Positions 1-64,000 of a stretch of DNA of 64,000 nucleotides are shown here, in pieces. Positions within the stretch are counted from its first letter, which is position 1, and every line of letters begins with the position of its first letter. The notes under the pieces are model-generated. The model made no database searches, was not told the origin of the DNA, and worked only from the letters and a program-made list of their open reading frames with translations. Origin of the DNA: a virus (lineage: Duplodnaviria; Caudoviricetes). The DNA lies in the IMG/VR virus record IMGVR_UViG_3300025735_000009, positions 1 to 64,000 of that record. One strand, written 5' to 3'. The position numbers and the translations under genes were made by a program.

Positions 1-414
1 CTTGCCGCGGCCCGTGCTGAATCCGTGCAGCGTCTGGCGGGTGACACCCACACGCTCGGCTACGGCCTTCTGTGTCATGTCGAATTTCGCCATGATCTCG
101 TTGACCAGGCGCGTGATGCGTTCGGCCTGGCTGCGCCGCGGCGCCACGGCCAGGCGCTGCTCCCACCACTGGTATTCATCAGGAGCAAGGCGCTTGGCGC
201 TTTCCTCTACCCACTGCAGCAAGGCGGGTTCTTCTTCGCGGACGATCTCGCAGACGCTCCAGGCGCCCTCTGCATAGCGCTCAGCTGCCAGGGTGTCGCC
301 GCTGGCGGCAACGCGTGACAGCTCGACCTTGTACACGGCATTTTCAGTGATCGGCACGAACACCAGAGCGGTGCCCTTGAGATCGATGGTGCCCATTGGG
401 CGGTTGTCTAACAT
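1..414 (-). CDS. XRE-family HTH protein (C-terminus truncated by window edge)
   Basis: Not in ORF track. I translated it from ATG 414 (MLDNRPMG...) to the edge; it ends in ...MTQKAVAERVGVTRQTLHGFSTGRGK, an HTH pattern. RBS AAGGA upstream. Confidence 0.7.
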   Translation of the reverse strand, partial: MLDNRPMGTIDLKGTALVFVPITENAVYKVELSRVAASGDTLAAERYAEGAWSVCEIVREEEPALLQWVEESAKRLAPDEYQWWEQRLAVAPRRSQAERITRLVNEIMAKFDMTQKAVAERVGVTRQTLHGFSTGRGK

Positions 415-495
415 GGCTGATTCCTTGTGTATGTCGGGGCAACCCCCGGCACTGACAAACCCCCAATGAAGGGGGTTGTCATGCTGCTGTGTGGG

Positions 496-1092
496 TCAGG
501 GCTTGGCTTTGGCCACCAGCACGCCTTTGTGGTTGCTGGTGCCGTCCAAGGCCATCGACGTGACGAAGTAGTGATTTTTCTTCCGGTTGTAGACGATTTC
601 CTCCCGCGCGGTACCTGGCTCAATGACCAGCTGGGCCCGGGCACAGATGAGGCTGCCGGCCACCGTGGCGCTGATCCAGTCACCCACCTGAATCTGGCCA
701 GGCGCTCGCAGTGGCTGCCAAGGGCCTGGCATAACCAGGGGATTGGTGTAGACGGGGGTGATCTGACACATGCGATCGGTGATCTTCTCGGCCAGCTCGC
801 GATCGAATACCGCCTTACCACCACCACAGGCTGCGTAGTCGCCAATCCAGGCAAAGGGCTCAGCAGGCTGGAACAGAGCTTGAATAACGCCCAGCAGGCG
901 GTCGGCGCCGATCTCGTCTACATCGCCCAGGCACATGTGGTCGCCTTTGATACGAGCGCACTGCGCGTCATCGGTGAGCTCTTCGGAGCTCCCTACCCAG
1001 CCACAGCGCGTGCACTCGGCGGCGTAGTGGCGGCCGGCAAGAGGCACTTTACCAATGAAGCGCGGCAAGGCCGATTCTCTGGCGGCGCTCAT
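496..1092 (-). CDS. phage hypothetical protein
   Basis: 198 aa ORF in operon orientation; ATGA overlap with upstream gene; N-terminal Cys motif ECTRCGW. Confidence 0.65.
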   Translation of the reverse strand: MSAARESALPRFIGKVPLAGRHYAAECTRCGWVGSSEELTDDAQCARIKGDHMCLGDVDEIGADRLLGVIQALFQPAEPFAWIGDYAACGGGKAVFDRELAEKITDRMCQITPVYTNPLVMPGPWQPLRAPGQIQVGDWISATVAGSLICARAQLVIEPGTAREEIVYNRKKNHYFVTSMALDGTSNHKGVLVAKAKP

Positions 1093-1688
1093 GGCTTGCT
1101 CCTACGGGCGGCGCACATCTGCCAGCCTGCCCAACGAAGGTTTCTCCCATTCGCCCCCTCACCGTAGTGATCGCCGTTGCGAGACTCGCGCATTTGCTCG
1201 GGCGTGATGGGCGTAGAAACGCCTGGCAGCGCGTTGAAGTACTCGCAATAGGCGGCCTCGAACTCTGCCCGCTCATCACGCGCAACCGAAACGCTGCAAA
1301 TTTCTTCGGCTAGATCCTCGGCGCCGTTCTGCACAAGGTCTGGCGTGTTACTGAGGTATGGCAAGGCGCGCTGCAGCAGGACCCCCTGCCGGTCCAGCTG
1401 GGCGCGCAAGGCCAGGTGGTCCGAGAGCAGAACATACAGCGGCTCTACGGTATCGCGGGCCGTGGGGCCGAACTGATTGCGTCCATACACCGGGTCAGGC
1501 ACGACGCCGAACGTTTTGACGCCACCCACGCTGGCTGGCAAAGGTGCCGGCTTTGACTGGTGCGGATAGGGCGGCGTGGCCACAAGCGCCTCAAGCTCGT
1601 CAGCAAATGCCCCCTGACCGGCAAAGCGCAGCGCGCTGAGTACTTCCTTTGGGCCTGGAATGTTCATGGCTTGTTTATCTGTGCTCAT
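1089..1688 (-). CDS. phage hypothetical protein
   Basis: Likely start MSTDKQ at 1688, just after the MTase stop. Confidence 0.6.
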   Translation of the reverse strand: MSTDKQAMNIPGPKEVLSALRFAGQGAFADELEALVATPPYPHQSKPAPLPASVGGVKTFGVVPDPVYGRNQFGPTARDTVEPLYVLLSDHLALRAQLDRQGVLLQRALPYLSNTPDLVQNGAEDLAEEICSVSVARDERAEFEAAYCEYFNALPGVSTPITPEQMRESRNGDHYGEGANGRNLRWAGWQMCAARRSKP

Positions 1689-1725
1689 AGGGATACCTGA
1701 AACCGGCCATAGGCCGGCGTAGTAG

Positions 1726-3486
1726 TTAGGCTGCACTGGATAGGCGATCAACAACGCGCCATGGATCGTTAGCACGGGCCAAGGCTGCCATTGGTGGTGG
1801 GCTGACACTGTTGCCGCACATATGCACCTGCTGGGACTTGGTGAACGGCTCACCGTCCGAGCCCCGGTCAATGATGTAGTCGGCCGGGAAGCCTTGGGCC
1901 TTGTACAGTTCGGACGGCTGCAGCATGCGCAGGCAGATATCGACGATCACATAGGGCGTTCCTTTCACGAGCACAGTGACCAGGCCCAGGCGGTCTTTGG
2001 TGGTGACCGTTGGCGCCGGCGCGTCTGCCGCGCTGGTGTTTTCAGTGCCGTAGTAGCTGATCAGGAACGCAGCCACGCGCAGGGCGCCGGCCTCGTGCTC
2101 TGGTGACAGCGTGTACTCGACCAACCCATGGTGCTCGGCGCCGGCGGTGATAGTGGCGATCGGGGCGCCAATCTCGCTACCAATGCAATTGTTGCGCAAC
2201 GTGGTCAGGTGGGCGGTGGCCAGGCTCTGCGGAGACTTGACGGTCACCGTAGACATGGGCTCGTCCACAGCGCGACCCGTAGACGGGACGGTGCCCCGGT
2301 GGTTGTTGTTCTGCACCATGATCGCCGACGTAAGCGCATGCTTCACCCCGCCAGCGACCACCGTTCCCAGCGGCTGATCAAGGCCTGGCACGCGTGGTTT
2401 CTGTCCCTCACGCTCGCCATATCCGGTTTGCACCAAAGTAGGACTGGCCATGGCGAAGGTGCCGCCTCGCGGCCAGGCAGTGACGGTGCGCAGCGGTTCA
2501 TTGACAGATTGAACGCTGTCACCGGACCAGTTAGCGATCGGCACGATGAAAGGTTGCGGGTTATCGATCACAAACTTTTTCATGCCCTTAGCCACACGGC
2601 GCAACGTGGCGTCGGCCAGGGGCTTGCTACGCCCGAAAATGCTCTTGCTTGGCACACTCCAGTCGATGCAGTCGGCAGCGGTGCGCCACTTCTGCTGGCC
2701 TTTGGCTGGATTCTTGGCGTGGGTGGGCTCCGGCCACACGATCGGCTGGCCATCGCAGCGAGCAATCATGAACAGGCGTTCGCGGATTGTTGGGGCCCCG
2801 AAATCACATGCCTTGATCACGCGCCATTCGACCGCATAGCCCAAGCCTTCCAGTAGGCGCACAAACCGGTGCCAGGTGGTCCCCTGGCGCTTGGGGTTGG
2901 GTACCAGGAACTGATTGGACAACGGTACCTGCTCGCCAGGGTTGGCCACGCGATTGACCATGCTCTTAGGCTTGGTCGGGTGCGGCACCAGGTCGAGTGT
3001 CACAACGCGGCCGGTAGCCTTGTCACGCTTAGCGACCAGAGGCCCCCACTGCAGGATCTGCTTAACGTTCTCGAGGCTGATGACGCGCGGTTTCTTCTTG
3101 CCCGCCCATTTCAGGCCAATCCAAGACAGGTTGCGAATCTCGCGCTTGCGCGGTTGCCCGCCGGCGGCCTGGCTATGGTGGGTGCAGTCTGGCGACATAT
3201 GGAACCAACCAACTGGACGGCCGGCGCACTCTTCGTCCGGGTCACCCTCGAATACGTCCGTGGTGAAGTGCCGGGCGGCCGGATGGTTGACGGTGTGCAT
3301 GCTGATTGCCGCGGGGTTGTGGTTTTTGGCCACGGTCACGGTGCGGCCCAGGCCCATTTCCAGGCCGGTACCGGCGCCGCCGCCACCGCAGAAGAAATCC
3401 ACCACAATCTCATCGTCTTGAGGGTCGAAGCCAAGGCCGTATTGGGTCTTGAAGTCGAAATGGGGCTTTTTGATGGCCGCTGTCAC
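1726..3486 (-). CDS. dcm: C5 cytosine DNA methyltransferase (phage type)
   Basis: Motif I DFFCGGGG, catalytic SPDC, ENV, and C-terminal GNSV motif X. Confidence 0.93.
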   Translation of the reverse strand: MTAAIKKPHFDFKTQYGLGFDPQDDEIVVDFFCGGGGAGTGLEMGLGRTVTVAKNHNPAAISMHTVNHPAARHFTTDVFEGDPDEECAGRPVGWFHMSPDCTHHSQAAGGQPRKREIRNLSWIGLKWAGKKKPRVISLENVKQILQWGPLVAKRDKATGRVVTLDLVPHPTKPKSMVNRVANPGEQVPLSNQFLVPNPKRQGTTWHRFVRLLEGLGYAVEWRVIKACDFGAPTIRERLFMIARCDGQPIVWPEPTHAKNPAKGQQKWRTAADCIDWSVPSKSIFGRSKPLADATLRRVAKGMKKFVIDNPQPFIVPIANWSGDSVQSVNEPLRTVTAWPRGGTFAMASPTLVQTGYGEREGQKPRVPGLDQPLGTVVAGGVKHALTSAIMVQNNNHRGTVPSTGRAVDEPMSTVTVKSPQSLATAHLTTLRNNCIGSEIGAPIATITAGAEHHGLVEYTLSPEHEAGALRVAAFLISYYGTENTSAADAPAPTVTTKDRLGLVTVLVKGTPYVIVDICLRMLQPSELYKAQGFPADYIIDRGSDGEPFTKSQQVHMCGNSVSPPPMAALARANDPWRVVDRLSSAA

Positions 3487-3737
3487 AGCGTTTCGCCCCC
3501 TTTCACGTTGACCGCCATGCAGTGGTCCAGGGACACCGCGCCGCTCTTACCGTCGAACCACACCACAGCGCTATGGCCACCGAGAACTTGGGCCTCGCTG
3601 GTGGTCTTGCCGGTGTGGGTAGTGCCCTGGCCGCGGATGTTCTCGAAGGCGATAGCGGTACCTACCGGGTTTACGGCGTTCCACTTGTCGCACTGGGCTT
3701 GGAGCTGGGCGGGGGTCTTGCGCTTAGGTGCTGGCAT
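3483..3737 (-). CDS. phage hypothetical protein
   Basis: MPAPKRK start with RBS AAGGA; stop overlaps MTase start. Confidence 0.7.
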   Translation of the reverse strand: MPAPKRKTPAQLQAQCDKWNAVNPVGTAIAFENIRGQGTTHTGKTTSEAQVLGGHSAVVWFDGKSGAVSLDHCMAVNVKGGETL

Positions 3738-3751
3738 GGGAGTGTTTCCTT

Positions 3752-4156
3752 TCACAGTTCGCTGGATGCGGGCGCTACGGTTGCGGGCAAGAAGCGAGCA
3801 ACCAGGGGCATGAGGATGCGGATAGAGCTGATGGTGTGGAGGTAGGTGGGGGCGCCAGCCATGCGCCCCAGCAACCACAGCCAGGCGGCGACCAGGCGAC
3901 CGTCCGGAGGCTGGGTAGCCTCAATCTCGCCGGCAAACTCGTCTACCTGAGCCTTGGCACGCACGTATACGCGCGTTCTTTCACAGGCCTGGGCGATGGC
4001 CCGGATCTTGTCGCTTTGCGCCAGCAGGGCGGCGGTCAGCACCTCATGGCTCACGTCATCGGGCAGGTCCAGGCTTTCAATGGCGTCGAACAGCTCGCCT
4101 ACCTGGTCCTCAATGGCTGGCGCTTGGGCCGGCGCAGTGTTGGGTTGGTCTTGCAT
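3752..4156 (-). CDS. hypothetical protein
   Basis: MQDQPN start directly after the AGCCAGATA leader motif. Confidence 0.6.
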   Translation of the reverse strand: MQDQPNTAPAQAPAIEDQVGELFDAIESLDLPDDVSHEVLTAALLAQSDKIRAIAQACERTRVYVRAKAQVDEFAGEIEATQPPDGRLVAAWLWLLGRMAGAPTYLHTISSIRILMPLVARFLPATVAPASSEL

Positions 4157-4190
4157 TATCTGGCTTCCATCTTGTGTAGGTGGTACCGAC

Positions 4191-4211
4191 AAAGCCCGCA
4201 TAGGCGGGCTT
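4191..4211 (-). terminator. putative intrinsic terminator
   Basis: AAAGCCCGC-ATAG-GCGGGCTT hairpin. Confidence 0.55.
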
Positions 4212-4217
4212 GTGTGG

Positions 4218-4334
4218 TCATTTCCAGTAGCGCAGGGTCAGGCCTATCGTGACGTAGCGGTAACCCCGCTCGGCAACTTCGGCCTTGAACTGGAGCAGCT
4301 CGAACGGGGTGGAGCAGTCGAGGGTGTAGGTCAT
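4218..4334 (-). CDS. small hypothetical protein (38 aa)
   Basis: MTYTLDCSTPFELLQFKAEVAERGYRYVTIGLTLRYWK; preceded by the AATCAGCCAG motif; fills an intergenic gap. Confidence 0.4.
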   Translation of the reverse strand: MTYTLDCSTPFELLQFKAEVAERGYRYVTIGLTLRYWK

Positions 4335-4401
4335 GGTCTAGTGCTGGCTGATTTCGGTACCGGCAAAGCCCCAGTCAAGGGGCTTATTGGGCGATTTCTG
4401 A

Positions 4402-4830
4402 TTACTTGGCCCTGTCCTCGTATGCACGGCTGCGGGGCTCGTGAAGCTCGGCCTGCTTGCGTTTGATAGCGTTGTCGTAGCCGGCGCCAGCGTTCCTTTT
4501 CAGGCAGTTGGCGAAGTGCTCGCGCTCTTGGGCCAGGGTGCCTTCGGCCATCCTGATGCAGACGGCATGGGCCTCTTCGTCGGTCATGTCGGCCATGGTG
4601 CAGGCGCTATGCTGGGCGGTGCGCTCTTGGCCCTGCCAGGTCAGGGTGTAGTGGGTGTCCGAATTCGGGCGGAAGTTGCAGCCCATCATTTCGCCGCTGT
4701 CGACGGCTTCGAGGGTCATTTGCTTGGCGCCGCAAGACTTGACGATGGCACGACGGAAGTACCAGGTCCCCTTGCTATCCCAGTTGGAAAAATGGATTAC
4801 GGCTTGGCCCTTCTTGAATTCTTTCGACAT
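4402..4830 (-). CDS. hypothetical protein
   Basis: MSKEFKK start with GGAGG upstream. Confidence 0.65.
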   Translation of the reverse strand: MSKEFKKGQAVIHFSNWDSKGTWYFRRAIVKSCGAKQMTLEAVDSGEMMGCNFRPNSDTHYTLTWQGQERTAQHSACTMADMTDEEAHAVCIRMAEGTLAQEREHFANCLKRNAGAGYDNAIKRKQAELHEPRSRAYEDRAK

Positions 4831-4929
4831 CGTCCTGCCCTCCAAGGCGCTGATTACTTATGAACCAATTTTAGACGCCCTAGATTACATAATCAATAGA
4901 TTCAGTAGTCTTAATTGTCTTTTGGCGTA

Positions 4930-5418
4930 TCAAATGCCAGCCCTGGCGACATATTGGGACGATTGTGTAATCCACGCCGCCTGCCGGCCGCCTGCAGGAG
5001 GAAGACAAGGGCGCTCGATGTGGCGCGTCGAGGCGTCGGCCAGGCGCAGCTGAGCATTGCGCTCACACGCCATCTTGAACGGGCGCACGTCCTGGCGCCG
5101 GGAGAGGGAGAACACACCCGCGGCTGTGCGCACCTCCCGCTGATAGCCCTCGCCCACGACCGCCAGCACCCTGACCTCCATCACCAGCACGTCACGGCTG
5201 GCGCGAAGCACGCCTGGCAGCCCCGCTTCGATGGCTTTGAGGGTGACCCGCTGCCCTTCCGGGCGATCGCCGTCCGGGCCGTGGTGGAAAGTCAGTAGGA
5301 GGCGCTCGACGCCGCTGGGCAGCACCCCCATGACGAACTTGTTATCTGCGCGGAAGGCCACAAAGGCGGTGGCGTCGACAACCTGGTTGTGTGGGCGTGC
5401 GTAGCAGTTGAATTGCAT
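4930..5418 (-). CDS. hypothetical protein
   Basis: 162 aa ORF downstream of an operator copy at 5471. Confidence 0.6.
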   Translation of the reverse strand: MQFNCYARPHNQVVDATAFVAFRADNKFVMGVLPSGVERLLLTFHHGPDGDRPEGQRVTLKAIEAGLPGVLRASRDVLVMEVRVLAVVGEGYQREVRTAAGVFSLSRRQDVRPFKMACERNAQLRLADASTRHIERPCLPPAGGRQAAWITQSSQYVARAGI

Positions 5419-5470
5419 GACTCGATCCCTGACATGACTGCGGAAAAGGGCAATTTGCCATGAAAAAAAC

Positions 5471-5481
5471 TATCCGCGTAC
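5471..5481 (-). promoter_or_regulatory. operator-like motif GTACGCGGATA (copy 1 of 7)
   Basis: Exact 11-mer also at 13120, 13182, 21557, 34362, 34956, 34978. Confidence 0.8.
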
Positions 5482-5532
5482 ATGATTCGGACGAAAAACC
5501 ATGCTTTTTGGCTGCGAATCAGTGCCTTGCCG

Positions 5533-6252
5533 TCATTGCGTGTGTGCTTTAGGGGGCACTTGAACGGGTGCCCTGCCCACACATTCGCTACCTGGTACCG
5601 GTGTCACGGTCACACCGTCCAGGAACGCCATCGCAACGGTGTCCCATAGGTCAGGCGGCCCTGCAGGTTGGGCGCACATTTGGGCGTAGGGTGGGATGCG
5701 ATACAGGCCGTTCTCATCGAATGAATAGGGCAGCGCCCGTCCCTGCCTGCTGATGGCGTCCCCCATCGCACTGCAGAGCCGCACAGCGCCATCCCTGATA
5801 GCCTCAGCAGCCTCGACGTAGGCCTGCGCTCGAGGCGTGTGGTAGCGCTTGGCATGGCGGATCACGCCACCGAACTGCACGCCACGCACGCGCAGCCCCG
5901 GCGCCAGCTCCTGCAGCTGCTTGAGGAAGTGAATACCAATGCCGCTGGTGTCGATTGCTACGGTGACGTTGGGCAGGTCCATGGCGTAGTCGATCACCTG
6001 GTGTATCAGCCCCCGCAGGTTTTCGCTGTCCGAGAATACGGGCACGCCCACCTTTTCCACGCGGCGCCGATCGGGGTGCGTCCGGTTGCCCTCGCCAGCA
6101 ACGAGCAAGTGCGTGGCCACCGTGCAATAGCGCCCCACCCCTGCAGCTACCACCACAGTGAGCATATGCCCCCACCGCTCGTCATGGCGGATCACTGGCG
6201 GGCCGTCGATGGCCTTTTCGATCTCTTCGCGGGTCAGCAGGTACTTGTTCAT
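5533..6252 (-). CDS. degenerate paralog of the terminase C-terminal nuclease domain
   Basis: Aligns by eye with the C-terminal half of the adjacent TerL (KYLxxR, VAAGVGR, TVATH, PDRRRVE, PDxxDTV); VDVAAG changed to VVVAAG and RDKT to RYCT. Confidence 0.85.
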   Translation of the reverse strand: MNKYLLTREEIEKAIDGPPVIRHDERWGHMLTVVVAAGVGRYCTVATHLLVAGEGNRTHPDRRRVEKVGVPVFSDSENLRGLIHQVIDYAMDLPNVTVAIDTSGIGIHFLKQLQELAPGLRVRGVQFGGVIRHAKRYHTPRAQAYVEAAEAIRDGAVRLCSAMGDAISRQGRALPYSFDENGLYRIPPYAQMCAQPAGPPDLWDTVAMAFLDGVTVTPVPGSECVGRAPVQVPPKAHTQ

Positions 6253-6299
6253 GTGTCAGCTCTCAGTGGTAGGCGCCAGCACGGCGCGGGGTGTTGTTG

Positions 6300-7856
6300 T
6301 CAGTCCAGGTCGGCCAGCTCTTCCATGGCCTTCTCAAGGGCTTGCTCGCGCTTGTCCTGTACCAGCGACTCGCTTTCGGCGCGCGCCGGCACGTAGTCCA
6401 CGCTTTCCAGGAAGACCATACAGACGGTGTCGAAGTAGTCGGGCGACGGCAGGTTCTCGGACGCCATGTCCTGCTTACGGGCAATGTGGTACCGCCCGAG
6501 CTCGTCCAGGTGGTACGGCATACGGCTGGCCTGGTCGAGCAGGTCCTTTTTGTATTTGCTGGTGAAGCGAATGGCGCCATCTTTGATGGCCTCGATCGCG
6601 TGCACGGTGGATTGGGCGCGCTGGTTGAGGAAGCGCTTGCGGTATTCGTTGGAGAACGGCAGTTCGCCCCAGCGCACGCCCTTGCAGTGGATACCGCCCT
6701 GGCCAAGCTCCTGCAGGCGCTTGAGGAACTGGTTACCCATGGCGTTGGTGTCGACGACGATCGTGACGTTGCTGAACTGTGCGGCGTAGTCCAGCACCTT
6801 GCGCGCCACCGGCGTCCAATCCTCGGTGCTGGTGTAGACCGGCACGTCGACCACTTCCACGCGGCGCCGATCGGGCGACATGCGATCGCCGTTACCGATG
6901 ACCTTGAAGTGGGTGGCCACCGTCTTATCTCGACCCACACCGGCCGCCACGTCGACGACAATGACGTGACCGTATGCCTCGCCGTCCAGGATGACCCGCG
7001 GGCCTTCAATGACGCGCTCGACCGCCACACGGCTGACCAGGTACTTGCTGGAGTTGGTCGGGAACATGCCCCGGACCTTGATCTGGTACTCAGGCTCATC
7101 ACGCCCGCCGTACTGGATGATCTTGGCCTTGATGAATGGCAGGTCGACCAGCGGGCTGTCTTCGGAGTTGAAGGTAAGCGCCGTCCACTCGCCGCCCTGC
7201 GCCTTGCTCAGGTTGTGGTGCGTGTCCCGGAAGAAACCGCTATCACGGGTAGGCTGTGACGCCATGATGAAGCGGTTACGCTTGTCGGTCAGTGCGCCAC
7301 CGATCACGCCAAAGTTTGCGTCCGGGATACCAGACGCCTCGTCCGCCATCCATAGCAGGTAGCGTTCGTGGGTACCGGCCAAGTTCTCAGGCGAGCCACG
7401 GGGCGCGGTGCGGGTGGTGATGAACCAGGTAGCCGAACGGGTCTTGATGTAGACCTTCTCGGCTTGAATCTCGATGTACTCAGCAACCCACGCGTGCGGG
7501 CCTTTCTTGATCTCCGCCAGCAGGTTGGTCATTTCCTTCCATACACCCTCTCGCACCGTCTTGAGCTTGGGCGCGGTTATGTAGGTGTTGGAATTGGGAT
7601 AGCACAGCATGTGCCAGAAGCCGATCACGCCAAACGAGCGCGTCTTGCCGGTACCGTGGCCAGACGCCACCGACACACGGGCGCCGAACACGCTGGTTTC
7701 GTCAAACAGGTCTTTCTGCTGGTGCGTGACGTCCATACCACACACCTCGACCGCAAAGGCGTAGATATCGGCGGCGTAACGCTCCATGAATTCCGGGTAG
7801 CGCGCATCAGCGTCAATGGCTGCCCGCTCTACCTTCTGTTTTGACGATCTGGCCAT
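6300..7856 (-). CDS. terL: terminase large subunit (P1 PacB-like)
   Basis: Walker A SGHGTGKT, Walker B WMADEAS, RNase H-like nuclease VDVAAG...PDYFD. Confidence 0.92.
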   Translation of the reverse strand: MARSSKQKVERAAIDADARYPEFMERYAADIYAFAVEVCGMDVTHQQKDLFDETSVFGARVSVASGHGTGKTRSFGVIGFWHMLCYPNSNTYITAPKLKTVREGVWKEMTNLLAEIKKGPHAWVAEYIEIQAEKVYIKTRSATWFITTRTAPRGSPENLAGTHERYLLWMADEASGIPDANFGVIGGALTDKRNRFIMASQPTRDSGFFRDTHHNLSKAQGGEWTALTFNSEDSPLVDLPFIKAKIIQYGGRDEPEYQIKVRGMFPTNSSKYLVSRVAVERVIEGPRVILDGEAYGHVIVVDVAAGVGRDKTVATHFKVIGNGDRMSPDRRRVEVVDVPVYTSTEDWTPVARKVLDYAAQFSNVTIVVDTNAMGNQFLKRLQELGQGGIHCKGVRWGELPFSNEYRKRFLNQRAQSTVHAIEAIKDGAIRFTSKYKKDLLDQASRMPYHLDELGRYHIARKQDMASENLPSPDYFDTVCMVFLESVDYVPARAESESLVQDKREQALEKAMEELADLD

Positions 7857-7899
7857 GCCATCCCTTACCGCCCCCTGGCGGGGGATTACTCAGCGCCCC

Positions 7900-7940
7900 A
7901 CTGTACGGGGCGCCTGGATAGCGTTTAGCGCGGGGTTTGC
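7900..7940 (-). promoter_or_regulatory. putative late promoter for terL
   Basis: GCAAACCCC (7940-7932), 26 nt, TACAGT (7905-7900). Confidence 0.7.
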
Positions 7941-8707
7941 GCCACTGGGGCGCTCTGCACCAGGGTCGCCAGAAGAGCGGCCTGATGGCTTGATAGGGGC
8001 TTGCCGGCTACCAGCTCGACGAAGTGGCGCATATCGTCCTGGTGGCGAGCTCGCTGCTCGGCGTAGGTGGGTGCTTGCGACTGCTCGAGGTCGACAAGCG
8101 GATACCCATGCCCCCTGATCCAGTTCATGGTGAACTCTGGAACATGCCAGTCATGGGCGATGACCAGGGCATTGCCCTCGTAGACCATGGTGCTGCCGAT
8201 TACCCCCAGGCAGGTGGCTGGCAACTTCTCGCCGCCTTCCACGAGCCACAGCAGGCGCTGGGCGTACTCTCCGGCCAATGCCTCGGGATACCTGGCCGAC
8301 GCCTTGCGCATCTTGATAGCGCTGCCAAGGCGCCCCTCCACGGCCCATCCGGTAGCGCGGTGCTTGATGCCACGCGCCAGCCAGTAGAAGCGGCCGGTCC
8401 TGATGTGCTTGTGCAGCTGTGCAATGGCGCGGTTTGTTTCGCTGGCGCTGTCCGCGGGCGATGACAGCATTGTGAGCGAGTCCGGTGTGGTGGTGATGTG
8501 CCACAGCGCCAGCACCGCCAGCACCACGCCCTGTTGCTCCTGGCTGCCGGCGTTATGCAGCATCAGCCTGGAGGCATCCAGATGCGGGAGTGCGCCCAGC
8601 AGTTGGTCAGGGATCGCTACGCCACACACGTCGACGGCAAAGGCGTGCGGGTCACAGGCATAGCGCTCGGCAAAGGCTGGCCAGCGAAGATCGGCGTAAA
8701 GAGTCAT
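7925..8707 (-). CDS. degenerate paralog of the terminase N-terminal ATPase domain
   Basis: RWPAFAERYACDPHAFAVDVCG matches TerL RYPEFMERYAADIYAFAVEVCG; PEALAGEYAQRLLW matches PENLAGTHERYLLW; Walker A and B not conserved. Confidence 0.85.
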   Translation of the reverse strand: MTLYADLRWPAFAERYACDPHAFAVDVCGVAIPDQLLGALPHLDASRLMLHNAGSQEQQGVVLAVLALWHITTTPDSLTMLSSPADSASETNRAIAQLHKHIRTGRFYWLARGIKHRATGWAVEGRLGSAIKMRKASARYPEALAGEYAQRLLWLVEGGEKLPATCLGVIGSTMVYEGNALVIAHDWHVPEFTMNWIRGHGYPLVDLEQSQAPTYAEQRARHQDDMRHFVELVAGKPLSSHQAALLATLVQSAPVAQTPR

Positions 8708-9291
8708 TCCTGGCTTCCTTGTGCGTGGTGGCGCTCACGATCGGCGATCAGCAGCGCCACGGCCTTGTTGATGGATTCACTGGCGTCACAGCGTTTCATG
8801 GGATGGGCAGGCCATGGCCAGAAGCGCTGATAGGCGAATGGCTGAATGCCGGCCGCCTGGAACACGTAGCAGCCCGCAGCGCGGATCAGCTCGCCCCCGG
8901 TGTACTGCTGGTCCCAGTCCTGGCTGTAGCCCTCGCCTTCCTGCTGGCGCAGGCGCTCCATCACCATGGCCATGGCCACAGGGGAGACGGCTGGCACGTT
9001 GAGGAAGAGCGGCATAGGTGGCTGCCAGCCCTTGCGGGCTTTCTCATCCCAGCCGGTAGAGCCAGGGCCAGGCGGACGGGTGTAACTCAGCCCGTGGGGC
9101 TTGTTGGCGCGGCGGGTGGCCCATATCACCGGAGTGGCGCCAGCGTCACCCAGCGGCTTGGCAGCGCTTAGCCATACCTGGTAGGTGGCCTGGGTGCCGG
9201 GATCGACATAACCGTCGCCGGCGCGCTCGAGGGCGGTGATACCCGCCTCGGCGCAGGCGTGTTCAAAGTCGGCGCGCTCCAGGAACATCAT
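8704..9291 (-). CDS. phage protein with conserved ER.RQ...EG...GEL..AA.CY...WPW module
   Basis: C-terminal module common in phage accessory genes; ATGA overlaps. Confidence 0.7.
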   Translation of the reverse strand: MMFLERADFEHACAEAGITALERAGDGYVDPGTQATYQVWLSAAKPLGDAGATPVIWATRRANKPHGLSYTRPPGPGSTGWDEKARKGWQPPMPLFLNVPAVSPVAMAMVMERLRQQEGEGYSQDWDQQYTGGELIRAAGCYVFQAAGIQPFAYQRFWPWPAHPMKRCDASESINKAVALLIADRERHHAQGSQE

Positions 9292-9512
9292 GCGGCACCT
9301 GCCAGGGGCGATGCCTCGATGATCTCCCAGCGCTCGGCGGGCAGGTGCTGGCGCTCTACACGCTGCACCGATCCGGCCGGGCAACGCACATACAACGTCT
9401 CGCCTATCTCCAGCTCCACGCGCATGCGCTCATTGGTTTTAAGGTCGACCACCGCAATCGATGGGCGGGTGCGGGTGCTGCCTGCATTGGTCAAAGCGGG
9501 GTTGTTGTACAT
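9288..9512 (-). CDS. hypothetical protein
   Basis: MYNNP start; stop overlaps next start. Confidence 0.5.
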   Translation of the reverse strand: MYNNPALTNAGSTRTRPSIAVVDLKTNERMRVELEIGETLYVRCPAGSVQRVERQHLPAERWEIIEASPLAGAA

Positions 9513-9700
9513 GGTCACAGCATCTTCAAAGGTAATTGAGCCCGGGCGCATTCGTTGAAACCGTGTGGAAGGGCCTTCCCGGCCCTCTCACAGTTGCGGC
9601 GCCCGCAGTCTTGGCAGTAGGTGTAAGCGGTAGGTCGGCCCTGGTGGCGCCACACCACACGCGCACCGTCGCAATAACGGCACTGCATGCGGGGTGCTCC

Positions 9701-10480
9701 CTATTTATCCGCGTCCTGGGGGTTGCGCTTGCTCATCATCAAATCCGCGTAGGCCCACCGGCGATCAGCGTAGGTGGCCAGGTCTTCGCCCTCGAGCATG
9801 GGCAGCGGGCAATGAATGGCGAAGTCATCGCGCAGGTCTTCCAGGTGCTGCAGGTCAGCCGCTGGCGCCGGGTAGATCTTGATACCGCCTTTCAGCATCC
9901 GCTCACGCAGCTCAGGCGATACCAGGAAGTGCGGGCCGGCGTTCTTGCACTCGGCGTCGACACGCTTCAAGAGCTCGCCGAACTCCGACCACTGGCGGCT
10001 ACGCTCGGCAGCCTCGCGCGATCCAGAGCTTTCTCCAGGGACGCAAAGCGTGCCATTGAGCGTGCCGCACACTGGGGTGAAGCTCGCCGCCTCGGACAAG
10101 CCAGCACAATCAGTGTTAGCGGTAGGCGCTGGCGCAGGATCAGCTACCGCGGCCGCCACGCGCTGCGCCAGGTCGTTGTCCAGGTCCAGCTGGTGAGCCT
10201 CGCGCATACGCTTGGCCAGGCCCAGCGAGCGGGTCAGCGGGGACTTGAGGAAGTCCTCGATGACGGGGCGCAGGCCGATCGGCGTCTTGACGGTACCGCC
10301 GGCGCCTTTCTGCACCACCGCCCAGCCGGCGGACGTGCCTACGAACAGCAGCTGGGCGTTGCCGTTACCCTTACGGGTCTTGCACTTGTGGCCGACCAGG
10401 TATTGGCGAAACGGCTCTACCTGCTCGAGCTTGAGCAGATCGGTGTCGTTGATTTTCAGCATGTCTACCGCTTGGTTCAT
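9701..10480 (-). CDS. hypothetical protein
   Basis: MNQAVD start at ATGA overlap with the upstream HTH gene. Confidence 0.65.
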   Translation of the reverse strand: MNQAVDMLKINDTDLLKLEQVEPFRQYLVGHKCKTRKGNGNAQLLFVGTSAGWAVVQKGAGGTVKTPIGLRPVIEDFLKSPLTRSLGLAKRMREAHQLDLDNDLAQRVAAAVADPAPAPTANTDCAGLSEAASFTPVCGTLNGTLCVPGESSGSREAAERSRQWSEFGELLKRVDAECKNAGPHFLVSPELRERMLKGGIKIYPAPAADLQHLEDLRDDFAIHCPLPMLEGEDLATYADRRWAYADLMMSKRNPQDADK

Positions 10481-10788
10481 TGCCCTTGCTCCTGCAGTTG
10501 TCTCGAGGTGTACGGTTTCAGGTTCTCGGCCCGGCCGCGGCGGCGGGTCGGTTTGGATTCGGTAGCGAGCGCCAGGGGCCTTACCCACAGCTGCCCAGTT
10601 TTGAACTGGAACAGCTCCCACAGGCCTAGCTTGATTTCAGCCTCGCCCTTCTCGTAGCTCTGCCAGGAACGGCGGCTGACGTGGATCAGGGCGGCACTGG
10701 CGCGCTGGCTCAGGCCGGCACGCTTACGAGACGCGCGGACCTGCGCAGCGTCGGGTATCAGGTCGGCGATGGATGCAATAGCGGTCAT
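10477..10788 (-). CDS. XRE-family HTH transcriptional regulator
   Basis: VRASRKRAGLSQRASAALIHVSRRSWQSYEKG. Confidence 0.85.
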   Translation of the reverse strand: MTAIASIADLIPDAAQVRASRKRAGLSQRASAALIHVSRRSWQSYEKGEAEIKLGLWELFQFKTGQLWVRPLALATESKPTRRRGRAENLKPYTSRQLQEQGQ

Positions 10789-11867
10789 CCCAATTTTCCT
10801 TCCTCAATCATGCGCAGGCGCTCCTGCATTTCCGCGCGTTGGCGCTCTGTCTTCTCGTGGGCGCGCGCAATGCGTTCGTCCAGCTCTTCGGTGCTCGGCC
10901 CGGCCTGTACGACAACGGCGGGTTCGACGTGTAGGTCGAAGATCTTGCCCAGCAGCTCGCGGTAGGCCTTCTGGGAGCCCGCGTGCACTTTGAGGCCGTC
11001 TTTCGTCTTCTCGACGCCCTCATACAGCGCCAATGCGGCTGGGCTGTAGGAGCGAGAGTCATGGAAGTAGAGGTACTGGTAGCCCTCGCCTGCGCACTCC
11101 GGGCAGTCCGGGTGGGGCGGAAGGCGCTTGTCATAGCCCAGGCCGCCCAGTTCATCGAAGGGGGGCAGGGTTTTGTTGTTGTTCTTCGCATCCGCCAGGG
11201 CGGCTTCGTACTCGGCCAGGCGGTCTTCCATTTCCCGGGGAGTGTGCTGGTACCGGTGGTCGATACCGTGGCAGTAGTGGCAGCAGGCGCGGCGCAGCTC
11301 GGAGATTTCCCGGGCATCAGCGAAGGCCGCGGCATGGATCACACCGATAACGGCGTTCTGCACGTCGGCGGTGCGCTTGAACATTTCGGCCTGGCGGGCG
11401 GCATAGTACGGATGGCTCTTAACCTTCTTTAACAGCCTGCTGGCCCCTGCAGCGGCCACCGCGTCGCTCTTGGCGGAATAGCCCGCATCACGGTACGACT
11501 GGGTGGCGTTGTAGGTGGCCAGGTACAGGTCCACGAACTTGGCCATCTTCGGGCTCAAGCCGTGCAACTCCGCAAGCGCTAAGGCCTCCAGCTCTTTTTC
11601 AGAGAGCGGGATCGGGTTTTTGATCTTGGTGGTGCCCTGCTTGCCAGGCGTGGTGCTGGCGGGCTCGGCCGCGGCTTTGGCGGTCTTTTTGGGGGCAGAA
11701 TTCTTTGCCGTTGCGGGGGCTTTCCCGGCACCCTTTCCGGCAGCCTTTCCCTTGTTAACCTTAACAGCCGACGCGGTGCGGGGTGACCGAGCACCGGGCT
11801 TACCCGATGACGCGGATAGTTGATCCTCACCCATGTCAGGTTTGTCGGTTTTAGGGTTACGTGGCAT
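10785..11867 (-). CDS. terS: terminase small subunit
   Basis: LSPKMAKFVDLYLATYNATQSYRDAGYS HTH typical of phage TerS, plus CCHYC...CPEC module; start MPRNPK with GAGG. Confidence 0.85.
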   Translation of the reverse strand: MPRNPKTDKPDMGEDQLSASSGKPGARSPRTASAVKVNKGKAAGKGAGKAPATAKNSAPKKTAKAAAEPASTTPGKQGTTKIKNPIPLSEKELEALALAELHGLSPKMAKFVDLYLATYNATQSYRDAGYSAKSDAVAAAGASRLLKKVKSHPYYAARQAEMFKRTADVQNAVIGVIHAAAFADAREISELRRACCHYCHGIDHRYQHTPREMEDRLAEYEAALADAKNNNKTLPPFDELGGLGYDKRLPPHPDCPECAGEGYQYLYFHDSRSYSPAALALYEGVEKTKDGLKVHAGSQKAYRELLGKIFDLHVEPAVVVQAGPSTEELDERIARAHEKTERQRAEMQERLRMIEEGKLG

Positions 11868-11942
11868 GGCTACCTCAAGCGCACTTTCTGCATTGCTGAA
11901 CGTGGTACAGGGGCCAACTTCCTGCGCCTCCTGCACGTTTGT

Positions 11943-11964
11943 AAAAAAGCCCGCGTGTGCGGGC
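11943..11964 (-). terminator. intrinsic terminator closing the candidate ncRNA
   Basis: GCCCGC-ACAC-GCGGGC followed by TTTTTT on - strand. Confidence 0.8.
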
Positions 11965-12290
11965 CCTTTCACTTCCTTCCTTGCCGCTACGCTGCAGGCT
12001 GGTACCTACAGCGGTTTCCAGAACCGGGCACGCCTCTGGTCAGGCGCGCATTGAGGAGCAACCCTCTGCCCTTCGCGGTTATCCATGCCATTGGTGTTTA
12101 GGGCCGGTCCTGCACCCCATCACACGCCCTCTTTCCCGGGCATGCGGCTCTGCCGGCAAACAACTCCAGCAGGCCACCAACAACGAGCGACCACGCAACG
12201 CACCCATTCGGTGGGTCAGTCCTTCCCTCGGCAGCAGAACATCAGGTACAGCGCTCACACAGGTTGCAGCGGGGGTGCCTTATGCCAGGT
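11943..12290 (-). ncRNA. candidate large structured non-coding RNA (family unknown; 5' end approximate)
   Basis: No credible ORF; at least 7 helices, many with G-U pairs only on - strand; long-range closing helices; terminator at 3' end. Confidence 0.6.
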
Positions 12291-12379
12291 CCGTAGACAC
12301 GTCCCATAAGGGCGCTGGCGGCCCCTCCCACTGCATAAAACAGCGCTCTCTAACCCCAAAACGCTCTTTTATGCGGTGG

Positions 12380-13081
12380 TCACAGGAACAGCAGTTGCTG
12401 GACCCGCTCTTTGATCTCCACCGGGTTAACGGCAACCGGCTCCACTTCGTCGTGCGCCAGCTTCTCGCGCTTCACCCGTTCGCAGTGTTCTTTCATGGTC
12501 ACATGCAATTCGCTCATCAAACGGAGCACCTTTGCGCCGTTTTTAATGTCGTCGTAGCCTGGATCGCGGCGGGCGATCTCCAGTGCATTGCCCAGGTTCT
12601 CGACCATGGTGGCCACCTGGCCCAGCAGCTCGCGATCGGCGCTGAAACCCTCGATCATGATTGCGCTCTGGCGCGCCATGGCGTTGACCATGCTATGGAA
12701 CTGGCTACCGACGGCCTCAGCCATCACGCCCACCAACACAGCCTGGTTACCCTCTTCTGGTGCGCGGGTAATGTCGTCGTGCACGCCCATCAGGTAGTCG
12801 ACGGTCACGCAGTAGAGCTTCGCCAGCAGTTTCAGGTTGTTGAGGCTCGGCGCCCGGTGGCCGTTCTCGAACAGGCTGATCTGGGTAACGCCCTTATGCG
12901 CCAGCGCCAGCCCGGCAGCGCTCTCGGAAAAACCGGCCAGCTTGCGGGCTTTGCGCAGGCGCGGGCCTACGATCGCCATCAGTTCAGCCTCAGCCTGGCG
13001 CGCCTGGTCGGACGGGCTGGCGCCAGCGCCCAAATCCTCGCTTTCGTCAAAAAGAGGTGCGACCGGGTCAAAAACCCCCAT
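12380..13081 (-). CDS. XRE-family HTH regulator with extended C-terminus
   Basis: RLRKARKLAGFSESAAGLALAHKGVTQISLFENGHRAPSLNNL; start moved to MGVF because the longer start lies inside an operator copy. Confidence 0.85.
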   Translation of the reverse strand: MGVFDPVAPLFDESEDLGAGASPSDQARQAEAELMAIVGPRLRKARKLAGFSESAAGLALAHKGVTQISLFENGHRAPSLNNLKLLAKLYCVTVDYLMGVHDDITRAPEEGNQAVLVGVMAEAVGSQFHSMVNAMARQSAIMIEGFSADRELLGQVATMVENLGNALEIARRDPGYDDIKNGAKVLRLMSELHVTMKEHCERVKREKLAHDEVEPVAVNPVEIKERVQQLLFL

Positions 13082-13119
13082 TTCGGCTCCGTTTTGACTC
13101 TGATTCGGCTTCGCTGAAC

Positions 13120-13192
13120 TATCCGCGTACATATTCACCGGTTTTAACCCTCCGTTGGCGCGATTCGAGGCGAGTAAAAACTATCCGCGTAC
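13120..13192 (-). promoter_or_regulatory. tandem operator motifs (13120-13130, 13182-13192)
   Basis: Two exact TATCCGCGTAC copies upstream of the HTH gene. Confidence 0.8.
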
Positions 13193-13482
13193 ATTAATCA
13201 AGGCATTGGCGCATTTACTTCGCTGCCATTGCTGGCATTGTGGCCACGTTCCTGCGCCCCATAAACACGGGTGTTTCAGGAAAACACGGGGCTGTACCGG
13301 CCGGCTGTGACCATGGGTTTGTGCCGGGCACAGGCAAGCGCCCGCAATTCCCTCGATTTGTGATTGCACAATGCCAGCTATTTGGAGTTTATGCGGCAGG
13401 CCTGCCGGAGTAGTCCCACAATTACATAGTATTTTGTGTGGGTATCCGCCCGGGCGAGTGCCAGCGGGCGGCTATGAGAGGG

Positions 13483-14022
13483 TCAGTCTCGAACGGGCTC
13501 GATATTCCACCCGCCGCCTTGCGCTTTGGGAATGGGGTACGCCACGCGGAACACGAACGGGAATTCGTTGGCGGCAATCTTCATCTTGACCTTGGCGTCG
13601 TCGGCATAAATCGCCTTGGAGCCCTTCACGTCGTGCATTTCGAAGGTGCCACACGCCAGCATCACCGCGAAGTCGACGGTCAACGACGTATTGGGCGCCA
13701 GCTCCAGCTTGATGGCCTCGAACTTCCACCACAGCACCTCTCCGGCCATGCGGCGCTGATCCAGGAGCGCCGCATAGCGCTTCTCGGTGGCGTTCATTTC
13801 ACCCTTGGGCAAACGTCCCTTGGCCTGCATGCGCTCCAGGGCGGTGGGCTTTGGCGCTGCAGGGGCTACGCTTGGCGGCAGTGCCGGCGGTGTGGCGTGC
13901 TGGCTGCTCTGGGCGCGCTTGGCCGATGCGCGGGGGTTTGGACCGCTCTGGCCCATTTCCCGCACCCTGTAGCCTGCTGGAAGCGCATTCAGGGTTTCCT
14001 CAGTCATCCATCGCTTGCTCAC
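13483..14022 (-). CDS. DUF1064-like PD-(D/E)XK nuclease
   Basis: KFEAIKLEL...LTVDF...EMHDVKG. Confidence 0.75.
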   Translation of the reverse strand: MSKRWMTEETLNALPAGYRVREMGQSGPNPRASAKRAQSSQHATPPALPPSVAPAAPKPTALERMQAKGRLPKGEMNATEKRYAALLDQRRMAGEVLWWKFEAIKLELAPNTSLTVDFAVMLACGTFEMHDVKGSKAIYADDAKVKMKIAANEFPFVFRVAYPIPKAQGGGWNIEPVRD

Positions 14023-14867
14023 AGCGCAAGCACTCCAGCAGTGGCAGCTCCTGCCAACGCCAGTGGCTTGGCCAGCTCCGCCTGCAGCTGCTCGACCACC
14101 AGCGCATATGCCTCGGGATGCTGCTTGTCGAATGCCGGCATATGCTCACTCTCCACCCATTGCCCGCGAACCTCTCCCCGCGCCAGCCAGGCGGGCTTTC
14201 TCCCTGGTGACTGGGTCCAGCTGGTGACGCCTATACCATGGGCCGCGATCTGCTTGGCTGTAATGAACCCTTGACTGCGCATCAGGGCAACTACTTTCAT
14301 CGCCGCCTCTTTCCAGGGTGTCAGGCTCATCGGGGATGGAACGCCGGCTGGCAGCGTAGTCGCCAGCATGGGCACCCGGCATCGTTCGGACGGCCACCAA
14401 TCAAACATCCGATCGGCACTGTAGGGTGATGCAGTCCCATCACGGTCAAGCAACTGGTGGCGCAGGTCAAAGGTATAGATCTCCCCCCGCTTTTGATCAT
14501 AGGTCTTACGCGGGCACAGCACCGTAACGCCCAGGCACTTGAGCATCTTGGCTATCCCAGCGCTGGCATCCGTGATCTTGCTGACGATAACCAGGCGATG
14601 GTCAGGCCCTGGCCGCCCCCAGTAGTCATCGCGCGGCTCCGGCATGATCTGGTCCGCCACCTTGGCATTGAGCGCCAGCTTCGCTTCCACGCCTATCTGC
14701 CTCCCGCTCTCGTGCACCACCAGTACGTCGAAGCCTGCCGCCTCTGGATAGCAGGTCCAACCAGGTAGCGCGTTGAATTCCTGGATGAAGTACTGGCACA
14801 GGTCGGCTTCCTTCTCGATAACGGCTGTATTGCGCACGATTGGCGCCACTTGGCTTATTTCGGACAT
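14019..14867 (-). CDS. putative PD-(D/E)XK nuclease-like protein
   Basis: YPEAAGFDVLVV...IGVEAKL motif. Confidence 0.55.
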   Translation of the reverse strand: MSEISQVAPIVRNTAVIEKEADLCQYFIQEFNALPGWTCYPEAAGFDVLVVHESGRQIGVEAKLALNAKVADQIMPEPRDDYWGRPGPDHRLVIVSKITDASAGIAKMLKCLGVTVLCPRKTYDQKRGEIYTFDLRHQLLDRDGTASPYSADRMFDWWPSERCRVPMLATTLPAGVPSPMSLTPWKEAAMKVVALMRSQGFITAKQIAAHGIGVTSWTQSPGRKPAWLARGEVRGQWVESEHMPAFDKQHPEAYALVVEQLQAELAKPLALAGAATAGVLAL

Positions 14868-14979
14868 GACAGTCTCCGGCCCGCCGGTCATCAGCGGGCT
14901 TGTGTAAGGGGTATGGTCATTCTGAGTGCCGGGCTTGGCCGGCTACGGCAGGGCTTTGCGCCCCACCGGTTACCGCTGG

Positions 14980-16209
14980 CTACCCGAACGCTTTACGGGC
15001 ATCGGCCTCGTTGTCGAAGAGTCGGCAACCCCAGCAGGTCCACGTACCATCGTTATGCTGGCGGTAGAACGCTCGATTCTCCTGGCCAAGCGTCTCCAGA
15101 TACCGCTGAACAGCCTCTGTGAAGGTCGCGCCCTCGAATGTCCCGTGACAGGTCGCAGTGGCCGCCTCGCCGGTCGCCCTGTATCCCTCTGACCAGATTT
15201 CAAACGTCCGCATCGGATCGACCTCGGCCTGCACCGGTGCTGCAGAATCACGCTTGTACAGGGCCTTCACCTCGATATCGCCCGGATCACCGCTGTAAGC
15301 CGGCTCTATTAGGCTGACCTGCCATCTGGCAAGTGATGCCCCCAGCTTCAAGCGATAGGCCCAGCCAGCAGGCTCATCGTTCGCCGGGCCGGTATACAGC
15401 TCGGTGGTGACATACCCGCCGTTCTCCACCCAGTTGCCGGGATAGTTCTGCTTTGTCAGGTGGATTTGGGCGTCAAGCGTACCCGGCCTGGTGTACAGCC
15501 AGGCAAACACACCGAAGTCAGGGTGGCCAGGCTGCGCTGCAGTCTCGGGGGTTCTGGCTCCACAAGCGCACACTACATACGCGCGGTTCGGTACCGGGCC
15601 GCCCGTGGCGCGGTTGCACTCTTGGCAACGGTATTCCTTCCCCATCAGCACTGCATTGACGAAGGCGCGCTGCTCTTCGATCACTGCATCAGTGCGCTGA
15701 TCCAGGTCCTCACCGTTGATTACCACGTTGTCCGGTACCAGGCCGGCGAACAGGCCGCCATTGTGGACCGTGTCGACGTCAGCGTGGCGCAGCACCAGGT
15801 AACGATCGGCGTTCTTGCGCAGGTCTTCGCGCTCAGCCTTCACGGTGTCGCACTCACGGTCCAGGCGATCTACTTCCTCGAGCAGGCGACTACGGCCGCC
15901 GTGCTTCATGCTGTCTTGAATCTCAGCGTAGGTACGGGTCAGGCGCTGGCGGACCAGCTTAGGGATGCCGGCACGCGTGGCTGCATCGATGTTATCCAAC
16001 CAGCGCTGGCGGATCTTTGCCGTGGATGCCGCTACCGGCGCCAGCAGGCCGCGCAGACGTTCGTTCTCAGCGATCAGGCCCAACACCTCGTCAGGGCCGC
16101 ACTCGCTGTAAAACTCGCTCAGGCGGCGCTCGTACTCAGCCTCATCGGCACAACTCAGTGGAGCACAGGCCAGGGCAGCGGTTTTCAATGCTTCAACTTG
16201 GGTATTCAT
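14980..16209 (-). CDS. phage accessory protein (Ead/Ea22-like segments)
   Basis: PDEVLGLIAENERLR and LRKNADRY segments; 409 aa. Confidence 0.6.
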   Translation of the reverse strand: MNTQVEALKTAALACAPLSCADEAEYERRLSEFYSECGPDEVLGLIAENERLRGLLAPVAASTAKIRQRWLDNIDAATRAGIPKLVRQRLTRTYAEIQDSMKHGGRSRLLEEVDRLDRECDTVKAEREDLRKNADRYLVLRHADVDTVHNGGLFAGLVPDNVVINGEDLDQRTDAVIEEQRAFVNAVLMGKEYRCQECNRATGGPVPNRAYVVCACGARTPETAAQPGHPDFGVFAWLYTRPGTLDAQIHLTKQNYPGNWVENGGYVTTELYTGPANDEPAGWAYRLKLGASLARWQVSLIEPAYSGDPGDIEVKALYKRDSAAPVQAEVDPMRTFEIWSEGYRATGEAATATCHGTFEGATFTEAVQRYLETLGQENRAFYRQHNDGTWTCWGCRLFDNEADARKAFG

Positions 16210-16505
16210 GACTTCATCCTCAAACCTTGCGCCTTAAGCGACTCTTTCACCTTCTCATGCGCCCATTGGCCATCTGGGTCACCCATGATCAGCTCGAACG
16301 GGTTCACCACCTGCAGCGCCTGGCGGGACGCCTGCCAGGCCCAGAAGGCAAGGCGAATCATTGGGTCACCGTGGGTACCGTCCTCACGGCGCCAGCTCAC
16401 TATGCGAATGGCCTGGGCGCGGATCGATTCACCGAACTGCGCCACCATTTCGTCAATGTAAGCGCCCTCGAACTGCTCGCGGGCAGCTTCTGGGCGCACA
16501 GTCAC
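16206..16505 (-). CDS. hypothetical protein
   Basis: AFWAWQASR motif; overlapping start/stop. Confidence 0.7.
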   Translation of the reverse strand: MTVRPEAAREQFEGAYIDEMVAQFGESIRAQAIRIVSWRREDGTHGDPMIRLAFWAWQASRQALQVVNPFELIMGDPDGQWAHEKVKESLKAQGLRMKS

Positions 16506-16750
16506 GACTTCACCACTCGAAGCGTAGGGCCTGGGGTATTGGGAAGCGCCTGGGCGGTGGCTTCCAGAATGGCGCGCGTGCCTTCCGAGCCAAGTTGAGC
16601 GCTCATGGTGCCGGCGATAGCCGCAATGAAGCCCGCGAAGGCATGGGCCTTGTCTTGATGGCCACTAAAGCCATCAAGCGATGTTGCCGTGTCAAAGGTC
16701 GGTGCCAGCATCAGCCACAGGTCACGGCCATACTCGGTTGCTTTACTCAT
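16502..16750 (-). CDS. hypothetical protein
   Basis: Operonic overlap on both sides. Confidence 0.65.
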   Translation of the reverse strand: MSKATEYGRDLWLMLAPTFDTATSLDGFSGHQDKAHAFAGFIAAIAGTMSAQLGSEGTRAILEATAQALPNTPGPTLRVVKS

Positions 16751-17276
16751 TTGGAGTCACCTGGCCACCAGCGGCCTCAATGGCTTGCGTGAACGCGGCC
16801 TGCAGCTCGCGCACCACGTTGTCTTTGTACCCATCGAACCCGGGCAGCTGCACGGTGAAGGGCTCAAGCGTATCGGCCTGGCGCTCGTCTGCCTTGCACC
16901 AGAACGCAATCACCTTGCGGCCGTCACCCTTGTAGTCGCTCAGGAAGCGGCCTTTAACGCGCTCGTATGAGGAACTGAGGTGCACGGCAGCCACCTGCCG
17001 GCCGTCTCGGAAGTCAGCCGGCATACGGTGCATGGCGAAAACTTCAAGATCGGGGTCAAGGGTGGCCATCTGGCGCATCAGGTCGCGGACAGTACGAGGC
17101 GCACCCCAGCGGATAGGGTCAGCAGGCGCCGCCAGTACGGCACGGAGCTCGTATTGAGCCTGCAGGGCCTCGCGGTCTTCGACCTCATGCTTCACCAGCG
17201 CTTCTACGTGGCAGCGCTCCACCAGCACCAGCTTGCGTTCATCGCCAAGGCGCTGGGCCTTTTCTTGATCGGTCAT
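16743..17276 (-). CDS. hypothetical protein
   Basis: Operonic overlap; C-terminus similar to a segment of the upstream gene. Confidence 0.7.
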   Translation of the reverse strand: MTDQEKAQRLGDERKLVLVERCHVEALVKHEVEDREALQAQYELRAVLAAPADPIRWGAPRTVRDLMRQMATLDPDLEVFAMHRMPADFRDGRQVAAVHLSSSYERVKGRFLSDYKGDGRKVIAFWCKADERQADTLEPFTVQLPGFDGYKDNVVRELQAAFTQAIEAAGGQVTPNE

Positions 17277-17866
17277 GGTTTCACCTGCAGGCCTTGGGCC
17301 TCGAGAGCACTACGGACGTCGGCCAGGTACTTGCCATGCTCGAAGCACTCGCCCTCTTCCTCGGGGTAGGACTCCCAGTATTTGGGGTCCCGCTGGTTGG
17401 GCAGCTCCACCACCAGGTTCACCACTTTGCCGCCCACCCCTTCAATGGCCTGCTTGAACGCGGCCTGTAGGTCACGCTCCATGCTCGCGGGGTAGTCTTC
17501 AAAGCTCGGCATGCTGGCCACCAGCGGCAGCTGTAGTGCTGTTGCACGATCGGTGTGAGCGGTGGCCACCGCCTGGGCAAGGTTCGATAGCCCATGGCTG
17601 CGCAGCACCGCCACGGCGGCCAGCAGCTCTTCGTCGATGCTGGCAGTGGCATCAGCCATGACAGCGGCGGCCAAACCGCTGCACTGGCCGTGGGCCACAT
17701 CGTTCGTCTGCGCCAGCTGCTGCAAGCGCTTGACCATCTGGTCAGCGAGCTCGACATGATCCTCAGCGCTGGTGATCGGCATCGGCACGAACTCTACGCC
17801 CACCTTGGCCATGGCCTGCGCAGCGCCAAGGGAGGTTTGTACCAGGTATGGGTGGACTCGCTTCAT
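17273..17866 (-). CDS. hypothetical protein
   Basis: ATGA overlaps. Confidence 0.7.
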   Translation of the reverse strand: MKRVHPYLVQTSLGAAQAMAKVGVEFVPMPITSAEDHVELADQMVKRLQQLAQTNDVAHGQCSGLAAAVMADATASIDEELLAAVAVLRSHGLSNLAQAVATAHTDRATALQLPLVASMPSFEDYPASMERDLQAAFKQAIEGVGGKVVNLVVELPNQRDPKYWESYPEEEGECFEHGKYLADVRSALEAQGLQVKP

Positions 17867-19416
17867 GGCTGCACCTCAAGCTGCAGGCGGTAAGCCTTTG
17901 CCGCGGCCACGTCCTCGGCAGTCACGGTGTACGGCTCGATATCGCGCACCTCGTAGAATTTCACATCGCAGTGGCGATCGACCCAGGCCCGCATAGGCTC
18001 CATCAGGCTCTCAAGCTCATCCTGCTGCTCTTTGGTCAGGTCTGGGAAGTTGTCGGCATACTCGCTGTTGTCGTACGCCTGGTTGGCCATGTGATTGATT
18101 ACGTCGTCAATGTCCGGCAGGAAACTGCTCGGCGTGGCGTGGTGGGTCGTGCCACGGTAGATCACAGTACCCGCCACCAGCTCGCGATCGCTCACATAGC
18201 TGGCCAGGCTGTCATTGCTCCAGTCGTCGCAGTGCTCTTTCGGACCGTAGGCGTACTCGACGGGCTTGGCGCGCTCCATCAGCGCCAGCACGCGCGGGCT
18301 GGACAGCACCTTGTCGATACCCGCCACCGTTTCAATCGCGGCCTTGTTGTTCTCCCAGGCGTGGGCGGCAACGATGAAACCGCGCGCGTGCATCAGTTCC
18401 ACGTTGCGTACCGCGATCTCTTCTGCGTGCTCATGCATGCGCTGTATCGATTCTTTGCCCTGACTGGTCAAGCTGGCCTGCAGGCGCTGCGCCACAGCCT
18501 TCCAGTGCTCCACAGCGGTCCACGGCGACGGGACCACCTTAGCAACGTACCCTTGCGCCGACATATTGAGCACGCTGACGTGCATGTCGGCCTGATCCTC
18601 ACTGGCGAAGCCCAGGTACTCGCCCGTTTCGAGCATCTGCACGGCATACAGGCCGCTGCTCGCCTCCTGGCGCGCATCCTCGCAAATCGCTTCAAGGTGC
18701 GACTTCTCGGCCTCTGTCATCAGCTCCCCGCCACGCTTCACGGCATCGGAAAGCTCTTTCTGGGCCAGGATCTGTTCGGCAGCATGCTGGGCAAAGTAGA
18801 TCCGCTGCATCACGCTATCGGTGGGTTTTTCGATCTCTTCACCTTCATCACCGGACAGCTCAAGCAGTTCCTGGTGGTCATCCAGCCACAGGCGGGCGCT
18901 CTCAATCGAATTGACCTCAAGGTTTTGCACCTCCCGCAGCGCCACCACCAGGGCACCATACTCGCCGTCTTTGCATGGCGTTCCGATCAGCCAGTCATCC
19001 AGCTGCTGGATACGCTCAGCATCAGGCGCCGTGTCTGGCAGCCAGTCGGGCTGGCCTGGCGTGTTGCGGGTGAACAGCAGGTGATAGATCGCATCGAACA
19101 CGATCATCACCAGGTTTTCTTCGTCCAGGTCCTTTTCCCGGCAGCTCTCGTCCAGCTTCATGAACGCCGCGTGCTCATCACCACGAGCCAGGAACTCAAG
19201 GCCATAGGAACCGGCAACGTCCCATACCAGGCAGCCGGTATCGCCAAACATGGCCGTGCCGTAGCGCGACATGACCAAGTCAAATCCATCGGCACTGCTG
19301 CCCGGCTTCTGCGCGCGCCAGGCCTCCAGGTTGCCGGTCTTGGCCAGCAGCGTGTACTGGTGATCCTTGAGGCGTTCGGCGCAGCTTTCGGGGGTTGGCT
19401 TGTATTGCTTGGTCAT
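17863..19416 (-). CDS. large hypothetical protein (517 aa)
   Basis: Long ORF; preceded by AATCAGCCAGATA and RBS GGAAGGA. Confidence 0.8.
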   Translation of the reverse strand: MTKQYKPTPESCAERLKDHQYTLLAKTGNLEAWRAQKPGSSADGFDLVMSRYGTAMFGDTGCLVWDVAGSYGLEFLARGDEHAAFMKLDESCREKDLDEENLVMIVFDAIYHLLFTRNTPGQPDWLPDTAPDAERIQQLDDWLIGTPCKDGEYGALVVALREVQNLEVNSIESARLWLDDHQELLELSGDEGEEIEKPTDSVMQRIYFAQHAAEQILAQKELSDAVKRGGELMTEAEKSHLEAICEDARQEASSGLYAVQMLETGEYLGFASEDQADMHVSVLNMSAQGYVAKVVPSPWTAVEHWKAVAQRLQASLTSQGKESIQRMHEHAEEIAVRNVELMHARGFIVAAHAWENNKAAIETVAGIDKVLSSPRVLALMERAKPVEYAYGPKEHCDDWSNDSLASYVSDRELVAGTVIYRGTTHHATPSSFLPDIDDVINHMANQAYDNSEYADNFPDLTKEQQDELESLMEPMRAWVDRHCDVKFYEVRDIEPYTVTAEDVAAAKAYRLQLEVQP

Positions 19417-19473
19417 GCGGGCATTCCTTCCATGCGTTCGGGTTTATCTGGCTGATTGGCTTGCAGGGTATTG

Positions 19474-19734
19474 CTACTTCACGCCGCCCCAGCGGCCGCG
19501 GGGGCCAATGCTGGGCGGTGGGACTGGGGGTTGCTCATCCCATGGCAGGCGGTCACCGAGGCGTTTCAACGACGTCAGTTCGCCTTCTGGCATCGGCGGC
19601 AGCTCGCATTCGATAGTCAGGTCCTGCACCAGGAACGGCGGCCAGTTCTTGACGGTTACGGGGATCGGGTCAAATCCCTCGATGTGCAGCACGGCATTGG
19701 TGCCTTGGTACCGGGGGTGCGCTGGGTGGGTCAT
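19474..19734 (-). CDS. hypothetical protein
   Basis: MTHPAH start. Confidence 0.5.
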   Translation of the reverse strand: MTHPAHPRYQGTNAVLHIEGFDPIPVTVKNWPPFLVQDLTIECELPPMPEGELTSLKRLGDRLPWDEQPPVPPPSIGPRGRWGGVK

Positions 19735-19747
19735 GGTGCTGACCCGG

Positions 19748-20176
19748 TTACAGGAAAGAGCGGCTGACGTCGCCGGATACGGTGGACACGCTGCCACCGA
19801 TCGAGCGGCACAAGACGTCGCCTGACGTGGTGCTGACCCCGCCCTGGACATTGCCGCACTTCACGTCACCGCTGGTGGCCGATACGGTACCCGCGGTGCC
19901 GTTAACGGTGATATCACCGGAATCAGTCTGAACAGAGGCAGGGCTACCGTTTACGGTCACGTTTACCGTGGGCCCGGACAGCACGCCATCCTGGTCGACG
20001 CCATCGACACGCACCCGGCCGCCGACAATCTCGACGCTCGAACCGCTGTAGGTCTTGCCGTTGATCCGCACCACGGCATTACCACCGGTGCGGACCTTCA
20101 TGGAGCCGGCGCCGACGTGGCACGAATTGGTAGAAGACAGCGCCCCCAGCAGGGCGCGGCAAAGATTCTTGATCAT
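19748..20176 (-). CDS. beta-strand repeat protein (DUF4097/adhesin-like)
   Basis: Repeated TSGDV/SGDI units. Confidence 0.7.
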   Translation of the reverse strand: MIKNLCRALLGALSSTNSCHVGAGSMKVRTGGNAVVRINGKTYSGSSVEIVGGRVRVDGVDQDGVLSGPTVNVTVNGSPASVQTDSGDITVNGTAGTVSATSGDVKCGNVQGGVSTTSGDVLCRSIGGSVSTVSGDVSRSFL

Positions 20177-20367
20177 GAGTTGGTCACCATACGATGGGTT
20201 TCGGCGTGGTCGTGGGCGTGCAGCAGGGCAACAATCATCCCCTTGGGCACGCCAGCGGCCTTGGCAGTGTCGAGCGCTGCAGCGATCGCCCGGTCGAGCT
20301 CGTGCAGCGCCTTGCGTTGTTCTTTGGGAGCGGCCCATTCGGCCATGACGGCTACTGCGTGCGTCAC
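20173..20367 (-). CDS. hypothetical protein
   Basis: GTGA/ATGA overlaps. Confidence 0.55.
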   Translation of the reverse strand: MTHAVAVMAEWAAPKEQRKALHELDRAIAAALDTAKAAGVPKGMIVALLHAHDHAETHRMVTNS

Positions 20368-20783
20368 GACGGCAGCACCAGTACGGCAGGAATCTGGACG
20401 ATATCGCCGCCAAACTCGTCCACGATCGCCAGGCATGCCGCCATGGGGTAGGTGTCAGCAGGCTGCGGCCGACGATTCAGATTTTTGTCAGTCAGCCACG
20501 CTTGAACTGGTGGCAAGTCTTCGGGCCCCGAACGACCTCGATCGCCAGCGATGAAGTTGATCTGATATTTGTCGATCAACGGGCCGCACTGGCTCCAATC
20601 GTCTTGAGGCGAGAACGGCACCATCTTCCCACCGTCAACGGTACTGAAAACGGTTGTCTCTTTGCTCTCAGGATCATGAGTCAGGCCTACGGGCAGGGCC
20701 AGAACCTTGCCAACTGCCCATGCCAGGGCTTTCCCGGTAAGGTCCTTAGTGGCGACGTCCACCGGCGTTAGGTTGAAAGTCAC
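20364..20783 (-). CDS. NinX/DUF2591-like protein
   Basis: LTGKALAWAVG...FSPQDDWSQCGPLIDKY. Confidence 0.75.
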   Translation of the reverse strand: MTFNLTPVDVATKDLTGKALAWAVGKVLALPVGLTHDPESKETTVFSTVDGGKMVPFSPQDDWSQCGPLIDKYQINFIAGDRGRSGPEDLPPVQAWLTDKNLNRRPQPADTYPMAACLAIVDEFGGDIVQIPAVLVLPS

Positions 20784-21520
20784 TGTGCTGCTCCTTTGGA
20801 TTCGGCTGCCCGGGGGCGCTTGTGTTTGATCGGGGCGCCATCTGCAGGCGCCGGCGACGTGCCGGCGAAGGCCGACTGGCCGCCGCTCTCGTAACTTGGG
20901 GTGGTGCCCTCCACCAGGAACGGTTCCACCAGATGCCACGTCCACTTACCGTTCAGGGCCTGGGTCAGCCATTCGGCCCACGCCGGGGCGTCCTTCCAGC
21001 TGGGCGGCTGCTTTACCTTGGAACGGGGCTTGGTGGCGCGGGTGGGCTTGGCCTTGCCTGGCGCCAGCTTCGTGGCCATCACGCCTTTCTCTTTGGCCTC
21101 GGCGGCTTCGCGAACGCGTAGGCCTTGCTCGAAGACTTTGCTCACGGTGGCGGAACCCAGGCCATCGGCTGGATCGATGCCGCGTGCGCAGTGGGGGCAG
21201 CATGGGAGCTGGTTGCGGGAGCGCCAGACGCTTTCCACCTGCTTGGCGGCTTTGAGGTGAAGGCTCACCTCGCTGGCGGCCTTGGCGTCGTCTTTCTCAC
21301 GCTGCAGCCGGCTTACTTGGCTCTTCCAGTCCGCCGCCAGCATGCTCAACGCCCAATAGGCGGAAACCTGCTTCTCACAGTCCATGCACTTGACCACCTG
21401 GCCGACGTCATCGAGCTGGATATGCCTGTGCTGGCAACCCTCAACGCGGCGCTTGTAGTCGTCTTTCAGCCTGGCAATCTGCAGGTCTGCGAACTGAATA
21501 ACGTTGGTGGAATCGCTCAT
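20780..21520 (-). CDS. hypothetical protein with Cys motifs
   Basis: CQH, CMDC and CCPHC motifs; downstream of operator 21557. Confidence 0.7.
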   Translation of the reverse strand: MSDSTNVIQFADLQIARLKDDYKRRVEGCQHRHIQLDDVGQVVKCMDCEKQVSAYWALSMLAADWKSQVSRLQREKDDAKAASEVSLHLKAAKQVESVWRSRNQLPCCPHCARGIDPADGLGSATVSKVFEQGLRVREAAEAKEKGVMATKLAPGKAKPTRATKPRSKVKQPPSWKDAPAWAEWLTQALNGKWTWHLVEPFLVEGTTPSYESGGQSAFAGTSPAPADGAPIKHKRPRAAESKGAAQ

Positions 21521-21556
21521 GTCCGGCCCCATATATCGCATGGCCAGCATTCTACC

Positions 21557-21567
21557 TATCCGCGTAC
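21557..21567 (-). promoter_or_regulatory. operator motif immediately upstream of a TAGAAT -10 box
   Basis: - strand ATGTACGCGGATAGG-TAGAAT. Confidence 0.8.
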
Positions 21568-21621
21568 ATTCGTAATAGCGTTTTGTTTATTAATTTAGGC
21601 TATTTGGCATGTTGCGGGCAC

Positions 21622-21646
21622 AAAAAAGCCCCGGCGATCGGGGCTT
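21622..21646 (-). terminator. intrinsic terminator
   Basis: GCCCC stem with T6 on - strand. Confidence 0.7.
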
Positions 21647-21665
21647 ATTGGAGGGCGCACGGCCG

Positions 21666-22160
21666 TCAACTGCTCGAGGCCGCCATGTGTTCGAGCCCTT
21701 CCGCCAGCTGCTGGAAGGCCAGCAGGATGCGCGGCGGCAGCCCCCCGCGGTAGCGTTGTGGGGCGTCTATCCGCCATTCTTGACCAATGAAGGTGATCGT
21801 CCACGAATACAGCGTTGCCTGGGTGCTCTGGTAGCGCTCCACGAACTGATAGGCGCGGCACTGTTCGTTGTCCTCGCCGTAGTAGGACCAGCCCCGGCTA
21901 TCGACGAACTCGCGCCCAGCGAAGTCTGTAACCCACACGGCCAGCTCATCGCGCAGGGTGCCGTTCATAAAGATGGGCACCGCCCATTCGGCCGCATTCT
22001 TGAATGGGTACGCCCCCAGCGCCTGCAGACGCTTGGCAATGTCGTCAAGCTCGGCGTGTGGCTGCTGCCGGGGTATGCCAGCGCTTGCATCACCAATGCG
22101 CCCGATGGCTCTGGCCACGATTTCGCCTATGTCCTGGTCCTGATCGGATTTCATGCTCAT
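21666..22160 (-). CDS. hypothetical protein
   Basis: MSMKSD start with AAGGAG. Confidence 0.6.
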   Translation of the reverse strand: MSMKSDQDQDIGEIVARAIGRIGDASAGIPRQQPHAELDDIAKRLQALGAYPFKNAAEWAVPIFMNGTLRDELAVWVTDFAGREFVDSRGWSYYGEDNEQCRAYQFVERYQSTQATLYSWTITFIGQEWRIDAPQRYRGGLPPRILLAFQQLAEGLEHMAASSS

Positions 22161-22345
22161 GGCTCCTTGGTGTGCCCACAGTGCTTGCACTGGTAGCCGC
22201 TGTAGCTGGGGTTCGAGTCGCAATCGTGCCACTCCATGGGGGTGAAGTGACACCGGGGCCAGTTGCGCAAATGCTCGGCATCGGCCGCCGCACCGGCCGC
22301 CATGATCTGCTGATACTCAGCCTCGGACATTTCAATCAACGGCAT
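22157..22345 (-). CDS. small Cys-rich hypothetical protein
   Basis: CKHCG; leader motif upstream. Confidence 0.6.
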   Translation of the reverse strand: MPLIEMSEAEYQQIMAAGAAADAEHLRNWPRCHFTPMEWHDCDSNPSYSGYQCKHCGHTKEP

Positions 22346-22511
22346 GGCTGTATGTTCTCATTCTGGCTGATCTCTGTTCGTGCGGTTGTGGTCGCCCACT
22401 TTGCCGGCTGGTGGATGCCGGATTCTTTTGAAGTGGCCCCCGGTCGTGTTCAGGCTGGGGGCCTCGATTTAACATACATCTACTTACGCGCAGGGCGTGG
22501 GCACCGGGCCA

Positions 22512-22763
22512 TCACCCGGCCAGCAGCGACTCCGCCTCGCGCACCGCTTGCCGCACCTTGTTGCGCAACACGACCCGGCCGCGCGCTGCCCGCTGCGCCG
22601 CGCTCACTTTGTCGATCAGGCTGTGCAAGCCTTCCTGAGCGCTGACCAGGTCGGCGGGCGGCTCGCTGCACTGCTCGATCAGGCTCGACAGGTAGCCGCC
22701 GGCATCGTGCAGCGCGGTCAGCTCGGTGGCGGCCAGGTAGATGGATGCGCCTTGCTTGGCCAT
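22512..22763 (-). CDS. hypothetical protein
   Basis: RBS GAGG; operon orientation. Confidence 0.6.
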   Translation of the reverse strand: MAKQGASIYLAATELTALHDAGGYLSSLIEQCSEPPADLVSAQEGLHSLIDKVSAAQRAARGRVVLRNKVRQAVREAESLLAG

Positions 22764-22796
22764 GGCTTACCTCGGTAGCAGGGGGTGGGGGTTCGG

Positions 22797-23066
22797 TTAC
22801 TTACTGAGGGGGCACAAGCGAGTCATGAACGCATAGAGCGATGCATCTAACTCGCCACGCGCCATCAGCTCTGCCAAGCGCGGATCACCCGAGTCTCGCA
22901 GCCACGCGGCCACCTGACTCAACGCCGGGGCCACTTCGTCCGTCACATCCGAATCGCCCGCCATGCCCACCCACAGTGCGCCGCTGCTTTCGTACAGCAA
23001 ACGATCAAAGGCCAGATACAGGGCGACAATCACATCACGCGGGTCAATCGGTGTGGGAGCAGTCAT
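22797..23066 (-). CDS. hypothetical protein
   Basis: RBS AAGGA. Confidence 0.6.
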   Translation of the reverse strand: MTAPTPIDPRDVIVALYLAFDRLLYESSGALWVGMAGDSDVTDEVAPALSQVAAWLRDSGDPRLAELMARGELDASLYAFMTRLCPLSK

Positions 23067-23118
23067 GGGCGGAGTTCCTTAAATAATGAGGGGGTGGGTT
23101 CAGGCGTTTCGGGAACAG

Positions 23119-23373
23119 TCACCTTGGGCATTCGCACGCCTCCTGGGCTTTCTGGTTGAGCGCATCAATCACCTCAGCCGCCTTGTCGTTGAGCTCTGCC
23201 ATCAGCGTGCGGTGCATTGGGGTATCGATCAGGTTCTCAACGCGCAACGCCGCCAGCCAGCCCGAAGCGACACCGCGCCGATTGATGAAGTCGTGCAGGT
23301 CGCTGGAATCGCTCAGCTGCTCGATCTTGTTCCTGGCCGATTGCACGGTGCTGGCTTTGTTCATGGTGCTCAT
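23119..23373 (-). CDS. hypothetical protein
   Basis: Operon orientation. Confidence 0.6.
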   Translation of the reverse strand: MSTMNKASTVQSARNKIEQLSDSSDLHDFINRRGVASGWLAALRVENLIDTPMHRTLMAELNDKAAEVIDALNQKAQEACECPR

Positions 23374-23376
23374 AGG

Positions 23377-23574
23377 TCAGGGTTCTCGCTTGATCGTATG
23401 GCTGTAACGCACGCACGGCGCGTGGATTACAAACTCGGCCGGCTCATCGCTCGCGGGTGCAGGGTTGGCCTGGGCCTCAGCGACTTTGGCGTCACAGTAG
23501 ATAGCCAATGCCGCTACAGGGTTGGACGATGCCAATGCTTCCGCCAAGGCGACTTCGTAATCGGTTTCGCTCAT
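23377..23574 (-). CDS. hypothetical protein
   Basis: ATGA overlap. Confidence 0.55.
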   Translation of the reverse strand: MSETDYEVALAEALASSNPVAALAIYCDAKVAEAQANPAPASDEPAEFVIHAPCVRYSHTIKREP

Positions 23575-23927
23575 CCTTTCGGGCCCTCTTCGGCCGGCGC
23601 TGGGCTCAATTCGTCTTTCACCCAAAAACCGCCCTCTTTGCAGCTGTAGCAATGATCCGAGCCATTCCGGTGCTTGTAATCACCGTGGCAATCCGCGCAC
23701 GCCTCCCAGCGATAGCTTGGGTTGGCCGGCAATGACGCGCCGTCGGGGTAATGGACCTGCAGGGCAATGCCACAGGCATCGCAAAAGCTCAGCCGCCGGT
23801 TATCCGGCGATTTCTCGCCTTTGTAGTCAATTCCATGCTGGGCCAGGCTAAGAACGCCATTGAGGGCGCTACACTTTGGGCAGTAGTAAATCCCGCGCAT
23901 ATCCGCATGAACATCAATAACTTGCAT
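23571..23927 (-). CDS. putative zinc-binding protein
   Basis: CPKC, CDAC, CADC and CYSC motifs; GGAGG RBS. Confidence 0.7.
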   Translation of the reverse strand: MQVIDVHADMRGIYYCPKCSALNGVLSLAQHGIDYKGEKSPDNRRLSFCDACGIALQVHYPDGASLPANPSYRWEACADCHGDYKHRNGSDHCYSCKEGGFWVKDELSPAPAEEGPKG

Positions 23928-23936
23928 GGCAGCCTC

Positions 23937-24344
23937 CTAGTCGATCAGGTAATGGCCCTTGTCGACCTCGTACTGCTTTTCCCGATCGTCAATCAGGTGG
24001 CGAAGGTCGGCCGCGGTGCCGTCGAAGTTGGCCAGGTCGGTGTCGCGCAGCTTTTCGAGCTCGCGCAGATTCTCGGCCGCCAGCTGCTTGCGCTTCTCGA
24101 TCATGGTCCGGCACGTCTCCATGAACACTGGGCAGCTTTCGGTATGTTCCCGGTACCAGCTGGCCAGGCGCATGAAGATGACCAGGTGCTGCTCGTCAAA
24201 GTTGCTCAGGCTGTCGCCGCGGAATTTCCAGGTGTTGCCGTTGTACATGGACAGCACGAAGGCCTGCAGGCTCAGTGCGGTCGAGTAGTTGGCACCGATC
24301 AGCTTGTCGCGATAAAGGGCGAAGGGGTTGTCGTTTGCGCTCAC
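23937..24344 (-). CDS. hypothetical protein
   Basis: GTG start with GAAGGA. Confidence 0.65.
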   Translation of the reverse strand: MSANDNPFALYRDKLIGANYSTALSLQAFVLSMYNGNTWKFRGDSLSNFDEQHLVIFMRLASWYREHTESCPVFMETCRTMIEKRKQLAAENLRELEKLRDTDLANFDGTAADLRHLIDDREKQYEVDKGHYLID

Positions 24345-24384
24345 AGCTTGATTCCTTCAATGCGTGGGTAGTCAGTAGAGTGGT

Positions 24385-24639
24385 TTACTGCTCCAGCTCG
24401 AGCAGGCGAGCCGTTGCAACGTTCTCGATCAACACATACAGCCTTTCAACATCCGGCGCCGGTATCGCCTTGAGCAGCTCCAGCGCCTTGACCAGGCCCT
24501 CGGTACCGGCCTGCAGAATCAGGCAATTGACCGGCGTGTCAGCTTGCTCGATCCGCACCAGCTCTTTGCGAAGCTCGGCCTCGAGCACGGCCGGCATCAC
24601 CAGGCCGCGAACCAGCGCACCACCCTCGCGCCAGCTCAT
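24385..24639 (-). CDS. hypothetical protein
   Basis: ATGA overlap. Confidence 0.6.
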   Translation of the reverse strand: MSWREGGALVRGLVMPAVLEAELRKELVRIEQADTPVNCLILQAGTEGLVKALELLKAIPAPDVERLYVLIENVATARLLELEQ

Positions 24640-24896
24640 TTCGGGGTGTGCCTGATCAGATCGGGCAGGCGCTCCATCGCGCGGCGCAGCTCGTCCCACG
24701 GGTGACGGGCGAAGTCGCGCTGATTGCTGCAGCCGGCATGCGCATGCTCGAAGGGCAAGCCGGCATGAATGATGGACTGAAACGCCCCGCAGTCACGGCA
24801 GTGAATATCGGTGCGCACCAATTCCCAGGCCTCAGTGAACTTGCCCAGCTCTTCGGCCAGGCAGTCTTGGGCAAACTTGAAATCACGCTCACTCAT
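24636..24896 (-). CDS. hypothetical protein
   Basis: CRDC motif; ATGA overlap. Confidence 0.6.
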   Translation of the reverse strand: MSERDFKFAQDCLAEELGKFTEAWELVRTDIHCRDCGAFQSIIHAGLPFEHAHAGCSNQRDFARHPWDELRRAMERLPDLIRHTPK

Positions 24897-25168
24897 CGGC
24901 CAAGCCTCTTTTTGAATGACGCCGCCTTGTCTTTGTACAGGTGGGCCAGCTGGGCGCAGGCCGGCGCCGACACGGTGGCGGCATGGGCGATCGCGCGGCG
25001 CTTGGCTTCGGTCAGCCGCCCGATCGGCTCCCCGCTCTGTACCGCCACCGCGGCGTGCTGCAGGTCTTGCAGCCGTTCTTCGGCCGCTTTGGCAACATCC
25101 GGGGGCAGCCCCATGGCGTCGATGCGCTCAAGGGCGCCGGCCAGTTCGGCATAGCTTCGCTGAATCAT
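24893..25168 (-). CDS. hypothetical protein
   Basis: ATGA overlap. Confidence 0.6.
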   Translation of the reverse strand: MIQRSYAELAGALERIDAMGLPPDVAKAAEERLQDLQHAAVAVQSGEPIGRLTEAKRRAIAHAATVSAPACAQLAHLYKDKAASFKKRLGR

Positions 25169-25410
25169 TGGTTGTCCTTGTCGTTGATAGCGGGCTTTAC
25201 CGCAATCATTGCACAGGGCGCGGCGTCGGTCATTTTGCGGCTGACTGCCTGGGCGTGGAGCACGATCTGATAGCCGGCGACCATGCCACAGACAAAGAGC
25301 GCACCAGCACACGCCAGCCGTAGCCAGAAACTTTCGGACAGGACCGCGGGGGTCAGGAGAAGCGCGAAGGCCAGCAGGGCAAGCTGCGCGCGCATAAGGT
25401 GCTTGAACAT
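25165..25410 (-). CDS. small membrane protein
   Basis: Two hydrophobic segments. Confidence 0.65.
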   Translation of the reverse strand: MFKHLMRAQLALLAFALLLTPAVLSESFWLRLACAGALFVCGMVAGYQIVLHAQAVSRKMTDAAPCAMIAVKPAINDKDNQ

Positions 25411-25473
25411 TGAGGCTCCGCGGCTACTGGAAAGCCCCGCCTGGGGTGGCGAGGCCTTCGCAGTATAAGCACT

Positions 25474-25520
25474 AACGCGCGTTCGCGCTATCGCGCCTTA
25501 GTGCTTTCGCGCGTTCGCGC
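25474..25520. repeat. AACGCGCGTTCGCGC iteron cluster overlapping a promoter (-10 TATACT on - strand)
   Basis: Two copies; the same motif recurs in 7 other intergenic clusters. Confidence 0.75.
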
Positions 25521-26053
25521 TATTGAAGCCGCATCCCGTCGATCTCTTCGATACGGTCCACCAGGTCGGGGACCGCAGCCGCCAGCAGCATCAGTGCCCC
25601 CACCTTGCGTGGGTGGCCACCGCAGACAACGCCAGTGACGTCTTGCACCTCTATGGCGAGCTCCTTGATATGACTTAGGGGCTCCTGGCCATAGGTGCGC
25701 AGCGGGGCGTCGGGATCGAACGTCAGCCGCATACGCGCCAGCTCATCCTGCAGCGCCTTTACATGGAGCTCAAGGGCGCTACCGAGGCGCTCGGAGGTGT
25801 CGTGGTGGCTCCAGTCCTGCTCAGACAGCACGTCATTGATACTGATCACGCTGGCCTGCAGCGCCTCGAGCTCTTCGATCACCGGCAAGGCTTCACGGCG
25901 CAACGCGGTAGCCAGCTGACGCAGGGTCATTGAGTCATCACCAGGTACCGGCGTGCGGGGATGGTCGAGCAGCGCGTCAGCGGCCAGGCGCACCAGCTGC
26001 ACCAGGCGGGTTTCCCCATTGGGGGTGTGCGGGGCCTTTCTAGCCATTGTCAT
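25520..26053 (-). CDS. hypothetical protein
   Basis: GGGAGG RBS before MTMARK. Confidence 0.6.
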   Translation of the reverse strand: MTMARKAPHTPNGETRLVQLVRLAADALLDHPRTPVPGDDSMTLRQLATALRREALPVIEELEALQASVISINDVLSEQDWSHHDTSERLGSALELHVKALQDELARMRLTFDPDAPLRTYGQEPLSHIKELAIEVQDVTGVVCGGHPRKVGALMLLAAAVPDLVDRIEEIDGMRLQ

Positions 26054-26086
26054 CCTCCCGGTGCCCACAGGTACTGATAACGGCAC

Positions 26087-26392
26087 TCATGCTGTCACCC
26101 GCTCAGGCCGGAACACACAGCCGTCGTCGTTGAACTCGGCAATCACCTTGCCATCCTCGTCGAAGTACTTCGTATTCCAGCAGGGGTGGCAGTTGACGGG
26201 CCTGGGGCCACGGCGCATCTGGTTGGCAAAGGTAACGCCCAGGTTGGCGCCGATCATCTTGGTGATGGTACCGATATGGCCGTTTACCTCGACCTGCATG
26301 CCCAGGCGGGCGAACTCGATACCGCGCAGGCGCTCCATTTCCTCAACGAACTGCTTTTGCTTGGGGGTCAATGCTGGTGTCTTGCTGGTCAT
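26087..26392 (-). CDS. hypothetical protein
   Basis: NCHPCWNTKYFD motif typical of a small phage family. Confidence 0.6.
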   Translation of the reverse strand: MTSKTPALTPKQKQFVEEMERLRGIEFARLGMQVEVNGHIGTITKMIGANLGVTFANQMRRGPRPVNCHPCWNTKYFDEDGKVIAEFNDDGCVFRPERVTA

Positions 26393-26414
26393 GGTCAAAT
26401 TCCGGTTCAGGCGT

Positions 26415-27302
26415 TCAAAAAGAGTGGTCTTGTTCGGGCTCAGGCTCAGGGGCCGGAGCGTCGTTGTTCTGCAGGTAGTCCTGGGCCAGCTTGAGGCTGT
26501 AAATGGGAGCCAACCCGTCGTTGATATAGCCGTCGGTAGTCCAGCGGTGCCGATGCGCCTCAAAGGTGCACCAGCCTTTGCGCGCGACGTACTTGTACGC
26601 CACCAGGAACAGGTCGCTCATCAGCTGGAAGTGCGTGGCGCCTATCCTCATGCTTTCGACCAGGGCCTCAGCATGGGACTGGTTGATGCCAACCGGCAGG
26701 GGCTGCCCCTGGTATTCGATAGGGGGCGCCACATTGCGCGATTTCGCGTCGATCTGCATTTCCCGGAGGTTGCGCACCGGGCTCTTAGCAAAGCCCGCAG
26801 GATAATCGCTCTTGCAGTCTCTATCTGGCATACGGAACGCCTTGGGCTTGGTCAGCGGCCCATTGAACTCGTTGGGCGTGCGCTCGGCCGCCTTGGGAGC
26901 GGGAGCAGCTGACGGGGTGCTGGCGAGCTTCGGTGCCGGATCGGCCACCGGCTCAGTCACGGGCTCAGGCTCCGGTACCGCCTCGAGGACTGGCTCCGCT
27001 GCTGGCTGGACTGCAGGCGGGGCAACCGTCACCAGCTGGGGGCGCTGGCGGGGGCGGATGAGCTCAGGGCGTTCCTCCAAGGGGCGAAAGTCCGGCTCAT
27101 CCTCGCCGTGGCGGATGCTGGCCACCACGCGGCCCAGGTCGCTCTGGTCTTCCACCCAGGCCACCAGCGCCAGCCCGCGGGCCACCATCAGGTTGAGGTT
27201 GTCTTGACCGCAGCGGGCCATCAGGGCATCCAGCTTGCGCTTGCTCTCTTCGCCCATGGAGAAATTGAAGTCGTGCCGGATCGGCTTTTCGGCGGCGCTC
27301 AT
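26415..27302 (-). CDS. hypothetical protein (possible N-terminal ribbon-helix-helix, Pro-rich linker)
   Basis: FNFSMGEESKRKLDALMARCG N-terminus. Confidence 0.6.
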   Translation of the reverse strand: MSAAEKPIRHDFNFSMGEESKRKLDALMARCGQDNLNLMVARGLALVAWVEDQSDLGRVVASIRHGEDEPDFRPLEERPELIRPRQRPQLVTVAPPAVQPAAEPVLEAVPEPEPVTEPVADPAPKLASTPSAAPAPKAAERTPNEFNGPLTKPKAFRMPDRDCKSDYPAGFAKSPVRNLREMQIDAKSRNVAPPIEYQGQPLPVGINQSHAEALVESMRIGATHFQLMSDLFLVAYKYVARKGWCTFEAHRHRWTTDGYINDGLAPIYSLKLAQDYLQNNDAPAPEPEPEQDHSF

Positions 27303-27412
27303 GCGGCCGCCTTGCCGGGCATTGCCGGCGCCAGCGAGCGCTGGCGGTGGTGGGTTGTGATTCGCATTTGGGTGCTTCCTGTATCTGGCTGATTGCCGGA
27401 CCATAATACACT

Positions 27413-27460
27413 AACGCGCGTTCGCGCCAACGTGTTTTCGCGCGAACGCGCGTTCGCGCC
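27413..27460. repeat. AACGCGCGTTCGCGCC iteron cluster inside promoter TTGGCG-N16-TATTAT
   Basis: Copies at 27413 and 27445. Confidence 0.8.
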
Positions 27461-27521
27461 TTTTGCATTATGTATTATGACCCCAGCCGGAATACGCTGT
27501 AGGCCCCAGTTTGCGCACCGT

Positions 27522-27941
27522 CTAGCCGAAACAGCTCTGCTCAACCAGCACCTTGGGTACGTGTACAGTCTCGCCACGGTGCAGCAGCACTATTGCTCGG
27601 CAGATAGCCACCAGGATCGAGTCGCCACCGGCCAAGCGCATCAGCAACGGGCCGTTCTTGTACGCGACCGATCGCCATTTTTTACTGGTACCGTCCTGCA
27701 GCATGCCAAAGCTCTTGCAATGCTTGTCCGCCAGCGGGCCGCCGAGCATCCAGTCTTCCTGCGGGTTGTACCGATCGAAGCGATACGACACTAGGCCGCC
27801 CCGGCGGTAGTACACGCGCCAATCGGTCAAGTACTCCCGCGGACCGTCCAGGTGCAGTTCAACACCCTCGACTTCGCCAACCGCCCAGGCCAGCGCCTCG
27901 CCAGACAGATCAGCCGCGGGGACCTCGATTAGATCGTTCAC
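27522..27941 (-). CDS. NinX/DUF2591-like protein
   Basis: LSGEALAWAVG...YNPQEDWMLGGPL. Confidence 0.75.
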   Translation of the reverse strand: MNDLIEVPAADLSGEALAWAVGEVEGVELHLDGPREYLTDWRVYYRRGGLVSYRFDRYNPQEDWMLGGPLADKHCKSFGMLQDGTSKKWRSVAYKNGPLLMRLAGGDSILVAICRAIVLLHRGETVHVPKVLVEQSCFG

Positions 27942-28180
27942 GACGCCACCTGGTGATCGCGCATGAAATTAGCCATGTCGCCCATCTGCTGAACAATTGC
28001 CTCTTCCTCTGCAGCGACTGACAACGAGATTTTCCCCTTTCTTTTGATGCAGTGCCTGCAGTCAACGCGGGACCAATCGCCAGACAAGCTGCTGGCCTCG
28101 CCAAGCCAGGTTCCGCAGACGGCTTGCTCTTCGGAGTCATCCTGTGGATGGGCGGAGTAATGGGTCTTCATTGCACTCAC
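27938..28180 (-). CDS. hypothetical protein
   Basis: CG...VDCRHC. Confidence 0.65.
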   Translation of the reverse strand: MSAMKTHYSAHPQDDSEEQAVCGTWLGEASSLSGDWSRVDCRHCIKRKGKISLSVAAEEEAIVQQMGDMANFMRDHQVAS

Positions 28181-28614
28181 CGCAGCACCTCATCAGACAC
28201 GTCAAAGAAGCCCAGGCGTCCCTTGAGCGGGGTAAAAGGCAGCACCTCGGGGTTGCGCAGCATGAAACCCTTCTGGCCCATGTACCAAGGCGAATGAAAG
28301 GTCGCCTCCAGAGTTTCGACGCTGTCATACAGCTCGACCGACCCGATGATGCCGCCGCGCTGCAGGTCCTCGAACTCCGGGAAGTCAAACGGAGGCGTCA
28401 GCCCTCCAGACTCCATACCCCACTGATAGGCGGACAGGTATTCATTGCGGGTCATGCCTTGGGCCGCGTGCACCAGGAACCGACCGCGAAACTTCGTGTG
28501 CCAGGTGCGGTTCTCCACGTCCTTAAAGTCGGCCCTGTAACGCTGCTCTGGGGTGGTCAGGTTCGGCCAGATGATCAGGTGTGCCCATGGCTGGCGGATG
28601 GATAGCGCTTTCAT
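28177..28614 (-). CDS. ASCH domain protein
   Basis: MKALSIRQPWAHLI...KDVENRTW...GGIIG. Confidence 0.9.
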   Translation of the reverse strand: MKALSIRQPWAHLIIWPNLTTPEQRYRADFKDVENRTWHTKFRGRFLVHAAQGMTRNEYLSAYQWGMESGGLTPPFDFPEFEDLQRGGIIGSVELYDSVETLEATFHSPWYMGQKGFMLRNPEVLPFTPLKGRLGFFDVSDEVLR

Positions 28615-29036
28615 GCTGTGAACTTCCGGTTGAACCCCTGATGGCGCAGCGGTACCGCCGTAACAGGGGTTTTCAGTGCCTGTTCGAGGCTCATGCCCGC
28701 CCTCATGCGCCGGCGCACCGTTGAATCGCTCACACCATGCCTTTTGGCCAGCTCTACGATCGTGCCGCGAACACCATCAACTGTATGTGACCGGAGCTCA
28801 CGCCGAGCGGCCACCGCCTTCTGTGCAGCGGCGCGGAGCTTGGGCGTACAGACGCCCCGGCGCGCCTCGTTCGACAGCTGGCAATTCAGCGACTGACCCC
28901 GCTCAGGCCAGTCAATCGCCGGCATTGCCTCAAGCATTGCGTAGAAGGTATCGCGACACAGGCCGAGCGCCTCAAGGACCATGGTTTTGGAGAAGCCACG
29001 GGCAGCGCAGTCCCTTATGAATTCCTCAGTTGTCAT
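28611..29036 (-). CDS. putative DNA-binding protein (C-terminal HTH)
   Basis: TIVELAKRHGVSDSTVRRRMRAG. Confidence 0.7.
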   Translation of the reverse strand: MTTEEFIRDCAARGFSKTMVLEALGLCRDTFYAMLEAMPAIDWPERGQSLNCQLSNEARRGVCTPKLRAAAQKAVAARRELRSHTVDGVRGTIVELAKRHGVSDSTVRRRMRAGMSLEQALKTPVTAVPLRHQGFNRKFTA

Positions 29037-29707
29037 TGAGCGCACCGAATGTTGGTTTCGATCACTTTGAATTCCACCACCCATACCCACGGGTTGGCGG
29101 TCCACATATACCCAGTGCGCATGGACTCCCACAGCATGTAGAAGGCCTCCCGCGCGCAGCTGGTGCTGCGCCCCTTGTACTCGTCGCCCTCGGTGATGAC
29201 GTAACGGCGCTTGGCCTTGTCGTAGAACATGCCTTCGGCCGCGGCCTGCTCGGGGCTTATCGCCTGCAGCTGCTTGGCCTGCACGCTGACGATCTCCAGC
29301 ACCAGGCGGGCGTATTCCTCGGGCATGGTGTCCGCATCGTTCCACTGGGGACGGTAATGGGCCGGCGGTGCGGCTTTGTTGTGGTCCGCGATCCAGTCGC
29401 CATCTGCCAGGTAGGTCACCGCTGCGCCGTGCTTGTTCCACGGCTCCTGGACATACAGGCGATCGCCCGGCACCCCGTAAGGGCAGCGCCAAGCGGCTGG
29501 AACATCGCCCGGCAGGTCACCACCCTCATAAGGGACATGGCCTCGTGCCAGCCAAACGGGCTGCCCGTCAGGGTGGGGGGCCATGCTGACGTAGGTGTTG
29601 AACGGCTGCGGTGTCACCACCTCCCGGAAGGTCGTTTTACGACCATCCAGGGTGGCGGCCGCCATGCCGGCGGACATGACTACAGCCCGGATAGATCCGG
29701 CACTCAC
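29033..29707 (-). CDS. ASCH-like phage protein
   Basis: LDGRKT...CPYG.PGDRLYV.E...NPWVWVVEF. Confidence 0.75.
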   Translation of the reverse strand: MSAGSIRAVVMSAGMAAATLDGRKTTFREVVTPQPFNTYVSMAPHPDGQPVWLARGHVPYEGGDLPGDVPAAWRCPYGVPGDRLYVQEPWNKHGAAVTYLADGDWIADHNKAAPPAHYRPQWNDADTMPEEYARLVLEIVSVQAKQLQAISPEQAAAEGMFYDKAKRRYVITEGDEYKGRSTSCAREAFYMLWESMRTGYMWTANPWVWVVEFKVIETNIRCAQ

Positions 29708-30015
29708 TGCAGCACCTTGGAGCCAGGCAGAACGGGGGTGGTCAACGTTTTGAGGATGCGGTCGATGCTCTTTTGCGCTTCCTCCGGTGAAATGACTTTT
29801 TCGGTAACTTCTGGCCTGGCGGCGCCCTCGAGCGTGTCCAGCAGCAGTTCCAGACGGTGGGTGCGCTCCAGCTTTTCGATGATCGCGGAAACGATGAACC
29901 CATTCATGGAGCGGCTATCGAGCGCAGCAGCGGCAATCACACGTTCGCGCAGGCCATCTGGCAAGCGGGTCATGACTTTCTGTACGCCTTGGGATGCTTT
30001 GTCTTCATTGCTCAT
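29704..30015 (-). CDS. Arc-family DNA-binding protein
   Basis: KVMTRLPDGLRERV...RSMNGFIV. Confidence 0.85.
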   Translation of the reverse strand: MSNEDKASQGVQKVMTRLPDGLRERVIAAAALDSRSMNGFIVSAIIEKLERTHRLELLLDTLEGAARPEVTEKVISPEEAQKSIDRILKTLTTPVLPGSKVLQ

Positions 30016-30071
30016 TGGAAACTTCCTGTTCTTCAACTGAGAGGGTTGCGGGCGCTGGGCCCGCAGAGCCG

Positions 30072-30464
30072 TTATGCGGTGGCGACGCCGGGCTCGACGC
30101 CCAAGGCCTGTGCGAGGGTTTTGCCGCGGGCCATGAGCCGCTGCACCTTGGCGCGGCTCATGCCGGCCTGGGCGGCCAACTGGGGCATGGTTCCGTAGTA
30201 CGGACCAACCTGGCGGGCATATCGTGCGCGGATGGTCGCCAGCCCCCGGGCACGCGCCGCCTTGATGGCCGGGTGGTCACGGTTGGCCTGGTTGGCCAGC
30301 TGGTTGCCGACGGAACAACCCTGGCGCGGCCAGTCGACCGGCGCCATGGCATCCAGCAGAAGCTGAAACTTCGGCCGGCTCAGGCCCATGTGCTCACGCG
30401 TCATGGTCCGGGACCAACCCTTGGCAGCGGCCTCACGGATGAACTTCTCGGTAGCGCAGCTCAT
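30072..30464 (-). CDS. paralog of 28611..29036
   Basis: TEKFIREAAAKGWSRTM vs TEEFIRDCAARGFSKTM. Confidence 0.7.
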   Translation of the reverse strand: MSCATEKFIREAAAKGWSRTMTREHMGLSRPKFQLLLDAMAPVDWPRQGCSVGNQLANQANRDHPAIKAARARGLATIRARYARQVGPYYGTMPQLAAQAGMSRAKVQRLMARGKTLAQALGVEPGVATA

Positions 30465-30814
30465 TCGGTGGCCTCGGCTTTCTTCGCGCGGTGGGCCGCG
30501 GCCGCCTCGGGGGTGGCCAGGTCGAAGTGCTTCACTTCCTCACCGTCGGGCAGAATGATCGTCAAGGTGTGCATTTGCAGGCCGCCCAGCGTCAGGTCGC
30601 AGCCGACACCTTTGACGAAGCGGCCAATGCACGACGTGCCCAGACGAAACTGCAGGTCTTCCATTTCTTCGCCAACGCCCGCGTCGAGGAAGTCACGACC
30701 GCTTTGCAGGGTCTTGCACTGAGGGCAGACAAACACAACGTCTTCCAGGTGAACCGCCTGGGCCTTGTACTCTTCCTGGAACTGCTCAATGGAGATCTCG
30801 CGACGGCCACTCAT
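30461..30814 (-). CDS. Cys-containing phage hypothetical protein
   Basis: FVCPQCKT...CIGRF...GCD. Confidence 0.65.
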   Translation of the reverse strand: MSGRREISIEQFQEEYKAQAVHLEDVVFVCPQCKTLQSGRDFLDAGVGEEMEDLQFRLGTSCIGRFVKGVGCDLTLGGLQMHTLTIILPDGEEVKHFDLATPEAAAAHRAKKAEATE

Positions 30815-31455
30815 GCCACACGCTCGCTTTCTTCGGCAGCCATGACCGGCAGCAGACGCGCCGCCGCGCGGCAGGCCTCCAGCTGGTCTACTGGGTAGCC
30901 CCAGATGTTGCCCTTGCCATGGGTGCGTTCCATACCGATGTAATACATTTCGATGCGGATACCCTGCATCACGTAATCGCGCAGCATGCACACCAGGTCG
31001 CGCAGGGTGCCGCCGTGGCCAAAGCCTTGCCAGTCCCCGTTCCTGCGCAGCACCACCTTGTTGCCCGACTTCTCGTCGATCAGGTAGACGCCGCCGTCGT
31101 ACACCAGGCGAGCGATGCGCTCGTGCTTGGCGTTGAAGAAGAAGCACCGACCGTGCTGGGAAATGACCTCAATCAGCTGGTTGGCGTAGAAACACCGCAG
31201 CTGCTTGGCGAACTCGTGCCGGCCGGACTCGACCACTTTGCCATCGGTGAACACCTTGGCCAGGCGGGCGCAGAGCTCGGACATGGTGGCCATGGATTCA
31301 GTTTGGGCGTCAGGCCCTACGGGCAGCTCAGCTTTCAGGCCAGTGCGCAGGTGCTGCAGCACCAGAAGGTGGCCGGTTGCGGTCTTGCTCGAGGTCAGGG
31401 CGAAGCGCTCACGATCGAGCATCCCGCTGACCCAGTCGATATTTTCATTGTGCAT
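30811..31455 (-). CDS. hypothetical protein
   Basis: GFGHGGTLRDLV motif. Confidence 0.65.
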   Translation of the reverse strand: MHNENIDWVSGMLDRERFALTSSKTATGHLLVLQHLRTGLKAELPVGPDAQTESMATMSELCARLAKVFTDGKVVESGRHEFAKQLRCFYANQLIEVISQHGRCFFFNAKHERIARLVYDGGVYLIDEKSGNKVVLRRNGDWQGFGHGGTLRDLVCMLRDYVMQGIRIEMYYIGMERTHGKGNIWGYPVDQLEACRAAARLLPVMAAEESERVA

Positions 31456-31744
31456 AGCGCGTAGCCTCGAACATCCGTTTGTACTTGGTGATTGCCAGGA
31501 CCCTAAAGCAGAGAATCCTGGCGGCGTTGGCGCAGGCGAGGCGGTATCCCTCATCGCCTTTCTCGTGTCCGCTGCTCCCGAGCGTCATGACCCCGGTATC
31601 AGGGTGGTGGGCGATCGCGGTAAAGCCGATCGCCTCCTTTCCATCCCTCTCCGCGGTACAGCTCACGGTGAAGACCATGACGCCCAAAGGGGTTTGAATG
31701 GCCTTGCGCTTGAGCTCGATATCGCTGGTATCCAGCAGCATCAC
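31445..31744 (-). CDS. hypothetical protein
   Basis: Operonic overlap. Confidence 0.55.
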   Translation of the reverse strand: MMLLDTSDIELKRKAIQTPLGVMVFTVSCTAERDGKEAIGFTAIAHHPDTGVMTLGSSGHEKGDEGYRLACANAARILCFRVLAITKYKRMFEATRYAQ

Positions 31745-32097
31745 GCCAACTCCGGCCGCACAGGGCGACCTATGTAGGGCTCCAGCCGCTTCGCGACCAG
31801 GTTGGCCAGCTCAATCAACCCGCTCCTGGTGTTGCCCTTGGCCAAGCCGATCAAGCGGTTACCCTCGAGCGACTCCACCAGCAGCTCCAGGTTGCAGGCG
31901 GTGGGCTGGATGCCTTGGCCGGCCTTCAACGCTTCGGTGATCGCCTGGGCCGCATCGGCCCACTTCTCGGCGTCAAACCCCGCCGGCGGGTTGTACTCGT
32001 AGGTGTCCGCCAACAGCTCGGCATTCCCCAAAAAGCGCATCCGGTCCGCGAGAAAGCCCGCGGCCATGGCGCTGAACACAATCGGTAGGTTGCGCAT
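31741..32097 (-). CDS. hypothetical protein
   Basis: MRNLP start after leader motif and GAGG. Confidence 0.65.
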   Translation of the reverse strand: MRNLPIVFSAMAAGFLADRMRFLGNAELLADTYEYNPPAGFDAEKWADAAQAITEALKAGQGIQPTACNLELLVESLEGNRLIGLAKGNTRSGLIELANLVAKRLEPYIGRPVRPELA

Positions 32098-32137
32098 ATC
32101 TATACCTCTGGCTGATTTGCCCGGGCATTTTTGCACA

Positions 32138-32187
32138 AACGCGCGTTCGCGCCAACCTGTTTACGCGCGAAAGCGCGAACGCGCGTT
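32138..32187. repeat. AACGCGCGTTCGCGC iteron cluster (inverted pair) over a promoter
   Basis: 32138-32153 and reverse copy 32173-32187. Confidence 0.8.
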
Positions 32188-32191
32188 TAAC

Positions 32192-32383
32192 CTACAACCC
32201 CCGATTGCCGCGCCCTGCACGGCTCGACCCATTGAGCGATCGCTGTCCGCTATCCAGTTTCCAGACGATGTACGCCCCACATGATGGGCAAATCTTCCGG
32301 TCGATCGAGGCGAGCAGTACCAGCCGGGTTTCCCCGCAAGCACAGGCCTTGGTGCTCGGCCGGGTGTCTTCGTTGGTCAGCAT
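32192..32383 (-). CDS. small Zn-ribbon-like protein
   Basis: CACG...CPSC. Confidence 0.55.
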   Translation of the reverse strand: MLTNEDTRPSTKACACGETRLVLLASIDRKICPSCGAYIVWKLDSGQRSLNGSSRAGRGNRGL

Positions 32384-32787
32384 GCTTGGGCCTCCCGGTA
32401 CTGGCGGTGCGCCTCCCACTTGGCCAGCAGCGCCCGCGTACCGTCCGGTACCGGCCGCCCTGCCCGCTCCACCAGCTGCACACAGGCGTCGACCAGTTCG
32501 ATTTCGCGGCCGTACTCGGCGATAAACCTGGCCTTGTTGCCGTGCACCGCTAGCAGCGTCTTGACCGGGCCGGTACCGGGCTGGTGATGCCCCTCGCACA
32601 GCGGCAGCACGTAGTAATGGGCGTGGGCCTTGGTGCGGCCGTCGCAGTGGTGAATCGAGACATGCCCGGGCAACGTGTAGTCGCGTGGGCGGCCATCGAG
32701 CAGGCAGCAGATGCACCCGCAGACGTAGGCCAAGTCGTCGTGCCAGGCCTTTTCAACCTTGGTGACCGTGCGTCCTCCGAGCATCAC
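32377..32787 (-). CDS. ref: Ref-like (RecA-dependent) HNH nuclease
   Basis: GCICC...IHH.DGRTK..AH..VLPLC..HH. Confidence 0.75.
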   Translation of the reverse strand: MMLGGRTVTKVEKAWHDDLAYVCGCICCLLDGRPRDYTLPGHVSIHHCDGRTKAHAHYYVLPLCEGHHQPGTGPVKTLLAVHGNKARFIAEYGREIELVDACVQLVERAGRPVPDGTRALLAKWEAHRQYREAQAC

Positions 32788-33941
32788 GCGAACCTCACAG
32801 GTTGTGGGCCTGGACGAGCAGCCCGCAGAGCCATCAGGCCTGCAGGAGCAGCCTTGCGCGCGACCTGGGCCGGTTCTTCGCCCTCGCCAACCTCATCGGC
32901 CGGAGCACGGGCCGCGGCCATGGCCATCAGGGCAGCCAAGCCGATACCTGGGCCCTTTTCGTTTTTCTCGGCAGGAACTGGGGTGGGTTCGGGATCAACG
33001 GCAGTGACAGGCGTGCTCTGTGGCTGGCTCTCAGCTTGCTCACGGGCGGCCTGCACCCGCTGGGTCTTCTGGAACCGAGTGGCATAGGACTCGCAGTTTT
33101 TCAGCAGCATGCCCACTGGATGCAGGGCGTCGACGATGTACGCCGTGGTTTCGTGCTTGACGTAGTAGGTGGCCACCTGGGGGGCCAGATCGCCTACACG
33201 GGCGACCAACTGGCACATGACGGACAGCATGTGTTTGTTGCACACCGGCCAGGCCTTGTACTTGGACCGGTAGGCACGAGCATAGGCATGCCATGGGGCG
33301 TAGCTGACCGCAGTGGGGTTCTGGGGGTAGTCCGCAGGCTCTCCCCCCTCTGGCTTATGGCCTTTGCTTTTCGCGGCTACAGCCGCCACCTTGCCGACCG
33401 ATTCCCCGGCTTGCCCGGGGTCGTCGTAAGAAACTGCTTTTTCAATCCTTGTTGCACTTTCAGTACTGTCTAATGTTTCCGGCTTTTCCGTAAACGGTGT
33501 TGCCGTAACCGGCGATTCAGTAATCGGCGTCACCGTTTCCGGCAAATCCGTAAACGGCTCATCACCACCACTCTTGCGCTTGGCGCCGGCCTTGGCCTGA
33601 ACGCTGGCGACGTAGATCGCCGCCTGCTCGAGGTCTGGCACCTCGGACACTTCGTATTCCACGCCCCGGAAGCCGCCACCCTCGCGGACGAACTCCTGGT
33701 ACAGGTAGCCAGCGGCGCGCAGTTCGTTGAGTACCTTGTAGACCTTGTCCCGGCCAGAGCGGCCGCCGATCGCCTCGCGGGTCTGGTTGATCAGGTCCTT
33801 GATCTGGACGCGCCAGTTGTCCGGCTTGCTTAGGAGGTAGATCAGCATGCCGCGGCCAGCCCACGACAACCGACGATCTTCGATAACCGTCGATGGGAGG
33901 GCGTAGTAAGTGCTTTTCCGTGCAGCGCGAACGATGCTCAT
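32784..33941 (-). CDS. phage replication initiator (N-terminal winged HTH)
   Basis: DRRLSWAGRGMLIYLLSKPDNW...GRDKVYKVLNEL..AGY; GGAGG RBS; internal direct repeats. Confidence 0.8.
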   Translation of the reverse strand: MSIVRAARKSTYYALPSTVIEDRRLSWAGRGMLIYLLSKPDNWRVQIKDLINQTREAIGGRSGRDKVYKVLNELRAAGYLYQEFVREGGGFRGVEYEVSEVPDLEQAAIYVASVQAKAGAKRKSGGDEPFTDLPETVTPITESPVTATPFTEKPETLDSTESATRIEKAVSYDDPGQAGESVGKVAAVAAKSKGHKPEGGEPADYPQNPTAVSYAPWHAYARAYRSKYKAWPVCNKHMLSVMCQLVARVGDLAPQVATYYVKHETTAYIVDALHPVGMLLKNCESYATRFQKTQRVQAAREQAESQPQSTPVTAVDPEPTPVPAEKNEKGPGIGLAALMAMAAARAPADEVGEGEEPAQVARKAAPAGLMALRAARPGPQPVRFA

Positions 33942-34053
33942 CGAGCACCTCCTTTGTGAGTGGGTGCTGTGAGCAAAGAAACAGGCGTGAAAAGATGGCA
34001 TTGCGCCATCATTGCCGGCGAAAGGTCAGAAGATTGCAGGAATGTGACGCAAA

Positions 34054-34091
34054 GGCGCGAACGTGTTAACGCGCGTTGCGTGTGGTATAGT
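34054..34091. repeat. degenerate CGCG iteron cluster next to TG-N-TATAGT (+ strand)
   Basis: GGCGCGAACGTGTT-AACGCGCGTT. Confidence 0.55.
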
Positions 34092-34224
34092 CGGCCTACG
34101 AACACAGGGGACCCCCGTATTCGGGTAAGCACGGATAGCTTTCTGATCCATTGATGTGATCGTTTTGCCCTAGCCTTATCAGGGCTAGAGCATAAAAGAA
34201 TGTGTTTTTATGCATTTTTTGGTG

Positions 34225-34271
34225 AAAAAGAACCCAGGAGCCTTGGTCGGTGAAGCGGGTTCTTTTTTTTT
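34225..34271. terminator. bidirectional intrinsic terminator
   Basis: AAAAAGAACCC...GGGTTCTTTTT. Confidence 0.7.
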
Positions 34272-34373
34272 GCCTCCATTTCAGTGCCTGCGCAAAGCGC
34301 AGATGCGATCCAATTCGGCGTGCTGTATACCATACGGCCGCAAACGCCGTCTAAGCCATTTTATCCGCGTACC

Positions 34374-34853
34374 TCACTCGGACTTGGGCTTTTTCTTCTT
34401 CACAAGATGCGCCACAGCCCGCAAATACAGGGCTTTCGAGAGCCCGCGCTCGCCCGTCGGCGCGCCCGAAATAATCTCCAGATTGCTAGCCGTTTTGAAT
34501 TTTGGGGACAAATCCTTGGTGCGCAGTTTCCTCGCCAGGCGAACACCTCGAGCGATCGAGCAGCGCAATTCACGCTCAGGGTAATCCTGGTCGAACCATC
34601 CAAACGGCAACCCCAAAACATCCTCAAGGCGGCGGCTCAACCGTTCGGGTATCCCTGATCGGGCGTTGACGGCCACGCTCATCTGGTTGGCGAACTTCAC
34701 CTGGTCCTGTTCCGAATAGGCGCTCAGGGCCCTGATCCGCACGCCGTCATAGCGCAGATCAACGTACAGGATGAAACGCTGGCGCCTGGCCGCCTGGGCC
34801 GCGTCTACGGCTTCCTCGACGGTTTGGCAGCCCTCAAAAATCTCGATGTTCAT
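34374..34853 (-). CDS. putative phage repressor
   Basis: [21 protein letters not shown] resembles the end of CI-like N-terminal domains; divergent from ssb; operators on both sides. Confidence 0.55.
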
Positions 34854-34955
34854 GCGGGTCTTATCGGTGGCTGTCTTGATACTGCCGATCTTACAGGAGT
34901 GATAAATAAACTGCTGTTTTTTACTGGGAAACCCCTTTATCTTATGCGGCGCAAT

Positions 34956-34988
34956 GTACGCGGATACAAAATGCCGTGTACGCGGATA
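34956..34988 (+). promoter_or_regulatory. tandem operators upstream of ssb
   Basis: GTACGCGGATA at 34956 and 34978. Confidence 0.8.
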
Positions 34989-35006
34989 CTGACAAAAGGG
35001 GGCCCC

Positions 35007-35522
35007 ATGGCTCGCGGCGTAAACAAAGTGATCCTGGTGGGGACGTGCGGACAAGATCCCGAGGTGCGCTACCTTCCCAACGGCAATGCGGTAACCAATC
35101 TCAGCCTGGCCACCAGTGAGCAGTGGACGGACAAGCAAAGCGGCCAGAAGGTCGAGCGCACCGAATGGCACCGCGTGTCCATGTTCGGCAAGGTGGCGGA
35201 AATCGCCGGGGAGTACCTGCGCAAGGGCTCGCAGGTCTATATCGAAGGCAAGCTGCAAACCCGGGAGTGGGAAAAGGACGGCATCAAGCGTTACACCACT
35301 GAAATCGTCGTCGACATGACCGGCACCATGCAGCTGCTGGGCGGCCGACCTCAAGGCGACCAGGGCCCGCGCCCTCACCCGCAAGACGGCGCAGCGCGCC
35401 AGGCCCCGCCCCGGCGCCAGCCAAGCCCGCCCCAGAGCCAACAGGGCGCCCCTGGCCCAGACGTCCCTAACTTCGACGACGACATACCATTCCGCCCTAT
35501 ACCTCACCTGGCGGGGGCCTGA
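35007..35522 (+). CDS. ssb: single-stranded DNA-binding protein
   Basis: [12 protein letters not shown]...FDDDIPF. Confidence 0.97.
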
Positions 35523-35525
35523 TCC

Positions 35526-35708
35526 ATGCCCCACCCGATCCAGTACCTGGGCCACCCCCTGCACACCGTGAACGCCAAGGCCGAGCTGCGCCGCCAGCTT
35601 GAAGAGGCGGTGGCCAGGTTCGGCCCGGTAGCGCCAGCGGCAGAGCTCCATACCAAACCCACGCCCGCGCAAGAGCGGGTCATTCGCTACGGACTGCACA
35701 AGAGATAA
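35526..35708 (+). CDS. small hypothetical protein
   Basis: Fills gap between ssb and rdgC. Confidence 0.6.
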   Translation: MPHPIQYLGHPLHTVNAKAELRRQLEEAVARFGPVAPAAELHTKPTPAQERVIRYGLHKR

Positions 35709-35711
35709 GCC

Positions 35712-36632
35712 ATGTTCTTCAAAAACCTGCTTGCCTACCGTTTGACCCAAGACATTGCCCTCGAGGCGGAAGCACTCGAAGCCGCGCTGGCGTCCAAACC
35801 TGCCCGTGCTTGCGCCAGCCAGGAACTGAACACTTACGGATTCGTTGCCCCGTTCGGGAAGGGTGAAGACGCCCCGCTGGTGCACGTCAGCGGCGACTTC
35901 CTCCTGATCGCCGCCCGCAAGGAAGAGCGGATTTTGCCCGGCACCGTGGTCAACCAGGCGCTTAAGGAAAAGGTCGAAGAGATCGAGTCCGAGCAGATGC
36001 GCAAGGTCTACAAGAAAGAGCGCGACCAGATCAAAGACGAGATCATTCAGGCCTTCCTTCCGCGTGCCTTCGTGCGCCACTCCATGATCTTTGCCGCGAT
36101 CGACACCCGCGAGGGCCTGATCCTGGTCAACAGCGCCAGCCCGGGCCGCGCCGAGGACTTGCTCTCTACCCTGCGCGAAGTACTTGGCTCGCTGCCGGTG
36201 CGCCCAGTCACCGTCAAGATTGCCCCGGTGGCCACCATGACCGACTGGCTAAAGCAGCAAGAGGCCGCCGAGTGCTTCACCGTGCTGGATTCGTGCGAGC
36301 TGCGCGACACCCACGAAGATGGCGGGATTGTGCGCTGCACTCGCCAGGACCTGACCAGCGAGGAAGTCCAGCTGCACCTGGCTACCGGCAAGGTCTGCAC
36401 CCGCCTGGCACTGGCCTACAAGGACCAGCTGAGCTTTGTGCTCGATGACAGCCTGAGCATTTCCCGCCTGCGCTTTGAGGATCTGCTGACCGAGCAGGCC
36501 GAGCAGGACGGTGGCGACGAGGCCGCGGGCCAGTTCGATGCCAGTTTCTCGCTGATGATGCTGACCTTCCGGGAGTTCCTGGGCGAGCTGCTGCCGGCAC
36601 TGGGCGGTGAAGAGCTGCCACAGGCGGCATAG
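35712..36632 (+). CDS. rdgC: recombination-associated protein RdgC
   Basis: [11 protein letters not shown]...KEERILP...FDASF. Confidence 0.95.
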
Positions 36633-36646
36633 CCAAATCGCGGACG

Positions 36647-36683
36647 AAAAAAAGCCGCGACTCCCGAGGGGCGCGGCCTTTTT
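36647..36683 (+). terminator. intrinsic terminator (possibly bidirectional)
   Basis: AAAAAAGCCGCG...CGCGGCCTTTTT. Confidence 0.75.
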
Positions 36684-36751
36684 CCACAAAAATCAGCCAG
36701 ATAATTGTGCCTCGCATTATATGCCCCTGCACTCGATTAGCAAGGAACGTG

Positions 36752-37048
36752 ATGAAAATCATATTTAACGGCTCTGAGGTCCGCTTTGAAGGCGACAAGG
36801 GCCAGCAGCGTGGCAAGTACAAAGCCGGCCTGCCGATGAAGCGCGTGGTCTGGACCGCCGTGGTGCAACTCAAGGACGCCGCGGGCAATGCGACCGAAAC
36901 GAACTGGTCCACGCCGCCCGGGCGGCGCCTGAACTACCTGGAAGCCAAGGCGACCATGTTCGCCGTGGTGGCCGAGCTGCAGCGCGTGTTCAGGGACGAA
37001 TACCAGGGGGAGCCAGACACGGCGCATTTCGTCATGGTGAGCAGCTAA
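36752..37048 (+). CDS. hypothetical protein
   Basis: AAGGA RBS; leader motif at 36691. Confidence 0.65.
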   Translation: MKIIFNGSEVRFEGDKGQQRGKYKAGLPMKRVVWTAVVQLKDAAGNATETNWSTPPGRRLNYLEAKATMFAVVAELQRVFRDEYQGEPDTAHFVMVSS

Positions 37049-37539
37049 TGCGCGCACCAGCTGACACCCAAACCCTGGACTTCAACCTGCAGAAACTCGT
37101 CTTTCTGCCGGCGATCGCCGCCAAGGTGCAGAGCGGCGCGGTGCGCCAGGTGGTCATCCCCTGCAACCCGCAACCGGTGATTGATGCGGAGGCCCTGCGC
37201 CTGGCCGGACTCCCTCACCCCGAAAGCATGGCACTCATGCGAGCGGTACAACGCGCCTTTCGCCAAGGCTTGATCGGCGCCAGCACTGCGCCGATCCAGG
37301 TGGGGCATGCTTTCGAGCTCCTGCAGGCGCTGCCGCCCGAAAAGTACTCGCGGCTTGGTACCGGCCTGGTCCGCAGCATCGAGATCACCCGATTCAGCCA
37401 CCTGGGCGACCGAGAGCTGCAGGCATGTGGCCACTTTAATGCTGACACTTTTGCCGAATATTGGGACAGCACCACGCCCGATATACCGACCACCACCAAT
37501 CCATGGTGCTGGCTCATTCAGTTTGAATATAAGGGGTAA
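37048..37539 (+). CDS. ASCH-like hypothetical protein
   Basis: TTNPWCWLIQF C-terminus. Confidence 0.6.
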   Translation: MRAPADTQTLDFNLQKLVFLPAIAAKVQSGAVRQVVIPCNPQPVIDAEALRLAGLPHPESMALMRAVQRAFRQGLIGASTAPIQVGHAFELLQALPPEKYSRLGTGLVRSIEITRFSHLGDRELQACGHFNADTFAEYWDSTTPDIPTTTNPWCWLIQFEYKG

Positions 37540-37545
37540 CCAAAC

Positions 37546-37887
37546 ATGCACACCTTGGCACTTCTGGTGGTCACTGCTGCCCTATGTCACCTCTATCGCT
37601 ACTACAACAACGAAAACCACCCGAACATCATCCTTCACAAACTTCACAAGCGCCTGCGTGTATGCTTGGGAATGGCCATTATTGGCACGTTAGTATCAGT
37701 TTCCTACACGATCCCCGCCGAAATGGGTCGCATGGTGCGCAGCGTCCAGGCCAACCAGGTAGCGCTGGCGGCAAAGCGGCAGGAAGCACGCCAGGCGTCA
37801 GAAATCAAGCATGTGCGACAGATGATTGACGTTTTCGGGGGTGCCGACAACTATTTGGCGTACCTGCAGCGCCAAACATCACAATAA
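37546..37887 (+). CDS. small membrane protein
   Basis: Two hydrophobic helices. Confidence 0.6.
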   Translation: MHTLALLVVTAALCHLYRYYNNENHPNIILHKLHKRLRVCLGMAIIGTLVSVSYTIPAEMGRMVRSVQANQVALAAKRQEARQASEIKHVRQMIDVFGGADNYLAYLQRQTSQ

Positions 37888-38211
37888 ACAAAATTTCCAC
37901 ACCGTTCGTCGCTTAAACCCCTTTCGTGCGGAACTTTCTCATGTCACCCTTCACAAACAAGCATACGAGGGATGGGGTCAATGTGTGGGACCGGTTAAAG
38001 CCCGACGAACGGTAGCCCTTGTGTGGTGGGCGCTGCGGGCTTTAGAGACGCGGATATTATATCCGCGTCACATCCGGCGAAATCTTTCCCTTGATCTAGG
38101 CTTACACCTGCTCCTTTTTAAATTCAGCATCTTTCAAAACCGCAGGTCTGGAACCCGTCCCATGCAGGTCAAACCGACTAACACAGCATTCACAAGCATA
38201 AAGGCAGAACT

Positions 38212-39432
38212 ATGTCCCTTACTCAGAAGGTTATTCAAAACATAACCACGCCGGGCAAGTATCAAGACAAATATGGATTGGCCTTACGTGTATCGCCAGG
38301 AGGCGCCAAGGCTTGGATTATGCGTTACACCTTTGAGGGCACCCGTCGAGACGATGGCCTGGGAAAGTTCCCGGACGTTTCGCTGGATGAGGCCCGTGCG
38401 CAAGCTATGGCGATTCGCCTGTCTGCGCGTAAAGGTATTGACCCCCGAGAGGAAAAAGCAGAACGCGCCCGCTCGGCTGTAACCTTTCGCGAGGATGCTG
38501 AGGCGTTCATTTCGCGTCATGCGCATGGTTGGGGGGTCAAGCATACTCACCAGTGGGAAGCCTCACTGCGCGATCACGTTTACCCCAAAATTGGCGGCAA
38601 AGCAGTTTGCTCAATTGACACTGAAACAGTGCGCAAGGTGCTCGATCCGATCTGGCGTGAAAAGCCGGAGACGGCGCGGCGCGTGCGTAACCGCATAGAG
38701 CGAGTACTGGATTACTCCAAGACGCTGCAGCACAGGGATGGCGACAACCCTGCGCGCTGGCGCGGCCACCTGCAAAACATAATGTCCAATCTGTTGCCGA
38801 CGCCAACCCCTCTAGACTCAATGAGTTACCATGTATTGCCAGCATTTATGGCAAGACTAGAGGCGGAAGATTCGCGCGCCGCGCGCTGCATGCAATTCCT
38901 AATATTGACAGGTTGTCGCAGTGCCGAAGCCATGGGCGCGCGCTGGGATGAGATAGATTGGGAGCACTCTGTATGGCGCATCCCTGCTGAGCGTATGAAG
39001 AGCCGCGAAGATCACGATATTCCTCTAAGTCAGGCAGCACTAAACGTGCTCAAAGAAGCCGGAACTAGAGGGAAAAGTGAGTACATATTCTCTAACCCAA
39101 CTTACACCGGGATGATGGCCAACAACACGTTGCGCCGCCTGCTGAAAGAAAAAATGGCAGAGAGCTGCACGGTGCACGGTTTCCGCGCGACTTTCCGCAC
39201 CTGGCTGCAGGAGAAAACCGATTTCTCGAATGAGCTGTGTGAAGCGGCACTGGCTCACGCAGTAGGCAATCTAACGCAGCGCGCCTACACCCGTGGCAAG
39301 CAACTCGAGAAGCGTAGACCGATGATGGATAAGTGGGCGCGTTTTGCTGTTGAGCGAATGCAGCCACCAGCACCGCGACCGAGCATGACGGTTGCAGCAC
39401 GCTCTGGGAAGTCACATCAGCCGTACACATGA
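38212..39432 (+). CDS. int: tyrosine integrase, P4-like with arm-binding domain
   Basis: N-terminal GLALRVSPGGAKAW; catalytic R (LTGCRS), HGFR, LAH and Y (RAY). Confidence 0.95.
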   Translation: MSLTQKVIQNITTPGKYQDKYGLALRVSPGGAKAWIMRYTFEGTRRDDGLGKFPDVSLDEARAQAMAIRLSARKGIDPREEKAERARSAVTFREDAEAFISRHAHGWGVKHTHQWEASLRDHVYPKIGGKAVCSIDTETVRKVLDPIWREKPETARRVRNRIERVLDYSKTLQHRDGDNPARWRGHLQNIMSNLLPTPTPLDSMSYHVLPAFMARLEAEDSRAARCMQFLILTGCRSAEAMGARWDEIDWEHSVWRIPAERMKSREDHDIPLSQAALNVLKEAGTRGKSEYIFSNPTYTGMMANNTLRRLLKEKMAESCTVHGFRATFRTWLQEKTDFSNELCEAALAHAVGNLTQRAYTRGKQLEKRRPMMDKWARFAVERMQPPAPRPSMTVAARSGKSHQPYT

Positions 39433-39436
39433 ACGG

Positions 39437-39487
39437 TAAAAAAACGCCCCAAACCCCATTAGCCATTGCGGCGTGGGGCGGGGCGTT
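39437..39487. terminator. terminator between convergent int and lysis genes
   Basis: AAACGCCCC...GGGGCGTTT. Confidence 0.6.
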
Positions 39488-39629
39488 TCTGCGTTAAAAA
39501 TTCCAACTGGCAGTGAGCATCCATTGCGAGTGCTCATCGGCAAGCCATAGCTTGCCCGTGAGCTTGATGGGTACCTCGTAGAGCGTCAGGGTGGCCCGCC
39601 AGTACAAATCGGGCAACCCGTATGCGTCT

Positions 39630-40124
39630 TTAAGCCAGTCGACCGAGTTGATGATCAGCAATTCTGAACCTCACTCGATAATCAGCGATCTCGGCATCGG
39701 ATAGCACCGATACGTCGAAGTCTGCCCATGTCACGCCCTGTGCCTGGCACTCATCCCACGCATGCCACCCGCCGATCTCCAGGCCGCCGCGAACTGCTGC
39801 TGCCTGTAGCGCATTGGCGCCCTGCAGCCCGCACATTTCGGCAAAAAGGCCGTCCAAGTCGGCGCGCTTCTCACCAGTCACGGGACTCAGCATGTATCGG
39901 GCATCGTGAATCACGCCCGGCAAGCGGTGGTCGACCGTGGCAAACAACCCGTTGAGCAGCGCGGGGATGCTGGCCAGGTCGGTCAGCATCCCGCGCGGCG
40001 CTTCAAAGGTGCGCCCGCGGCTATCCACGTAATAGACGGTGTTCATCAGCGTCCACAGGTCGTTACTTTCCGCCGATCGGAACGGGCGCAGGATCGGCGG
40101 ACCGCTAAAGCCCTGCTTAGGCAC
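39630..40124 (-). CDS. DUF1353-like protein
   Basis: APRGMLTDLASIP...GVIHDARY...ADLDGLF. Confidence 0.8.
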   Translation of the reverse strand: MPKQGFSGPPILRPFRSAESNDLWTLMNTVYYVDSRGRTFEAPRGMLTDLASIPALLNGLFATVDHRLPGVIHDARYMLSPVTGEKRADLDGLFAEMCGLQGANALQAAAVRGGLEIGGWHAWDECQAQGVTWADFDVSVLSDAEIADYRVRFRIADHQLGRLA

Positions 40125-40632
40125 GCGTGGTCGCCTGGATGGCCTGGGCCACGGTGGTCGGTACCGCCGACTCTTCAGCGCCGATCGCGGTACCGCCTAC
40201 TGCAGGGCCGGTGGAAGCGGTGGTGGTGGCATCAGTTGCAGGGGTGGCGGGCTCGACGGCCGGGGTGCCGGCGCGCAAGGCCTGGATCACGTCGGCCTGC
40301 TCCTGGGTCAAGCGACCTTCGGTTACCGCCTTGGCGATCGCGGCGTCGATGACCTCGGCGGCCTTCTCCTGGGTGGCCACCGCCAGCTGCGCGTCCAAGG
40401 TGGTGTCGCCATTGACGACGTCACACAGCCCGGTGTTGTACACCTTGCCGGCGACCACCAGCTGCGCCACCGCGCGCTGGGCCGGGCTCATCTTGCAGTA
40501 GGTGCCCACCGCGCTCGAGGCGTCGGCGTAGACGGCACCGCCGACGGTAGACACGACATTGCCAACGGTGGAACAGGCGGCCACACCGGCCAGGGCCAGG
40601 GCCAGAACGGCGCCCATCAGAACTTTACGCAT
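40117..40632 (-). CDS. lipoprotein in lysis cassette (spanin-like candidate)
   Basis: Signal peptide with lipobox VAAC. Confidence 0.7.
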   Translation of the reverse strand: MRKVLMGAVLALALAGVAACSTVGNVVSTVGGAVYADASSAVGTYCKMSPAQRAVAQLVVAGKVYNTGLCDVVNGDTTLDAQLAVATQEKAAEVIDAAIAKAVTEGRLTQEQADVIQALRAGTPAVEPATPATDATTTASTGPAVGGTAIGAEESAVPTTVAQAIQATTRA

Positions 40633-40681
40633 AGGGTGAATCTCCATGTATTGCGGTTGGGTTGGGTAAATCAGGGGGAAT

Positions 40682-41272
40682 TCAGGCCGCGGCCGGCAGG
40701 TCGCGCAGGCAGTGCGCGCGCTCAGCCTCACGGCGTTTCTTGATGCCGGGCATCCACTTGGGGTTGAGCCACTGCATGATTTGCTCGCAGGCGCCGACGC
40801 GATCGCCGGCACGGAGCTTGCGCACCAGGGTGCTTGGAACGCCGCTGGACTTGAGCGCGAAAAGCCCGTCCTTGACGCCTTTGCCGCCAGGGCCAAGGTT
40901 GTCGTAGAAGCTGTTGTAGGCTTCCTGCTCGCCCAAGGTCAGGTCCTCGTAGGTGATCTGGCCGGCGGGCGTCTGGATGAGGCCGATACGGCGCTGCAGC
41001 ACGGCCTGGTTGGCCTCCATCCGGGCCACCAGCGTTTCAGCACATTCCTCCAGCGTGCGCGCCGGCTGGCCGAACTTGACGCCTTGGGTCTGTCCCATGC
41101 ACTGGGTAGGGATGCCCAGGCCGTCGTCGTAGACGTCCAGGCGCGTGCCCTCATAGCCCGCGGCGGAAATGGCCATGGTGATGATCACGGCCAGGGTTTT
41201 CTTGCGCTGGCCCACGGCCTTGATCGCGCTGGTGACTTCAAGCGTTGTTGGAATCTTGGCCATCTTCGGCAC
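40682..41272 (-). CDS. endolysin (GH24 lysozyme, SAR-type N-terminus)
   Basis: Hydrophobic N-terminus then EG..L.VY.D.LG.PT.C.G.T; C-terminal GIKKRREAE. Confidence 0.88.
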   Translation of the reverse strand: MPKMAKIPTTLEVTSAIKAVGQRKKTLAVIITMAISAAGYEGTRLDVYDDGLGIPTQCMGQTQGVKFGQPARTLEECAETLVARMEANQAVLQRRIGLIQTPAGQITYEDLTLGEQEAYNSFYDNLGPGGKGVKDGLFALKSSGVPSTLVRKLRAGDRVGACEQIMQWLNPKWMPGIKKRREAERAHCLRDLPAAA

Positions 41273-41495
41273 TCCCAGTGGTTTTACTCAGGAAATGGAT
41301 GGCCACGTTCAAGGACTTGAGCACGGTGGAAACAGCCGCGTAGACGGCCGGATCGACCAGGCCCTGGCCATCCAGGCAGGCCCAAGCGATCACCACGCCA
41401 TCGAGGACGATGCCGGCAGCGATCAGGGCGGTATTGAACGGCTTGGCGCCGCGGGCGCAGCGCTTGACGGCGCCCCCTTGGGCTTTAGCGGCCAC
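41238..41495 (-). CDS. holin/antiholin candidate
   Basis: GTG start with GAGG; two TM segments; directly upstream of endolysin. Confidence 0.55.
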   Translation of the reverse strand: MAAKAQGGAVKRCARGAKPFNTALIAAGIVLDGVVIAWACLDGQGLVDPAVYAAVSTVLKSLNVAIHFLSKTTGSAEDGQDSNNA

Positions 41496-41790
41496 GGGCG
41501 TCCACCTCTTTGCGCAGCTGCTTGAGCTCGAAACCCTGCTCGAGCACGGTGGTCTGCAAGGCGGAGACTTCTTTGCCGGTAGTGTCTTGGGCGCCCTTGA
41601 TTTGCGTGACGTCGCGCTGCACCAGGGCGATGTCCCGACTGAACCCATTGATTGAGGTTTGGATGCCGTCCAGCTTGTTGACGACGGAGGTACACAGGCC
41701 GATCAGCAGGGCGCCGGCCAGGGTCTGCCCCAGCTTTAAGATCCCTTTGACGACGGGCAAGTCCATCAAACGCTGCGTGTCAGCGGCCAT
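41485..41790 (-). CDS. holin-like membrane protein with coiled coil
   Basis: One TM plus heptad region; first gene of lysis operon. Confidence 0.6.
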   Translation of the reverse strand: MAADTQRLMDLPVVKGILKLGQTLAGALLIGLCTSVVNKLDGIQTSINGFSRDIALVQRDVTQIKGAQDTTGKEVSALQTTVLEQGFELKQLRKEVDARGR

Positions 41791-41824
41791 TTTTGTGCTC
41801 TCAGAAATCCGTGTTGATGCACGT

Positions 41825-41865
41825 ATTCTGTTCGCGTAAATGGCCGCTTCTCGGGCGGGGTTTGC
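41825..41865 (-). promoter_or_regulatory. putative late promoter for lysis operon
   Basis: GCAAACCCC-N26-CAGAAT. Confidence 0.7.
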
Positions 41866-41871
41866 GCCGAT

Positions 41872-42090
41872 TTACGGCCGCTTGGCCATGATCTCGGCGA
41901 TGTTGGAGAGCCCCTTGATCATCGAGTCGAGGCGGTTGATCTGCGCCATCACCACCTTTGCTTCGTTCTCGCGGTTTTTCTTCCAGTTCTCGAAGGGTTT
42001 GCTCGCAAACAGCTTCTTGATTCGCTCGTCAGTCAGCTTGCCGCACTGGATGAGGTCCTGGCCGAAGTACAGCGCCAGGTCGGCGCGCAC
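41872..42090 (-). CDS. small tail-region protein
   Basis: 72 aa; frame stays open ~24 codons upstream of the GTG. Confidence 0.65.
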   Translation of the reverse strand: MRADLALYFGQDLIQCGKLTDERIKKLFASKPFENWKKNRENEAKVVMAQINRLDSMIKGLSNIAEIMAKRP

Positions 42091-42094
42091 CGCG

Positions 42095-42868
42095 TTATAG
42101 GATTCCCATAATTTGACGCGCTCGCTCGGTGATGCAGGAATGGGGAGGAAACCGGGCCGGTGCTAACTCTGGCACCCCCTTTTCGGCATCGGGCTGACTG
42201 ACCTGGCGGGCTACAACGCCGTGCAGGTTGGTCACCGCATACACCAGGTGCGCGGCCTGCTGCTCGCACTGACGGAAGTAGTCGAACAGGGCCACAAATT
42301 GGTTATCCGCCAGCTTGCGCACCTGGTGGATGCGCTCGAGCAGCGCCGCTTCGTACTGGGCGTCATCGATGTAGGGCGTTGGCTCTTCATCGGCGCCGCG
42401 CAGGCAGGCGGCCATGCTGGCGGCCCACCAGCTGTAATTGGTCTTTTTGAAGGTGCCGCCTTCAATCAGGGTTTCGATGATCTCGGCCTGGTAGCCCAGC
42501 ATGGGGCTGTAGATCATTTCCCGGCCTTCAAACACAAAGCCGACATTGGCCACTGCCGCCGTGAAATCGGTATTGCCCAGCAAGTAGTCGTGAAAATGGC
42601 CCTTGCCGATCGGGAAGTCGGGGCCGTCTTCGCGCGTCGAGCTCATGTAATAGGCGGCCACGTAAGTCCGCTCATTGATCGACCACATGCGCGGATCACT
42701 CACGACACCCGGGCGATCGATAGAGCGGCAGACGTGCTGCAGGAGCGCCGTGTAAGTGCGCTGCTCGAACACCGCCGGAATCTCGCAGAGCGCTTCGATC
42801 TGATCCATGTTGAGGACGGACATTTCGACCGAAATACGCGCCGTATTCAGTGGGTTGATGTACTTCAT
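42095..42868 (-). CDS. morphogenesis protein (tail assembly/baseplate hub candidate)
   Basis: Position after tube genes in a P1-like tail cluster. Confidence 0.55.
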   Translation of the reverse strand: MKYINPLNTARISVEMSVLNMDQIEALCEIPAVFEQRTYTALLQHVCRSIDRPGVVSDPRMWSINERTYVAAYYMSSTREDGPDFPIGKGHFHDYLLGNTDFTAAVANVGFVFEGREMIYSPMLGYQAEIIETLIEGGTFKKTNYSWWAASMAACLRGADEEPTPYIDDAQYEAALLERIHQVRKLADNQFVALFDYFRQCEQQAAHLVYAVTNLHGVVARQVSQPDAEKGVPELAPARFPPHSCITERARQIMGIL

Positions 42869-43563
42869 AGCACCCCGAAGTAGTCGTATTGAGTGAACGT
42901 CAGGTTGATGGTGGCGAACTCATCAGCTGAGCGGGCCTGGTTGGTTTCGCACGACACCGGCACCATCGGCCAGGAGGCCGAATAGCCGTAGTTTTCGCGA
43001 ATAGCGCCATGGGTGACGGTGATTTGGTTGGCGTACTGGGACGGCAAGCCGAATGTGCCATCCGGCGATGCCACGGCCTGGCGCAGCTGGTCAAACCACA
43101 GCTTGATTTCACCGTCTACGTCGTAGCAGGTCAGGCGCAGCTCTACCGGATCGACCCCGGTGGGCGACTGGGTGAAGCCGGAGCCGAGCTTGCCCGGCTC
43201 CCACCCCAGCTGGGTACCGTTGTAAGAGCACTCAATGGCCAGCAGGTTGACCCGGGGCGCGGCAATCTTGCCGATCGGCGCCACCGCCACATGGAACAGG
43301 TTCGAGCGCTCACGATCGACGCCTATGGCCTCGTCAAAAATCCGCTCGTACTCGGCCCAAGACACACCGCCAAGCAGGAGGTTGTCATTTTTGCCGGACC
43401 GACTGAGATAGTTGTCGAGCAGCTTGTTACTGGCGCCCGCCACGTTGCCGTTGAGCAAATCCCGGGCAGCGCCGGTGTATTTGAGCACCTTGCTGCTCAC
43501 GCCAACTTTGGGGGTGATTGCCGCGGCTGCCTGGTACGCCAGGCGCTCAAAGATACTGGCCAT
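42865..43563 (-). CDS. tail tube-like protein (P1 Tub-like)
   Basis: ELRLTCYDVDGEIKLWF...DGTFGLPSQY; position. Confidence 0.55.
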   Translation of the reverse strand: MASIFERLAYQAAAAITPKVGVSSKVLKYTGAARDLLNGNVAGASNKLLDNYLSRSGKNDNLLLGGVSWAEYERIFDEAIGVDRERSNLFHVAVAPIGKIAAPRVNLLAIECSYNGTQLGWEPGKLGSGFTQSPTGVDPVELRLTCYDVDGEIKLWFDQLRQAVASPDGTFGLPSQYANQITVTHGAIRENYGYSASWPMVPVSCETNQARSADEFATINLTFTQYDYFGVL

Positions 43564-43967
43564 TAGATCGAAAACACCTCGTATCCGAAGCACAGCTGGG
43601 GCAGGCGCGTTTCGTAGGTGTCGATCGCCACCTGCACTTCAGCCACCTGGCGGCCGAACACCTCTGCGCCCATGCTGCGCGATGCCTCGAAGGCGGTACC
43701 GTTCTCGCGCTCCATGTACAGGTGCCAGAGCGGCTCAATGATTCCGACCTCACTGGTGGTCAAATCGAAGTCCTGGGCCCCCTCGGCTGTCGCTGAGGCG
43801 TCGATATCGATGTAATCGCCATTGGCATCCAGCGCCAGCTTGAGGCGCTTGTACGCGCAGTATTTGCGCACTGCAGCGCGCAAGCTCCGGGTGATCTGCT
43901 CGTCAGTGAGCGCGCAGCCAATCGGCAGCACGGCCAGAAAGCTGGCTACTAATTGGCTGATCTTCAT
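43563..43967 (-). CDS. head-tail connector candidate
   Basis: 134 aa in structural operon. Confidence 0.45.
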   Translation of the reverse strand: MKISQLVASFLAVLPIGCALTDEQITRSLRAAVRKYCAYKRLKLALDANGDYIDIDASATAEGAQDFDLTTSEVGIIEPLWHLYMERENGTAFEASRSMGAEVFGRQVAEVQVAIDTYETRLPQLCFGYEVFSI

Positions 43968-43969
43968 GG

Positions 43970-44443
43970 TTACTGGTTCGCGAACCAGTGGAAGTGCAGC
44001 GTGCCCTGGAACAGCAGGGTTTGCGCGTCGTTCTCCCAGTCGCGATCAGGGGTATCCATGACCATCACCAGGTTTTTGAGGCTCTCTTTGCGCAGGTAGT
44101 CGTCTGGGCGGCCCTCGTACACAGTTGCATTGAGGTAGCTGCCGTTGGCGATCAGCGCCTTGAGCATCTCGCTCGCCTGGCCCTTGACGGTTTCGTACAG
44201 CGCCACCGGGCCTTCCTGCTTGGTCTTGACCTGCTTGGGCTGCACCATCAGCTGGCCGTTGGGGCCGTAGGTTTCAATAACATCGCCCACGGTGGCCACC
44301 GGCCAGGGGAACTGCTTTACCAGCAGTGGCATGTTGGGGAATTCATCGAAGACGATCTGGGCATCAGATTGAACAATCTTTCGCCCCAGGTCGTTGGTGT
44401 TTTGGAACGTGCGGCTCAATACCGCCATGGCGTCAACAGACAT
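43970..44443 (-). CDS. tail tube protein (P1 BplB-like)
   Basis: GRKIVQSD...IETYGPNG...YET segments resembling BplB. Confidence 0.7.
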   Translation of the reverse strand: MSVDAMAVLSRTFQNTNDLGRKIVQSDAQIVFDEFPNMPLLVKQFPWPVATVGDVIETYGPNGQLMVQPKQVKTKQEGPVALYETVKGQASEMLKALIANGSYLNATVYEGRPDDYLRKESLKNLVMVMDTPDRDWENDAQTLLFQGTLHFHWFANQ

Positions 44444-44478
44444 ACTCAAACCCTCGGATGCGTGAACAAACAAGGGTC

Positions 44479-44519
44479 ATCGTCACACGCAGAAAACCCC
44501 CTATTTTCGGGGGGTTTGC
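44479..44519 (-). promoter_or_regulatory. putative late promoter overlapping terminator hairpin
   Basis: GCAAACCCC-N26-GACGAT. Confidence 0.65.
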
Positions 44520-44522
44520 GCG

Positions 44523-45692
44523 TTATTGGCGGGCGAAGAACTTGCGAATATCGGGGCGGTCGAGCGCGGTGAGCGTCGACATATTGACCTGCACTGTCAG
44601 GTCGATGTAGTTGCCCTGATCATCGCGCGGGGCGTCGAGCGGGTATTCAATACTCTCGATCACCGACGGCGGGTAGGTGCGGCCGCCGTGGGTCAGGCCC
44701 AGCAGCTTGGGCGCCTTGGATGGGAACAGTGCTTTGATAAACGAGTCGACGTCCTTGGTGGTTTGCAGCACCTCGGACAGAATTCCGTCCTCGGCCAGCT
44801 CCTGGGGGAATACCCACTCCAGCAGGCGCGCCAGCGGTGCTTCCACTTCCGTCATCGCGTTGGTGACAGCTCGGAAGCGAATGCCGAATGTGAACTTGAC
44901 CGGCGGCATGCCGGCGAACACCTGGCGGCTGTTGAGCTTGGTGACGCCCGTGCGCCCCTGCAGGTCGATCATCACCGCCTTGAGCTTGTCGGAGCTCGCA
45001 TCAAGGGAATCGGCGACTGCGCCCTCTTTGAATGGGCTGATTGCCTGCAGGGCGTTGATCACGGGCACCAGCCCGCCGGTCTGCAGCAGGCCGGTCAGGG
45101 TGGGGGCCTTCGTTTCAGGCCCGGAATTCTCGAACGGCGATTGCCAGTTCTGGGTGATGCTGATGCTACCGCCTTCAACAAGGGGGCCGTAGACACCGGC
45201 AAACTCTACGATATCGGCGACCCCTTTGGAGTCGCAAACAAAGATTCGCGCCAGCAGGAATGGGGACATCGAGCCCCAGTCACTGCCAAGGTCATTGTTG
45301 AGCCCGGTAAGGCCAAGCACAGACGAGCCCAGCGGACCCGAAATGACGCCTTTGAGCCCGTCCCCTGTCACCAGGGTGGACAGCTTGCCTTTGACCTCAC
45401 CATAGACCTGGGAAACCGAAGTCTTGCCGGTGAATAGGTCACTGACAGTGCCGGTGACCTTGGTGGCGGCGCCGGTGATGGCGTCCAGGTTGGCTTTACC
45501 GCCCACCAGGTCGCCAAGGGTGTCGGTAGCGGACTTGGTGACCCCGGTTACGATAGTGCCGCCAACGGTCCCTGTGACGTCAGCGACTGACCCTAGCAGG
45601 CTGTTGGGGCGGTTACTGGCAATGGTCGGGGTGACGCCCTGAATGGACGCCCCCACGGTTTTGCCCAACGAGTCATAGCTAAAGTCAGCCAC
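44523..45692 (-). CDS. structural protein of unknown function
   Basis: 389 aa; Gly/Thr/Val-rich N-terminus; located in tail operon. Confidence 0.65.
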   Translation of the reverse strand: MADFSYDSLGKTVGASIQGVTPTIASNRPNSLLGSVADVTGTVGGTIVTGVTKSATDTLGDLVGGKANLDAITGAATKVTGTVSDLFTGKTSVSQVYGEVKGKLSTLVTGDGLKGVISGPLGSSVLGLTGLNNDLGSDWGSMSPFLLARIFVCDSKGVADIVEFAGVYGPLVEGGSISITQNWQSPFENSGPETKAPTLTGLLQTGGLVPVINALQAISPFKEGAVADSLDASSDKLKAVMIDLQGRTGVTKLNSRQVFAGMPPVKFTFGIRFRAVTNAMTEVEAPLARLLEWVFPQELAEDGILSEVLQTTKDVDSFIKALFPSKAPKLLGLTHGGRTYPPSVIESIEYPLDAPRDDQGNYIDLTVQVNMSTLTALDRPDIRKFFARQ

Positions 45693-45696
45693 AGGC

Positions 45697-46437
45697 TTAC
45701 TTACCGATCATCTTCATGCGGATGCGCATGGACTTGGCGCGCTTGCGCTTGGCGGTACCGGAGAAGGCTTTGCGCTGCATCTTGCGCACGGCCGCCTTCT
45801 GGCCAGCGGTCAAGCGCACAGTGCCGCCAATACGCTTGTTGATACGCACCTTTTTGCCTGCCCGGATAGCCACCACCTTGCGATAGGTGGCATCCATCAG
45901 CGAATCGTCTTCGCCGTGGATAAACTTGTCGGTGGCGTCCAGCATGGCTTCCTCGCCTTGCGGCATCTTGTCCAGCAAGGCGTCATGCACACGAGCAGCG
46001 ACCTCGTTGTCGAAGTTGTCCAGGAGAGAATCGATATCGCCAGCATCGATACCGCGGTCCTCCAGGAAGTCGCCGACCAACTCGGCGATATCGGCGGCAT
46101 AATCCGCTTCGTCGTCGGTGATTTCCTGGTCGCCGTCGGTGGCGGTACCGATAACCAGGGCATACAGGCGATCGCCGAAGCCTTCACCCTTGTCGAGTTC
46201 TTCGGTTTCCGCCCACTCGCCCACCACAGCTGCAGCCTCGACGCGCATTTCATCGGTCATTACCGACTTGACGTCATCCATCAGGTGTTCGCCGTCACCG
46301 CTGCCATTACCGTTGCCGTTGGCGTTGTCCATCATCCCGTCTTTGTTCGGGATTACCTCGGGCTGCGCCGGCGGCGCCGCGAAAGCGGCGGCCAGCTGGG
46401 CTTTGGCGCCCAAAATTCCAGTCAGATAGTTGTCCAT
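45697..46437 (-). CDS. prohead core/scaffold-like protein
   Basis: Acidic body with very basic C-terminal tail, reminiscent of T4 prohead core proteins. Confidence 0.5.
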   Translation of the reverse strand: MDNYLTGILGAKAQLAAAFAAPPAQPEVIPNKDGMMDNANGNGNGSGDGEHLMDDVKSVMTDEMRVEAAAVVGEWAETEELDKGEGFGDRLYALVIGTATDGDQEITDDEADYAADIAELVGDFLEDRGIDAGDIDSLLDNFDNEVAARVHDALLDKMPQGEEAMLDATDKFIHGEDDSLMDATYRKVVAIRAGKKVRINKRIGGTVRLTAGQKAAVRKMQRKAFSGTAKRKRAKSMRIRMKMIGK

Positions 46438-46446
46438 GAATCCCCC

Positions 46447-48078
46447 TTACGCCTTGACCAGGTTCTGCTGCACTACGGTCACGCGGTTGGTACCGTCGTA
46501 GCAGATCGAATAATCAATGTTCATCTTCTCGAATGGTTGAGCCGCATTCGCCTGCACGGTGGCGGAATAGCAAGCGCCGTCGAGCTCAGCACTTGGCTGC
46601 AGCCAGCCAGCCGACTGCAGGGCCGCAAAGAACGTCTCCAGGAACTTGGTGGTTTCGGTGATCGCCTCGGCCATTGGCTTCTGCAGGAAGCCCTGCGCTG
46701 CCGCCGCAACGGTGTCGTCAACGTAGGTAGCCATTTCAGCCACCGCAATCAGCTTGCTGGCGCCTTCGGTTTGCGCACCGGTCAGCGAGTCAACCCAGGC
46801 GTATTTACCGCCAGAGGTGTAGTCGCGGAAGATCACCGGGTTAATGCGCGACTCCGCCAGCACTTCCAGGTCGATATCCTCATCGAGGTCGAATACCTGG
46901 GTAATGTTGGTGCGGGTCACTGCATAGTCATCACCAGCAATCGGACGGTTACGCGGCGCAATGCCCTTGGCGTTGGTCTGGGCGTTACGCTTGCAGCGCA
47001 GGCCAGCCTGCATGCCAGAGGTACCGAAAATCGCCTTGCCGCCTACCACCGGGTTCTGCGCGCTCAGCGGGGCCCAATAGGCATGGCTGTACAGGCTGTC
47101 GGTGTCACCACCTACGGAGGCATAGAAGGTCGCGGCCGCTTCCGGGCTCAGGCGTCCAGGGATATCCCACAGCACCTGGCGGTTGAGGGTTTTGCCCAGC
47201 GCCAGCAGGCGGGAAATCAGCGCAACGCTTTCGGTACCGCCACTGCACAGGTAGGTGAAGGTCGGGCGCGAACGCTTGATGCGGTCCAGGGCTGCGTCGA
47301 GCTCGTCGTTGGTATAGACCGGCTCGCCTTCGGTGAAGTAGTCCAGTTTCTTGCTGGCCCACTGATCCTTGCTGTTGACGCGGCCGTAGAACGTGGCGGT
47401 AGTCGGCACTTTCGCGCCTTGCTTGACCTCTACCACCTCGAGCACGTCAGTGCTCTGCGCGATCACGTCGCCGATGTAGTAGCTTTGGTCGAACTCGTCC
47501 AGCGCCTGGATATCCAGCGAGCCTTTGTAAGGGCCCAGAATCACCTTGTTGTCGATCACGTCGCGCAGCTGGATGCTGACGATATTACTGGCAACCTTGA
47601 CGCCTTCGGACTTCACCTCATGCGCATGGATCTCGGCAATGACGCCGTCCGAGAAGCACTCCAGGTGCTTGAGGGCGATGAGGAAGTTACCGGTCGGTCC
47701 GGCTTCTTCGGTCACGGTCGACCAGGTTTCGGACGCGCCTTCGCCTGGCACGGTGGCCACCAGTAGCTTGTTGACCGAGCCAGCGGCGATCAGGCGCGAC
47801 ACGATGGCCTGCACGGTGCCGGCCTTGAGCGACTCGTAGATATGGACCGCCGGCTCGGCCAGCGCGCTTACAGCCAGCGAAACAGCCTGGCCCAGCGTGC
47901 GCTTGAAACGACCTTGGCTGACGGCGAACACCTTGTCGATACGGCCACGCGGGAAGCGGCCGGCGATCGCAATGTTATGCGCGACGGTGTCGGTGCTGGG
48001 CTGTTCGGACTGGTCGTTGATCTCATTGAGCTGAACGCCAGAGCGCTTGCCCACGGTACGGGAAAAGTTCTGGGTCAT
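46447..48078 (-). CDS. tail sheath protein (P1 gp22-like)
   Basis: ~540 aa; start MTQNFSR; RINPVIF motif; next to capsid genes. Confidence 0.75.
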   Translation of the reverse strand: MTQNFSRTVGKRSGVQLNEINDQSEQPSTDTVAHNIAIAGRFPRGRIDKVFAVSQGRFKRTLGQAVSLAVSALAEPAVHIYESLKAGTVQAIVSRLIAAGSVNKLLVATVPGEGASETWSTVTEEAGPTGNFLIALKHLECFSDGVIAEIHAHEVKSEGVKVASNIVSIQLRDVIDNKVILGPYKGSLDIQALDEFDQSYYIGDVIAQSTDVLEVVEVKQGAKVPTTATFYGRVNSKDQWASKKLDYFTEGEPVYTNDELDAALDRIKRSRPTFTYLCSGGTESVALISRLLALGKTLNRQVLWDIPGRLSPEAAATFYASVGGDTDSLYSHAYWAPLSAQNPVVGGKAIFGTSGMQAGLRCKRNAQTNAKGIAPRNRPIAGDDYAVTRTNITQVFDLDEDIDLEVLAESRINPVIFRDYTSGGKYAWVDSLTGAQTEGASKLIAVAEMATYVDDTVAAAAQGFLQKPMAEAITETTKFLETFFAALQSAGWLQPSAELDGACYSATVQANAAQPFEKMNIDYSICYDGTNRVTVVQQNLVKA

Positions 48079-48413
48079 TACTTGACCTCCTGGGCTGCAG
48101 CGGCGACTGCCTTGGGAGCCTTGGCGACTGCTGGAACGTCGAGCACCGCGTAATCTTCCTTGTCGTAGCCAGCGCACACGGCAAGCTCGCTCAGGTCGGT
48201 GACCAGGTGCCAGGCCTGCTGAAAGGTCTTCACCTTCACGTCGTAGGCCTTGTTCGGTTCCAGCACCGTATTGATGCCACTGGATGGCACCACGATCGGC
48301 AGGGTGTTTTTGTGGGTCAGCTGCACCGTGAAGGGGTAAGCCTGTCCTTCCACGATCTGGGAAACCAGCTTGCGCGGGGCCTTGCCAGAGTTGCGGTTAA
48401 TTTTGAGGGTCAT
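48078..48413 (-). CDS. structural hypothetical protein
   Basis: Between capsid and sheath genes. Confidence 0.65.
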   Translation of the reverse strand: MTLKINRNSGKAPRKLVSQIVEGQAYPFTVQLTHKNTLPIVVPSSGINTVLEPNKAYDVKVKTFQQAWHLVTDLSELAVCAGYDKEDYAVLDVPAVAKAPKAVAAAAQEVK

Positions 48414-49119
48414 ATGCCACCTGTAGGCCTCGAACGTTGTCCCACTTGTCCAACTGCACAGAGCCGCGCAAGGACTTAGCGAGCTTGGAAAACTGCTGTT
48501 TGGTCACTTCCATCTGGATCGAACCGTCCACCGGGACGCCCTTGCCAAGGACCACGAAGCGGGATGCTGTGTGGTTGGTCAGGGTCAATGTGGCGGGAAA
48601 CTTTCTGATCGCTGGAAGTGACCACGCACCCAAAATTACAGGGCTGGCGGGCTCGTTTTCGGCGGGGGTTTGCGCGGTTTCAAGCTCGCTGGCTTCATCC
48701 TGGTCGGTCGCGCGTTCGCCCGTTTGCGCGTTCGCGCTTTCGTGCGTTTGCGCGTTTACGGAATCGCCGGAAACGGTGCTTTCGTTGCTCTCGGTGGCAT
48801 CGCCCGCTTCCGAATCGTCGTCACCCAAGCTCTCACCTGCGTCGTCGTCAGAGCTCTCGCCCGCGCCGTCGTCCGCTGGATCAGTAGGCCCGCCATCGCC
48901 AGCAGCCCCATCGGTACCGGCATTGGGATCAGTTTCAGGATCACCGCCGGATTCCCCGCCCCCGTCGCCTGCGCTCGAGGTGGATTCACTTGCAGCACCA
49001 ACGGCCGGCGCAGTGCCGGCCCCCTCGGTACCAGCAGACGACTGAATGTCGTCTGCCTGATCCGCTGCTGGTGCTGCCTTGTCAGCCGCGGCTTTCGCTT
49101 TGGTTGTCTTGGCAGCCAT
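48397..49119 (-). CDS. structural hypothetical protein with acidic low-complexity N-terminus
   Basis: C-terminal domain resembles the downstream 111-aa protein. Confidence 0.65.
   Translation of the reverse strand: MAAKTTKAKAAADKAAPAADQADDIQSSAGTEGAGTAPAVGAASESTSSAGDGGGESGGDPETDPNAGTDGAAGDGGPTDPADDGAGESSDDDAGESLGDDDSEAGDATESNESTVSGDSVNAQTHESANAQTGERATDQDEASELETAQTPAENEPASPVILGAWSLPAIRKFPATLTLTNHTASRFVVLGKGVPVDGSIQMEVTKQQFSKLAKSLRGSVQLDKWDNVRGLQVAYDPQN
48633..48673 (-). promoter_or_regulatory. putative internal late promoter
   Basis: GCAAACCCC-N26-TAATTT inside the coding sequence. Confidence 0.6.
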
Positions 49120-49128
49120 AAAACCCCC

Positions 49129-50808
49129 TTACGATGCGATCACGTTTTTGACGGTCAGCAGGGCGCAGCCCATAGCCGACGGCTTGTGCGGGTTGACCTC
49201 GGTGAGATCGCGACGGAACAGTGCGGCGCCCGACTTGAGGTCGGTACCCACGGCGATCGGGATGAGGGTTTGCGGTACCGCGTCCGAGAAGACGATCGGG
49301 TTACGTGCCACCTGGGCGGAACGGCCGACACACAGGATCTCGATATCGGTGTCGGTTTCCTCGACGACGTAGGGGTCGTAGAACACGTCGTACTTGCCCT
49401 TGTACTTACCGACACGCCAGATACCGGCCTTCGCAGCCACGCCCGACGTCACGAAGTCGGTGGAATCCATGGACAGGAACTGCGACATGCCGATCGCGCC
49501 GACAAACCAGATGTTCAGGCCGAATTCCATGGTCTGGTTGGCGACTTCCTGGTCGACCGCAGCCGCGAACGAACCGAAGTCGCGCCATACCGCTGCACGG
49601 GTCTTGTTGATCAGCTGGCCACCGGCGTCGAAGTCGTACACACGGTTGGTGCGCTTGGCGACACGCTTGAGCTTGCGCAGGGCGGCGATGTAACGCTCGT
49701 TCGCGGCCTGGGTGCGCGCAGCCTGCACAGCGATGGTCAGGCCATCGGCGCCCAGTTCCGACTGGGTCGAAGAGCGGGAGTCGGGGGTGATCTGCATCAA
49801 CACGCGGCTTGGGGCGCAGTACAGGCTCCAGCTTTGGGCTTTGGTGTTGATGTGCGGGGTCAGGTCCGGCTTGCGCTCGAAGTCGACGAACGCCTGCACT
49901 TCTGGGTAGGCGCTGGCCGGCAGTGCCGGGGTGAAGCCCAGGCTGCCCACACCGGTATCGACGTTGATGCTGCCGCTGATGGCATACGAAACGCCGGCAT
50001 CGCTGACGTACTGACCAGCCAGCTGGTTGGTGCTGGTGGCGTTATCGACCTCCACAGCGCACGGCAGGCCGTCGATGAACACACGGGTACGGCTGCGCAG
50101 GATCGGCACTGCAGCACCTTGACCACCGATACGCGCGGTTACCTTGAAGGTACCGGTCAGGCGGTCGTCGGCCATGGCGACGTCCAGGATACGTTCGGAA
50201 CGGGTGTAAGGCTGGCCGCCGCCGGTACCGTCCAGGATCATGCCCTGCGAGTAGCCGCCGAAGTCCGAGCCGGTGATCGCGCTGATGATGGCCAGCTTCG
50301 ATTCGTTCGAGTTCAGGTCGGAAGGCAGGTAGGCGCCGAACGGGATGCCCTCGGACAGGCCGCCGGTGATCGCTACCGCGATACGGTTAGGCTGGTGGGA
50401 AAGCGGGGTCGACTGGTTGTTGCTGCTGATGCTGTCCAGGGTCACGCCATCGGGCAGTACCTTGGTGCTGGAGCCATCGGCGATGTTTTCGGCCTGCGAG
50501 ATCACAGCATCGATCAGGGCGGCGTCAGGCATGTGGCCGTTGCGGTGCTGGTAGCGGGCGATACCGTCCAGCAGGCTGTGCACGGCCATGCCGCGGTTCT
50601 CATCACCGTCGATACGGTCGAGCAGGCGCGCCATACGCTCAGGCAGCAGCTGGGTAGCGTTGGCTACGGATTCCTTGATGACGCTGATGGCTGCACCGCT
50701 GGTGCTGTCGAGCATGTTCCCGTCTTCACGGGCCGCACCCACCAGGGCGTCAACCTTCGACTCGGTGTCTTCGAGACCTCGGCCGGGCGCGTAAATGTGT
50801 CGTGGCAT
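49129..50808 (-). CDS. major capsid protein (P1 gp23-like)
   Basis: 559 aa; strongly biased codons; own late promoter; precedes sheath as in P1. Confidence 0.8.
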   Translation of the reverse strand: MPRHIYAPGRGLEDTESKVDALVGAAREDGNMLDSTSGAAISVIKESVANATQLLPERMARLLDRIDGDENRGMAVHSLLDGIARYQHRNGHMPDAALIDAVISQAENIADGSSTKVLPDGVTLDSISSNNQSTPLSHQPNRIAVAITGGLSEGIPFGAYLPSDLNSNESKLAIISAITGSDFGGYSQGMILDGTGGGQPYTRSERILDVAMADDRLTGTFKVTARIGGQGAAVPILRSRTRVFIDGLPCAVEVDNATSTNQLAGQYVSDAGVSYAISGSINVDTGVGSLGFTPALPASAYPEVQAFVDFERKPDLTPHINTKAQSWSLYCAPSRVLMQITPDSRSSTQSELGADGLTIAVQAARTQAANERYIAALRKLKRVAKRTNRVYDFDAGGQLINKTRAAVWRDFGSFAAAVDQEVANQTMEFGLNIWFVGAIGMSQFLSMDSTDFVTSGVAAKAGIWRVGKYKGKYDVFYDPYVVEETDTDIEILCVGRSAQVARNPIVFSDAVPQTLIPIAVGTDLKSGAALFRRDLTEVNPHKPSAMGCALLTVKNVIAS

Positions 50809-50867
50809 TTGTGTTACCTCGTTGCTGAAAATGGGCGGCGCCCCGTAGTGGTGGCGTTTCAGCAGCG

Positions 50868-50908
50868 ATGGTAAGTGTCAAAAAACCCCCGATTTCCCGG
50901 GGGTTTGC
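50868..50908 (-). promoter_or_regulatory. putative late promoter for capsid gene, overlapping terminator hairpin
   Basis: GCAAACCCC-N26-TACCAT. Confidence 0.7.
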
Positions 50909-50918
50909 GCCGTTTTTG

Positions 50919-53900
50919 CTATTTGCGGATGACGATCAACCGGGCATTTGCACCGGTTTGCGCCAAAAGCGCGTTGTCCTTGAAAGTGCCGGCCTCCAGC
51001 GGCTCCACTTCGGCGTTGTGTGCATCCAACCAATCCCGGAAAGCCACGGCTTTCTGGTCCTTTCCGAAGAAAACGCCCTCCCCGGCGATCGCTACCAGGG
51101 TGCCGCCGCCGGCGAGCATGCCGAAGGCCTGCATGATGTGGGCGGCGTCCTGGCGGTTGCTGAATGGCGGGTTCATCAGGATCGCGCCATAGGGCTGCTC
51201 AGGCTTGAAGCCAGTGAAATCGTGGTCAACCACGTTGTAGCCCTTGGCGGCCAGGACTTCGCGCAGGCGGTCAGCGATCTCGATCACGTCCACCACACCA
51301 CCCTCAGCCTTGGCCGCGTCCGCCAGGTTGCCGTTGCCGGCACTTGGCTCGAGCACGCGCATGCCTTCGCGGATGTGCGCCAGCTTGGCCATGCGCTGGG
51401 CGACGTGCGCAGGCGTTGGGAAGTAGTCAATGCCGACCTTCTGCCCTACAAGCGCCCGCTCCAAGGCCTTTACCGGGTCTTCTTTGGCTTTCTCCACCAG
51501 GTGGGGAATCAACGCCTGCACTGCGGCCACCAGGCTGGCGGTGTCGGTAATGCCCATGCGCTCGAGGCGATCAACCCGCGCGATCGACTCCATCGGGTCG
51601 GCCAGGTCCCAGTTATCCTTCGCAGCCTTGAGCACGGCCGCGCCTTTGCGCGTCAGGGCGATGCTGGTGGCGTCCAGGTTGATGCGCTCAGGGCCGGCGC
51701 CCAGCTTGGCCAGGGCCGCAATCAACCGGCTGTTGCCCTTGGGGGCCTTCTCGGCCATGGTCTTGGCTGCTCGAGCATAACGGTTGCTCCAGGCCCACGG
51801 CCGCGGGAACGTCAAGAACTTGAGGTCGTTGTCTTCAAACTGCCGGCCGCGGCGGGATGACTGCTCACGCGCCCCCAGCGCCGCATCAGCATCGTAGGTG
51901 GCCAGGCGCATGAGACGTTGCAGCTCTTCCAGCTGGGCCCGGCTCGACAACTTTGCCAGCGCGCCAGCGGCGCCGGCTTCGATCGCGTCTGCCACCCTGT
52001 TCAGGGTCTTGGCAGCGGCCTTGCTCGCCTCGGCGTTGTCGAGGGCGTAGCCGGCTTCCCGGGCCCGCTTGGCGGTGTTGGTCTTACGGCTAGCGCCCAA
52101 CGCTGCATCAGCCTTGTCGATGGCGCCATTGGCGACCTGGCGCAGCTTCTCCACCTGGGTGGCCAGGGCCTGCTTTGCGCGCTCTTCGGCCAGGCGCTGG
52201 GCGGTGGCCAGGGCTTCGGCCTGCTGTTCGGCGCTCATCACCACCGGCGCCGGCGCGGCCTCAATGTGCGACGTGTCGCCGCCCAGGTGCTTTTCCCGGA
52301 TGAAGTAGCCGCCGTTCATCTTCCAGGTGTATGGGTCGATCGCCTTGGCCTGCTCGAGGCTCAGGTCCGTGCGGATGATGCCGCGCAGTACTTTTTGTTT
52401 CTTGGTGACGTACTCGATGATTTCCGGCCCAGGCGCCGCGGGCGCCTGCTCATTGTGCTCAGGGGTCGCGTCTGGGTTGATGGCCTCCCCGGGCAATAGC
52501 CAGCGCTTGCCGCCGTTGTAGGCTTTGCAGTAGGCCATGACCAGCGCCGCGCCGTTCTCGCCAAGGTAGTGGACCATTGCCACCGCGCGGGTGGCGTCCG
52601 GCACCAGGCCGCCGTCCCCGGATTTGACGAACTCTTTGACCTGCGCGTACAGCGCCTTTGCATCGGGTACGGGCGGTTCCTCGAGCACGCCCGGCTCCAC
52701 CAGCTGGCGGCCGGTACCGGCGCTATTGCTGGTCGATCCTTTGGGTAGGGTGGTGGTCGGCAGAATGGTACCGCCCTTGTAGAACTCGCCATTCATGCCC
52801 ACCGTGCCGCCAGCGGGTGCACGGCCGGCATCCGCTGCAGGCGGCGGGGTGTCATTGCTGGGGAGGGATGAGGCGGCCCGCTGGGCCCGAACACGCTCGG
52901 ACAGGTTCGCTTCGGCATACTCACGCAGGTAGGCCAGGTACTCGTCCCGGTTGTTGCCAACCCGCCCGCCGGCCTTGGCCTCGAACTCGCCTACACGGAT
53001 ACCGGCCCAGCCCAGGAACGCGCTGTTGCCTTCCTCGAAGGTAGGCAGCTCTTCCAGGGTGTCGAGATAGGCCTGATACACGGGGTTGTCGGCCACGCCG
53101 GCGCCGATCGTCTTCTCAAAGTCCGCGCGCTGCTCGGCCTCACGATTGGCGCGGAGGCGCTCAATCTCTGCAGCCTCGGCCGCGGCCTGCTCGGCGGCCT
53201 CCTGGCGCTCACGCTCCGGCGCTGCAGCGCGGTCGGCCTCAGCTGCTGCGTTGGCCACCTTGCGATCAGCGATCGCCTGCTGCTCTTCCTGGTAGGCCTG
53301 CACGTCATCGGGGGCGGCCTCTTCGCCGAATGCTTCGCGGAACTTATCGGGGCCCCACTCGCGCGCCATCACCCCTTTGAGGTCGGGCAGGTCGCGAGCA
53401 ACGCCGGAGGATGCCCCCTGGTAAGCGATCGACGCCCCGCCACCCAATGCCCCATGCTCATAGACGATCGCGCCGCTGGCGAGCTCCTGGGCGCTGGTGG
53501 GCACGAAGTTGGCCAGGCCGGCCTTGGACTTGGGCAGGATGATGCCTTGATCGGTCTGGGTAACCTTGAGGCCGTCAAAGTTGGCAGCGGCATAGACCGC
53601 CAGCGCCGCCGGGTCGCCGGTGACCAGTACAGAGCCATTTTTCTGGGCCTGCACCCCGGTGGCCAGCGCTTGGGGGACGCCGATGGCCGCGGGCTCGTCG
53701 CCGTCCAGGAACAGGTTGAGCACCAGCTGCGCGCCCGTGTCATCGAGCATGACACCCTCGGCGCCATGGCTTACACTGTGGGGGAGCCAGTGTGCGCATT
53801 GGTTCGCCGAGGCGGTGTCTGCTTCGACCGTATGCCCTGAATAGTGATCAGGGGCACATGCGGCCGAATCCAGCATCGCCTTTTCTTTGGGTGCTGTGAT

Positions 53901-54482
53901 TAGCAGGTCGTAATACAGATGCCCTTTGTCATCCTGCTCGACCACTACGCGCACCGCGATCTGCTCATCGGCCAGCGTTACTTTGCTCTGCAGGTAGTAA
54001 TACGCAAGGGCTGCACCTTTCTTGTCCGCCTTGTGGTTCTCGCTGCGCTGCACCACCGTCGCCGCCTTGATGATCTGCGGGATGGCATGCAGCAATTTCA
54101 GCTTTTTCGGGTTACCGCTGAATGCCAGGCTTTCCTTGATGCCGCGCTGGCGGATCTCGACCTGGCCGCCCAATGCTGGGCAGTCGACCATTTGCCCGCG
54201 CAGCCCCTCTAGATGGGCTTTTACCGCGGCGCGCAGCTCCTTTTTGCCCTCGGGCGTGTCGGGGAACTCCCCCAGTTCGGTACCGGTAAGGGTCACCACC
54301 GGCGCCGGCGCGGCCTGGGCACCCAGCAAAGCGCGCAACTCCAGGGCCCGGGCGCTGGCCTTGACCTGATCCAGGGGCGAAAGCGCCCCGCCAGTGAGTT
54401 GCGCCCGCACTTCCAGCAGCTCAGCACTCAGGCGCGCCTGCGCCAGCGCCGCCAGCCCGGCCGATTGATTCAGGTCAGTCAT
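50919..54482 (-). CDS. large polyvalent protein: LPD3/PBECR-like domain plus C-terminal N6-adenine methyltransferase
   Basis: VEIRQRGIKE...ENHK...YYYL...VVEQDDKGHLYY; C-terminal YFPTP, VLEPSAGNG, NPPF. Confidence 0.8.
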   Translation of the reverse strand: MTDLNQSAGLAALAQARLSAELLEVRAQLTGGALSPLDQVKASARALELRALLGAQAAPAPVVTLTGTELGEFPDTPEGKKELRAAVKAHLEGLRGQMVDCPALGGQVEIRQRGIKESLAFSGNPKKLKLLHAIPQIIKAATVVQRSENHKADKKGAALAYYYLQSKVTLADEQIAVRVVVEQDDKGHLYYDLLITAPKEKAMLDSAACAPDHYSGHTVEADTASANQCAHWLPHSVSHGAEGVMLDDTGAQLVLNLFLDGDEPAAIGVPQALATGVQAQKNGSVLVTGDPAALAVYAAANFDGLKVTQTDQGIILPKSKAGLANFVPTSAQELASGAIVYEHGALGGGASIAYQGASSGVARDLPDLKGVMAREWGPDKFREAFGEEAAPDDVQAYQEEQQAIADRKVANAAAEADRAAAPERERQEAAEQAAAEAAEIERLRANREAEQRADFEKTIGAGVADNPVYQAYLDTLEELPTFEEGNSAFLGWAGIRVGEFEAKAGGRVGNNRDEYLAYLREYAEANLSERVRAQRAASSLPSNDTPPPAADAGRAPAGGTVGMNGEFYKGGTILPTTTLPKGSTSNSAGTGRQLVEPGVLEEPPVPDAKALYAQVKEFVKSGDGGLVPDATRAVAMVHYLGENGAALVMAYCKAYNGGKRWLLPGEAINPDATPEHNEQAPAAPGPEIIEYVTKKQKVLRGIIRTDLSLEQAKAIDPYTWKMNGGYFIREKHLGGDTSHIEAAPAPVVMSAEQQAEALATAQRLAEERAKQALATQVEKLRQVANGAIDKADAALGASRKTNTAKRAREAGYALDNAEASKAAAKTLNRVADAIEAGAAGALAKLSSRAQLEELQRLMRLATYDADAALGAREQSSRRGRQFEDNDLKFLTFPRPWAWSNRYARAAKTMAEKAPKGNSRLIAALAKLGAGPERINLDATSIALTRKGAAVLKAAKDNWDLADPMESIARVDRLERMGITDTASLVAAVQALIPHLVEKAKEDPVKALERALVGQKVGIDYFPTPAHVAQRMAKLAHIREGMRVLEPSAGNGNLADAAKAEGGVVDVIEIADRLREVLAAKGYNVVDHDFTGFKPEQPYGAILMNPPFSNRQDAAHIMQAFGMLAGGGTLVAIAGEGVFFGKDQKAVAFRDWLDAHNAEVEPLEAGTFKDNALLAQTGANARLIVIRK

Positions 54483-56790
54483 GTGTCACCCCAAAAATGG
54501 AATCCAGCAAAGCGGTATTGGCCATGGCCTTCTCAAAGGCTTTTTCATCGCGCAGCGCCTTAAACACCTGGTCAAAGGCGGCATTGATGCGGGTACGTTC
54601 TTCGCCCTCGGGATAGGGCTTGAAGGGAGCGCCCAGCTCGGGCTGGTAGTGGTATTTGTTGTCGGCCAGGCAGCTCAGGTAATCGTTTTTGCGGCCTTGC
54701 TCGGCCAGGCGGTCTTCCAGGTAGGCCTGGAATGCGCGGGCGGACATTTCAAAGGGCTCCGACCAGTACTTGCCCGTCACACCGTCATCGAGCTTTTGCG
54801 CCTCGAGGTAGTAGTTCGAGACGCTGGCGCCGGATTTGACCTGCACCTCGGTAGCGCCCTCTGGGGAGTAGTACGCCGCGGCGATCTCGCGCCATTGCTT
54901 CTTTTGCTTGAGGTAGGGCTTTGTCTGCAGGTTCCTGAATGCGTGGTCAACCGCCAGCACCGCGTCGTGCACGTTGCCGGCATTCTTGATATCCAGGGCT
55001 ACGCCGCGCAGGGTTCGGCCGTCCAGGTTGAACTGGGCTTTCTCCAGGGCCCGGGGTGGCAACTTGATGGTTTCCACCAGGCGCACGCCGCCGGTGGTCA
55101 GGGTGTCCTTGAGCGCTTTGAAGGCATCCCGGATTGGGCCCTCTGGCATGTGCTCGTGGTTGGCGCTGGCGAACTCGTCCCGGGCGCCATCCTCGCCACG
55201 CAGCACGCTGGGCAGGATGTTATCCAGGGCGTGCCAGTGCTCATGCCCCAGCGCCCCGCCGCCGTTCATCTTGGTCATGTTGATCACGCGCTCAATGGGC
55301 TCGTAGTGCGCCATTGCCGCGCCCTTACCGCCCGCCCCACGGGCGCCGAACGACATGGCCAGGCGGCCGCCGAAGCTGAGGTGGTTCTCGTCGATGCCCA
55401 GCACGTCGGACATATCCTGCATGGCGCCCGCGGTCTGCTCTACGTGCCACTTGGCGCTGACGAAGTCGCCCAGCACCCAGTTGCCGGACTGCACCGCCCG
55501 GAAGCCACACAGGCGCTCGAGGTCCTTTGTCGAGGCGACGGTTACGGGGCGCCCGCCCACGCGCTCAAAGTTCTCCACCACCTTGAGGGTGAATGTGATC
55601 TTCTTCTTGCTGGCGCGCTTGGGGGCGGCCTTTTCCTTGGTGGTCCAGTCCCAGGTTTTGGGCTCCCCGGCCTTGGCGTTGGCTACATGGCCGGCAAAGC
55701 TGTCAGAACCGCGCATCTTGCGGTACATGGTCGCTTTGACGAAGCGATCGCCCAGCGCGGTCCACGCTCGCGATTCAGAGGTCTGCAGGTTGCGCGCCTT
55801 GGCCGCATCCTTGATGGCTGTCTGCTCCTGGTATACGTCGCCGTATTGCTCGCGCAGGCTGGCCAACTCATCCTTGGTGGCCGCCAGCTCGGCGCCCCAG
55901 GCCTTGTTTGCCGCCTCATAGGCTGCGGTGGCGTCGGTGACGGCCTGATTGTGGGCGGGCTCGATCTTCCAGCCACGCTTCACACGGTTATCCAGGGCGT
56001 ACCGGGCCTTTTCCCGCGCGCTGCTGGCGGCATACATAGCGTTCTGCAGCTCGGTGTTGTTGTCCTCGATCGCGCGTCGGCGCGCAGACAGGTCGCGGCC
56101 CAAGGCAGTGAGCTCGCTGTATCGGGCCGACTCATCAGCATTCAGGCGGGTACCGAGCATTTCCTCGGAAATCTCGGCCATCAGGCTGGCCACGTCGTCG
56201 GCGGTCTTGGCCTGCTCCATACGGGTGCGCAGCGTTTCGACACCCAAGGCATAGTCCTGGCGCGCTTGCGGACTGTCCTCGCTCGGCATAACGCCCACAG
56301 CGGCATACAGGCGGTCCAGCAGGTAGCCGGCTTGCGGGGTCATGCCGCCGGCCTGCAGGCCCTCCCAATCCACCTGGCCGAACAAGTTCGATTTCTTGAT
56401 CAGCTCGCGCGCCTGGCGGGGGTTTTCCTCGATCGCTTTAAAGTCGATATCGCTGACGCGCAGCATCTGGCCAGATTCGCGTGCGGTCTTGAACGATGCG
56501 GCGGCCAGCTCCTTTCGGGAGCCGGAGATATAGCCGGTGTCCTTGTAGCGGTAGTTCTCGCTATTGGGGTCATCGCTCAGGCCGTCGTCATCGGCCGCCA
56601 GGCGGGCCTGCTCGGCGTCGATGGAGGCCGGCGCCGCGCGTACCACGCCGCCCAGCTGGGTATAGAGCGCCAGCGCCTCAGTGGTGACGCGGGCTTGTTG
56701 GATGGGGTTCAACGTGCCGGATTGCAGTTGCCCACGCAGCTCTAACAGCTTGGTGGTCAATCGGGCTTGTTCGAGGGGGTTTAGAGCCAT
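54475..56790 (-). CDS. large polyvalent protein with zincin HExxH and LPD1 domain
   Basis: GGGALGHEHWHALD; YWSEPFEMSARAFQAYLED. Confidence 0.8.
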   Translation of the reverse strand: MALNPLEQARLTTKLLELRGQLQSGTLNPIQQARVTTEALALYTQLGGVVRAAPASIDAEQARLAADDDGLSDDPNSENYRYKDTGYISGSRKELAAASFKTARESGQMLRVSDIDFKAIEENPRQARELIKKSNLFGQVDWEGLQAGGMTPQAGYLLDRLYAAVGVMPSEDSPQARQDYALGVETLRTRMEQAKTADDVASLMAEISEEMLGTRLNADESARYSELTALGRDLSARRRAIEDNNTELQNAMYAASSAREKARYALDNRVKRGWKIEPAHNQAVTDATAAYEAANKAWGAELAATKDELASLREQYGDVYQEQTAIKDAAKARNLQTSESRAWTALGDRFVKATMYRKMRGSDSFAGHVANAKAGEPKTWDWTTKEKAAPKRASKKKITFTLKVVENFERVGGRPVTVASTKDLERLCGFRAVQSGNWVLGDFVSAKWHVEQTAGAMQDMSDVLGIDENHLSFGGRLAMSFGARGAGGKGAAMAHYEPIERVINMTKMNGGGALGHEHWHALDNILPSVLRGEDGARDEFASANHEHMPEGPIRDAFKALKDTLTTGGVRLVETIKLPPRALEKAQFNLDGRTLRGVALDIKNAGNVHDAVLAVDHAFRNLQTKPYLKQKKQWREIAAAYYSPEGATEVQVKSGASVSNYYLEAQKLDDGVTGKYWSEPFEMSARAFQAYLEDRLAEQGRKNDYLSCLADNKYHYQPELGAPFKPYPEGEERTRINAAFDQVFKALRDEKAFEKAMANTALLDSIFGVTHD

Positions 56791-56822
56791 GAAAAAGGGC
56801 CTGCAATAGTGTGCAAGCCCTC

Positions 56823-56863
56823 ATTTTGAAGCGGTGGCGGAGGCCTATTTGGCGGCGCTTTCC
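56823..56863 (-). promoter_or_regulatory. putative late promoter (variant)
   Basis: GGAAAGCGC-N26-CAAAAT. Confidence 0.55.
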
Positions 56864-57228
56864 ACGGCTGGCGCTGGGGTGAAATCGTCCACGCGATCGG
56901 CCAGCACGTTGGCCAGCAGACTCATTGCGCCCAGCTGAATTTCCAGCTGCTGCTGCACCAGGGTGCTCAGGCCGCGGTAGAAATCAGTTTGGCGGAAGGC
57001 GGTTAGCTTGATCACGCGGTCATCGTTCACGGCCTTCTCAGCCACTACGCGGCGCTCATGCGGCGCCAGGTGACCGGTATGGCCCATAGGGACGTGATCG
57101 GCTTCAAAGGCCTTTTTCGCCTTCCAGGTAACGACGCCCTCGGCGTCCTTGACCTTGTAGCCGGCCTGGCCGTCTTGCTCGGCGGGCCAGGCGGTGACGA
57201 TCTGGGTGCTTGCGTACTCTTGAGTCAT
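56845..57228 (-). CDS. two-module phage protein (crAss001_48-like C-terminus)
   Basis: PHERRVVAEK...KLTAF...QQQL..QL.AM. Confidence 0.65.
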   Translation of the reverse strand: MTQEYASTQIVTAWPAEQDGQAGYKVKDAEGVVTWKAKKAFEADHVPMGHTGHLAPHERRVVAEKAVNDDRVIKLTAFRQTDFYRGLSTLVQQQLEIQLGAMSLLANVLADRVDDFTPAPAVESAAK

Positions 57229-57267
57229 TGCATTGATTCCAGGTAAGGGGCTGTGAGGCGGTCAGTA

Positions 57268-57936
57268 TCAGGCGCTGGCGGCGGGCTCTTCGGCCGGGGT
57301 TTGCGGCGCGTGGCGCACGAACAGATAGCTGCGCATGAACTGCTCGAGGGTCAGCAGCTCGGTCTGGTTGGCATTCACCCGCTCGATCTCGATATCAACG
57401 CCCTGCAGGGTGTCCAGGTTGTGCACGTCCATCGACTTGAGGAACCACTCGCGCCGCTTGTGCGGGAGCTCAAAGCGCTCGGTGAAAATGTCGCCCTTCT
57501 TCCAGTTGATGGGCTTGGCCATATCCAGCTTGGCGGCCTTCAATGGTTGCGCCGGTACCGGTGCCGGCGCCGGCTCAGGAATTGGGCCCGGGTCAGGCTC
57601 GTTAGCCAGCAGGGGCTGCGAATCCTCGAGCAGGGGCACCGGGTCATTCATCAGTGGCGCCAGCTCGGGGCTGGCCAGGAGTTCGGCGAATGATTGGATA
57701 GACACACGCTCGGCCGCGGGGAGCGCGTCGAAGTACTCCTGCTGACCTTGCGGCGCCACCTCTACGCAGTCGATGCCGATCGGCACCAGCGCGTCACGCA
57801 GATGCGCCAGCAGCCGGGGGCGAGCATCACCGACCACCACCAGTACCTTGCGAGCTTGCGCCGCGTGCTGCTCCAGTCGGGTCAGCTCCTGCACCGCTGC
57901 CGCTACGCCCATGCTTTCCACCTGATTACTGCTCAT
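57268..57936 (-). CDS. hypothetical protein
   Basis: 222 aa with Pro-rich linker. Confidence 0.7.
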   Translation of the reverse strand: MSSNQVESMGVAAAVQELTRLEQHAAQARKVLVVVGDARPRLLAHLRDALVPIGIDCVEVAPQGQQEYFDALPAAERVSIQSFAELLASPELAPLMNDPVPLLEDSQPLLANEPDPGPIPEPAPAPVPAQPLKAAKLDMAKPINWKKGDIFTERFELPHKRREWFLKSMDVHNLDTLQGVDIEIERVNANQTELLTLEQFMRSYLFVRHAPQTPAEEPAASA

Positions 57937-57974
57937 AACCCGCTTCCTGAAAATTGGTTTGAAACTCGATTATT

Positions 57975-58053
57975 ACGCGCGTTGGAGGGTACGCGCGTTG
58001 GCACCTTTGCGCGTTCGCGCCACAAAAAAGCCCGCGATCGGCGGGCTCCTTTT
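57975..58053. repeat. CGCG iteron cluster followed by terminator hairpin (58024-58053)
   Basis: ACGCGCGTT x2, GCGCGTTCGCGCC; AAAAAAGCCCGC...GCGGGCT. Confidence 0.7.
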
Positions 58054-58069
58054 GGCGTGGGTTGCCGCG

Positions 58070-58507
58070 CTACGCCGCTTTCTTGATGCGGCGTGAAACG
58101 GTGCCGTCCTTGTTCAGGGTGGCCTGGTAAGCCTCGACCGCGGCGGTGATTGCCAGCAGCTCAGCGCCATCGAATGCCATTTCCACACGGGAGGTGGTCA
58201 CCAGGTTGCTGACGATCTCTTTCTCATGCCGGCGGCTGTAGCCGTACACGCGGATGCGGTGGCCATCCGCCTCGAGCTTGGTGATGGCGCTGGCCGTTTT
58301 CTTGTAGCCGTCGTTGAACCACATCATGTCGCCGACCTTGAGCTCAATAGCGGGACGGGTCAGCAGCTCGATCATGTGGGCGCGGGCAGCGGAGCCGCGG
58401 CGGGTGATCTTCACACCAGTGTGCTTGCACGCGTAGCAACGGGCTGCCTTGCCCTTGCAGTACGCGCACGGCTTCGTTTCAAACTCAGGGGTATACGGGT
58501 TTTTCAT
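58070..58507 (-). CDS. hypothetical protein with CxxC motifs
   Basis: CAYC...CYAC; leader motif upstream. Confidence 0.7.
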   Translation of the reverse strand: MKNPYTPEFETKPCAYCKGKAARCYACKHTGVKITRRGSAARAHMIELLTRPAIELKVGDMMWFNDGYKKTASAITKLEADGHRIRVYGYSRRHEKEIVSNLVTTSRVEMAFDGAELLAITAAVEAYQATLNKDGTVSRRIKKAA

Positions 58508-58579
58508 CTGTACAGTCTCTGGCTGATTGTCCTTGAAGGCCCCAATAGTACTGGCCAGGTGATGCCGCGTAAACCTGTT

Positions 58580-58655
58580 TTCGCGCGTTCGCGCTTTCGT
58601 GTCAACGCGCGTTCGCGCCAACGGCGCCCACAAAAAAGCCCGCACGCGGCGGGCT
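58580..58655. repeat. CGCG iteron cluster followed by terminator hairpin (58632-58655)
   Basis: TCGCGCGTTCGCGC and AACGCGCGTTCGCGCC. Confidence 0.75.
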
Positions 58656-58676
58656 CTCTGGCTTCGGTACCGGGCG

Positions 58677-61600
58677 CTACAGCGCTTCGGCGGTCACTCG
58701 CAGCGCATAGTCGCGGTAGGCGTTGGACGCCTCGGCAAACAGGTCCTTGAGCTCAGCCTCGCCCCACTGCACATAGATCGATTCGAGACGCGCCAGCACC
58801 TCGGCGGGCGCTCCCAGGTCGGCGGTGCCTTCAATCAAGCGGTCGAGATAGGCCTTCGCGTCTTTCAATTGATCATCCTCGTCTGGCTCCGGGGGTGTCG
58901 GTTGTGGTGGCTCAGCTGGTGCTGGCGCGGGAGCCGCGAACATATCCCCTTGACCGATCGCAAACAAGCCCTCGCCATACTCCTGCTCGAGCTTACGGTT
59001 CGCCGCCCCAACGATATCGGTGAAACTGGCCGGTGCGTCACCGAACAGGCCGGCGGTCTGCTTGCGGGCGTTCTCGCTCTCCACGAACTGCGCCATGGCT
59101 TTGAAGGCGGTCCCCATGCGCTTAGCGCTGCGGTTGTTCTGCTGGATGAACATCGCCATGGCAGCGACCGCGGGGTCGGTACCGCCGAACATATCGCCCT
59201 GGCGCAGGAATTCGTCCAGGCCCAGGCCGGCATCCTTGGCTTGGCGCAGAACGTTGGTGGCGCCAATGATGGCGTTTACCGCCTCCTGGTTGAGGGACAG
59301 CTCTACAGAGTCGGTGACCTTGCCGCCGGCATCCTCGGCGCCAACCCGGTCGAGCTCTTTGGCGCGCATGAAGTCCGGTGCTGCGCTGTTGAGGGCCGCG
59401 ACGATGTTGGCAATCTCCGGCTTGGCCACGTCGGCGGTCATTTCCAGCAAGCGGTCGTCGGAGTAGGCGCCAGCGAACAGCGCGGCCTGCAGGCGGCTGA
59501 TCAGGCTGCTGGTAGGCTTACCATCGTTGGTCAGGTACTGCGCCGCCTCGGCATCGCCCAGCGACTGCAGGAAGGCCGCCACAAAGTCACGGTTTGCCGC
59601 GCTGTTGAGGTCGCCGTCTGCCAGCTTGGCCAGCATGGCCGCATCCAGGCGCCGGGCATCGCTGCGGGCCTTCTCGGTGGCGGTCTGCGCCAGCTTGTCA
59701 TCCTGGTTGGCTTCCACGGCGAAGGCCACACGGTCTACCGCGGTCTTGCGCACGCGCACCAGGATGGGGGCCTTCATGCGGTTGATCTTGGCCACATCGA
59801 CGCCGAAGTACTCCGCGTTCTCCACCAGCCATTCCCGGTACTCATCAGCGGCGCCGATGCGGTAGGCCTCTCGGACGGCCATGGCGCGACCGTTGCCCGA
59901 TTCCACCACACGGTCAGCGCCAACGATCGGGGCGCCACTGTCTGCGCGCTGGGTGCGCCCCAGGCTGTCAGGGTCGAGGTTGCGGGCGGTTTTCTGTACC
60001 CAGGCCTGTGAAGTACTCCGCGCGCGGTCACGCGGCTGGATTTCGGCCGGGTAGTCCGGGTTCGGGGTACCGTCGGTTTCGTGGCTGATCACCAGCTTGC
60101 TGGCCTCGATCACCTTGAAGCCAGTCACCAGCTTGGTGCCCTTGGCCGTTTTGACGGTGTTGTCGCGGCCCTCTGGCTCGATCTCGCCGGTGTCTTCGTT
60201 CTCCAGGTCCAGCTCGGCATCAGCTGCAGCCTGCGCGGCGGCCTCGGCCTGCTCGGCCAGGTGGGCGGCCAGCATGGCTTCGTCTTCCGGCGTTTCGGGC
60301 TGCACGGTGGCGGCTGCTCGCACGGCCGTGGCCGCTTCCTCTGGCGCCTTCCCGTCGGCGTACAGCTGCTGCATCAGCACCTCTTGGACCATGGCGATGC
60401 CGTCGGCGTCTCCACGTTCGATGCCCATCAGGGCCGCCAGCGCGTCGAGCACCGCCCCCTCCCACTCCTGGTACGTGGGCTGGGCTGGCGCAGGCTCTGC
60501 AGCTGGTGCCGGCTGCTTGTCGAGCTCACGCAGCCCGAATCCGTCGGTACCGGCTTTTGCCGCTCGCACCAGGGCGCTACCCACGGCCGTCATCATCTGC
60601 TCTTTGGTACGGCTGGCGCCCATGCTGAAACCGGCCTGCAGGATCAGCGTGCGCAGCTCGCCGGGGGTTTCGATGCCCTCCACCACCTTGAGCGCAGCGT
60701 CAATGTCGCCAGCCTTGAGCGCGTCGGTGAACTTGGCCAGGTTGTCGCGGGTGTCAGGTGCTGGCGCGGGCTCATTGAACAAGCCAGGCTCAGCAGCTGG
60801 CGCGGCCTTCTTCGCCTCGAGCTGGGCGGTAAGGTCCTCAATCTGCTTGTCCAAGCCCTCCAGCTCGGCCATTTTGGCGGTTTCGGCGGCTTTCAAGGCC
60901 TCGATCTCGGCGTCACGCTCGGCCTTGCTGGTGTTGGCCTGGATGAACTTGGCGCTGTTCTTCTCCACCAGTTTCATGATGCGGCGCGCGACTTCGCGCG
61001 GGTTCAGGTCCTGGCCGCGCTCAGGCGCTACTGTGATGGTGATATCGCGCTTGTTGAGCACCCACTTCCAGCTCACCATTTCATCGGTGGGCATCAGCTT
61101 GTTGGGGGTGGTGTCCGGGTTGTGGAAGAACACACTGATGCTCTGGCCATCATCCATCGTGAAGAGCATGGCCAGCTGGGTGGTGCCGCGGTTCTTGAAA
61201 GGCTTGCTGACTTCCACGCCCTCTGGCTTCACACCGGTGGCGGCCATCTGCATCACGCGCAGCAGCTGGTTGGCCTTGCGCTCGAACTTCTGCACCTCGA
61301 CCACCATGGCATCGAGCATGGCGCCGTCACCGTCGCCCAGGTGCTCCACCAGGTCGGCCATGGTCGCCGCGTCCATCATCAGCCCATCGGTATCGCTGCG
61401 GCGCAGGCTGGCGATCACGTCGCCCAGCGTCTCGCCTACAGGCATGCGCTTATCGTCCCAGCTCACGTATACGTCGGAGGTGTTCAAGTCTTCGTCCTTC
61501 TTCCACAGGTCCACAGGTTCAAGCCGGGCGCTCATGTCGCCATTTTTCAGCCAGAACTTGAATTGCTTGATGCTGCAGGGGGTCAGGCTGCCCAGGCCGG

Positions 61601-62021
61601 TCCATCCCTTCTCGTAGCTGTTCATGTAGGCGTTACGGGCAGACTCTTCGTCAGCGAAGCCCAGCAGCACCTTGTGTTCGTCAAAGGTGCCGTCGCGGTT
61701 CACCTGGTTGACGACAAATACGCGCTGGCTCTCCGGTACCGGGCCCACGAACACATCCACCGCATCGCCGTCGGCGCCAACGGTGCCGTTGATATAGCCG
61801 TAGTGCGCCATGCACAGGACCGACCACGGCACACCGTCCGACTTGCCGCGACGTGGCTGGAACATGGGGGTTTCGATGGTGATGGGCATGCCGTGCAGGC
61901 GCACGCTGCCTTTGGAGTAGTTGCCGGCCCGGATCTGCTCGGGCGTGACAACGGTGCGGGAGCCGGAGCCGAAAGCCCCGGAGTGCGCCGCGCCCTGTAA
62001 TTGCGAAAACGTGTCTGCCAT
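58677..62021 (-). CDS. InPase-like + DarA N-terminal + DdrB-like ParB fusion (antirestriction-type virion protein)
   Basis: HYGYINGTVGADGDAVDVF...FDEHKVLLG; FHNPDTTPNKL...VSWKWVLNKRDIT..VAPERG; NPDYPAEIQPRDR...VESGNGR. Confidence 0.85.
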   Translation of the reverse strand: MADTFSQLQGAAHSGAFGSGSRTVVTPEQIRAGNYSKGSVRLHGMPITIETPMFQPRRGKSDGVPWSVLCMAHYGYINGTVGADGDAVDVFVGPVPESQRVFVVNQVNRDGTFDEHKVLLGFADEESARNAYMNSYEKGWTGLGSLTPCSIKQFKFWLKNGDMSARLEPVDLWKKDEDLNTSDVYVSWDDKRMPVGETLGDVIASLRRSDTDGLMMDAATMADLVEHLGDGDGAMLDAMVVEVQKFERKANQLLRVMQMAATGVKPEGVEVSKPFKNRGTTQLAMLFTMDDGQSISVFFHNPDTTPNKLMPTDEMVSWKWVLNKRDITITVAPERGQDLNPREVARRIMKLVEKNSAKFIQANTSKAERDAEIEALKAAETAKMAELEGLDKQIEDLTAQLEAKKAAPAAEPGLFNEPAPAPDTRDNLAKFTDALKAGDIDAALKVVEGIETPGELRTLILQAGFSMGASRTKEQMMTAVGSALVRAAKAGTDGFGLRELDKQPAPAAEPAPAQPTYQEWEGAVLDALAALMGIERGDADGIAMVQEVLMQQLYADGKAPEEAATAVRAAATVQPETPEDEAMLAAHLAEQAEAAAQAAADAELDLENEDTGEIEPEGRDNTVKTAKGTKLVTGFKVIEASKLVISHETDGTPNPDYPAEIQPRDRARSTSQAWVQKTARNLDPDSLGRTQRADSGAPIVGADRVVESGNGRAMAVREAYRIGAADEYREWLVENAEYFGVDVAKINRMKAPILVRVRKTAVDRVAFAVEANQDDKLAQTATEKARSDARRLDAAMLAKLADGDLNSAANRDFVAAFLQSLGDAEAAQYLTNDGKPTSSLISRLQAALFAGAYSDDRLLEMTADVAKPEIANIVAALNSAAPDFMRAKELDRVGAEDAGGKVTDSVELSLNQEAVNAIIGATNVLRQAKDAGLGLDEFLRQGDMFGGTDPAVAAMAMFIQQNNRSAKRMGTAFKAMAQFVESENARKQTAGLFGDAPASFTDIVGAANRKLEQEYGEGLFAIGQGDMFAAPAPAPAEPPQPTPPEPDEDDQLKDAKAYLDRLIEGTADLGAPAEVLARLESIYVQWGEAELKDLFAEASNAYRDYALRVTAEAL

Positions 62022-62047
62022 GGCTGTCGCCTCGGATGAAAGCACAC

Positions 62048-62088
62048 ACGATATAGCGCCAGTGGGGGCCATCCTGGGGGCGGTTTCC
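62048..62088 (-). promoter_or_regulatory. putative late promoter (variant)
   Basis: GGAAACCGC-N26-TATCGT. Confidence 0.6.
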
Positions 62089-62104
62089 GCCGATCTGCGG
62101 GCAC

Positions 62105-62130
62105 AAAAAAGGCGCCTCAGTGGGCGCCTT
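62105..62130 (-). terminator. terminator of par operon
   Basis: AAGGCGCC...GGCGCCTTTTTT on - strand. Confidence 0.75.
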
Positions 62131-62137
62131 GTTCAAT

Positions 62138-62431
62138 TCAGCGCTGCGCGCGCGGTACCGGCTTGCGGTTTGTCTTGCGATCGCGATAGTCCATCAGCGC
62201 GCTTTCAAAGAACGAGTCTTTCTCGCCTGCGGCTTCTCGGGCGGCGTAGGCCTCCAGCAGCAGGTTGAGCAGGTCAGAGGGACGCGATAACCGAAGTTCA
62301 ACGGTAGCGGTACGCATCGTCATGTTGGCGGATTTCTGCAGATGGGCATTGAAACGGTGGGTTTCGCCCGTCTCTTCAATTTCCTTGTCTACTTTGGCCC
62401 GGCTGGGGCGGACGCTAGGACGATCACTCAT
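62138..62431 (-). CDS. small partition partner protein (type Ib centromere-binding candidate)
   Basis: 97 aa directly downstream of parA; no ParB nuclease-fold motif seen. Confidence 0.6.
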   Translation of the reverse strand: MSDRPSVRPSRAKVDKEIEETGETHRFNAHLQKSANMTMRTATVELRLSRPSDLLNLLLEAYAAREAAGEKDSFFESALMDYRDRKTNRKPVPRAQR

Positions 62432-62456
62432 TGCTCACCTGGTCAGTCATATATTC

Positions 62457-62517
62457 AAAGGCGCGAACGCGTGTTTGCGATCATAGGGCAAAAGCGCGTT
62501 CGCGCCAAGGCGCGTTT
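62457..62517. repeat. CGCG iteron cluster between parA and its partner
   Basis: GGCGCGAACGCGTGTT and AAGCGCGTTCGCGCC. Confidence 0.75.
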
Positions 62518-62518
62518 G

Positions 62519-63172
62519 TCACGCCTGCAGCATGCTCAGGGCGTTATCGAGGATCAGCTCGATTTCTGCAATGGCTGCCTTGGGCTTCGGTTTCCAGTCG
62601 AATACCGACAAACCCTCGCCCGCGCTGTCGGCGTACACAATGCGCTGTTCTGCCTGTCCTTCGATGATTGGGAGGCCAAAGACATCGATCTCTTTGCGGA
62701 TGGTCTTGGAGAGCTTGGTTTTAGACGCAACCCGGGTCATCACAAAGGCTGCTTTGAGTTCGCGCCCAGTGCCGGCCAAGTCGTCTTGGCGGTCCTTGAT
62801 CATGTTGACCAGGTCCTCACACCCCCAAACGTCGAGCTTGGACGGTTGTACGGGGATAAGTACCAGGTCGGCCACCTTGATCGCCGCCTCAGCCAGCTTG
62901 TTGGCCTTCGAGGCGCCATCGATGATCACATACTCGGCGTTGATGTTGGCGACCTGCTTGGGGATCAGCTCCGGCCGGTCGATGCCGTAGATCCGTAGGG
63001 GCTGATCATCCCCCTGGCGGGCGGCTCCCACGTCGCGGGCGGTACCCTGCGGGTCAGAGTCGACCAGTACCGCGTCCATGCCACGGCGCACCATCGCTGC
63101 GAGCATGTTAATTGACAGGGTGGTCTTCATGGCGCCGCCCTTCTGTTGCTGGATGGCGATTACCAAAGGCAT
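62519..63172 (-). CDS. parA: type Ib ParA partition ATPase
   Basis: QQKGGAMKTT, VDSDPQG, VIIDG; 217 aa, no N-terminal HTH. Confidence 0.93.
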   Translation of the reverse strand: MPLVIAIQQQKGGAMKTTLSINMLAAMVRRGMDAVLVDSDPQGTARDVGAARQGDDQPLRIYGIDRPELIPKQVANINAEYVIIDGASKANKLAEAAIKVADLVLIPVQPSKLDVWGCEDLVNMIKDRQDDLAGTGRELKAAFVMTRVASKTKLSKTIRKEIDVFGLPIIEGQAEQRIVYADSAGEGLSVFDWKPKPKAAIAEIELILDNALSMLQA

Positions 63173-63215
63173 ATGAACCTCAATTATCTGGCTGGAAAGC
63201 CCGCACTATAGACTC

Positions 63216-63284
63216 AAAGCGCGTTCGTGCGAACCCTCCAACGCACAAAAGCGCGTAGGCGCCAACGCGCTTTCGCGCCTTTGC
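63216..63284. repeat. CGCG iteron cluster in parA promoter (TTCGCA-N17-TATAGT on - strand)
   Basis: AAGCGCGTTCGTGC and AACGCGCTTTCGCGCC. Confidence 0.7.
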
Positions 63285-63354
63285 ACCTCGATCCCACAGC
63301 TTTGCCCCCGGATTTACTGGGCTCTTACCAAAGAACCGGCAATCTCGCGCCCAC

Positions 63355-63378
63355 AAAAAAGCCCAGCATTTGCTGGGC
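63355..63378 (-). terminator. intrinsic terminator
   Basis: GCCCAGC stem with T6 on - strand. Confidence 0.75.
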
Positions 63379-63396
63379 TCTGGCGCACTCAATCGA

Positions 63397-63645
63397 TTAC
63401 TGCTGGGCGTACTGCTGTATCGGCTGATCCTGCGGCGGGAGCTCGAAGTGGGATTGTGTGCACGGGTGCTGCTCGCTGCACCAGCTGCCCTCAGCCAGCA
63501 TCTGACGATTGAGCTCGGCGTCGGCCACGGCCTGCTCATAGTCACCGCCGCCTACTAGGCCGAAACACATGGCCATCACTACACCAACAAGCAAAGTGGA
63601 CACCGGGCCCAGGTACTGCGCAGCGTTACGATCTTCATTACGCAT
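63397..63645 (-). CDS. small membrane-anchored protein
   Basis: One TM; leader motif and AAAGGA upstream. Confidence 0.65.
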   Translation of the reverse strand: MRNEDRNAAQYLGPVSTLLVGVVMAMCFGLVGGGDYEQAVADAELNRQMLAEGSWCSEQHPCTQSHFELPPQDQPIQQYAQQ

Positions 63646-63766
63646 GGGGTTGATCCTTTCGTTATCTGGCTGATAGGTGCTACGGAAAGGACATTAGCAT
63701 TCCATTTATTTTTAGTAAATATATTCGATAGCGAATAGTTTATTAACCATTCAGAAAAGGGCTGTT

Positions 63767-64000
63767 ATGAAGATTCTCGTTTCTATCGCTGGGTACGGCG
63801 GCGCAGGCTCCAAACCGATCACCTTGGCTGCCACGCGCGACGACGCCACCGGCGTTATGACCGTGGCCAAAGAGGTCAAATATCGGGAGGAAGCCCCCAA
63901 AGGCTATGCCTTTGTCACCAACGTCAAGTTGCCTAACTACGACTGCCTGTTCACTGAGGAACACTTGCAGACGGCCATCCTGGCGTACCGAGAGGGGGAA
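63767..64000 (+). CDS. hypothetical protein (runs off window end)
   Basis: MKILVSIAGYGGAGSKP... open to 64000; AAAAGGG RBS. Confidence 0.65.
   Translation, partial: MKILVSIAGYGGAGSKPITLAATRDDATGVMTVAKEVKYREEAPKGYAFVTNVKLPNYDCLFTEEHLQTAILAYREGE

Follow-up and report, generated by a model that had tools for sequence, protein, structure and literature searches.

No protein of tailed phages is more conserved than the large terminase, which is also a main target of bacterial pattern-recognition immunity (Avs1-3 and Upx). P1 pacB reportedly also yields an in-frame internal product, a finding attributed to Skorupski et al. in 1992. In phage phi29, the vestigial nuclease domain of gp16 serves by binding in the packaging motor. 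The phi29 ATPase's C-terminal domain has been called a vestigial nuclease inside the packaging motor (PMC7672431). Phage T4 has vs.8, a separate, lineage-restricted gene that comes from one terminase domain and has been discussed as encoding a possible anti-defense protein (PMC13601566). No description of stand-alone dead terminase-nuclease paralogs turned up in a literature search that covered decoys, inactive paralogs, and truncated forms of the large terminase.

The protein analyzed here, pC, resembles each of these systems in part. It shares sequence homology, a predicted RNase H-like fold, and the RRRVE, D-x-x-G-x-G, RAQ, and PD..D motifs with the nuclease domains of PacB-type large terminases (TerLs), but it is encoded by a separate gene, has no ATPase domain, has replacements at the beta1 Asp, the "RD" Asp, and the Lys, and has no acidic C-terminal arm. 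Like the phi29 gp16 domain, which is the best precedent for a non-cutting role, pC is a terminase nuclease-like domain that does not appear to be a working nuclease. However, the gp16 domain belongs to a phage that does not have to cut its DNA and is joined in cis to the sole ATPase of that phage, whereas pC is extra, optional, and stand-alone beside a fully active TerL. In the case of T4 vs.8, the likeness is that of a separate gene made from a single terminase domain; vs.8 is an ATPase half that keeps Walker A/B and activates EcAvs2, whereas pC is a nuclease half with a dead site. A second protein at our locus, pN, is a nearer analogue of vs.8 than pC is, but its Walker A motif has been lost.

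The window, meaning the whole stretch of DNA analyzed, covered the initial 64 kb of an IMG/VR virus record that is 77.6 kb long. Its TerL matched only phrog_2 and phrog_5902 among the Pfam, PHROGs, and NCBIfam profiles, and it shared 35 to 41% identity with the PacB proteins of P1, P7, and D6 and with TerL from both Xanthomonas phage Rb1 and Acinetobacter phage ABMM1. Because the related elements were Pseudomonas plasmids and contigs, the window element is classed as a P1-like Pseudomonas phage-plasmid. All genes between 1 and 14 kb were on the minus strand, in the order HTH regulator, TerS, small HTH protein, 306-aa protein, three small or medium open reading frames (ORFs), pN, TerL, and pC. 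The features used below were as follows.

5419 to 5532, minus strand: intergenic region of 114 nt after pC, the end of the packaging block, containing GTACGCGGATA
5533 to 6252, minus strand: pC, a stand-alone 239-aa paralog of the TerL nuclease domain
6253 to 6299, minus strand: terL-pC spacer of 47 nt, in which a Shine-Dalgarno-like GAGAG precedes the ATG of pC by 9 nt
6300 to 7856, minus strand: TerL, a PacB-type large terminase of 518 aa whose Walker A/B and nuclease motifs are intact
7925 to 8707, minus strand: pN, a 260-aa dead copy of the ATPase N-half of TerL, with Walker A lost
7931 to 8101, minus strand: C-terminal tail of pN (about residues 203 to 259), a separate ORF in loci L007, L008, and L009
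9701 to 10621, minus strand: 306-aa packaging-operon protein, with a homolog in locus L015 that carries an inserted dead nuclease domain
10785 to 11972, minus strand: TerS (Terminase_2 / phrog_51), 395 aa, first gene of the packaging block, of which pC is the last

The TerL of this block is the parent-type of both dead copies, pC and pN. No terminator-like site was found in a search of the 47-nt terL-pC spacer, and pC, which closes the terS...terL block, probably shares its transcript. The stop, the 47-nt spacer, and the different frame ruled out that terL and pC are joined by read-through or frameshifting. Between pC and the next gene (4930 to 5418), we found an operator-like 11-mer, GTACGCGGATA, at 5471 to 5481 on the minus strand. 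Elsewhere in the block, the C-terminal 90 or so residues of a 226-aa ORF (8704 to 9384, minus strand) matched the C-termini of eight PHROG families of uncharacterized function that had very different lengths (E down to 3e-16); this end of the protein looks like a shared C-terminal module.

In a BLASTP comparison with the adjacent 518-aa TerL, pC matched TerL residues 270 to 490 with 97 identities in 221 positions (44%, E 2e-58). The motif pairs from which the initial annotation had recognized the C-terminal half of TerL in this ORF (NKYLLTR/SKYLVSR, VAAGVGR, TVATH, PDRRRVE, and PDLWDTV/PDYFDTV) were all in the alignment. Both substitutions behind its claim that the first acidic positions were lost were also real, as seen in TerL VVDVAAGVGRDKT versus pC VVVAAGVGRYCT. 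Specifically, pC has Val34 in place of the beta1 catalytic Asp, Tyr42 in place of the "RD" Asp, and Tyr189 in place of a TerL-invariant Lys. The loss of this Lys, the equivalent of Sf6 gp2 K428, adds a third change to the two previously noted. A profile alignment placed Val34 of pC at Sf6 gp2 D244, Asp101 at D296, Tyr189 at K428, Asp201 at N441, and Asp204 at D444. Asp101, Asp201, and Asp204 are still there, so the second and third acidic residues (the D296 and D444 equivalents) are present in pC. In Sf6, both metals are bound by D244, and the side reached into by K428 is the active site (PMC4678813).

Among the full-length TerLs compared, the beta1 Asp was found in 31 of 31, the Lys in 100%, and the "RD" Asp in 97%. 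The dead forms had Val (or Arg) at the beta1 position and variable residues at the "RD" Asp and Lys positions. Beginning at the equivalent of TerL residue 270, pC has no ATPase domain with Walker A/B, and TerL's acidic C-terminal arm is also missing. In contrast to the catalytic positions, nearly all of the non-catalytic TerL family motifs were present (RRRVE, RAQ, the FDExG hairpin, and PD..D). On these residues, the prediction that pC is catalytically dead is well founded. A comparison of pC with Pfam, PHROGs, NCBIfam, and PADLOC returned no match to any curated profile; against the P1-group PacB proteins, tblastn gave 27 to 28% identity.

Structure prediction, one of the checks that the initial annotation had proposed, gave pC a terminase-nuclease fold. 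The AF2 model had a pLDDT of 92 and was made with a 58-sequence alignment, which was used instead of an alignment of only three sequences that had yielded a pLDDT of 45. All of the top 25 Foldseek matches of the model were terminase nucleases, with best TM scores of 0.60 to 0.65. The best matches were the TerL nuclease domains of E217 (8dkr), Sf6 gp2 (5c10), and HK97 (6z6d), and further matches included the G20c, T4, and herpesvirus terminases. The models thus show a predicted RNase H-like terminase nuclease fold for pC.

A gene for pC immediately followed terL in the window and in loci L004 to L009 and L011. Orthologues with the same Val were 75% identical to window pC in L004 to L006 and about 45 to 47% identical in L007 and L008, and they were also found in L009 and L011. 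The ORFs of the pC family were uninterrupted at 38 to 75% identity. Between the window and L004, dN/dS was 0.27 (NG86) or 0.135 (YN00) for pC, 0.11 or 0.06 for TerL, and 0.35 or 0.18 for pN. The N-terminal part of pC, which contains the dead strand, was the most constrained (omega 0.10 to 0.18), and residues 81 to 140 were the least constrained (omega 0.7 to 0.8). The fastest-evolving genes of the block were pC and pN, with 75% and 70% amino acid identity, respectively, compared to 82 to 98% for their neighbors and 96% for TerL. The purifying selection and the same position in relatives bear out the view that pC is an intact, non-random copy of the nuclease domain. The initial annotation had also raised the prospect of a pN-terL-pC triad that was unique to this genome and degenerating; instead, the triad recurred in L004 and L007, and the dN/dS values were low. 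We are highly confident that pC is a dead paralog of the TerL nuclease domain that selection maintains. A locus search with pC alone as the query returned no related loci, and none were found in the genome-contig set. A subgroup of pC orthologues (P0007, P0008, P0010, and P0013) had a conserved C-terminal extension of about 50 aa (…RGIGASSGDTLRL…R.L…F), and this RGIGASSGDTLRL extension was missing from window pC and from TerL.

An exhaustive profile search identified 183 relatives. The beta1 Asp was kept by every full-length TerL in the aligned set, and the forms without it were 15 short proteins (about 210 to 300 aa), the 424-aa protein P0017, and a group of 390- to 440-aa proteins with Arg at this position. 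Some short proteins in the library may be contig-edge fragments, which are a possible source of three short forms that keep the Asp but not of the Asp-to-Val changes. When the motif columns were left out of the alignment, a maximum-likelihood tree placed the dead forms in separate groups that were well supported and that each adjoined TerLs of their own. One clade (A) contained the window TerL, pC and its relatives, the 390- to 440-aa group, and a second dead group, and another (B) contained other TerLs and five dead forms. Forcing all dead forms, a group defined after inspection of the first tree, into one clade cost 167 log-likelihood units (p-AU 1e-48). In clade B, the dead protein P0025 was 59% identical to intein-bearing TerLs of that clade versus about 25% identical to pC, a scan of viral contigs with P0025 returned clade-B TerLs only, and the second (motif II) Asp of the dead forms was changed to Asn as well. 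The results show that stand-alone dead nuclease copies arose in at least two TerL lineages, and a single origin is rejected. Since the dead clades are separate, the change from the beta1 Asp to Val is convergent.

Further nuclease copies were also sought. No third copy was found in the window, where the 306-aa protein failed to match the nuclease profile, and no second copy was found in the INPHARED records matched (24 to 25 per query). One family member had a different setting. In loci L013/L014, no terL was present in the 6 kb fetched on each side, and the gene adjoined one for a DarA_N/ddrB-ParB polyvalent protein. Specifically, P0014 (230 aa) lay among small ORFs between a 1,372-aa InPase/DarA_N/ddrB-ParB polyvalent protein and an LPD1 protein; the L013 segments concerned were 502 to 4620 and 8937 to 11258.

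Many PacB-type TerLs of 640 to 870 aa carried an insert of 140 to 340 aa exactly at the Walker A loop, where the match broke at about TerL residue 69. The carriers included P0012, P0019, P0022, P0029, P0034, P0035, P0039, P0047, and P0051, and loci L026 to L028. A plasmid hit with this insert (H100) was annotated as a Hint-domain homing endonuclease. We had considered these 640- to 870-aa relatives as pN-TerL fusions and rejected this idea, as they were TerLs with an intein-sized insert at Walker A. Judged from sequence, the inserts are inteins.

In the 306-aa operon protein (9701 to 10621, minus strand), the N- and C-terminal segments were conserved and the middle was variable. With 68% identity between window and L004 copies, this protein evolved at the pace of pN and pC. 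In L015, a plasmid of P. fluorescens DR133, a dead nuclease domain was inserted in a 431-aa homolog of this protein (2616 to 3911), with the N- and C-terminal segments of the 306-aa protein flanking the insert. This Rosetta-stone fusion hints that pC and the 306-aa protein may be functionally linked.

Upstream of terL, pN matched TerL residues 16 to 199 with 29% identity (E 6e-22). Its Walker A motif was lost (GHGTGKT to NAGSQEQ), and its Walker B motif was altered (DE to VE). TerL residues 200 to 267 or so had no counterpart in pN or pC. In the synteny survey, both genes were present in the window, L004, and L007. A pC gene was found without pN in L008, L009, and L011 and also in L010, where it was located five genes downstream of terL. 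Conversely, pN was found without pC in L022/L023 (Pseudomonas sp. GD03730) and in L024/L025, which had two tandem copies of pN. The tandem copies in L024 (412 to 1056 and 1026 to 1853; 214 and 275 aa) were diverged and stood in front of terL with no pC. We found no remnants of pC in the pN-only loci or of pN in the pC-only loci. Loci L007 and L008 were 93 to 94% identical in DNA and differed by a clean 576-bp indel that was exactly pN. In the tree, pC nested with the local TerL clade, and pN formed one long-stemmed clade whose position was not settled.

The tail of window pN corresponded to a separate ORF of 54 to 56 aa located just upstream of terL in L007 (5613 to 5783), L008 (3146 to 3310), and L009 (3965 to 4129). 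Window pN is thus a fusion to a conserved 54- to 56-aa module. The module was fused to the pN C-terminus in the window, L004, and L022. The position of pN relative to the 54-aa module differed among phages, with pN of L007 being on the side opposite to that in the window. New here are the test for multiple origins, the loss of the Lys, the indel of pN, and the fusion at the tail of pN.

The initial annotation had described terL as flanked by a complete but split and inactivated second terminase, which it took for a deliberate two-part decoy or regulatory module. The ATPase half-copy upstream was indeed real, and both halves were intact ORFs; however, a start codon of its own is weak evidence of design, and the pair was not complete, because the part of TerL between the two halves is represented in neither. 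We consider a two-part module whose halves work as a pair quite improbable. It is true that pN and pC flank terL, that they jointly span TerL residues 16 to 199 and 270 to 490, and that the triad is shared with L004 and L007. Nevertheless, each gene occurs without the other, the indel between nearly identical phages removes pN only, pN can be in tandem and can change sides of the 54-aa module, and pN and pC differ in tree placement and depth. Even less probable is a functionless, decaying remnant of a duplicated or replaced terL. As a partial gene copy beside its parent that is optional and evolves faster than its neighbors, pC has some features of a remnant, but dN/dS well below 1, ORFs uninterrupted after more than 50% amino acid divergence in many lineages, a Val conserved at the former Asp position, a confidently predicted fold, and the independent origin of the same dead state more than once all argue against decay. 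That pC is still an active nuclease by means of other acidic residues seems to us scarcely credible. Asp101, Asp201, and Asp204 are kept, but independent clades have a hydrophobic Val instead of the Asp that bridges both metals in Sf6 (D244; PMC4678813), the vicinity has no conserved acidic residue that could compensate, the invariant Lys is gone too, and the motif II Asp is also Asn in clade B.

Two other readings place pC in conflicts between phages and their rivals or hosts. It is possible, though doubtful, that pC (and separately pN) is an anti-defense mimic that binds or soaks up terminase sensors (Avs1-3, Upx, or similar) without triggering them and so shields TerL. The pC gene is fast, optional, patchy, and repeatedly invented, and one family member (L013/L014) is located beside Dar-type anti-restriction genes. 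In addition, binding by Avs3 involves the native nuclease domain along with the residues of its active site, nuclease domains elicit a response from some Avs2 proteins, and it has been suggested that terminase-like non-terminase activators may be anti-defense proteins (PMC13601566). The same study also provides evidence against mimicry, as the one stand-alone paralog of a terminase domain that has been tested, T4 vs.8, does not block EcAvs2 but activates it (PMC13601566). The active-site residues lost from pC are the features that Avs3 is said to read, which weakens the case for mimicry further; the strongest constraint is on the buried dead strand, and pC has no PADLOC match. A wider form of this idea is that stand-alone dead single-domain terminase copies, both nuclease and ATPase, are an undescribed and repeatedly invented class of pseudoenzymes that mimic terminases against terminase-sensing immunity or rival elements, with the convergent Asp-to-Val change being the signature of selection for a non-cutting look-alike; this, too, we regard as conceivable rather than likely. 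An unlikely reading is that the dead domain is a dominant-negative weapon: it would poison the terminase of related phages or satellites that compete with its carrier, and the resident TerL would tolerate it. Dead subunits of oligomeric machines are classic dominant negatives, and rapid divergence and optional presence suit a conflict between mobile elements. However, pC is in the late packaging block and would be made alongside its own TerL, and with TerLs that are 91 to 96% identical among relatives, discrimination between self and non-self is hard to see.

Our preferred reading, which we hold tentatively, is that pC is a non-cutting binding subunit or packaging accessory that modulates terminase cutting or complex assembly. 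As a predicted pseudoenzyme, a stand-alone non-catalytic paralog of the nuclease domain of the phage's own PacB-type TerL, pC would under this reading act by binding rather than by cutting. The family motifs other than the catalytic ones are kept in pC, which suggests that binding surfaces were retained, and the independent maintenance and evolution of equivalent dead copies suggests that pC probably works by binding. The most likely ligand would be DNA or a component of the packaging complex, either the TerL nuclease domain or the 306-aa operon protein; the homolog of the 306-aa protein with an inserted dead nuclease (L015) suggests that the 306-aa protein and pC may work together. Binding of pC would tune pac cleavage or the headful cut. 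For example, pC might occupy the docking site of the nuclease domain without cutting. Because the acidic C-terminal arm is absent, pC probably does not dock on the portal as TerL does. Nor can pC be essential for packaging, since close relatives with a 518-aa TerL (L022 and L024) lack it. Further observations go against a packaging role. A partner of so conserved a protein as TerL would not be expected to evolve as fast as pC and pN do, and this speed is more in keeping with a conflict gene. The family member of L013/L014 is among Dar-type anti-restriction genes with no terL within the fetched 6 kb on each side.

Culturable carriers of related family members exist, so the role of the dead copies can be tested at the bench. 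These carriers are P. fluorescens DR133, whose plasmid (CP048608.1) has a pN-like gene in addition to the inserted dead nuclease, and the pN-bearing Pseudomonas sp. GD03730. Dead nuclease copies that are under selection and have repeatedly undergone the Asp-to-Val change imply a second job for the domain, one for which binding is enough. If this job is to regulate the cut, then pC would be a natural handle on how terminase nucleases are restrained during packaging. If mimicry is true, then the dead copies would represent a new anti-defense principle.

Follow-up and report, generated by a model that had tools for sequence, protein, structure and literature searches.

Why would a phage keep, directly upstream of the gene for its large terminase (terL), a copy of the terminase ATPase domain from which the ATP-binding motifs have disappeared? 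This question is raised by a gene, here called N', within the 64,000-nucleotide stretch of DNA that was analyzed (the window), which comes from an IMG/VR viral record of 77.6 kb and in which all of the genes discussed lie on the minus strand. N' is a real, selectively maintained, and optional copy of the TerL ATPase domain without ATP-binding motifs. The genes concerned are listed by coordinates.

5533..6252, minus strand: C', a 239-aa dead copy of the TerL nuclease domain, downstream of terL (homology)
6300..7856, minus strand: TerL, the 518-aa active large terminase, P1 PacB type (phrog_2)
7925..8707, minus strand: N', a 260-aa stand-alone pseudo-ATPase, paralog of the TerL ATPase domain (homology, fold, and orthologs)
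8704..9291, minus strand: U, a 195-aa conserved protein coupled to N' via ATGA (orthologs)
10785..11972, minus strand: terS, PacA-like small terminase, first gene of the N' operon (Terminase_2, E 2.7e-15; phrog_51)

The TerL of the window is 36% identical to PacB of P1 and 41% identical to the TerL of Xanthomonas phage Rb1, with Walker A, Walker B, and the nuclease aspartates all intact. The close relatives of the element are circular replicons of plasmid size; one of them is the 94.7-kb pKF715C of Pseudomonas putida KF715. Since these relatives are circular and plasmid sized and since the TerL is of the PacB type, the element is a P1-like Pseudomonas phage-plasmid.

N' and the TerL ATPase domain

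The N' open reading frame runs from an ATG start to a TAA stop. The initial annotation had aligned its product by eye with TerL residues ~15 to 200, and BLASTP bore this out, matching residues 5 to 184 of N' with residues 16 to 199 of TerL at 29% identity (E 6e-22); the same match was recovered from a search within the phage's own record. Translational coupling to the upstream genes, also proposed at the outset, was likewise confirmed: the ATG of N' (8707-8705) lies on the stop codon of U (8706-8704) in an ATGA overlap, and similar 4-nt overlaps chain the genes from N' back to terS, of whose tightly coupled operon N' is the final gene. The C-terminal RNase H-like nuclease domain of TerL is absent from N', which ends after the ATPase/lid region with a tail of ~45 aa, and the beta-hairpin of N' is 9 residues shorter than that of TerL. 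Four segments of the protein are of particular concern here.

8609..8707, minus strand: N-terminal helical motif, residues 1 to 33, DLRWPAFAERYAxDxxAFAVDVCG (alignment)
8531..8557, minus strand: degenerate Walker A, HNAGSQEQQ, residues 51 to 59 (alignments and motif scan)
8228..8254, minus strand: degenerate Walker B, LLWLVEGGE, residues 152 to 160 (alignments)
7928..8095, minus strand: C-terminal tail module, residues ~205 to 260, two helices (profile-profile match)

The replacement of both Walker motifs, on which the description of N' as catalytically dead was based, is apparent in the alignment, where SGHGTGKT of TerL is set against HNAGSQEQQ of N' and LLWMADEAS against LLWLVEGGE. Throughout the N' family the Walker A region contains no GK[ST] and varies in both sequence and length, and the Walker B signature is hhW[LI]xE[DGA] versus hhhhDEA in TerLs, the Asp having become Glu and the catalytic Glu having become Gly, Asp, or Ala. 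The P-loop Lys/Thr and the catalytic Glu have been lost in all ~27 clusters of the family (see below), while a motif scan of the profile-search proteins indicated that most full-length (~500 aa) TerL matches keep GxGxGK[ST], in the form GHGTGK[ST], and hhhhDEA. Since these residues are gone from N', neither the usual binding of ATP nor its hydrolysis would be expected. N' keeps the R-x-A...PExLAG loop, placed before the Walker B strand.

An AlphaFold2 model of N', for which 30 family members served as input, had a pLDDT of 90.1 and a pTM of 0.84. Its best matches in the PDB were all ATPase domains of large terminases (P74-26, D6E, T4 gp17, HK97, Sf6, and PhiV-1; E 2e-6 to 6e-4), and the top 50 matches in BFVD were almost all named terminases, with no other named family among them. 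As the initial annotation had anticipated, N' is thus predicted to keep the terminase-type ASCE ATPase fold. Neither the N' profile nor the TerL profile picked up a terminase when the PDB was searched by sequence, and because no solved terminase was detectable in this way, the trans-acting arginine finger of TerL (R139 in P74-26) could not be placed on N'.

The best-conserved segment between N' and TerL is the N-terminal motif, with the shared consensus D-x-R-[YW]-P-x-F-x-E-R-Y-A-x-D-x-x-A-F-A-x-x-V-C-G; 9 of the 24 invariant columns fall within the first 28 residues, and the motif is conserved throughout the N' family. When the C-terminal tails were compared with the N termini of TerL and N' by hhalign, they matched over 44 columns, corresponding to TerL residues 13 to 56, with a probability of 90% and an E value of 1.5e-6. 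The N' of the window therefore carries the TerL N-terminal motif twice. The tail is missing from most family members, including most of the distant ones, and the same module is encoded as a free 54-aa open reading frame (P0047) beside terL in three loci (L011, L025, and L026). Its duplication within N' and its occurrence in relatives as a mini-protein mark the motif as functional in its own right, the simplest role being that of a binding epitope.

Distribution, selection, and optional presence of N'

Pfam, NCBIfam, and PADLOC returned no match for N', C', U, or X (a gene between terS and N'), and in PHROGs N' only weakly matched phrog_5902, an unnamed family that TerL also matched. No match to N' was obtained among 50,697 cultured phage records or in the IMG/VR scans of close relatives with N' as a single-protein query, and the species-representative genomes contained no relative of the N' sub-clade of the window. 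A search of 5.8 billion proteins recovered intact N' orthologs at 44 to 70% identity, among them orthologs at 70, 53, 50, and 45%, and in each of these a TerL of 518 aa begins 60 to 85 bp downstream of N'. When 1.84 billion cluster representatives were searched with a profile, 91 proteins were obtained, ~27 of which are dead stand-alone proteins of 196 to 266 aa without GK[ST] (clusters counted at 50% identity). The named members are all called "hypothetical protein" and come mostly from Pseudomonas or metagenomes. Nearly all of the dead clusters are located directly upstream of terL in Pseudomonas-type phage-plasmids; in the loci that were fetched, N' adjoins terL on its upstream side in every case except L016, where two genes intervene, and the gene order terS-HTH-X-small ORFs-U-N'-TerL is kept in distant members. 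N' thus belongs to a sizeable, unannotated, and not previously described family, whose members probably bind terminase partners rather than act as catalysts.

In a maximum-likelihood tree, 28 of the 29 dead proteins formed one clade (support, 95/87), which was sister to the clade of P1-type TerLs (96/94). A single dead clade in this position is evidence of one old duplication. The protein outside the clade, P0037, comes from a low-GC contig and grouped with its own TerL (100/95), to which it is 35% identical compared to 26% identity to the N' of the window; these sequence relationships would point to an independent origin or to gene conversion.

Purifying selection on N' was evident from pairwise Nei-Gojobori estimates with bootstrapping. 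The dN/dS ratio was 0.25 to 0.35 in the least saturated pairs and 0.25 to 0.5 overall, with 95% intervals that never rose above 0.5, compared to ~0.1 for TerL and 0.18 to 0.37 for terS. More than 20 N' homologs are intact and free of frameshifts, and the frame is preserved across dS values of >1 and down to ~25% identity. The initial annotation had left room for a decaying duplicate; these intact homologs and dN/dS values, together with the terminase-like fold, led us to reject a decaying duplicate or pseudogene.

Although N' is under selection, it is not an obligatory gene. An IMG/VR scan with TerL as the query gave 22 loci, and N' was directly upstream of terL in 12 of them. Five of the 22 (L025, L026, L029, L030, and L035) lack the N' core yet possess terS, X, an 87-aa open reading frame, U, and TerL. 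The gap between U and terL is empty in L029, L030, and L035, and it holds only the 54-aa open reading frame in L025 and L026, whose TerLs are 91 to 92% identical to that of the window. The clearest comparison is between L028, with N', and L029, without it: their TerLs are 98% identical, and in the DNA alignment N' is a cassette cleanly bounded by the 3' end of U on one side and by the promoter region on the other. L008 has two tandem N' genes that are 40% identical to each other, and in the cultured relatives Rb1, pBVIE05, and P1, terS is directly beside terL and there is no N'. A core (obligatory) terminase subunit was therefore rejected, since N' is missing from those five loci and is dispensable even between phages with 98%-identical TerLs.

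N' also evolves far more rapidly than the motor protein that it resembles, its sub-clades being 30 to 40% identical where the TerLs are 65 to 86% identical. Between L014 and L015, identity is 55% for terS, 38% for X, 66% for U, and 38% for N', versus 85% for TerL, so that the whole operon from terS to N' diverges together and much faster than TerL. Because N' diverges with the terS operon and not with TerL, it behaves as an accessory gene that tracks the recognition side of the terminase and not the motor, and this pattern of sequence divergence would fit a role on the TerS side. Moreover, since variable presence, tandem duplication, shuffling of domains, and rapid divergence are hallmarks of conflict genes, the target of N' could be a host or rival factor and not the phage's own terminase.

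The terL promoter-like element and the dead nuclease copies

Two sequence elements overlap the 3' end of N' or follow it.

7932..7943, minus strand: upstream element of the terL promoter-like site, GGCGCAAACCCC (repeated motif, fixed spacing)
7893..7913, minus strand: perfect inverted repeat GCGCCCC-N7-GGGGCGC with TACAGT within its loop (unique in the window)

The initial annotation had placed the promoter of terL in the last codons of N'. An element is indeed there, and a promoter is plausible: GCGCAAACCCC (7942-7932) is embedded in N' codons 255 to 258 (AQTP), and the window contains seven copies of it, all of them minus-strand, where 1.1 would be expected. Downstream of every copy, at a spacing of 26 nt, there is a -10-like hexamer such as TACAGT, CAGAAT, TAATTT, or TACCAT; in the terL copy it is TACAGT at 7905-7900, and the terL element is conserved in relatives. 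It is not, however, a property of N', because in L029, which has no N', the same element is situated in the last codons of U; the promoter-like element thus belongs to terL. A scan of 5300-12400 for the sigma-70 consensus found no promoter, and the repeated motif is of a promoter type other than the sigma-70 consensus. The inverted repeat around the -10-like hexamer is kept in seven relatives despite divergence of the N' coding sequence, and this stretch is much more strongly conserved than that coding sequence. The repeat may serve as an operator or form an RNA hairpin; it contributes to a predicted leader fold with a z-score of just -1.7. No hits were obtained from Rfam or tRNA scans of positions 4000-13000. 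Since no element of the GCGCAAACCCC type precedes terS and since a terminator-like hairpin follows the HTH gene upstream, the terS-N' operon seems to be under the control of another promoter.

N' is not the only partial terminase at this locus. C' is 44% identical to TerL residues 270 to 490 (E 2e-58), and Val takes the place of its first catalytic Asp in each of the three members known; only three C' clusters were found, with a dN/dS of 0.27, and in other relatives the slot downstream of terL is occupied by unrelated small genes. In the L014/L015 group, a 430-aa X protein, encoded between terS and N', holds another dead nuclease domain, 38% identical to TerL, in which the first Asp has become Arg and the third has become Glu. 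The X of the window (9701-10621) has only the flanking modules in common with this protein. U, for which orthologs are present in all operon-bearing relatives, gave a poor AlphaFold2 model (pLDDT 61).

Given that N' comprises ~27 clusters and C' comprises three, the two are not halves of one recent event. The insertion of one terL into another was rejected as the source of both, since the distribution and depth of N' are very unlike those of C'; it is also contradicted by the dead nuclease domain that lies within X, upstream of N', in other relatives. N' and the dead nuclease copies have separate histories.

Possible roles of N'

We consider N' to be, with a probability of roughly 0.45, an accessory noncatalytic mimic that engages the phage's own TerS or TerL and thereby modulates or protects assembly of the terminase holoenzyme. 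N' would act by binding and not by catalysis, presenting TerL-like surfaces, chiefly the duplicated N-terminal motif, to a normal partner of TerL. At a guess, that partner would be the TerS encoded in the same operon or, alternatively, TerL itself, contacted through the inter-subunit face of the ATPase. In lambda, gpA binds the small subunit gpNu1 through its ~48 N-terminal residues. Small terminases possess a C-terminal TerL-binding domain and regulate both the ATPase and the nuclease of TerL (PMC7617512). The benefit of N' would be conditional and not essential, for example in the control of pac cleavage or in shielding terminase subunits from host sensors or hijackers. This reading is close to one of the ideas of the initial annotation, that of a dominant-negative regulator.

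Comparison with known systems helps to place such a protein. N' shares with functional TerL a homologous sequence, the predicted ASCE terminase ATPase fold, the N-terminal helical motif, and the PExLAG loop; unlike TerL, it has neither the nuclease domain nor the Walker A Lys/Thr and catalytic Glu, its gene is optional, and in the lineage of the window a second N-terminal motif is fused to it. Noncatalytic paralogs that have kept their fold and act through contacts with active paralogs include delta' of the Escherichia coli clamp loader and the alpha subunit of F1; these are obligatory stoichiometric subunits, whereas N' is optional. SaPI Ppi, PICI Rpp, and Sid and Psu of P4 are small accessory proteins that bind terminase or capsid components and are not catalytic. 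However, they are not TerL homologs and are encoded by satellites to act against the helper, whereas N' is encoded by the phage within its own terS operon.

The nearest published counterparts are T4 vs.8 and Ksap2 (Bas60_220), which are stand-alone TerL-ATPase-like proteins and reported activators of Avs2 (PMC13601566; PMC11564622). As these proteins have been described, they are, like N', small, TerL-ATPase-like, and lineage restricted. By the same descriptions, vs.8 keeps Walker A and Walker B and is related to the TerL of T4, whereas N' has lost the ATP-site motifs and derives from a P1-type TerL, to which it is sister in the tree. Unlike vs.8 and Ksap2, N' has a set position, with the terS operon on one side and terL on the other.

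A second explanation, unlikely on balance if worth taking seriously, is that N' is an anti-defense shield that occupies the ATP-site face of TerL (the inter-subunit interface of the ring), or covers TerS, until the motor has assembled, so that sensors of TerL (Avs1 to Avs3 and Upx) or of TerS (such as Rip1 and TerI) are evaded. Such a role would suit a gene that is accessory, fast evolving, and sometimes duplicated, and of which a second lineage apparently made its own copy independently. The ATP site of TerL is what Avs2 and Avs3 read, SeAvs3 recognizing active-site residues plus the bound ATP and EcAvs2 using an ATP that forms a bridge to the one bound by the terminase (PMC13601566). Without an ATP site of its own, N' would itself escape sensing, and TerL-like activators that are not terminases were suggested by the authors of that study to be possible anti-defense proteins (PMC13601566). 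Nevertheless, N' matches no known defense or anti-defense family in PADLOC, Pfam, or NCBIfam, and its gene is in the terS operon and not in an early anti-defense region. Moreover, TerL is nearly invariant while N' is strongly variable, which would be odd for a protein serving chiefly to fit TerL.

It is rather improbable that N' is instead a dominant-negative weapon directed against the terminase of competing phages or satellites in the same cell. The accessory, fast-evolving signature would be as expected, and a protein mimicking the N-terminal motif of TerL could sequester the TerS of a rival. Yet N' is derived from, and most similar to, TerLs of its own clade, so that the phage's own terminase should be hit first; it is also cotranscribed with the phage's own terS, and no rival target is known.

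The initial annotation had proposed, as one possibility, a decoy that is made before TerL and titrates Avs-type sensors without activating them. We consider this very unlikely, although the predicted fold is terminase-like, with similarity extending to the PhiV-1 terminase chain bound by Avs3, and although N' would be expressed from a transcript other than that of terL's own promoter. SeAvs3 and EcAvs2 need features of the ATP site (PMC13601566), and N' has neither the P-loop Lys/Thr nor the catalytic Glu; the loss of the recognized site therefore makes an Avs decoy unlikely. Binding of the TerL-like vs.8 and Ksap2 activates Avs2, and since binding by the sensor amounts to activation, a titrating decoy fits poorly. 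Early synthesis is also questionable, terS itself normally being a late gene.

Least probable of all is a functionless remnant of a terL duplication or replacement, retained solely for the terL promoter in its 3' end, a view that draws on the dead N- and C-terminal halves flanking terL like a split second terminase, on the overlap of the promoter element with the last N' codons, and on the fact that the gene can be lost, and that is largely refuted by the frame intact over dS values of >1 with dN/dS clearly below 1, by the conserved motif pattern and confident fold, by the persistence of the promoter in L029 without N', and by the presence of ~27 N' clusters versus three of C'.

More speculatively, and doubtful as matters stand, N', the free 54-aa motif, C', and the dead nuclease domain of X may all be "terminase mimic" countermeasures that, being devoid of catalysis and of the ATP site on which immune sensors rely, bind TerS or TerL while the motor assembles and so hide them from terminase-sensing immunity (Avs1 to Avs3, Upx, and TerS sensors) or from hijacking satellites. 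If true, this would be a new anti-defense principle, in which pseudoenzymes derived from the phage's own proteins have arisen at least two times. No phage proteins are more conserved than the large terminases, which are also a main target of bacterial pattern-recognition immunity, and stand-alone terminase-like proteins such as T4 vs.8 and Ksap2 have been noticed only recently. That a short N-terminal motif of TerL has been copied and is used alone suggests a discrete interaction epitope in P1-type terminases. Finally, purifying selection on N', combined with its presence or absence in near-identical phages, provides a tractable natural experiment, in which matched phage-plasmids with N', with only the 54-aa open reading frame, or with nothing between U and terL may be compared for packaging fidelity, control of pac cleavage, and sensitivity to defenses that sense terminase.

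Further copies of TerL domains around terL

A 239-amino-acid (aa) inactive copy of the TerL nuclease domain, designated C', was found directly 3' of terL, and a second type of nuclease-domain copy was found inserted into gene X, which lies between terS and N' (the inactive ATPase-domain paralog of TerL). The genes concerned are the following.

5533-6252, minus strand: C'
9701-10621, minus strand: gene X of the window, 306 aa
L014:4151-5443 and L015:643-1938 (also in L036, L037, L042 and L044): gene X of relatives, with the inserted inactive TerL nuclease domain

C' was 44% identical to the TerL nuclease domain, its first catalytic Asp being replaced by Val, and only three clusters of C' are known. 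Since other relatives have unrelated genes where C' lies, this position 3' of terL is a variable slot for accessory genes. Separately, in relative locus L023, a different gene of 213 aa with no relation to TerL (8336-8977) was observed filling the slot 3' of terL.

The insertion in X was observed in one sub-clade (that of L014 and L015), where the X protein reaches about 430 aa; the inserted domain was 38% identical to TerL residues 265-501, with Asp1 changed to Arg and Asp3 to Glu. The window X has in common with this longer protein the N- and C-terminal modules only. Relative locus L008 carried tandem N' paralogs, both upstream of terL (412-1056 and 1053-1853), of 214 aa (type of family protein P0010) and 266 aa and with a mutual identity of 40%.

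Unusual domains in TerL, TerS and protein U

Some TerL proteins of the clade were 764 to 770 aa long with an interrupted Walker A motif (L034:4501-6795, L035:4483-6795 and plasmid NZ_CP070504.1), and the corresponding gene of a P. atacamensis plasmid carries the annotation Hint-domain homing endonuclease; together, these features suggest an intein in the P-loop region. The PacA-like TerS (10785-11972, minus strand) has a long N-terminal region rich in Lys, Ala and Pro, and its cysteines form two conserved clusters (CCHYCHG and CPECAGEG), which suggest a zinc-binding insertion within the Terminase_2 domain. Protein U (8704-9291, minus strand) ends in a domain of about 90 aa (WPWP...KAVALLIADRER) that matched the C termini of eight uncharacterised PHROG families of very different lengths; AF2 gave no confident model of U.

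Promoter-like motifs and the terL leader

A promoter-like class, GCGCAAACCCC followed after 26 nt by a TAnnnT-like hexamer, occurred solely in the orientation of transcription. The copies at 44521 and 50910 each also supply the 5' arm of a terminator hairpin (CCCCC...GGGGG-T-run).

7942, 14961, 41867, 44521, 48675, 50910 and 57306, minus strand: motif starts, with a variant at 62090
7893-7913: perfect 7-bp inverted repeat GCGCCCC-N7-GGGGCGC, surrounding TACAGT, the -10-like hexamer of the terL promoter

The inverted repeat occurs once in the window and is kept in seven relatives, and so may act as an operator or form a hairpin in the leader. Immediately adjacent to the terL Shine-Dalgarno sequence is another hairpin, CCCCC-N4-GGGGG, whose loop varies. 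The terL leader of the L028/L029 sub-clade (L028:5190-5230 and L029:4440-4480) contains GGGCCG-N6-CGGCCC and then TTTTT, a hairpin resembling a terminator; it lies downstream of the -10-like hexamer and upstream of the Shine-Dalgarno sequence, which hints that terL is under attenuation or antitermination control.

Follow-up and report, generated by a model that had tools for sequence, protein, structure and literature searches.

The DNA analysed here (hereafter the window) comprises positions 1-64,000 of a 77.6-kb IMG/VR virus record. On its minus strand, an XRE-type HTH regulator gene (12380-13138, 252 aa; Pfam HTH_3, E 1e-6; PHROG transcriptional regulator/repressor families) is followed, after about 510 nt, by the small terminase gene terS (10785-11867, with its ATG at 11867, 360 aa; Pfam Terminase_2, 2e-15; PHROG 51, 4e-27). 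An ESM Atlas look-up for the regulator gave generic HTH clusters only. The interval between the two genes holds a structured RNA of about 432 nt, which runs on the minus strand from 12374 to 11943, in the same orientation as terS, and ends 75 nt short of the terS start codon. The earlier note on this DNA had bounded the element at 11943-12290, and a conserved hairpin (P1, 12374-12333) moves its 5' end out to 12374. The regulator gene lies 5' of the RNA at every homologous locus for which the upstream side was examined.

Two features of the packaging genes themselves deserve mention. About the first 100 residues of TerS (window 11560-11867) form a Lys/Ala/Pro-rich N-terminal tail resembling histone H1 or AlgP, which is present in all close relatives and could bind nucleic acids. 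Further along the same strand, terL (6300-7856, 518 aa) matches PHROG 5902 in full, and a 260-aa ORF just upstream of it (7925-8707, minus strand) matches the N-terminal half of the same family.

Searching by way of terS, and with conserved RNA motifs turned into DNA patterns, we recovered 19 examples of the RNA in total, namely 16 full-length members (window counted), within a family size range of about 400-440 nt, and three reduced ones of about 330 nt. Full-length members fall into four subfamilies: A (window, L011, L013, which is pKF715C, L191, L015, and L005), B (L010, L210, L008, L181, L187, L182, and L192), C (L195, a Pseudomonas atacamensis plasmid), and D (L211 and L212). The reduced ones make up subfamily E (L196, a P. 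fluorescens plasmid, L213, and L214). With a covariance model built on the 3' core, every full-length member reaches 129-226 bits, and the reduced members reach 22-26 bits (E 8e-6 to 3e-4). The RNA is found directly upstream of terS in all 14 closest IMG/VR terS relatives (47-78% identity), and the next 66 IMG/VR terS relatives give no match to the model at E<=0.001. Carriers are Pseudomonas phage-plasmids and uncultivated relatives, always with the RNA between the HTH-regulator gene and terS. Plasmid pKF715C of P. putida KF715 shares 78% (terS) and 77% (regulator) identity with the window, and the other cultured carriers are 81-kb plasmids of P. atacamensis SM1 and P. fluorescens DR133; these closest cultured carriers look like phage-plasmids. 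At two of these loci, the database start codon of terS looks wrong: in pKF715C (L194, NZ_AP015032.1) the annotated CDS begins about 320 nt downstream of the conserved ATG, and in the P. atacamensis plasmid (L195, NZ_CP070504.1) it begins inside the terminator of the RNA, about 100 nt upstream of the likely ATG with its RBS.

Broader scans add little to this set. The RNA occurs in three plasmids of PLSDB, and a motif scan of JGI metagenomes yields only two more contigs. No match is found among INPHARED phages, either with the RNA region (blastn) or with the regulator protein (tblastn), and an exact-pattern scan of 185,579 species genomes returns 45 chance matches, none of which is recognised by an nhmmer profile of the RNA. 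A looser 14-base pattern gave more than 100 chance matches in IMG/VR and was uninformative. The RNA family is thus rare and has a very narrow distribution. All its members belong to a single phage lineage in which gene order is conserved, so that genomic context provides little independent information.

The earlier note had described some 350 nt of this region as gene-free, and homologues agree: no conserved ORF was found in any of the six frames, subfamily B carries at least two stops per frame, the open antisense frame of the window is not kept, and homologue indels within the RNA are not multiples of three. The stems proposed at that time were also said to favour the minus strand, and to be worth comparing with shuffled controls. 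The minus strand of 11935-12380 folds with -208 kcal/mol (z = -3.83), which none of 100 dinucleotide shuffles equals, against z = -0.56 for the plus strand, and many G-U pairs in the fold would be A-C mismatches if the other strand were used.

We then compared observed pairing with two controls (partners slid by 1-3 columns, and 500 column shuffles) in a model-fitted alignment of 14 sequences. Standard pairs occupy 79% of cells, as compared with 42-50% in slid controls; 31 pairs are changed on both sides (9-18 in slid controls), and so are 94 cells (15-29). No column shuffle out of 500 equals the observed value on any measure. The true signal is stronger than these core-model counts suggest, since that alignment places subfamily B one register out in helices Hb2, Hc, and S1; per-sequence duplex tables show the three helices to be intact in subfamily B. 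The check on covariation in homologues that the earlier note had called for thus comes out clearly, with compensatory changes in favour of about 12 helices as well as one H-type pseudoknot. Given these changes, a fold signal restricted to the minus strand, and the lack of a conserved ORF, a functional structured RNA is very probable.

The earlier note had also taken the RNA to belong to a family it did not recognise. Rfam 15 covers GOLLD, ROOL, HEARO, OLE, raiA, pRNA, 6S, tmRNA, RNase P, group I and II introns, riboswitches, CrcZ, RsmY/Z, and C4, and at gathering score its covariance models match nothing in the 64-kb window or in seven homologous loci. Even at E<=10, hits near the RNA in the window amount to sub-threshold junk over the terminator only (RsmY, OrzO-P, and Thr_leader), the RsmY model reaching 19 bits for a threshold of 57. 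Our literature search found no report of a structured intergenic RNA beside a phage small terminase gene; for pKF715C it returned only a genome announcement, and the abstract of that paper makes no mention of an RNA of this kind. These large, highly structured RNAs form a previously uncatalogued family, matching no Rfam family and carried by a clade of Pseudomonas phage-plasmids.

The RNA opens with P1, a hairpin of 16-20 bp (arms 12374-12358 and 12349-12333) that begins 6 nt past the regulator stop codon. Its arms covary (AAA/UUU replaced by CCG/CGG) and include G-U pairs that are viable on the minus strand only. The P1 loop ranges from 8 nt to about 45 nt (the longest being in L008), so a protein operator with fixed spacing is disfavoured, and no other copy of P1, as a repeated promoter or operator, was found in the window, where it is single-copy. 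P1 is followed by a 5' domain (12266-12334) closed by helix P2, in which GCAGUGGG (12334-12327) pairs with CCCGCUGC (12273-12266). P2 is paired in 16 of the 16 full-length members, with compensatory variants GCAGUAGG/CCUGCUGC, GCAGCAGG/CCUGUUGC, GCGGCGG/CCGCCGC, and GCGGUGG/CCACCGC, and the interior of the domain varies by subfamily. A linker (12217-12265) with GUGAG/GCUGU-like repeats, of unconserved length and sequence, leads from there to the 3' core.

This arrangement replaces both long-range helices with which the fold was formerly closed. In the outer one, CGCTGCA (12271-12265) had been paired with TGCAGCG; it instead pairs with GCAGUGGG as part of P2. The inner one involved GCTGTACCTG (12252-12243), which belongs to the variable linker and is missing in most homologues, and its proposed partner forms a covarying hairpin of the 3' core (Hh, see below).

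Subfamilies differ in several other respects at the 5' end. In subfamilies B, C, and D (L010, L195, L211, and L212), the 5' domain contains an invariant GGGUUGACC...GCGCCUAAG loop, around which a long hairpin covaries (GUAACGC/GCGUUAC replaced by GUGACGC/GCGUCAC), as well as a hairpin with a GAAA tetraloop. A pseudoknot was also sought in this domain, and its second stem (GGCGC/GCGCC) shows uncompensated changes only. Subfamily B has in addition a conserved non-coding element between the regulator stop codon and P1 (L010:4190-4312; also in L181, L187, L182, and L008). Three hairpins make it up: a covarying one with a GUAUAGCC...GUGG loop, one formed by CUGG...CCAG, and a GC-rich one that also covaries and, with its U-run, resembles a terminator. 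The element may be a small RNA in its own right or may extend the main RNA in the 5' direction.

In the 3' core, the fold set out in the earlier note fares better. Four of its stems, ACCCA/TGGGT, CTGCTGG/CCGGCAG, GCATGCC/GGCGTGT, and GCGCGCCT/AGGCGTGC, are recovered as Ha, Hc, Hd, and S1, respectively, while the rest of that fold, about half of it, is not. Hairpin Ha (12202-12216, ACCCA/UGGGU) is paired in 95% of cells and has three of its five pairs changed on both sides (e.g., GCCUC/GGGGC). Next comes a long-range helix, Hb (12076-12193), which surrounds a multi-helix junction and is made of two parts. Hb1 joins UGGU (12193-12190) to ACCG (12079-12076), with CGGU/ACCG replaced by CAGU/ACUG in L211 and L212. 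Hb2 joins GUUGUUGGUG (12184-12175) to CACCAAUGGC (12096-12087) over 9-10 bp in 16 of 16 members; compensated variants are UAAGUG/CACUUG (L015), GCGUG/CACGC (L195), and GCCA/UGGC (L211), and a bulged U is deleted in three subfamily B members. Between Hb1 and Hb2, a near-invariant internal loop sets GUCG(C/A)UCG (GUCGCUCG) opposite GGAUAAC, these being the most conserved unpaired nucleotides of the RNA. A helix proposed by RNAalifold, GCAUGG/CCAUGC, was set aside in favour of Hb, the variation of its 3' strand being uncompensated. As for GGTCGC/GTGGCC, another of the earlier stems, it is pairable in 13 of 13 sequences, but it shows no covariation and competes with the covarying Hb2; it may be an alternative conformer or nothing at all.

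The Hb junction encloses two hairpins, Hc (12150-12172, CUGCUGG/CCGGCAG), with five of seven pairs changed on both sides, and Hd (12122-12145, GCAUGCC/GGCGUGU), with all six modelled pairs changed on both sides and 92% of cells paired. It also encloses a lineage-specific insertion of 22 nt (12100-12121), present in the window and L011 and absent from all other homologues. The GGGGTGC (12118-12112) once thought to form a pseudoknot with GCACCCC lies in this insertion. Past the junction, small hairpin Hf (12053-12066, GAGGG UUGC UCCUC) is the weakest element, keeping its position with a variable sequence and 51% of cells paired.

An H-type pseudoknot (12018-12049) follows, both stems of which covary and persist in the reduced variants. 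S1 pairs GCGCGCCU (12049-12042) with AGGCGUGC (12035-12028) and is rebuilt with differing sequences in subfamilies A, B, C, D, and E (GGCGC/GCGUU, AGCGCC/GGCGUU, AUGCCUC/GGGGUAU, and ACGCUG/CAGCGU). S2 pairs CCAG (12039-12036), in the S1 loop, with CUGG (12021-12018); 55 of 55 cells are paired, against 12-38% in slid controls, and three of its four pairs are compensatory. The CGGTT/AACCG stem of the earlier note overlaps the 3' strand of S2 and is itself unconserved. The last conserved hairpin, Hh (11990-12013, CGCUGUAGG/CCUGCAGCG), has seven of eight pairs changed on both sides. Its UACCAG loop (12004-11999) fits the 3' strand of S2 in subfamily A and not in B, and inspection by eye revealed no conserved complementarity between this loop and other conserved segments. 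Subfamily E has lost Hc and Hd, and retains the GGAUAAC strand and the pseudoknot. As these two features persist in the reduced variants, we regard the internal loop, together with the pseudoknot, as the part on which the function of the RNA centres.

Two resemblances to known RNAs were considered and rejected. A CsrA/RsmA-sequestering sRNA of the RsmY/RsmZ type would expose several conserved GGA motifs in its loops; here, GGA repeats ahead of the terminator are found in subfamily A only and are absent from B, C, and D, and the single invariant GGA of the RNA is that of GGAUAAC. A similarity of subfamily B to a segment of 23S rRNA is not common to subfamily A, and no rRNA model matched.

At its 3' end, the RNA carries the intrinsic terminator that had been noticed before (11943-11969), with an A-tract, a GC-rich hairpin (GGGCCCGC-ACAC-GCGGGC), and U6. 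It is present in all members (98% of cells paired), and its hairpin has a stability of -16 to -19 kcal/mol in 13 of the 13 homologues tested. We infer that this terminator sets the 3' end of the RNA. A variable linker of about 20-45 nt separates it from the last conserved hairpin. No conserved antiterminator partner for its 5' arm was found in 13 homologues, in which the position of the best partner, counted from a fixed anchor, ranges between -195 and +41, and the terminator hairpin is 3-9 kcal/mol more stable than the best alternative pairing of that arm.

Between terminator and terS lies a promoter-like module (11868-11928, minus strand), made of a GGCGCAGGAAG box, TTGGCC (11917-11912), a 16-nt spacer, CAATGC (11895-11890), and an RBS. 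Its consensus across homologues reads GGCGCA(A/G)GAAG followed by TTGGCC, a gap of 16 nt, and a weak hexamer of -10 type. The module is kept at this place in nearly all members; in L212, none is seen between terminator and terS. A second copy, with a GCGCAGGAA..TGGCC promoter-like box (GGCGCAGGAA..TGGCC) at 13240-13257 on the minus strand, corresponding to 11910-11927 in the copy before terS, precedes the regulator gene by about 100 nt, and such paralogous pairs (one copy upstream of the regulator gene and one upstream of terS) occur in the window, L005, and L195. In the window, the regulator-side copy is followed by two GTACGCGGATA sites around the regulator start (13182-13192 and 13120-13130). 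The same site recurs inverted (TATCCGCGT) within codons ~10-20 of terS (about 11815-11830), where it is a full palindrome in L005 and L015. We infer from its conservation and duplication that the module is a promoter, its -10 hexamer being poor, and terS thus appears to be served by a separate copy of the regulator gene promoter. A sigma-70 promoter scan of the region reveals no convincing promoter directly 5' of P1. A late-promoter box, GGCGCAAACCCC, was also considered at the RNA or terS: it has only its first six bases in common, with a geometry off by 5 nt, and we do not count it in the same class.

An Ideonella dechloratans plasmid (NZ_CP088082.1; L198, locus 1649-3527) shows what this arrangement looks like without the RNA. 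There, an HTH regulator gene lies 20 nt from a terS of 412 aa, with no RNA between them; its product is distantly similar to the window regulator (27% identity over 65% of the protein). The pairing of regulator and terS may thus be older than the RNA. In that case, RNA and terminator look like an insertion that split an ancestral regulator-terS pair, with duplication of the promoter alongside. Such an insertion would have brought in a terminator and thereby made a second promoter necessary.

Taken together, the lack of a conserved antiterminator, the copy of the module before terS, the Ideonella pair, and the lack of a promoter 5' of P1 favour an RNA that is made as a terminated 3' end and acts in trans. 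It would be transcribed as the 3' end of the transcription unit of the regulator, from the promoter-like module carrying GTACGCGGATA sites, and perhaps cut out of the mRNA by RNase III-type cleavage at P1, its long first hairpin. The transcript would stop at the terminator of the RNA, and terS would be expressed from the duplicated module just downstream. The resulting stable RNA would act in trans around the onset of lytic or late development, binding a protein or other partner through its invariant internal loop and pseudoknot. We give about even chances to such a terminated, trans-acting product of the regulator transcription unit, the trans role being argued by elimination. In subfamily B, the terminator-like hairpin before P1 implies that co-transcription needs either a leaky terminator or an unrecognised promoter for the RNA.

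The alternative that survives best is a leader RNA acting in cis by antitermination, polymerase from the promoter of the regulator being rendered terminator-resistant, possibly together with the regulator protein, and reading past the terminator of the RNA into terS and downstream genes, a mode of action known from HK022 put and from the two-part conAn system of pLS20. The layout mirrors that of conAn in pLS20 (PMC8191782), and the strict synteny, with the RNA always directly upstream of terS and in the same orientation, fits as well, as does L212, in which no promoter-like module is visible between terminator and terS. However, a very strong conserved terminator followed by a conserved promoter-like module is what is expected if read-through is blocked, and the late genes have their own repeated putative promoter signature, so that operon-wide antitermination is not obviously needed. 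More generally, the promoter that terS seems to have past the terminator would argue mildly against any direct role in cis on terS. We regard cis antitermination as unlikely.

A riboswitch-like or attenuator leader, in which a ligand or protein would choose between a terminator and an antiterminator fold and thus gate terS, is improbable. A conserved core resembling an aptamer, with a terminator between it and the next gene, would suit such a leader, and two conformations are conceivable, as the invariant GGUCGCU...GGUGGCC can form a local hairpin that excludes Hb2. But the 5' arm of the terminator has no conserved partner in the 13 homologues, a linker of variable length precedes the terminator, terS seemingly has its own promoter downstream, and the element is 3-4 times the size of a typical riboswitch and matches no riboswitch in Rfam. 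Most improbable of all is that the conserved entity is a DNA-level element (pac site, operator array, or cruciform) instead of an RNA: P1 is a long inverted repeat, and pac and cos sites are frequently found beside or inside terS, but only one strand gives a fold signal, with many G-U pairs that the opposite strand would turn into A-C mismatches; covariation extends to the long-range and pseudoknotted pairings, which DNA-binding sites do not predict; and the arm spacing of P1 is far from constant.

The RNA combines a well-supported fold, a very small and well-defined host range, and culturable carriers, namely P. putida KF715 (pKF715C) and the plasmids of P. atacamensis SM1 and P. fluorescens DR133; what it does can thus be addressed directly, through deletion, induction, and pull-down.

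Large ornate RNAs of bacteria or phages with pseudoknotted cores are rare, and those which have been studied are ribozymes, ribonucleoprotein scaffolds, or multimeric assemblies. Among the closest known systems are GOLLD and ROOL, which are large structured RNAs of unknown function, often found in prophages. Like them, the RNA described here is a large (>400 nt), multi-helix, pseudoknotted, phage-borne ncRNA with a discrete terminator and no known function. However, their Rfam models give no match, their hosts are Firmicutes and relatives instead of Pseudomonas, and the present RNA is not beside tRNA genes, occupying a fixed site between regulator and terS in the 19 examples found.

In phi29, the pRNA is also a phage-encoded structured RNA, of which the present one would be an analogue under the packaging or late-phase role raised in the earlier note, which is speculative. 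Yet the Rfam pRNA model gives no match, and the phage described here has a small terminase, which phi29 lacks. The lambda 6S/tR' leader and HK022 put illustrate short terminated transcripts or structured RNAs upstream of late or packaging genes, beside a regulator gene. The RNA lies in a comparable place, just upstream of such genes and next to a regulator gene, but the lambda and HK022 RNAs are either far shorter or have hardly any structure, and their transcription begins from a defined late promoter. The present RNA measures 430 nt, its pseudoknotted core covaries, and no promoter was recognised at its 5' end.

Finally, conAn2 of pLS20 and the antitermination region of Tn916 are large cis-acting antitermination RNAs (PMC8191782, PMC11658703). 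In pLS20, the conAn1 protein gene is followed by a gap of 383 bp, which contains a 283-bp RNA element and a weak promoter that serves the genes behind it (PMC8191782). The present locus resembles these systems in gene layout alone, with a large RNA directly after a small protein gene, heading a structural or transfer block, and a secondary promoter, here a putative one, behind it. It differs from them by the strong terminator of its own just before that promoter, by an XRE-type HTH protein, and by a Gram-negative host. By analogy, RNA and HTH regulator might form a conAn-like two-part device that reprograms RNA polymerase at the late or packaging switch, or else the RNA might be a cofactor bound by the lysine-rich tail of TerS; both ideas are speculative, and we consider them rather unlikely. 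If the former were true, the RNA and its regulator would constitute a conAn-like processive antitermination system in a Gram-negative phage-plasmid.
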